Under the pieces are notes generated by a model. That model was given only the letters and a program-made list of their open reading frames with translations, had not been told where the DNA came from and did not search any database. A DNA stretch of 27,259 nucleotides, taken from Octopus sinensis (lineage: Eukaryota). A program made the translations under genes and the position numbers. The stretch is taken from contig NW_021833340.1 in the NCBI RefSeq assembly GCF_006345805.1, positions 1 to 27,259 of the forward strand, written 5' to 3'. The first letter of the stretch is position 1, and each line of letters begins with the position of its first letter. Of this stretch, positions 1-27,259 are shown piece after piece.

Positions 1-129
1 TAAATTGCAAATGGTGTAGGAGTCTGACGAAAACGAAAACAAAATACTCAGTAATTAGTTAAATAAATATAAACGCAGGCATCAAATTAATTACGTGGGC
101 TTTTAATGTCTTACAAATGGTTATATATA

Positions 130-381
130 AATATGTGTGTGTGTGTGTATACACATACGTACACACATAAATATTTACTTATTTATTTATGAATGTATGT
201 ATATATGGACATATATGTATACATATACATGTATTTACATGTGCATGTATACATATGTGTGTATATATATATATATATGTGTGTGTGTGTATGTGTATGT
301 GTGTGTATGTGTATGTGTGTGTATATATATATGTGTGTGTGTGTGTACATATATATATATACACATACATATATATTCATG

Positions 382-413
<32 letters not shown>

Positions 414-437
414 TATATATAATATATATATATATAT
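130..437. repeat. (TG)n/(TA)n compound microsatellite
   Basis: Directly visible dinucleotide runs; they account for the ORFs at 137-527. Confidence 0.95.
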
Positions 438-487
438 CCGGTATACACGATTGAGGCTGTATTGAATTAATCTGTCTATATGTCTAT

Positions 488-800
488 CTATAGGTATCCG
501 GTCGGTGACGTACCCGGACCAATGCATGTATTCTGCGCCACTCGATCTTCCATGGTAGTCATCATATCCTCAGCCTGATATCCAATGTCGGCCACAAGAA
601 GTTGATCGACATATAACTCTTCTTGGTCTCCGCATACACTTCCATGCCATTGCGTGGGTTTCCAGAGAAGGATATCGCTGGATAATTTATCCTTGATTCT
701 CCCGCAATGTCCTACATAACGTACTCTTTCTCTCATTACTTCGGTGATGGTAGGAAGACCGCCGTACAATTACTGCTTTGTAGGAAGCTGCTGCTGAGGA
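488..800 (-). mobile_element. 3' end of an RTE-clade LINE ORF (post-RT C-terminus), decayed
   Basis: Minus strand reads QQLPTKQ*LYGGLPTITEVMRERVRYVGHCGR..DILLWKPT..YVDQL..EDR. This resembles the RTE-type pattern LYGxLP..RERRLRFAGHC..LxLWxP..YxDxL..DR. The stop at 488-490 is followed by a short ATAG-like tail. Confidence 0.85.
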
Positions 801-843
801 AAATAAATCTGAAAAATGCATGAATGGCACCAGTATTCTGCTC

Positions 844-1376
844 TGAATGGCACCAATCTGAAGATGATTGATAAATTTATCGACCGTGCAAGTAATATTA
901 CTTCAGCAATAAAAAGATATCCAGGTAAGAATTGCAAAAGCATGGAATACTTTTAGACCAGTGGTTTCGACCATTCTTTGCCTTCGATTCCTATTTAAGT
1001 CTACTGGACCTCCATAGGCATTTGATGTACATACAAAAAATCCTACTGCATTTTTAAAATTAAATATTAGGAGTTCTACCAAAAAATAAAAATTGAAATA
1101 CTTTGTGTATTGTAAAAGTAGACGTAATTTCTTGCACAAAAATTTTAACAACAAAATCTTATATGGACCCCTAAAAGTAATATGGACTCTAGTTGAGACC
1201 CTCTGCTCAAGACAGACACAGAATTTTATGGAAGTTCTCCATTCCTGACAACATGAAGTTCTTTTCGAAGCAGACCCTGGATCAGTACTTCCTTATGGCT
1301 CCTCAGTATGGACACTGGACAAGAGATTTGAAAATAAGCTTGATGCTACATTAAATTAAAACAGCCGTTTACGTAT
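844..1376 (+). mobile_element. Internal RT-thumb segment of the same RTE-type LINE, opposite orientation, interrupted by a MITE at 959-1205
   Basis: Plus strand reads NGTNLKMIDKFIDRASNITSAIKDIQVRIAKAWNT, then after the MITE LWKFSIPDNMKFF / GSVLPYGSSVWTLDKRFENKLDAT / TAVYV. This matches the RTE motifs F.YLGS.I....KDI..RIAKAW and ESVLLYG.E.WTL.K..E.KLDG. Confidence 0.8.
959..1205. mobile_element. hAT (Charlie-like) non-autonomous MITE, 247 bp
   Basis: Ends are CAGTGGTTTCGAC and GTTGAGACCCTCTG. Imperfect 8-bp flanks TTTTAGAC (951-958) and CTCAAGAC (1206-1213) fit the Charlie NTCTAGAN target. Removing it rejoins the LINE coding sequence. Confidence 0.7.
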
Positions 1377-1818
1377 GTATATTACATGATGTGTATACAC
1401 AGTTGAAAGGCCAGTTACTGCGGTATTCGCTCTGAAATAACATCCCTTATGAGCATCAACAGCGTGTACATATTAAGTCTGATAAATAGATGGCTATTTT
1501 AATTTAATACTGCTCCAATTACATATACTGATTTTTTTTATTCAGCTGGGACGGCTCTTCGCAAAAAGAGTGAATATTTTATTCAGACTTTCCTATATCA
1601 GAGATGGTGAATTTTCATCTAAGCAAGATGCTGGCTGCGATTCGCACCATTGAAAATGTATTAAAAAAGGCAGAAATGCATCTGGTGTTCTCACTGGTCG
1701 CTGCTGGAATGAATTTTCGTCTCCCCCTGATATATATTGTGCTTTAACACAGTATACTCATGAAAGATTTTATCTCAGGACAAATGCTACAGTAACAGGC
1801 CTATCAACAATGAATAGG

Positions 1819-1881
1819 TCTCTCTTTCTCTTTGTCTGTCTATCTGTCTGTCTAACTCTCTCTCTCTCTCTCTCTCTCTCC

Positions 1882-1932
<51 letters not shown>
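1819..1932. repeat. (CT)n microsatellite
   Basis: Directly visible. Confidence 0.95.
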
Positions 1933-1936
<4 letters not shown>

Positions 1937-2284
1937 ATGTAAGTGCGTGTATACATATACATATACGTGTATACTGGTATATCAAATACTATACAACATA
2001 AATTATTGATTAATTATAATTATCTTCGCCTCTAGAAGATTCCCAACACACTTAGCAAATGGTAATTAGGTGGAATTGGAATTAAAAATGGGTGGTAATT
2101 TCAAGAATTTTCGAAGTTGGACATGCCATTAAATAAAACAGAACAGGATTTTTGTCTGGAGGTAAGAGACGGTCGTGGACACATGTAGCGTAGTGTGGTA
2201 AGGCGTGATCTGATGTAACATGTAAGGAGCATGGTAAGTGTACAGTGTGGTATAGTGTGTTTTAATATGCTACGACGTGGTTAA

Positions 2285-2508
2285 AGCGGCGAGGTGGCGG
2301 AATCGTTACCGCACCTGACAAAAATACTTAGCTTTACTATTTTTCCAGTTCTTTCTATTTTGAGTTCAAACGCTGCTGAAGTCGACTCTGCTTTTTTTTT
2401 TCTTTTCATCCTTTCAAGGCTGATAAAATAAATACCGAATGAAGATTGAAGTTGATGTAATTGAATTACCCCTCCCTACAAAATTGCTGGTCTTGTGCCA
2501 AAGTATAA
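2285..2508 (+). mobile_element. tRNA-derived SINE, family B (GGCGGCGAGCTGGCAGAA head), diverged
   Basis: Aligns by eye to the copies at 3548, 8145 and 8855; B-box-like GAGTTCAAA; tail GCTGGTCTTGTGCCAAA. Confidence 0.75.
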
Positions 2509-2509
2509 A

Positions 2510-2645
2510 GGACACGGATCTGTGATAAGAAGCTTGCTTCCCAACCACATGACTCCGGCTTCCATCCCACTGCGTAGCACCTTGGATAAGTTCCAACCAC
2601 AGTCTTGTGAGTGAATTTGATGGACTGACACTGAAAGAAGCGCAT

Positions 2646-2689
<44 letters not shown>

Positions 2690-2696
2690 ATATATA
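2510..2696 (+). mobile_element. tRNA-derived SINE, family A, 5' half plus (TA)n
   Basis: AAGAAGCTTGCTTCCCAACCACATG...CTGAAAGAAGC, as in the copies at 9662 and 16894. Confidence 0.8.
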
Positions 2697-2835
2697 GTTA
2701 ATCCAAATATGAAAACACAACTACGCGAGGACGTGGAACGAGTATAGTGTTATTGGACGCTCAGGAAAGGAAATACAAGCATAATGTGTATGTGAGTGTG
2801 TGTGTGTATGAGAGAGAGAGAGAGAGTGAGAAAGA

Positions 2836-2902
<67 letters not shown>

Positions 2903-2917
2903 TGTATATATGCATAT

Positions 2918-3262
2918 GAAGGCGCGTGGATTAGTGGTTAGGGCATTCTGCTCACGATCTTATGGTCGCGAGTTCAATTCTCGGCGACGCGTTATGTTCT
3001 TGAGCAAGACACTTTATTTCACGTTGCTCCAGTCCACTCAGCTGGCAAAAATGATTAGTACCTGTATTTCAAAGGCCAGCCTTGTCACACTCTGTTCCAC
3101 GCTGACTCCCCCTGAGAACTAGGCTAAGGGTATAAGTGTCTGTGGATTGCTCAGCCACTTGCAGGTTAATTTCACGAGCAACCTGTTCCGTTGATCAGTA
3201 TCAGCTGGGACCCTTGTCGTCGTAACCGTTGGATGGATGTATGTATGTATGGATGGATGGAT
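2918..3262 (+). mobile_element. tRNA-derived SINE, family C (GAAGGCGCGTGG..TAGTGGTTAGG head), full length with (GATG/TATG)n tail
   Basis: A-box TGGATTAGTGG and B-box GAGTTCAATTC; conserved middle CTTGAGCAAGACACTTTATTTCACGTTGCTCCAGTCCACTCAGCTGGCAAAAATG shared with the 16004-16261 copy. Confidence 0.85.
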
Positions 3263-3360
3263 GTTGTTTGGAACTCTGCATTAAATGTTCGAAGTTCAAT
3301 TGGATGCTTAACTACAACAGATCATCAGGGAGCACTTCATTGCGTTATTTTACAAAAACA

Positions 3361-3394
<34 letters not shown>

Positions 3395-3547
3395 TGCACA
3401 ATCAACTGTAGACATACTGCCTAGAGCTGTACGTGTGCATGCATCCGCATTTGAGTTTACCCCCCCCCCCTACCTCAGTCTCATCACCACCAACACTTGA
3501 CTACGGATGTTGGTTTTTTTCCTCCCACCCCCGTAGCCTAGTGGTTC

Positions 3548-3966
3548 GGCGACAAGCTGGCAGAAACGTTAGCACGCCGGGCAAAATGCTTAGCAGTACT
3601 TCGTCTTGTCTTTAAGTTCTGAGTTCAAATTCCGCCGAGGTCGACTTTGCCTTCCATCCTTTCGGGGTCGATAAATTGAGTACCAGTTACGCATTGGAGT
3701 CGATATAATCGACTAAATTCGTTTGTCTGTCCTTGTTTGGCCCCTCTGTGTTTAGCCCCTTGTGGGTAGTAAAGAAATAGGTATTTCGTCTTGTCTTTAC
3801 TTTCTGAGTTCAAATTCCGCCGAGGTCTACTTTGCCTTTCATCCTTTCGAGGTCGATAAATTAAGTACCAGTTACGCACTGGGGTCAATGTTATCGACTT
3901 AATCTCTTTGCCTGTCCTTCTTTGTCCCCTCTGTGTTTAGCCCCTTGTGGGCAATAAAGAAATAAG
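3548..3966 (+). mobile_element. SINE family B head-to-tail dimer (full unit plus 5'-truncated unit)
   Basis: 3548-3780 and 3780-3966 are near-identical direct repeats joined at AAATAG/GTATTTCGTC. Confidence 0.9.
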
Positions 3967-3984
3967 AAAGAGAACCGAGAAACA

Positions 3985-4080
3985 TATATACTCGGATCGA
4001 TTTCTTCAACTAAACCCTTCGAAGGCGGTAGTCCCAGCATGGCCGTTAAGTTCGATGTCTGAAGCATGTAAAAGATAGGA
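3985..4080 (+). mobile_element. SINE family A 3' tail fragment
   Basis: TCGATTTCTTCAACTAAA..AAGGCGGT..CCCAGCATGGCCG matches the tail of the 9662-10199 copy. Confidence 0.65.
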
Positions 4081-4424
4081 GATAAAATGACAAAATACGA
4101 TAGGATGTGATGAGGTGTGGTGTAGATTAGAATGCGTTGGTGCCGTACAGTTTGGTAGGATATTTTACTTCATTCCTTCAAATCAATTACCAAGTGTTCA
4201 TGCGAAGGAATTTCGGTAATTCCACTGAAATCAAGTAACTGGAGAACTGAGTAATTAATTTTAATTAACGTTGAATCTCCTTTTATTTCGTTTGGATAGG
4301 TTTTCTTTTCTTTCTTGTTTTGTTTTTTATTAATCTTATTTGGGATTTTGTTTCATTTCACTTCGTTTTTTTTTTTCTTTTCGGTGACTTCCGTTTTTTG
4401 GACTTGTGATTTATCTACCCCTAC

Positions 4425-4990
4425 ACCGCCACCACCACCACCACCACCAACAACACCAACACTCACAGCTACGAACACCACTACAACCACCACCACCACC
4501 ACCACCACCACCATCACCTCCCCCCACCCGCACTATAACTTTCAGCACTTTTAGTACCACCACCACCACCACCACCACCATCACAACCATTAATCAACTA
4601 CCACTACTAGCACTATCACAACCACCACCGCGAACACAACCATTGATACTACCACAACCACAGCCACCACCGCCACACTACCAATATCAACACCGCCAAC
4701 ACATGCTTTCCTTATTCACAAAACAGACCATTTACTATATCAACCACCACCACCACCACTACCACTGTCTCCACCACCACCACCAGTACATCCGTCACCA
4801 TCACACCAACGCCGCCACGTTTTATCGTTGTCTCTGTTTTCAATTTAGCACGTAACTACACTAGGTTTTTCGATGGCGGGTAGAAAGTAGAATAGAAGGT
4901 GTAACAAGTTTCCATGGTATTATTGATGTTGTTTTTTGTGGCTGTTGTGGTTGTTGTTGTTGGTGGTGGTGATGGTGGATCTGGTGATGG
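4425..4990. repeat. Cryptic (CAC/ACC)n tract followed by a (GTT/GGT)n tract
   Basis: Directly visible triplet low-complexity DNA. Confidence 0.9.
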
Positions 4991-5680
4991 AGGGTAGTGG
5001 GATTGAGTAGAGAGCGACTGAAGGCAGGGGTGGAGGTAGGGGTGAGAGAGAGAGGATGACAGAAGTGAGGGTGCATTGATTGGTCGGGTGGAATTTGGCC
5101 CGAAGCAGGGCGGAGGAGTGGTTTGAAATCGAGGCAGGGTAAACAGTAGTGTTCGCTGCGGCAAATAAGGGTTTTGCGGACAGTAAATGGAATGTTCAAT
5201 ATGATGGTGGTTTTGGCATTGTCTAGTCGTTGTTTCTAAATATCAGACCATAGACTTCCTATAGAAGTCAGAGCCAGTACTGAAAGTTATAACATTTCAT
5301 ATACGAATGCGTCAATAGAAACAATGCGATCGAATAGGTAATGGTTGTATATGCACATTTCAAGAGTTATTGCTCTTTCATCAGAACCACATCCAAACCA
5401 TCAACTATCCACGAACGCATTGCTTAAGTACCCACGAAATTTAGAGGTGTAACTATTGGATAAACCGAATTACATATTAAACACATTCTTGGCAGCTGTT
5501 ACGCAGATATTAATTATTAACAAGGACACAGAATTTCGTTTTGCAATCATAACATACTATATGTTAGCAGTGCTATATTCTCATTTTTAAGTCACGAACA
5601 ATAGATTATCAATACTTAGTTTGGTGGTGTTTGCGTTTGTTGTGCAGTGTTGATATTGTCTGTGATAGATGTTTTCTTTC

Positions 5681-5815
5681 TTTTAAGAATTTCAGTCATT
5701 TGGCTATGACCATGCTGGAACATCACCTTAGAGGATTTTAATCGAACGATTCAGCCCAATAGTATTTTTTAAAGCCTGGTATTTATTCTATCGGGATCTT
5801 TTGCCAAACCGCTAA
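5681..5815 (-). mobile_element. SINE family A 3' tail fragment
   Basis: Reverse complement reads TTAGCGGTTTGGCAAAAGA..CGATAGAATAAATACC..CCAGCATGGTCATAGCCAAATGACTGAAA. Confidence 0.75.
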
Positions 5816-5845
5816 TGCATTTAGATATACATCTATACATATTTG

Positions 5846-5931
<86 letters not shown>
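5846..5931. repeat. (CTAT)n microsatellite
   Basis: Directly visible. Confidence 0.95.
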
Positions 5932-5934
<3 letters not shown>

Positions 5935-6318
5935 TTTCTCTTTCTTTTTTTTACGATCCCTTTTGATCGAAAACCTACACCTCCCATTTATATTTTTTAT
6001 TTTTAATTTAAAAAAAAAAATTATTAAAAAATTTTTTTCTCCCCAAAAAGAAAAGCTCTACTTTGTAATTTGTCCCCTCTGTATTCAGCCCTGTGTGGCT
6101 ATTATTGTATGTATATATTTTATTAATTTGCCTGTACGGCTAATAATTCGCTTACCACTTGTGATAGTATTTTCATAATACCATCCCTATATATATAGAC
6201 ACATATATATACTATCCACTAGGCCACGGGCCTATATATATATATATACACGTAATACACACACATACAGGCCCAAAACATACATAAATATACTCTCTCA
6301 CACACACAAACACACACA

Positions 6319-6430
6319 TATACATACATACATACATACATACATACATACATTCAAACATACATACATACATACATACATACATACATACATACATACA
6401 TACATACATACATACATACATACATACATA
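6319..6430. repeat. (TACA)n microsatellite
   Basis: Directly visible. Confidence 0.95.
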
Positions 6431-7392
6431 GTATATGCAAATATATATATACATAAAGACGCATACACATATACACACACAAATGCCCATTTAGTCGTAC
6501 ATGAAAAAAACAAACAAAAAGAGCGGGGACGAAAGGAAGTCGAATACGAGTTCAGTAAGTTCTTTTAATGAAGAAATTAATTGGAAGGGACATACGACCG
6601 AAAGAAGAATTATGGAAACGAGGTGCCCTAATTACACCCCTGCCCTCACACAGTACAACCCCCCATCTCCCTGGAATACACATACACGCAAACATCAGAA
6701 CGTGAGTAAATTTATTAAAAGGTAACATCATTCGCTTCGTTTACGCTGTTAAATGCCCTTGACATAAGTATGAACGCCACATAACCTCGGTAGATTTTGT
6801 TTTGTTTTCTTTCATATAATTGCAATGTTTTATACGTTCAAGTGTAATAAATAAATAAATAAATAAATAAATATGTAAATAAAATAATACACAAATAAAT
6901 AAATAAGTGAATAAATAAAATAGATAAACGAATAAATAAATTAAAATTAAAGCTTGATTTAGACATAAATGGTTACAGCGTCTTCAAGAGATGCTATCTC
7001 CTTTGTTGCAGGCATTTTGGACAAGGTCACTGGTTTGAGGACACCGCATCAGTCGCGGTTGATTCCTACCCCACCATTACTGCTACCACCATCAGCCCCT
7101 TCAGAAACTCTGCAATAAGGTCATAGGAGCTATCCTACATACTCGGATTGAGCCATAAAGTAAATTATTCTTTATTTTTTTGTAACCTGAATAAAATGCA
7201 TTTTATAAGTCTGGTCTAACATCCTTGATTTAAAAATGAACGCCATCCATTCTCGTTTCAATCTTATAAATATGACCTTTTATATGACTAGCCTAACATT
7301 GATTTTTTTTTATTTTTAACATGAACACCATTCATTTCTCTTCTCTACTTACTGAATACACATGATATCTTATATGACTAGTCTAACATCAA

Positions 7393-7965
7393 GGCGATGA
7401 ACTGACAGAAACATGCCGAGCAAAATGCTTTGGGGTACTTTTTCCGGTTTTACGGTCTGAATTCAAATGCTGCCGTGGTCGACTTTGCCTTTCAACCTCT
7501 AAGGTTTGGTAAAATACCGTATTTTCTGGCATATAAGGCGCACTTTTTTTCCAAAAAATTCCCCCTAAAAGTCACCCTACGCCTTATCAGCTGCGGGTCA
7601 GACTTTGGGTAGATATGGTTAGTGTTATTAACGATGGACAATACTAGTGACGGAGGAGGCCAGTGGTGAAATTTGGAATTGTTAAGGTAAATATTGTAAT
7701 TTAGCCTACCATAATACCTTACCGAAGGACTTCAGCCTAAATTTTCACGGTTCCTATACATGAGAATGCGTGAGACATTCAGCTAGGGTATTCGGGGTTA
7801 CCTACAATCTTTGGGTGTAGGGAGCAGATTAAACCTGCAAAAATTGGAGTGCGCCTTATATGCCAGTGCGCCTAATTTGTCCGCTCACCTTCTATACCCG
7901 AAAACACGGTAAGTACCAGTTCAGCACTGCGATGGATTTAATTGACTATCCCCCAAATTTCAAGC
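7393..7965 (+). mobile_element. SINE family B, split by the MITE at 7517-7909
   Basis: The 5' part 7393-7516 and the 3' part AGTACCAGTT..CCCCAAATTTCAAGC rejoin as GGTAAAA-TA-AGTACCAGTT, as in uninterrupted copies. Confidence 0.8.
7517..7909. mobile_element. Tc1/mariner-superfamily MITE (Tc2/pogo-like), 393 bp
   Basis: Ends CCGTATTTTCTGGCATATA and TATACCCGAAAACACGG; TA on both sides (7515-16, 7910-11); subterminal ATATAAGGCGCAC mirrored by GTGCGCCTTATAT. Confidence 0.85.
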
Positions 7966-8144
7966 ATATGTTTAGTAAAAAGTCCTTGATTTCAAAATGA
8001 ACGCCCCACGCTCCCGATTCTACATTCTTTTATATGATCATTTATCTGTCTCTTCTAACAATATCCGTTTAAACATGAACGTCACAGATTCTCCGATTCT
8101 ATCTACTTAATAAATTTGATGTTTAATACGCTTAATTAAACATA

Positions 8145-8359
8145 GGCGGCGGGCTGGCAGAATCGTTACCGCACCAGCGAAAAATGATTAGCGACATTTC
8201 TTCCGACTTTACCTTCTGGGTTCAAATGTTGTCGACGTCGACTTTACCTTTTATCTTTTCAGAGTCTATAAATTAAGTACCAGTTGAACACTAGAGTCGA
8301 TGTAATTGACATATATATATTCTCTTGAAATCATTGGCCTTGTGCCAAAATTTGTAATC
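8145..8359 (+). mobile_element. SINE family B
   Basis: GGCGGCGGGCTGGCAGAATCGTTA head, GGGTTCAAAT B-box, GGCCTTGTGCCAAAATTTG tail. Confidence 0.9.
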
Positions 8360-8854
8360 AATATGTTTAACATTTTTGTTTCCATCTCGCTATAAATTAA
8401 TGTAAAACACATATTCATGTTCCTGACTTCTTACGAATAACTAAAACCTTTAATATGTTAAGTCCTAACAGCGTTGATTTGAAACATGAATGGCACGCAA
8501 TCTCGTTTCTGCCGTCTTATACATTCGACTACGTTGATATGTTTAGTCTAGTTTCGTTGATATTAGCATGAACGCCACACATCTCCGTCTCTGTCTCCTT
8601 ATAAATAGGATGTTTCATGTCAAGTTTAACATCGTTCGCTCAAACATGAACACCACACATTCTCATTTCTGCCGTTTTATAAATATGATGTTTCATATGC
8701 CTAGTCTAACATCCTTGATTTAAAAATGTACACTAAGCAATCTCTTTTCTAACTTCTTATAAATGTGTTGTTACCGCTGATTGAAACGTAAACGCCAGCA
8801 TTCCTGTGTCTACCTACTTAACAAACAGATGTTTAATATGTCTAGTTTAATTAA

Positions 8855-9067
8855 GGCGGCAAGCTGGCAGAACCGTTAGCCCACCAGGCGATATGTTTAG
8901 CGGCATTTCGTATGTTTTTACGGTCTGCGTTCAAATTCCACCGAGGTTGACTTTGCCTTTTACCCTTTCGGGGTCGCTGAAAAAAGTACCAGTTGAGTAC
9001 TGGTGCCGATGTAATCGACTAGCCCACTCCCTTCCAAACTGTTGGCCTTGTTCCATAATTTCAGACC
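8855..9067 (+). mobile_element. SINE family B with probable 17-bp TSD
   Basis: GGCGGCAAGCTGGCAGAA head; flanks AATATGTCTAGTTTAAT (8835-8851) and AATATGACTAGTCTAAT (9068-9084). Confidence 0.9.
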
Positions 9068-9356
9068 AATATGACTAGTCTAATATTGGCCTTTTGGCAT
9101 AAGGCCTGCAGTTTTGGGGGAGAAGGTTCGTCTAATACATAATAAAAAGAAGTGAAGTAGAACCAGTGCGTGTGTTTATGCTTGGCATCACGACCCTTTC
9201 ACGATGTAATAAAGATTTATATATTCAATTGTAACATCCTTCACTTCAGCTACATGGCCGCTCTGATAACTAAAAAGGTGGGGAGATTCTGTTTGGTGAC
9301 GCCAAGCCTTGTCGGAGACTCAATTACTCTGAATCAATTGAGCAACCTCTAACCGA

Positions 9357-9545
9357 TAGAAATAGCAGCCAAAATCTTTTTCAACTCTATATCACACTGT
9401 AGGAAATAGACGGAAAAAAGGGATGATACACAGGGTAATGTGATTAATCTCTGATATACAAACGGATGGGAGAGTCACGTGAAAAACACCTTTGACCATA
9501 TGTCTGCTCGATCAGAACTGACCTAGGGTTAAACAACTATTATTA
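9357..9545 (+). mobile_element. Decayed 3' remnant of another interspersed retroposon
   Basis: TAGAAATAGCAGCCAAA...CTTTGACCATATGTCTGCTCGATCAGAACTGACCTAGGGTTAAACAAC resembles a common octopus repeat end, recognised from memory only. Confidence 0.45.
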
Positions 9546-9661
9546 CTGACGCTACCATCCAAGAACTACTAGCATGACCACCACCAACAACAATTCCAAC
9601 GTGGTCGCAGCCCAATGATGAAACAAGTAAACGATAAAAAATAATAGATACAAAATTCATA

Positions 9662-9836
9662 GGTGCAGGTGTGGCTGTGTGGTAAGAAGCTTGCTTCCCA
9701 ACCACATGGTTCTGGGTTCAGTCCTACTGCACCTTGGGCAAAAGTGCCTTCTACTATAGCCACGGGCCGACCAAATGCTTGTGAGTGAATCTGGTAGTCG
9801 GAAGCTGAAAAATGCCCGTCTCTCTCTCTCTCTTTC

Positions 9837-9901
<65 letters not shown>

Positions 9902-10199
9902 ATGCATGCATGCATGTATGTATGTATGTATGTATGTATGTATGTATGTATGTATGTATGTATGTATGTATGTATGTGTATATTTATGCCTTTGTATCTG
10001 TGTTGCCACCCCTCCATCGCTTGACAACCGATGGTGGTGTGTTTACGTCCCTATAACTTAGAGGTTCGTCTAAAGAGACCGATAGAATAAGTACTTGCTT
10101 ACAAATAGTAAGTCCTGGGGTAGATTTCTTCAGCTAAAAAGCTTTAAGGCGGTGCCCCAGCATGGCGGCAGTCAAGTGGCTGAAATAAGTAAGAAAAAA
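9662..10199 (+). mobile_element. SINE family A, full length, with expanded internal (TA)(TG)(TATG) microsatellite
   Basis: Head GGTGCAGGTGTGGCTGTGTGGTAAG, B-box GGTTCAGTCC, CCTTGGGCAA box, tail AAGGCGGTGCCCCAGCATGG..CTGAAATAAGTAAG. Confidence 0.92.
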
Positions 10200-10869
10200 G
10201 ATGTGCAATTTTCTAAACGGCAACTACGAACCTGAACGTCAGACAACATGTATACATGCAGACAGACTCAATGACATAAACAAACAAACACACACACAGA
10301 TATGCACGCACGTGCTCGCCCTCATGCGCATGCAAATATGCATTAACCACTGTTTCTTAACCTATTTCTCTATATTTCCTCCCTTTTGCGAGTTTATCAA
10401 CCTGATTGGCTCCACCCATATGAAAAGATGAGATAAGATGAAGATAATCTTGCAAAGAACACCATTGCATGACGTTAACAGCTTTATATTAAAAGTAGTT
10501 ATCATTCAACATTCAACAGTCAACGTAACTATATTACGTAATATTTACAACTTTATATTGTCTTGGCAACAGTACGATTTATTACATAACATCAACAGCT
10601 TTATATTAAATTAACATTAGATTTGTTTAGAATCAACATTGGGGTGATGGGTGAAGTGCAATACGAATTGACCAAATAAGTGATAACGTTTTTTTTTCTT
10701 TTTCTTTTTTTTTGTCAGTTTAAAAAACAATTTCCCCATTGGAACCTTGAAAGATCTCCTAGGTTAAGACTTGCAGATATAATCTTATAGACAGACATTG
10801 ACACAAATAGATAAATATCCGCGCGCGCGCATGCGCACTCACGCAGTCTCACTCTTCCCATTTCTAACT

Positions 10870-10923
10870 CTCACAGTTACAGACAGTCTTTGACTCTAAC
10901 TTAAACTCTGACACACACACACA

Positions 10924-10961
<38 letters not shown>

Positions 10962-11005
10962 TCACACAAACACTTATACGTGTCCCTGCAAAAATAATTT
11001 CATAC

Positions 11006-11051
<46 letters not shown>

Positions 11052-11380
11052 ATAGATACATGCACCATCCATACATAAATGCATTCATACGCATAAAGAA
11101 ACACACAAACAGGCACAATGACTAATACACACACACACACAACGCAAAAACATACATACGCATAGAGTACACACATACACAAACTCTTTAATATATTCGC
11201 TTAAGCTCTCTCTCACGTGAATAAATGCACACAGTCTGAAACTTTCACACACAGACACACGCAGATGCAACCACACACACACGCACACACACATGCGAAA
11301 GCACACGCAGCACATGCATACACATGCACACAAACACAACAAACACACGCTCATACACGCATGCGCACACACTAAAATAC
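10870..11380. repeat. Degenerate (CA)n/(TG)n low-complexity tract
   Basis: Directly visible. Confidence 0.85.
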
Positions 11381-11459
11381 AAACTATGATGGAGGATTTC
11401 TTCGTCACAGGCTCACTCCCGCCGTACTTTCACCTTTTATGTCGTGTCCATTCTCATAT

Positions 11460-12770
11460 CATCAGCTCCACCTACACCACCACCACAACCATCACCACTA
11501 CAACACAACCACAACAACCACCATCACAAACACCACCACAACAACCACCACCTCCATCATCACCACCACCACCACCAGCAACACCACCAGCAACACCACC
11601 AGCAACACCACCATAAAAACCACCACCATCACCAACACCACGACCAGTATCATTACACAACCATCACCACCACCACAACCACCACCACCGCCGCCAGACC
11701 GTCCCTCACCAACTCTATGGCCATAAAGCAGCCGCACACTACCACCGCTACCTCCAACACCACAACCACTACCATCACCACCACTACCATCCCCTCCACT
11801 ATTACCAATACCACTAATACCACCGCCACCATCACCACTACAGCCACCATCACTACCACCTCAGTGCCACTTATCAACACCGACATGCAGTCTATTACTA
11901 ACATCACCATCACCATACTACATCTCACTAATACCATCATACTATCACCACCACCACCACAACCACCACCTCCACCACACCACACTCAATACCACTACCA
12001 GCGCTACAACCAACACCCCCCACGACATAATACCACCGCCACCAAGCACCAGCAACAACAAAACCATCACATTTACGACCATCGTCACCAAAGCCACCAT
12101 TGTCATGATATCCCGTCTCACCACCACGACCACTCGCCACCACCTCCACTACAACTTGATATAGCACTGCCCGCTCCCCCCTCGCCCATCCACACTCACA
12201 CCGACACTCTTTACACCGCCATTGTCAATACCACTAGCATCTCTTACCAACAACACAATCACCATCACTACCACCACCACCACCACCACCACCACTATCA
12301 CCGCTACCACCAACATTAGCACCAGTACCACCGCCGCCGCCACCGCCGCCACCAATGCCACTACATCTAACATCAGCAGCACCACTAACAACACCATCAG
12401 CAACACCTACATAGCCACCACAATCACCATTAACAACACCACCACCATCACCAATACCACCACCATCACTATACCACCACCACCACAACCACCAACATCA
12501 ACAGCACCACAAGCACTATCAACACCAACAACACCACCACCACCACCAAATACCACCACCATACCACCACCACCACCAACAACAGCAACAGCAACAACAA
12601 CAGCACCACAATCACTATCAACACCAACAACAACACCGCCACCAAATACCACCACCACCACTACCACGACTAACCCTCAATAATACTATTAACAATGACA
12701 ATATGAAACAACAGCTGCACTTGCCACAACAACAACATTAACTACTACTACTACTACTACTACTACTACT
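11460..12770. repeat. 1.3-kb cryptic (CAC/ACC/AAC)n tract ending in (ACT)n
   Basis: Directly visible; includes an internal duplication of AACAGCACCACAA.CACTATCAACACCAACAACA at ~12502 and ~12597. Confidence 0.9.
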
Positions 12771-12779
12771 GTATTGCAG

Positions 12780-12931
12780 CTACCGCCACTGTTACGCCAT
12801 ATTATACGACGATGTCACAAGCATATAATTTTATTTCGAGATAGCCGAGAGGTGACGACAAAACACGAATGTCATCTGTGGTTGAGAGGCGCAGCAGCAA
12901 TCGGGATTGGCGTTGTGTATTACGAGTGTAC

Positions 12932-12962
<31 letters not shown>

Positions 12963-12986
12963 ATATATATGTGTGTGTGTGAAGAA

Positions 12987-13050
<64 letters not shown>

Positions 13051-13724
13051 GAGTGAGTGAGGCACACACAAAGAGCAGAGGAGACACAGACAGTTGGATT
13101 CTGTGTGACGTGAAGGCGCAGAAAAGAACAACAGAGACAGAGAAGAAGGTTCGTCGTCGGAAAATGTCATCTGTTCTGCTTGTGAAGCAGAATCGATGTG
13201 CATGTCGCTGCCAACGGCATTTATTGTTCACAAGCCGAACGTCATCGCCGTTGTTATTTTTATTTTATATTCACGTTGATATATTCTTGTTGTTATTGCT
13301 GTTGTTGTTGTTGTTGTTGCTTCTGTTGTTGTTGTTGTTGTTGTTGTTGTCGTTGTTTATCTGCCTGCTTGCTGATGTTGCTGTTTACCAACGCTAATCG
13401 CTGTTGTCTTTTGCTGTTCTGGTTATTGCTTGTTGTTAGCGAATGGTCGGTCTTATGTTATGTTATGTTATGTCGTTCGTTCGTTCGTTCGTTACTCAAC
13501 GTCCAAACACCGTCTCTCTTTCTCACTCTGTCTCTCTCTTTATCTATCTATCTCTCTATCTATCTATCTCTCTTTCTCTGTCTTTCTGCATTTCACTCTG
13601 GTTGTCTCTCCCTCCCTCCCTCCCTCCCTCCCTCCTCGTTCCCTTTTGTCTTTCTTTTTCTGTGGCGTTACGTTTCTTCTTCCCATTGGTTTCTATTTGC
13701 GTCTGTGTATGTGTGTGCGTAAGT
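12780..13724. promoter_or_regulatory. Possible promoter / non-coding first exon (CpG-enriched unique DNA around (TA)n(GA)n and (GTT)n)
   Basis: CpG-richer non-TE sequence with an ATTGG (reverse CCAAT) motif, TGACG motifs and a GTAAGT donor-like site at ~13719. No transcript evidence. Confidence 0.3.
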
Positions 13725-13883
13725 AAGTGTATTTGTGTGCGTATGTGTATGTGCACGTATGCATGTTATGCGTATTGGTGAGTGTGCGTGTGTACATATG
13801 TGTGTATGTGTGTGTACGTGCATTTCTCTTTGGCGTATTTGCACATACATGCAGGATACGTCGTGTATGCATATTTGTGTGCA

Positions 13884-13914
<31 letters not shown>

Positions 13915-14735
13915 GTGTGTGTGTATGTATAATATATATGTGTGTGTGTATAATATATATATATGTGTGTATGTATAATATATATATATGTGTGTATGTA
14001 TAATATATATATATATATATATATATACCACATGCAAACACACACAAATGTATATATATGTATGTATTTGTATGTGTGTGTGTGCGTGTGCACGCGCGTT
14101 GTATATGTATTATAGTGCTTACGTTTGTGTGTCTATGCATGAGCGTACATGTGTGCATGTGTGTGTGTGTGTGTGTGTTTGGTGTATGTGTATTTGTATC
14201 TGTGTGTGTAACTATGTGCGTGCACTCGCATTGTATGCGCATTTGCATGCTCGTGCTAGTGTGAGCACGTGTGTACGTTGAAGCCTTTTGTGTTTTAACA
14301 TGACTAAATGCAAATGGGTCTGAACGCGCCATTGTGTCTTTATTTATTATGTATTGAACTCCGCACTCCCATACAAATATGAAAAAATATGATTTTGACA
14401 TATCTACGCATACGTTCATATATTTGTGAATCATTCACATAGGCACAGATGCATGTGTGTACGTGTCTGTGTGTGTACTGTGTGTGTGTGTGTATTAATT
14501 TTGACATACATTCATTTACATTCGTAGATTTGTGAACATACATAATGATTCACATGTACACAAATGCGACGATCCTGTTGTACGTGAGTATGTGCGCATG
14601 TGCGTGTGTGTATGCATAAGTACAGAGGCACAGGATACGCACAATGTGTATAAGTGTGCGGATACTGTTTGTGTATGTATATGTACGTGTGTGAGTGTGT
14701 TTGTGTGTGTGTGTTTGTACGGTGTGTGCATATTG
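13700..14735. repeat. Degenerate (TG)n/(TA)n low-complexity tract
   Basis: Directly visible. Confidence 0.85.
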
Positions 14736-15392
14736 CATTGAAAACATGACAGCGTTATAAGTTTATCTTTTTATCGTTATTTTTTTCATATTTACAAATG
14801 GGTTTCTTGCAGTTTGTTTCAAATAATAACGTTCTTGAATCCATCTCCAACGTTTCTAAACTTTCTCGGTCTCATTATCAGGAAGAACAGATGTTTATAT
14901 ATATATTACTGGACAAAGATGATTGGTGTAGACATCACACACCATTCATATTACTCTGTTGAAATTTGACGTCATCAGTCAGATGTTTATTTTTGTTTAT
15001 TACTGGCGTATGCTGTGTGCCAATTTTAGCATTGCACCGTGTTATGGATACTGCTTCCATTATTAACCTTTTATTTTTGAGAGAATGTACGTATAATATA
15101 GATGCATTGTCTACTAATGTTTTCGTAAGTGATTCTGTTTGCGTTATGTACTGTTGTAGTTCATTGCAATTGTACCTTGTGAATGCATACTAAGTCAGCA
15201 AGATTGTGTTGTACATATATGGTCAATATAACAGATGGAATCTGCAGTTTTACAGTTTTCATGTCTGCAATCAAGTATTGTTGGTCATTAGTGTCTTGTT
15301 GACTAAATTTACATCCGTTTGATTTGTTATATTTTACATGAAATTATAGCAATTATAAAGAAGTAGCAACTTATTCCAACATCATACATATC

Positions 15393-15613
15393 TATTTCTT
15401 TACTACCCACAAGGGGCTAAACACAGAGAGGACAAACAAGGACAGACAAATGGATTAAGTCGATTAGATCGACGCCAATGTGTAACTGGTACTTATTTAA
15501 TCGACCCCGAAAGGATGAAAGGCAAAATCGACCTCGGCGGAATTTGAACTCAGAACGTAGCGGCAGACGAAATACTGCTAAGCATTTCGCCCGGCGTGCT
15601 AACGTTTCTGCCA
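15393..15613 (-). mobile_element. SINE family B, slightly 5'-truncated
   Basis: Reverse complement of the 3548-3780 unit; CATATC on both sides (15387-15392, 15614-15619) is a possible TSD. Confidence 0.92.
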
Positions 15614-16003
15614 CATATCAACAATCTTGATTAATTAGATGCACGGAGAATATATATATATATATATCAGCTAAGCTATGATCAACTCATTTACGGGTTT
15701 TCTAGGACTGGTTGTTCCAGTGTATCCTTTTTTTTTTTAAAGATTTGCTGAGAATTGACTGATACACACACACGTGCATAAATTCACATAGTTTCTTTCC
15801 AATCTTATTTCGGTGAACATGAAAAATATTTTTACCGTAACGTTTTGCCTTCTTCTATTTTTGTTTTGTTAACTCTATTCTTCCTCAACAATTTTTGTTT
15901 ACTGTTTCAAGAATTTGAGTAAATTTTATGTCTTTTCAGACATATGACGAAGGATTACTACAACAAGAATAACCAATTTTTTTATCGACAGTAATAACTA
16001 TTA

Positions 16004-16261
16004 TCAAATCAAATGCGCGCCCTTTTAAAGCCTAACCAGGCTCATGGGCCCGGTTTCCTGGTTTCAATGGTGTATGTGTTACCCAGCTGTACTGTATGCC
16101 AGTCCATCGCAGCGTTACTCATTTTTGCCAGCTGAGTGGACTGGAGCAACGTGAAATGAAGTGTTTTGCTCAAGAACACAACGCGTCGTCCGGTCCAGGA
16201 ATTGAAACCACAATCTTACGATCATGATGCTGACACCCTAACCACTAAGCCATGTGCCTCC
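16004..16261 (-). mobile_element. SINE family C variant with a different 3' tail
   Basis: Minus strand GGAGGCACATGGCTTAGTGGTTAGG..TTTCACGTTGCTCCAGTCCACTCAGCTGGCAAAAATGAGTA, then sequence unrelated to the tail of the 2918 copy. Confidence 0.85.
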
Positions 16262-16404
16262 ACAATAACTATTATGCGTAACAAAATTCTTTTAATTTGA
16301 GTATTTATGTTCCGTGCATTAAAGGATATCCATATTTTACCTCTATACATATATACACATTAAGTGTGCATGTGTGTGCGTGTATATGTATGTATGCATG
16401 CATG

Positions 16405-16461
<57 letters not shown>

Positions 16462-16488
16462 GTGTGTGTGTGTGTGTGTGTGTGTGTA

Positions 16489-17695
16489 ATTACAAATTTG
16501 GAATTTTACCAATAGAACCGCAACTCCTATTTCAGGATAACCTTATTGTATAGAAAGTTATATCCCATAAAATAATATTAGCATTTAAAAAACATACTAT
16601 AATACAATAAAATTATTTGAAAAAAATATATGAGAACAATATATATAACTTACCCGTTATTAGTCTGTGGGCAAAGAAGGTATTTTTAATCAATGCTACA
16701 CGTGTTTCTGCGCTGATGGGGTATTTATCCAGGCTATACATAATACATAAATCCACCAGTGCGTCCTCAGGCTATTTATTTTATAGTTATTATTATTAAC
16801 GGATCAAAGTTAAAAATACATATTATAAGTCATATTAAATTTTTTAAATAAGAATATAAGTAAAACAATAATAAAAATATATAAATTACAAATTGGCCGT
16901 GTGTTAAGTAGCTTGCTAACCAACTACATGGTTACGGGTTCAGTCCCACTGCGTGGGATCTTGGGCAAGTGTCTTCTGCTATAGCCCCAGGCCGACCAAA
17001 GCCTTGTGAGTGGATTTAGTAGACGGAAACTGAAAGAAGCCTGTCGTTTATATGTGCATATATATATGTATATATATATATATATATATATGTGTTTGCG
17101 TGTCTGTGTTTGTCCTCCTAGCATTGCTTGACAACCGATGCTGGTGTGTTTACGTCCTCGTCACTTAGCGGTTCGGCAAAAGAGATCAATAGAATAAGTA
17201 CTGGGCTTACAAAGAATAAGTCCCGTGGTCGATTTGCTCGACTAAAGGCGGTGCTCCAGCATGGCCGCAGTCAAATGACTGAAACAAGCAAAAGAGAAAG
17301 AGAAAGAAAGATATTTTAAAAAATAAAAACAATGTCAAACAAGTATAAATTACCAATTTTTAATGTCAAACGTAAGTTAATAGTATTTAAAAAATTATTT
17401 AGTAAAATCCACTCTATACGTTATAAATTTATTGAATAAAACTAATTTTAAAAAATCTAATAAAAAATTTAACAAAAGAAGAATACTTATCGAGTTTACT
17501 CCTCGTTCCTGTGCAAATAGCTGCTCCCTCTGTCATACGCTAAGTATTATGGGAATAACTCTGAAAAATTCTCTTAGACTAATAATATTTGAGAGGTTGA
17601 ATTTTATTGGATATAACTTTCTATGTGTATTCCATACAATAGGTTATCCTGAATTAGGAGTTGCGGTTCTATTGGTAAAATCCCAAAATTGTAAT
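16489..17695. repeat. Inverted repeat pair, arms 16489-16573 and 17601-17695
   Basis: TTTTACCAATAGAACCGCAACTCCTA(T/A)TTCAGGATAACCT is present on opposite strands, with one 10-nt indel between arms. Confidence 0.85.
16894..17310 (+). mobile_element. SINE family A, near full length
   Basis: Same head, middle, (TA)n and tail as 9662-10199. Confidence 0.92.
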
Positions 17696-17807
17696 AATAT
17701 TATAAATGATACTATTTACATTGCATTAGTAAAGTGTAACCTGGAATACTTATTATTCCCGAAGATTAAAAAAAATATTCTTATATATATATATATATAT
17801 ATATATA

Positions 17808-17940
17808 GTTCAAATTTACAGAAAACAAAAGACGAAGACGGGTGTAGGAACAATAATTGGGTGTATTAGCTTAACGCTCGGGAAGAGTGGAAAAGTTTTT
17901 GAGGTTTCAAGCATACAATCTTCGACAGAAAGGATTAACA
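17808..17940. mobile_element. Interspersed repeat fragment resembling a Penelope-like terminal repeat
   Basis: AGTTCAAATTTACAGAAAACAAAAGACGAAGAC..; minus strand has CTGTCGA-A-GATTGTATGCTT-GAAAC, a degenerate hammerhead-like arrangement. Family assignment is from memory. Confidence 0.4.
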
Positions 17941-18407
17941 GGAAAAAAGCGGAGGGAGAATGACAAAAAAAAAAAGAAAAAGAAAAGCAGGTGCAGGAGT
18001 GGCTGTGTGGTAAGTGGCTTGCTTACCTTACTTGACAGAAGAGTTCACATTTGCATGCTACTTGGAAGTCACGTCTTTCGACGTGAAATATTGAACGTTT
18101 AAAGCCCGACTACAGGTAGGTGTTTGTTTTATGGGGGTGGGGGTAGTGGAGTTTTTGTTGTTCTGTTATTAATAATGTTTGTTGAGCAACAGTCTCCACT
18201 CAGCTCCAGACATTTGCCTGCCTGTAGTCGTGCGAAAAGTCTCACTTTGCAGTGAGAATTATGTTTTTGAGGAGGCGTATCCCCTCCGCAAAAATTTGTT
18301 GGCTGTGAAAATTGTCTTTACCATTTGTGGATTACCAGTTTGGATTAACAAAAAGTTCGCCGTCAAGGTAAGCGGTTTTGTTTTTTCGGAGCTGGGTGGA
18401 ATTGTTG

Positions 18408-18855
18408 GGTACTAGTATCGTAGAGTGGTCCCGGTTTGCGCACACGCGCAGACACGCGTCCGCGCTAGCCAGACGTAGGCAGTCGATCCTACGAGCTGAC
18501 TGGCGCATGCACGATATATACGATATATACTTGTATCGATATATACTTGTATCAATATATACTTGTATCGATATATACGTGTATACGATATATACTTGTA
18601 TATATACGATATGTACTTGTATATATACGATATATACTTGTATCGCACATCCCCGATTCGCGCACGAATCGGGGACGTGCGATACAAGTATATATCTTAT
18701 ATATACAAGTATATATCGTATACACGTATATATCGATACAAGTATATATCGTGCATACGCCAGTCAGCTCGTAGGATCGACTGCCTACATCTGGCTAGCA
18801 CGGACGCGCGTCTGCGCGTGTGCGTAAACCGGGACCACTCTACGATACTAGTACC
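18408..18855. mobile_element. Foldback-type MITE (Mutator-like), 448-bp palindrome with 9-bp TSD
   Basis: GGTACTAGTATCGTAGAGTGG...CCACTCTACGATACTAGTACC; GAATTGTTG at 18399-18407 and 18856-18864; the arms meet at a 4-nt loop at 18661-18664. Confidence 0.9.
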
Positions 18856-19333
18856 GAATTGTTGTGTGTTTTATTTTTATTACAGTATATTCTGCCCAGC
18901 TCTGGGGCATTTTCGCTTACTCTTGGCGGTGTTGTGATTGTGCTTGTTAACAAGCAAGTGAAGAACTTCAATGTGAATATTTTCACTACAGTTATTTAGG
19001 AAAAAAGTTGGTGCTTGCAAGCTGTGCGTAGTTTTGAACCCGGAAACGTTGGAAGTACTTTACCAGAAGGATTATCAAGAGATTTGAAGGCTGCAAGATT
19101 TGAGTACCGTGTAGCTCAAAAATGTTATTTCTGCCGTGGAGAATTGTACAATATTTATTTATTTTGCTGAACTGCTGTCTTTTCTTTCCTTTAGCTGAAC
19201 AATTTTAGTTGGACTAGTATTTTTTTTCTTCCAATTTTAGTTGAACTGTGTTTTTATTTTTATTGTGTTCAAAGACTTTTTGTTGTTTTTGGTTGAGTGA
19301 CTTTTTTCCTTGTTTGAACTGTGTTTTATCTAC

Positions 19334-20412
19334 ATGGCAGATAAAATGATAAAAATAAGACCACTGCTTTGGAGTGGGAGATTGTCCCAACCAAGCAGTG
19401 GTTAAAAGATATGGAGGAGAAGACGGTGGTGGTAAGAACTTACTCTATAGTTCTTGATACCAAAGAACTAAAAGACTATTTGTCCCATGTAAAATATACA
19501 TCCCAGGGTGTCAGGCATGCAACGGTGTGGTTGCTGTTTAACATCACGGAAGAGGCTTGCAATTTTGCAAGTCAGCCTTTGGAGGGAAAGGAAATTGTGT
19601 TCCTCCCGTCGTGGGGATGGCTGGCTCCAGGTATCCAATGATTATGGAGGGTCGCCCCCACCCCCAAGTGTCACTCGTGCCGGGAGTCAGGCCATGTCAA
19701 GAAGGACTGCCCCCGGGGTCGTGGTAAGGATCCGGAGCAGGAAAAGGGGAAGGTGCCCTCCTCTCTCCCATTGCAGGGAGAAACAGAGGAAGACGTTGAG
19801 GTGTCGAACTCAACGAGAAGGAAGAAAAAGGTAAGCAACGGTGGTTGCTCACCAGGAGACGTGCAGGTTGGGGGAGAGGAAGAGGGGTCTTCTGATGTGC
19901 CGACGGACGCCTCGACTCCCGCAACCGAAAGAAGAAGAAAAAAGAGGAAGAAGAAAAACGGGAGACGGTCAGCGGATGACGCTGTGCCGCCGACCGAACC
20001 CGATGTTCCTCCGGTGGGAAGTGTGCCACCGGAGCGAGAGGCTCTGTCAGTGGGAATTGTGCCACTGACAGAGCAGGATGAGACCTCTCTCTGTGAGGAA
20101 GAGGTTGTCATTTTCTATCTCAAGGGAGGGCTTGTTGAGTTATACTTGGACAGTCTACTAGACCGAAAGCGATATAACTCGACCTGTATAGACTGTCCAA
20201 GTTGACTTCTTCAGGTGGCTGCCGAGGTCATAAATCAGAAAGAACTGATTGAGGTCAAGAAAACCTGTAACAATAAGATTTTGTTTCCCTCGGTCCGGGT
20301 CTGCCGATGCAGGCTTCCTTGCATGCGGCAGAAAACTTACTTGGGAGCCCGGATGAGGAAGACGAAGAATAATGAAAACTATATTCTTGTAATTTGTAAT
20401 TTGAATTTTTGA
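19334..20412 (+). pseudogene. Decayed L1/Tx1-type ORF1-like protein (RRM-like N-terminus, CCHC zinc knuckle, basic clusters, Cys-containing C-terminus)
   Basis: ATG 19334 MADK / frameshift / NDKNKTTALEWEIVPTK..FLPSW; MAGSRYPMIMEGRP (19617-) / frameshift / KCHSCRESGHVKKDCP (CX2CX4HX4C at 19669-19710). That frame stays open to TGA 20203 and again to 20412. Confidence 0.8.
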
Positions 20413-20746
20413 GATTATAATTTTGATTTATATTCATTTAAATTGAACAGTGATTTCGAGGGGTTATCGGTCGGCGGGCGCCGGTGCCCCTCCCAGTATT
20501 ATTATTTTTTTTCCATCTTTGTCGTTTTCATACACATTAATGTCTCTGTCCAGCCCGCAGCCAACTTTATCTCTGTACGACCTTCATGGTCAATTCGATG
20601 AGATAAAGTAGCTTGCTTACCAACCACATGGTTCCGGGTTCAGTCCCACTGCGTGGCACCTTGGGCAAGTGTCTTCTACTATACCTTCGGGCCGACAAAA
20701 GCCTTGTGAGTGAATTTGGTAGACGGAAACTGAAAGAAGCCTGTCG

Positions 20747-20762
<16 letters not shown>

Positions 20763-20778
<16 letters not shown>

Positions 20779-20882
20779 GACCGACTAGGCTATCAGATAT
20801 TGCTACACATCGCTGGTCACAATGCGCTTCACATTGTTTTAGCCTTCAAATAACGCCACCCCGCTGGCTAAGCAAGCAGGCC
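20763..20882 (-). mobile_element. 5'-truncated retroposon 3' end with A16 tail, inserted in the (TA)n of the split SINE
   Basis: Minus strand GGCCTGCTTGCTTAGCCAGCGGGGTGGCG..GTCGGTC-A16, flanked by (TA)n on both sides; this segment is absent from the other family-A copies. Confidence 0.75.
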
Positions 20883-20906
20883 ATATATATATATGTGTGT
20901 GGTGTG

Positions 20907-20963
<57 letters not shown>

Positions 20964-21652
20964 TTGTGTGTCTGTGTTTGTCTCCCCACCATTGCTTGAC
21001 AACCGATGCTGGTGTGTTTACGTCCCCGTAACTTAGCGGTTCGGCGAAAGAGACCGATAGAATAAGTACTAGGATTACAAAGAATAAGCCCTTATGTCGA
21101 TTTGATTCGACTAAAGGCGGTGCTCCAGCATGGCCGCAGTCAAATGACTGAAACAAGTAAAAGAAAAATAAAAGAAAAGAAAGAAAAATGTGTAAAGATT
21201 AAAGGTTCAACATGATGAAATATGTATGTGTCTGTGTGTGTGCGCGCGTGCGTAAACTTACATATACATACATAAATATTAACAAGGAGAATGGAGTGAG
21301 CAACTAGTTTTATTGCATAAATCTATAATTGTTTCATCGATTTCATTTTTGCATCTGGTTTGTTAGCTGACATTTCATCTATGATTTACCAGAAGTTCAT
21401 TGTCGTAATATGATTATATATTATATGAAACAGTACATTGAGCAATACTGGAAAATATCCGCTCTTCCAGGTCTATGTATAAATCAAAGTGCTGAATGGA
21501 CCCCAATTTCACAAAAGTATATATACATCTTGTTGAAGATGTTCATACCATCTCATTATCAAACTGTTATTTTGTATCAAAAAGACAAATGCACAATAAA
21601 CCACAGGTTCAAAGAGAATAAGGAGAAAACAAATAAACAAATAAAAAAGTAA

Positions 21653-21739
21653 ATGACTGTTTGCCTATATATATATGTATGTATGTATGTATATATGTAT
21701 ATTCATATATATATGTGTGTGTATGTATGTGTCAGCCTG

Positions 21740-21784
<45 letters not shown>

Positions 21785-21900
21785 ATGGACTGACACATAC
21801 ACACACTCACATATATGAATATACATACATACATACATACATACATACATACATGCATATATATATATATATATATATATGAATATAGGCAAACAGACAT
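21653..21900. repeat. Imperfect ~250-bp palindrome built from microsatellite with three mirrored unique islands
   Basis: CTGTTTGCCTATA/TATAGGCAAACAG, GTATATTCATATAT/ATATATGAATATAC and TGTGTCAGCCTGTCA/TGATGGACTGACACA occur in nested order. Confidence 0.8.
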
Positions 21901-21947
21901 ACACACACATATATATATGCATATATAAATAGGCGTACGGATTTTTG

Positions 21948-22103
21948 GACAACAGGTGTTGGTTTGTTTTTTCCACGTATCACTGCGGTTCGGCAAAAAA
22001 GACCGACGGAATAAGTAACAGACTTAAAAGTTACAATTATTGAGGCCGATTTGTTCGACTCTACCAGCACTGCCGTAGTGCAGTGATTAAAACAAACGGA
22101 TAA
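21948..22103 (+). mobile_element. SINE family A 3' tail fragment, diverged
   Basis: GCGGTTCGGCAAAAAAGACCGACGGAATAAGTA..CGATTTGTTCGACT. Confidence 0.7.
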
Positions 22104-22144
22104 GTGCGTGTGTATATGTGCATTAGTGTAGGTATGTGTATATT

Positions 22145-22160
<16 letters not shown>

Positions 22161-22206
<46 letters not shown>
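22161..22206. repeat. (GA)n microsatellite
   Basis: Directly visible. Confidence 0.95.
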
Positions 22207-22208
<2 letters not shown>

Positions 22209-23080
22209 CATATAAGAGACGAACACAAATAAGATTTCAAAAAAAGAAAAGAAAAACCCCGACCGAAACCTTTCAAAATCGATAGTTTATTGTACAAAAT
22301 GTATTTCATTGAAGTTTCCGAAATTTCTATAGAATTAATTGAGAATAACTTTAATGGTGTTTGGGAGAAACAGCCTGATTAGAGGTCATAAAATTATTTG
22401 GAGCATTCTGAAACATACCAAAACTTAGAAACAGAATAGCGACCGTTGTTATTAATACCTTCAAAGAAAAACAAAATGAAAAAAGAGAAGTGAAACGAAA
22501 TATTAAAGACTAACACCATAGAAACTTCTTAAACAATCGTTCATTATAAAATATCTTTTGTCATAACAAACCGAAACATTTTGAAAAATTATTTTAAATC
22601 ACCTAAAAATATAACCACCCCCACAAAACAAAAAAGAAAGAGAGAAAAACGAATAATCATATTAATATGTTAATCCACACTCCTAACGAAAAATATTGGA
22701 CAAATTTTAGTTCAGTTACTATGCAATAAATATTCATTAAAATTGTCGCTGTATATCAAAAGGACTACAGGATGAACGACGGATGGTTTTATACAATAAC
22801 CTAAGTTGTTCCAGATACATCAAAAGAGTTTATATTGCTAAAGTGCATATTCAACAGTTTCTTTTGACTTTCATGCTGTGTATTCACTTATGATTAGGAA
22901 TCGGCAAAATATGAAACTCAGGCGCAACCTGCCTGATTTTAGCTTATAACTTGCTCTGTCCTCTTCAACTTCAAAATTTATAACCTGTTATGTCTCCTTC
23001 AACTGAGTTCTTTCTTTATAAACATCTGCATTCTTTTACACACTGTGTGTGTGGATACTTTTTCTCATATAGCCTCATTT

Positions 23081-23082
<2 letters not shown>

Positions 23083-23142
<60 letters not shown>

Positions 23143-23158
23143 GTCATCTATCTATCTA

Positions 23159-23212
<54 letters not shown>

Positions 23213-23385
23213 GTCCGTCCGTCCGTCTGTCTGTCTGTCTGTCTGTCTATATGTCTGTCTGTCTATATGTCTGTCTATCTATATGTCTGTCTATCTATAT
23301 GTCTGTCTGTCTGTCTGTCTATCTATCTGTCTGTCTGTCTGTCTGTCTGTATATCTATCTATCTAGCGAGCTAGCTAGCTATTTA
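23083..23385. repeat. (CTAT)n/(CTGT)n compound microsatellite
   Basis: Directly visible. Confidence 0.95.
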
Positions 23386-23586
23386 TCTACACACACACAA
23401 GCACAAAAACGCGCGCGAGCACACACACACACATACACACATTGTATACAATGTGCCGAAATTGTGATGGTCTTTCGTCGATAATTCATGTGGGGGTGAA
23501 CGTCCTTTGTGTGTCATCCATTTTTTCCGCATGTTGCTTTTTCGTTCTCCCGTGCAGTGTTTTACCTTATAATACATGCATATGTG

Positions 23587-24282
23587 GGTACAGGACGTCA
23601 CCAACGGTGCAAATAACATGAAATACGTAAACAACGCGACAAATGGAAAACAGGACACGTTATCACAGAGAAAGGACCTTTCATCAGTTGTTGGCTGTCT
23701 ATCTACTCCTCATTTCAAGCATTCAACGACAATATGAGACAGTTGCTCCTATAAATTCTAAAATATAAATTTAGGATTTATGGAGGGTCAAAGCCGGGAA
23801 CAAAAAACATGATAGTGGGACATACAAGGAAACCGAACGAAAACAAGCATAGACCAGAACTAGAGGAAAATAGTGAAAAGAATAAAGATAGAAAAAAACA
23901 CGTCCGCTCTTTTGAACGTCCGTGCAGGATAAGAAAGATGGTGACGTGAAGAAAAGTAAGATGGACGATGGTCACATATGAGCACGGAGAACGAGAGAGA
24001 AAGAGAGGAGAGGGAGATACAGATAGAAAACAGTGAAGGAGGGAGGGGAGAAAAGGGGAATTAGAGAAGAAAACTGTTTTTAGAATTTATGAGAGCAACT
24101 GTCTTTGAAGACATATATTGTCGTTGAATGCTCGATATGAGGAATAGATAGACAGCCGACAACTGATGAAGGGTCCTTTTTCTGTGTTTACTTGTTCTGT
24201 TATCATTTTTTTCTCGTTGTTTTAGTATTAAACGTTTGTTGTGTATTCCATGTTATTTGCACCGCTGGTGACGTCCTGTACC
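23587..24282. repeat. Inverted repeat pair, arms 23587-23763 and 24078-24282, 314-bp spacer
   Basis: GGTACAGGACGTCACCA.CGGTGCAAATAACATG and TTCATCAGTTGT.GGCTGTCTATCTA.TCCTCAT..AGCATTCAACGACAATAT..AGACAGTTGCTC..ATAAATTCTAAAA are present on opposite strands. Confidence 0.88.
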
Positions 24283-24292
24283 TATGTAAGCA

Positions 24293-24339
<47 letters not shown>

Positions 24340-24411
24340 ATTATATATAATATATATTATTTATTATTTAATGGAACGCAACTCATTCATTTCTAAGTAT
24401 ACATATATATG

Positions 24412-24443
<32 letters not shown>

Positions 24444-25036
24444 GTGTATATGTATGTATGTATGTAGGTATGTATGTATGTTATGTATGTATGTATGTAG
24501 TTAGGTATATACGCATGTCTATGTAAGTCCATATAAATGTATGTATATAAGGGTGTGTATAAATAAGTTTGTGTATGTAAGCGTATTTATATGTAGCTGT
24601 GTGAGAATTTCAAAGAGAACCATGTGAAAAGTTTCCGGATCAGACTTGAAATCAGAAGAACAAAAAATGAAGTGCAGAAGACTTGAAAGTGTCTTTAGAG
24701 TCTCTCCTACCAGTTGGTGTATTAGTACAGAGGATGCTCAGCAGAAATGCTCGCGCTCTTGCTCAACAGCCTCCAAGGACTATCACAGTTACTGTCGTGA
24801 CTAGCAACTACCAATGGCGCGACGACTGCCACCAACGCTATCTGCGTTGCCACCACCACCACATCCAATACAACCCATGCCAATGACCACCATCCACCAT
24901 CAGCTCCGCCACTCCCAACTGAACTATACCGGGAAGTAATGTATTCTTAACGGCGGGAATCCATACGAACCATTTCCTCGCTACATTCGGAGCTGTTGTT
25001 TATAACAGCATGTGGACATCCTTTAAATACAGACAT

Positions 25037-25038
25037 AC

Positions 25039-25069
<31 letters not shown>

Positions 25070-25365
25070 TGTATGTATGTATGTATGTATGTATGTATGT
25101 ATGTATGTATGTATGTACGTATGTATGTATGTACGTATGTATGTACGTATGTACGTACGTATGTATGTATGTATGTATGTACGTACGTATGTATGTATGT
25201 ACGTACGTATGTATGTATGTACGTACGTATGTATGAATGTACGTATGTATGTATGTATATATGTACGTATGCACGTATGAATGTACGTATGAATGTACGT
25301 ATGTATGTACGTATGTATGTATGTATTTACGTACGTATGTATGTATGTATGTATGTATGTATGTA
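25037..25365. repeat. (TATG)n microsatellite with interspersed TACG variants
   Basis: Directly visible. Confidence 0.95.
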
Positions 25366-25425
25366 TTGGCGTGGGTATGTGTACATATACATGCTTATGT
25401 ATATATGTATATACATGTGCATGCT

Positions 25426-25472
<47 letters not shown>

Positions 25473-25489
25473 CATACATACACAACACA

Positions 25490-25633
25490 CGGCCTTCTTT
25501 CAGTTTCCGTCTACCACATCCACTCACAAGGATAGTAGAAGACGCTTTCCCAAGGGGCAATGCAGAGTAGGACAGAACCCGGAGCCATGTGGTTGAGAAG
25601 CAAGCGTCCTACCATACAGCCATGTCTGCGCCT
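25490..25633 (-). mobile_element. SINE family A 5' half, with internal deletion
   Basis: Reverse complement of GGCGCAGACATGGCTGTATGGTAGG..GGCTCCGGGTTCTGTCC..GGTAGACGGAAACTGAAAGAAG. Confidence 0.8.
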
Positions 25634-26020
25634 ATACACACACACACACGCACACAAACACACACACACACACACATATAAATATATATATATATATATA
25701 TATGAATGAAGAAAATGGTAAAAATTAACGTACAGACATTATTCATTTAAAGACTTTCAAATTCATGCAGAGAAATTCCTGCTTACACCTGTTTCCACAC
25801 CTATTCAATTCAATTACAGAAATAAAATTCAAATTCCTAGTCAAGCGGACGTGTTTTTTCTATCTTTATTGTTTTCACTATTTTCTTCTAGTTCAGGGAG
25901 AATTTCCTAAAGGAATTCACATTTCAACGTGGACGAAAGGTGTGTGAAAGCCCCTTGTTTATACACACACACACACATACACACACATATAGTAATAATA
26001 ATAATACCTTCTACTATATA

Positions 26021-26225
26021 CAGTGGGGGAGGGGGGAATAAATATTCGTACATGTCAAAATTCTTCATTTATTTAATTTCTAATGAACATAAATGGGACA
26101 TACCAATAGTATATTTGCATACAAATGCATAAACTAAGAATATGCAAAAGAAACTAATAAATTATAGTAACTAATGAATTTATATACAATTATAAATATT
26201 TAGGGGTGAAAAAAGTATTCGTACA
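26021..26225. mobile_element. Solo terminal inverted repeat of a Tc1-like IR/DR transposon
   Basis: TA|CAGTGGGG..AATAAATATTCGTACA (26021-26052) with an inner direct repeat GGGGTGAAAAAAGTATTCGTACA (26203-26225). No partner end found in the window. Confidence 0.6.
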
Positions 26226-26464
26226 GAATAAATTTATGATTTTCTATGCCCCAAAATACTGTTAAAATATTATTTTTTTTTTACTAGGACTTTCTCGTTT
26301 CTTCCAATAATCTTATCAGTTGTCATTTTTAAGTATCAAAACACTAGCTTCTGAATTCAGCATTTATGTGTCTGGGGAGAATCATTCTGTTTTCATGCTT
26401 TATTAATTAACAAACTCACCGGTTCGATTTCCACTCGGTTACTTATTTATTTTTCTCTTTTAAA

Positions 26465-26797
26465 CATACATACATAAATACATATATACATGCATACATA
26501 TACATACATACATACATATACATTACATACATACATACATACATACATACATGTATGTATATATATATACATGTATGTATGTATGTATATATATACATGT
26601 ATGTATGTATGTATATATATACAGATATGTATGTATATATATACATATATGTATGTATATCTATATAATATATATAATATATATACATGCATACAACATG
26701 CATTATATATATATAGACATATATACATATATATATATCATATATATATACATACATATATATATAATATATATCAATATAATATATATACATATAT

Positions 26798-26837
<40 letters not shown>

Positions 26838-26980
26838 TATTATATATATATATATAAATATACTATAATATAATATATATATAATATATATATAAATATA
26901 TAGTATATTCTATATATATATACATATATATATACTATATATATATATATAATATATATATACACATATATATATATACG
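26465..26980. repeat. (TA)n/(TACA)n degenerate tract
   Basis: Directly visible. Confidence 0.95.
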
Positions 26981-27009
26981 TGTGTGTGTGAATGTATGCA
27001 TGTGTGTTG

Positions 27010-27259
27010 TGGATTGGCGCAGTATGGTAAGAAGCTTGCTCCCAACCACATGATTCCGGGTTCAGTCCCACTGCATGGCACTTTCGGTAAGATGTCTACT
27101 GTAGCTTCTGACCGACCAAAGCCCTGTGACTGGAGTTGGTAGGCGGAAACTGAAAGAAGCCCTTCGTATATATATATGTTTGTTTGTGTGTGTGTGTTAT
27201 TTGTTCTGTGTGCTTGTTCCCCGTTTGACAACCGGTGTCGGTATGTTTATGTCCCCGTA
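27010..27259 (+). mobile_element. SINE family A, cut by the window end
   Basis: TGGTAAGAAGCTTGCTCCCAACCACATGATTCCGGGTTCAGTCCCACTGC..GACAACCGGTGTCGG. Confidence 0.9.

What the first reader, a model, noticed from the sequence alone, without database searches (positions are those of the whole stretch)
18399..18864. Young foldback palindrome with modular arms and a perfect 9-bp TSD
Seen: the whole 448 bp folds on itself around TTCG-CGCA-CGAA. The outer ~114 bp differ at only 5 positions, all transitions, three of them at CpG. The inner arms are tandem variants of GATATATACTTGTAT(C), with more units on the left (arms 253 vs 191 bp). Established: long modular TIRs with inner tandem repeats and ~9-bp TSDs characterise Foldback/Mutator-type elements, and coleoid cephalopods have extensive ADAR editing of dsRNA. 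Inference: any read-through gives a ~190-bp duplex. Most mismatches are A:C on the plus strand, a favoured ADAR context, so it could be an editing or siRNA hot spot and could block the host element's expression or splicing.
Basis: partly seen in the sequence, partly recalled or inferred. Interest (0 to 1): 0.7.

Follow-up and report, generated by a model that had tools for sequence, protein, structure and literature searches.

The report
Foldback-type mini transposon in octopus DNA
A 448-bp, almost perfectly self-complementary piece of DNA flanked by a 9-bp duplication is a small non-autonomous "foldback" cut-and-paste transposon inserted upstream of a decayed gag-like pseudogene in an octopus genome: a real but ordinary kind of repeat.

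Summary
The element spans 18408-18855 (448 bp) and has arms of 253 and 191 nt around a CGCA loop. The outer 114 nt differ at 5 positions, all transitions, 3 of them at CpG. The inner arms are 16/21-bp tandem units, 7 on the left and 4 on the right. A perfect 9-bp direct repeat, GAATTGTTG, abuts both ends.

It is best read as a non-autonomous foldback-type DNA transposon of MITE size. The superfamily is not settled. A 9-bp duplication fits Mutator/Phantom (classical Foldback). However, 8-9-bp duplications, long inverted repeats and a conserved terminal 5'-GG also define Merlin, which is unusually abundant in Octopus.

The "host element" is a frameshifted, internally deleted gag-like (CCHC) pseudogene. 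Its one clear relative, Octopus sinensis LOC115225585, shares the upstream leader but lacks the palindrome. It also lacks the roughly 470 bp around it, so there is no clean empty site.

No second copy could be retrieved, because no cephalopod DNA collection was searchable. Copy number, consistency of the duplication length and the autonomous partner are therefore untested. "Young" is weakly based: arm divergence is about 4%, and octopus transposons are largely unmethylated. The ADAR/siRNA idea is plausible but untested. Unrelated palindromic hairpin elements are common in the fetched octopus loci.

The parts
18399..18407 (.). Left copy of the 9-bp target-site duplication GAATTGTTG
   Evidence: (D4). 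It is identical to 18856-18864 and abuts the inverted-repeat end. Chance probability is about 6e-6.
18408..18855 (.). Whole foldback element, 448 bp, with no unique middle domain and no coding capacity
   Evidence: Fold z-scores are -35 to -42. Six-frame arm peptides have no relatives among 5.8 billion proteins.
18408..18513 (+). Left outer arm: unique, GC-rich (62%) and CpG-rich, with terminus GGTACTAGTATCG
   Evidence: It has 5 transition differences from the right outer arm.
18514..18645 (+). Left inner arm: 7 tandem units of CGATATATACTTGTAT (16-21 bp)
   Evidence: TRF periods 16 and 21, unit parse and motif count of 11 against 0.08 expected.
18646..18679 (.). Central GC-rich hairpin core CACATCCCCGATTCG-CGCA-CGAATCGGGGACGTG (loop 18661-18664)
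18680..18749 (-). Right inner arm: 4 tandem units of the same motif in inverted orientation. It is 62 nt shorter than the left inner arm.
18750..18855 (-). Right outer arm, ending ...CGATACTAGTACC
   Evidence: (I1).
18856..18864 (.). Right copy of the 9-bp target-site duplication GAATTGTTG
18114..18293 (+). Upstream leader of the host gag-like unit, homologous to O. sinensis L001 9585-9761. This is context, not part of the transposon.
   Evidence: blastn gives 69-76% identity, E 1e-19.
19334..20205 (+). Host: decayed gag-like pseudogene with an intact CCHC zinc knuckle at about 19669-19713. This is context, about 480 bp downstream of the insertion.
   Evidence: Pfam zf-CCHC, E 2.6e-4. Relative P0001 = LOC115225585 of O. 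sinensis. tblastn shows frame changes and a deletion of about 60 aa.

Best explanation
The element is a non-autonomous, foldback-type cut-and-paste DNA transposon of MITE size.

Shown directly:
- It is a discrete 448-bp palindrome whose ends are exact inverted repeats.
- It is bounded by a perfect 9-bp duplication of the target.
- It sits in sequence of quite different composition.
- It has no coding capacity.
- It is absent from the only retrievable paralogue of the surrounding unit.

Inferred:
- It was inserted by a DDE transposase supplied in trans that makes 9-bp staggered cuts. The enzyme would be either a Mutator/Phantom (MULE) enzyme, as for classical Foldback elements, or a Merlin (IS1595-like) enzyme. 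I rate the two about equally likely.
- The 106-bp outer arms carry the cleavage and recognition ends.
- The 16/21-bp sub-repeats are probably reiterated transposase-binding sites. Their number drifts by slippage or unequal exchange, which makes the arms unequal.
- The hairpin-forming capacity of any transcript, and any resulting ADAR editing or small RNAs, is a by-product rather than a selected function.
For: - Anatomy and TSD.
- Improbability of the TSD and of the fold.
- Composition contrast: the arms are 59-62% GC with CpG o/e 2.06, against 38% GC and 0.81 for the window.
- No protein relatives for any frame of the arms, and no Rfam family at gathering score.
- The paralogous unit in O. sinensis (L001) shares the leader and ORF but has no palindrome.
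- Literature match to the foldback class. Tm1 has composite TIRs made of 13-15-bp tandem repeats, unequal arms, 9-bp TSDs, MITE-like members and a Phantom/MULE transposase (PMC3169594). Tetris has a flanking domain followed by tandem repeats inside the TIRs and 8-10-bp TSDs (PMC4079207).
- Literature match to Merlin: TIRs of 24-462 bp, terminal 5'-GG and 8-9-bp TSDs, with 191 transposase hits in O. bimaculoides (PMC8101967). Both MULE and Merlin are present in cephalopods (PMC10294476).
Against: - Only one copy was seen. Neither the window nor 67 kb of O. sinensis DNA holds another, and no cephalopod genome could be searched. Repetitiveness, a defining feature of a transposon family, is therefore untested.
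- TSD length rests on a single insertion.
- No autonomous partner was identified.
- The paralogue lacks about 470 bp around the insertion site as well, so no clean empty site was obtained.
- Unlike Drosophila FB and Tm1, the tandem repeats lie internal to a long unique outer domain rather than near the tips.
Confidence: 0.78

Rival explanations
1. The palindrome is, or has become, a functional hairpin-RNA locus. A transcript through it would fold into a duplex of about 190 bp. That duplex would be processed into endo-siRNAs or miRNA-like RNAs, or hyper-edited by ADAR, and this would affect the neighbouring gag-like family. This is compatible with a transposon origin.
For: - The hairpin is extremely stable on both strands.
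- On the - strand, 5 of 6 arm mismatches are G:U wobbles, so that hairpin is nearly perfect.
- Octopus shows the strongest hyper-editing signal and exceptionally many loci able to form long dsRNA. In frog, a palindromic repeat is heavily edited on its own (PMC5625713).
- There are sub-threshold Rfam hits to long-hairpin miRNA precursors, e.g. MIR810 at 103 bits against a gathering score of 170.
Against: - There is no evidence that the locus is transcribed.
- All Rfam hits are far below gathering score and are to unrelated plant or mammalian hairpins, so they reflect generic hairpin shape.
- The 5:1 split of G:U against A:C between strands is not significant (two-sided binomial about 0.2).
- There is no conservation evidence.
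- The neighbouring gene copy is already a pseudogene.
Confidence: 0.1
2. The palindrome is not mobile. It arose in place by a fold-back repair or replication event (an inverted duplication), or it is an assembly artefact from a chimeric palindromic read.
For: - Only one copy was seen.
- L002 contains inverted duplications that are 100% identical (1296-2237). Artefactual or very recent local palindromes may therefore exist in octopus assemblies.
Against: - A local fold-back event or a chimeric read would duplicate the flanking genomic sequence. Here the arms are unrelated to the flanks in sequence and composition.
- The arms are bounded by a perfect 9-bp direct repeat.
- The arms differ by 7 substitutions and by 62 nt in repeat number. 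An artefact or a fresh inverted duplication would not show that.
Confidence: 0.04
3. The palindrome is a constitutive part of the surrounding repeated gag-like unit (the 'host element'), not a separate insertion.
For: - The surrounding unit is itself a dispersed family, with copies in the window, L001 and L002.
- The paralogue lacks the whole 18294-19220 interval, not only the palindrome. A longer version of the unit that contains the palindrome cannot be strictly excluded.
Against: - The perfect 9-bp duplication sits exactly at the inverted-repeat ends.
- Arm identity is about 96%, against 69-76% between the host paralogues' leaders. The palindrome is therefore much younger than the host duplication.
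- It is absent from L001 and L002.
Confidence: 0.05

Closest known systems
Foldback elements of the Mutator/Phantom lineage (Drosophila FB; Tm1 of Meloidogyne, PMC3169594; Tetris of D. virilis, PMC4079207)
   Same: - Nearly the whole element is inverted repeat.
- The TIRs are composite, with short tandem sub-repeats whose number differs between the arms.
- The TSD is 9 bp.
- Non-coding MITE-like members exist.
- As in Tetris, a unique flanking domain lies outside the tandem-repeat domain.
   Different: - There is no middle domain at all, only a 4-nt loop.
- The sub-repeats are internal to a 106-bp unique GC-rich end rather than starting a few bases from the tip as in Tm1 and FB.
- There is no sequence similarity to these elements.
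- No MULE/FLYWCH transposase partner has been shown.
- The host is a cephalopod. No paper in the library combines 'foldback', 'transposable element' and 'octopus'.
Merlin / IS1016-like DNA transposons and their non-autonomous derivatives (PMC8101967)
   Same: - The TSD is 8-9 bp.
- The terminal 5'-GG-3' is conserved.
- TIRs can reach 462 bp.
- The superfamily is exceptionally abundant in Octopus bimaculoides and nearly cephalopod-restricted among molluscs (PMC10294476).
   Different: - Foldback architecture with reiterated sub-repeats is not a described hallmark of Merlin.
- No DDE_Tnp_IS1595 partner with GGTACTAGTATCG ends has been shown.
Galileo (P superfamily) long-TIR foldback-like elements of Drosophila (PMC3688188, PMC3573991)
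   Same: The TIRs are long and internally repetitive, and the repeats are multiple transposase (THAP) binding sites. This is the model for the inferred role of the 16/21-bp units.
   Different: Galileo makes 7-bp TSDs, whereas this element has 9 bp, so membership is excluded.
Palindromic MITEs that act as self-contained ADAR substrates (e.g. the Harbinger-derived palindromic repeat of Xenopus, PMC5625713)
   Same: A single copy can form a long dsRNA without a nearby inverted partner.
   Different: Harbinger TSDs are 3 bp, and editing of this element has not been examined.

Membership tests
Foldback-type element (structural class) | Long inverted repeats make up most or all of the element | tested here: met
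   Arms of 253 and 191 nt within 448 bp, with a 4-nt loop.
Foldback-type element (structural class) | Composite TIRs with short tandem sub-repeats whose number differs between the arms | tested here: met
   Units of 16/21 bp, 7 on the left and 4 on the right. Compare Tm1.
Foldback-type element (structural class) | Dispersed multi-copy family with independent flanks | not testable with these tools
   No cephalopod DNA collection is available. There were 0 hits in the window, L001, L002 and the metagenome, viral and prokaryote collections.
Mutator / Phantom (MULE) superfamily | TSD of 8-10 bp, mostly 9 bp | tested here: met
   Perfect 9-bp GAATTGTTG, from a single insertion only.
Mutator / Phantom (MULE) superfamily | Autonomous relative with the same termini that encodes a MULE (with or without FLYWCH) transposase | not testable with these tools
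Merlin superfamily | TSD of 8 or 9 bp | tested here: met
   9 bp. Criterion taken from PMC8101967.
Merlin superfamily | Conserved terminal 5'-GG-3' in the TIRs | tested here: met
   Termini are GGTACTAG... and ...CTAGTACC. Criterion taken from PMC8101967.
Merlin superfamily | Autonomous relative encoding a DDE_Tnp_IS1595 transposase with matching TIRs | not testable with these tools
MITE (generic) | Small (<800 bp), non-coding, with TIRs and a TSD | tested here: met
   448 bp. It contains only mirror-image spurious ORFs with no relatives. TIRs and TSD are shown.
MITE (generic) | High copy number | not testable with these tools
   Same limitation as for the dispersed-family test above.
P superfamily (Galileo-like foldback) | TSD of 7-8 bp | tested here: not met
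   The TSD is 9 bp.
hAT superfamily | TSD of 8 bp (criterion from established knowledge of the superfamily) | tested here: not met
   The direct repeat is 9 bp. An 8-bp parse would break the symmetry of the ends.
Known miRNA / hairpin RNA families (Rfam) | Score at or above the family gathering threshold | tested here: not met
   No hit at gathering score. The best sub-threshold hit is MIR810 at 103 bits against 170.

The most novel reading that the evidence does not exclude
This could be the founding copy of an undescribed cephalopod foldback family, derived from Merlin or Phantom. Each copy would be a self-contained dsRNA of about 190 bp. Such families would contribute materially to the exceptional dsRNA load and hyper-editing or small-RNA output of octopus transcriptomes. 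A Merlin-derived foldback would also be a new architecture for that superfamily.
Probability: 0.12. Interest if true: 0.45.

Novelty: new member of a known kind. Interest (0 to 1): 0.2.

Why it matters
Taken alone, this is one more small DNA transposon in a genome that is about half repeats. It has modest value in three ways.

1. Foldback-type elements have not been described in cephalopods in the searched literature.
2. Its termini (GG) and 9-bp duplication give a concrete handle for asking whether the unusually abundant octopus Merlin transposases, or MULE/Phantom enzymes, mobilise hairpin elements.
3. Single-copy palindromes of this kind are candidate contributors to the very high abundance of dsRNA and ADAR hyper-editing reported for octopus.

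None of these would overturn current understanding.

Tried and rejected
1. I concatenated the six reading frames of both outer arms and searched 5.8 billion proteins, hoping to catch spurious ORF calls on other copies. There were no hits.
2. I scanned the metagenome, viral and prokaryotic genome collections for exact 24- and 26-mers from the arms. All returned 0, as expected for an animal repeat.
3. I looked up five window ORFs with the look-up of encoding contigs to reach the source contig or alleles. None is on record.
4. A word-indexed protein search with the host ORF found nothing. The exhaustive HMMER search found two relatives, which yielded loci L001 and L002 from O. sinensis.
5. I tried to read a clean empty site in L001. 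A tempting match, GGGTGGCCAGAATTGTGT, aligns better to window 19136-19149 than to the insertion site. I therefore rejected it as an empty site.
I did not attempt it by any other route.
7. I tested CpG decay as a sign of youth or methylation and rejected it. The enrichment is not significant, and octopus transposons are unmethylated.
8. Rfam, tRNA and miRNA identity was rejected.
9. An introner-like reading was rejected. The strong splice-like sites at 18368 and 18885 lie outside the duplication, so the element did not bring them.
10. The Phantom paper (PMC2927773) is not held in the library.

Full report
**Observation.**
- The sequence and the repeat finder show a 448-bp element at 18408-18855. 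Its ends, GGTACTAGTATCG... and ...CGATACTAGTACC, are exact inverted repeats.
- A perfect 9-bp direct repeat GAATTGTTG (18399-18407 and 18856-18864) abuts both ends.
- The axis is TTCG-CGCA-CGAA at 18657-18668, which gives arms of 253 and 191 nt.
- An ungapped comparison of the outer 114 nt finds 5 differences. All are transitions, and three are at CpG.
- The inner arms are tandem units of CGATATATACTTGTAT. The period is 16 bp, with a 21-bp variant carrying an extra ATATA. There are seven units on the left and four on the right. The two alignment gaps (41 nt and about 20 nt) correspond to whole units.
- As RNA the element folds at -364 kcal/mol (z = -35) on the + strand and -371 kcal/mol (z = -42) on the - strand. 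As DNA the fold has z = -36.
- The chance of a 9/9 flank match is about 6e-6 from base composition. Empirically, only one other position in the window shows it at this spacing.
On the + strand RNA there are five A:C mismatches and one G:U. On the - strand the same sites give five G:U and one A:C.

**Setting.** The window is animal DNA.
- It is 38% GC and dense in microsatellites and SINE-like repeats. No Rfam family or tRNA was found.
- The element is the most CpG-dense segment of comparable size in its neighbourhood: 45 CpG in 448 bp, o/e 2.06, against 0.81 for the rest of the window. Its outer arms are 59-62% GC. It is therefore compositionally foreign to its flanks.

**The host unit.**
- About 480 bp downstream lies a reading frame with an RRM-like segment and an intact CCHC zinc knuckle (Pfam PF00098).
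- A word-indexed search found nothing. An exhaustive HMMER search of 1.84 billion representatives found two relatives.
- The clear one is P0001, a 281-aa protein annotated as 'uncharacterized protein LOC115225585 [Octopus sinensis]'. This identifies the source as an octopus or a close relative.
- tblastn of P0001 on the window shows that the window copy is a pseudogene. The ATG at 19334 is out of frame with the homologous region, about 60 residues are deleted, and the frame changes twice.

**Is the palindrome part of the host unit?**
- I fetched the O. sinensis locus of P0001 (L001) and that of the weaker relative (L002).
- L001 shares the ORF with the window. It also shares an upstream leader: window 18114-18293 matches L001 9585-9761 at 69-76% identity. 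The surrounding unit is therefore a dispersed family.
- L001 has no palindrome. Between the shared leader and the shared T-rich stretch before the ATG, L001 has about 150 bp where the window has about 930 bp.
- Neither locus has any match to the outer arms. The only hits are to TA-rich microsatellites.
- So the palindrome is not a fixed part of this family. Its arms are about 96% identical, far more alike than the host paralogues are to each other.
- This is not a clean empty site, because about 470 bp flanking the insertion are also absent or unalignable in L001. A tempting match of L001 to the joined flanks aligns better elsewhere in the window, and I rejected it.

**What it is.** A discrete, non-coding palindrome with a compositional contrast to its flanks, exact inverted ends and a perfect 9-bp duplication is best explained as a non-autonomous cut-and-paste DNA transposon of the foldback structural class.
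- The literature gives close structural parallels. Tm1 of root-knot nematodes has composite TIRs built from 13-15-bp tandem repeats, arms of different length, 9-bp duplications, MITE-like members and a Phantom/MULE transposase (PMC3169594). Tetris of Drosophila virilis has a unique flanking domain followed by tandem repeats inside the TIRs, and 8-10-bp duplications (PMC4079207).
- By analogy with Galileo, whose long TIRs hold multiple transposase-binding sites (PMC3688188), the 16/21-bp units are probably reiterated binding sites. Their number would change by slippage. This step is inference.

**Superfamily.**
- Merlin elements are defined by 8-9-bp duplications, TIRs of 24-462 bp and a conserved terminal 5'-GG-3' (PMC8101967). 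This element begins with GG.
- The same study found Merlin transposases to be most abundant among protostomes in Octopus bimaculoides, with 191 sequences.
- A mollusc-wide survey found Merlin almost restricted to cephalopods, while MULEs occur in all molluscs (PMC10294476).
- I therefore regard Mutator/Phantom and Merlin as about equally likely.
- P/Galileo (7-bp duplication) is excluded by the duplication length, and so is hAT (8 bp, from established knowledge of that superfamily).
- The decisive test is to find a longer copy with the same ends that encodes a transposase. I could not run it. I did not pursue it by another route.

**Age.** The arm divergence is 3.8% over all aligned positions and 4.6% over the outer arms (K2P).
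- If the inserted copy was a perfect palindrome, each arm has changed by about 2%. That is recent relative to the host paralogues but not demonstrably 'young'.
- Foldback TIRs within one element average only 93% identity in Tm1, so some of the divergence may pre-date insertion.
- The CpG argument is weak. CpG positions make up 26% of the arms, so three of five mismatches at CpG is unremarkable (P = 0.12).
- Fewer than 10% of octopus CpGs are methylated, and transposons are essentially unmethylated (PMC9476566). That also explains why the element keeps so many CpGs.

**Consequences.**
- A transcript through the element on either strand would form a duplex of about 190 bp.
- Octopus has the strongest hyper-editing signal among the 19 species surveyed and an exceptionally high fraction of loci able to form long dsRNA. 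In frog, a palindromic repeat is edited without needing an inverted partner (PMC5625713).
However, nothing in the sequence shows transcription, and the strand asymmetry of wobble against mismatch pairs (5:1) is not significant.
- The suggested effect on the host element is moot, because this host copy is already broken.
- Sub-threshold Rfam hits to long-hairpin miRNA precursors reflect hairpin shape only.

**How ordinary is it?** L001 alone carries three other near-perfect palindromic hairpin elements of unrelated sequence within 1.3 kb, each next to a (TA)n tract. L002 has inverted duplications at 100% identity. Palindromic MITE-like elements are evidently common in octopus DNA. What sets this one apart is its 9-bp duplication, GC-rich unique ends and inner tandem array.

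**Verdict.** This is a real feature, correctly described, and a new member of a known kind. Its superfamily and copy number are unresolved for lack of cephalopod genome access, and its interest is low to moderate.

Noticed in passing
window 19334-20205 (+); L001 10001-10846: A gag-like unit (RRM-like segment plus CCHC zinc knuckle) belongs to an octopus-restricted low-copy family. Only two relatives exist among 1.84 billion representatives. One of them, Octopus sinensis LOC115225585, has a degenerate knuckle. The window copy keeps an intact knuckle but is frameshifted and has lost about 60 aa.
   Followed up: partly
window 18365-18373 and 18866-18886: The insertion sits between a strong 5' splice-like site (CAAG|GTAAGC at 18367/18368) and a strong 3' splice-like site (TTTTATTTTTATTACAG| ending at 18885). 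Without the element this would be an intron-like interval of about 61 bp. The sites lie outside the duplication, so the element did not bring them. Whether the interval is a real intron is unknown.
   Followed up: no
L001 6920-7171, 7327-7545, 7839-8175: Three unrelated near-perfect palindromic hairpin elements lie within 1.3 kb of O. sinensis DNA. Their arms are 90, 103 and 168 nt at 97-100% identity, with loops of 72, 13 and 1 nt. Each is adjacent to a (TA)n tract, which suggests TA-targeting hairpin MITEs.
   Followed up: partly
L002 1296-2237: A complex inverted duplication has arms of 160-201 nt at 100% identity. It is either a very recent rearrangement or an assembly artefact.
   Followed up: no
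window 16894-17309 and 20606-21177; also 2521-2696, 9672-10201, 25433-25635, 27019-27185: Copies of one SINE-like repeat, each with an internal microsatellite, bracket the host region in direct orientation at 88-89% identity. They are probably just abundant SINEs rather than boundaries of a larger element.
   Followed up: no
window 3596-3964: A head-to-tail dimer of a 185-bp SINE-like unit at 89% identity. Further copies lie at 15388-15613 and 8855-9021.
   Followed up: no
window 18000-18024 and L001 9463-9487: A 25-nt SINE-like fragment, GGCTGTGTGGTAAGT.GCTTGCTT, is 96% identical and lies at a similar distance upstream of the leader in both host paralogues. The duplicated host unit therefore extends at least this far upstream.
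   Followed up: no
window 4424-4785 and 11246-12770: Long, imperfect CAC/ACC-type trinucleotide arrays create spurious His/Thr/Pro-rich ORFs of up to 291 aa.
   Followed up: no
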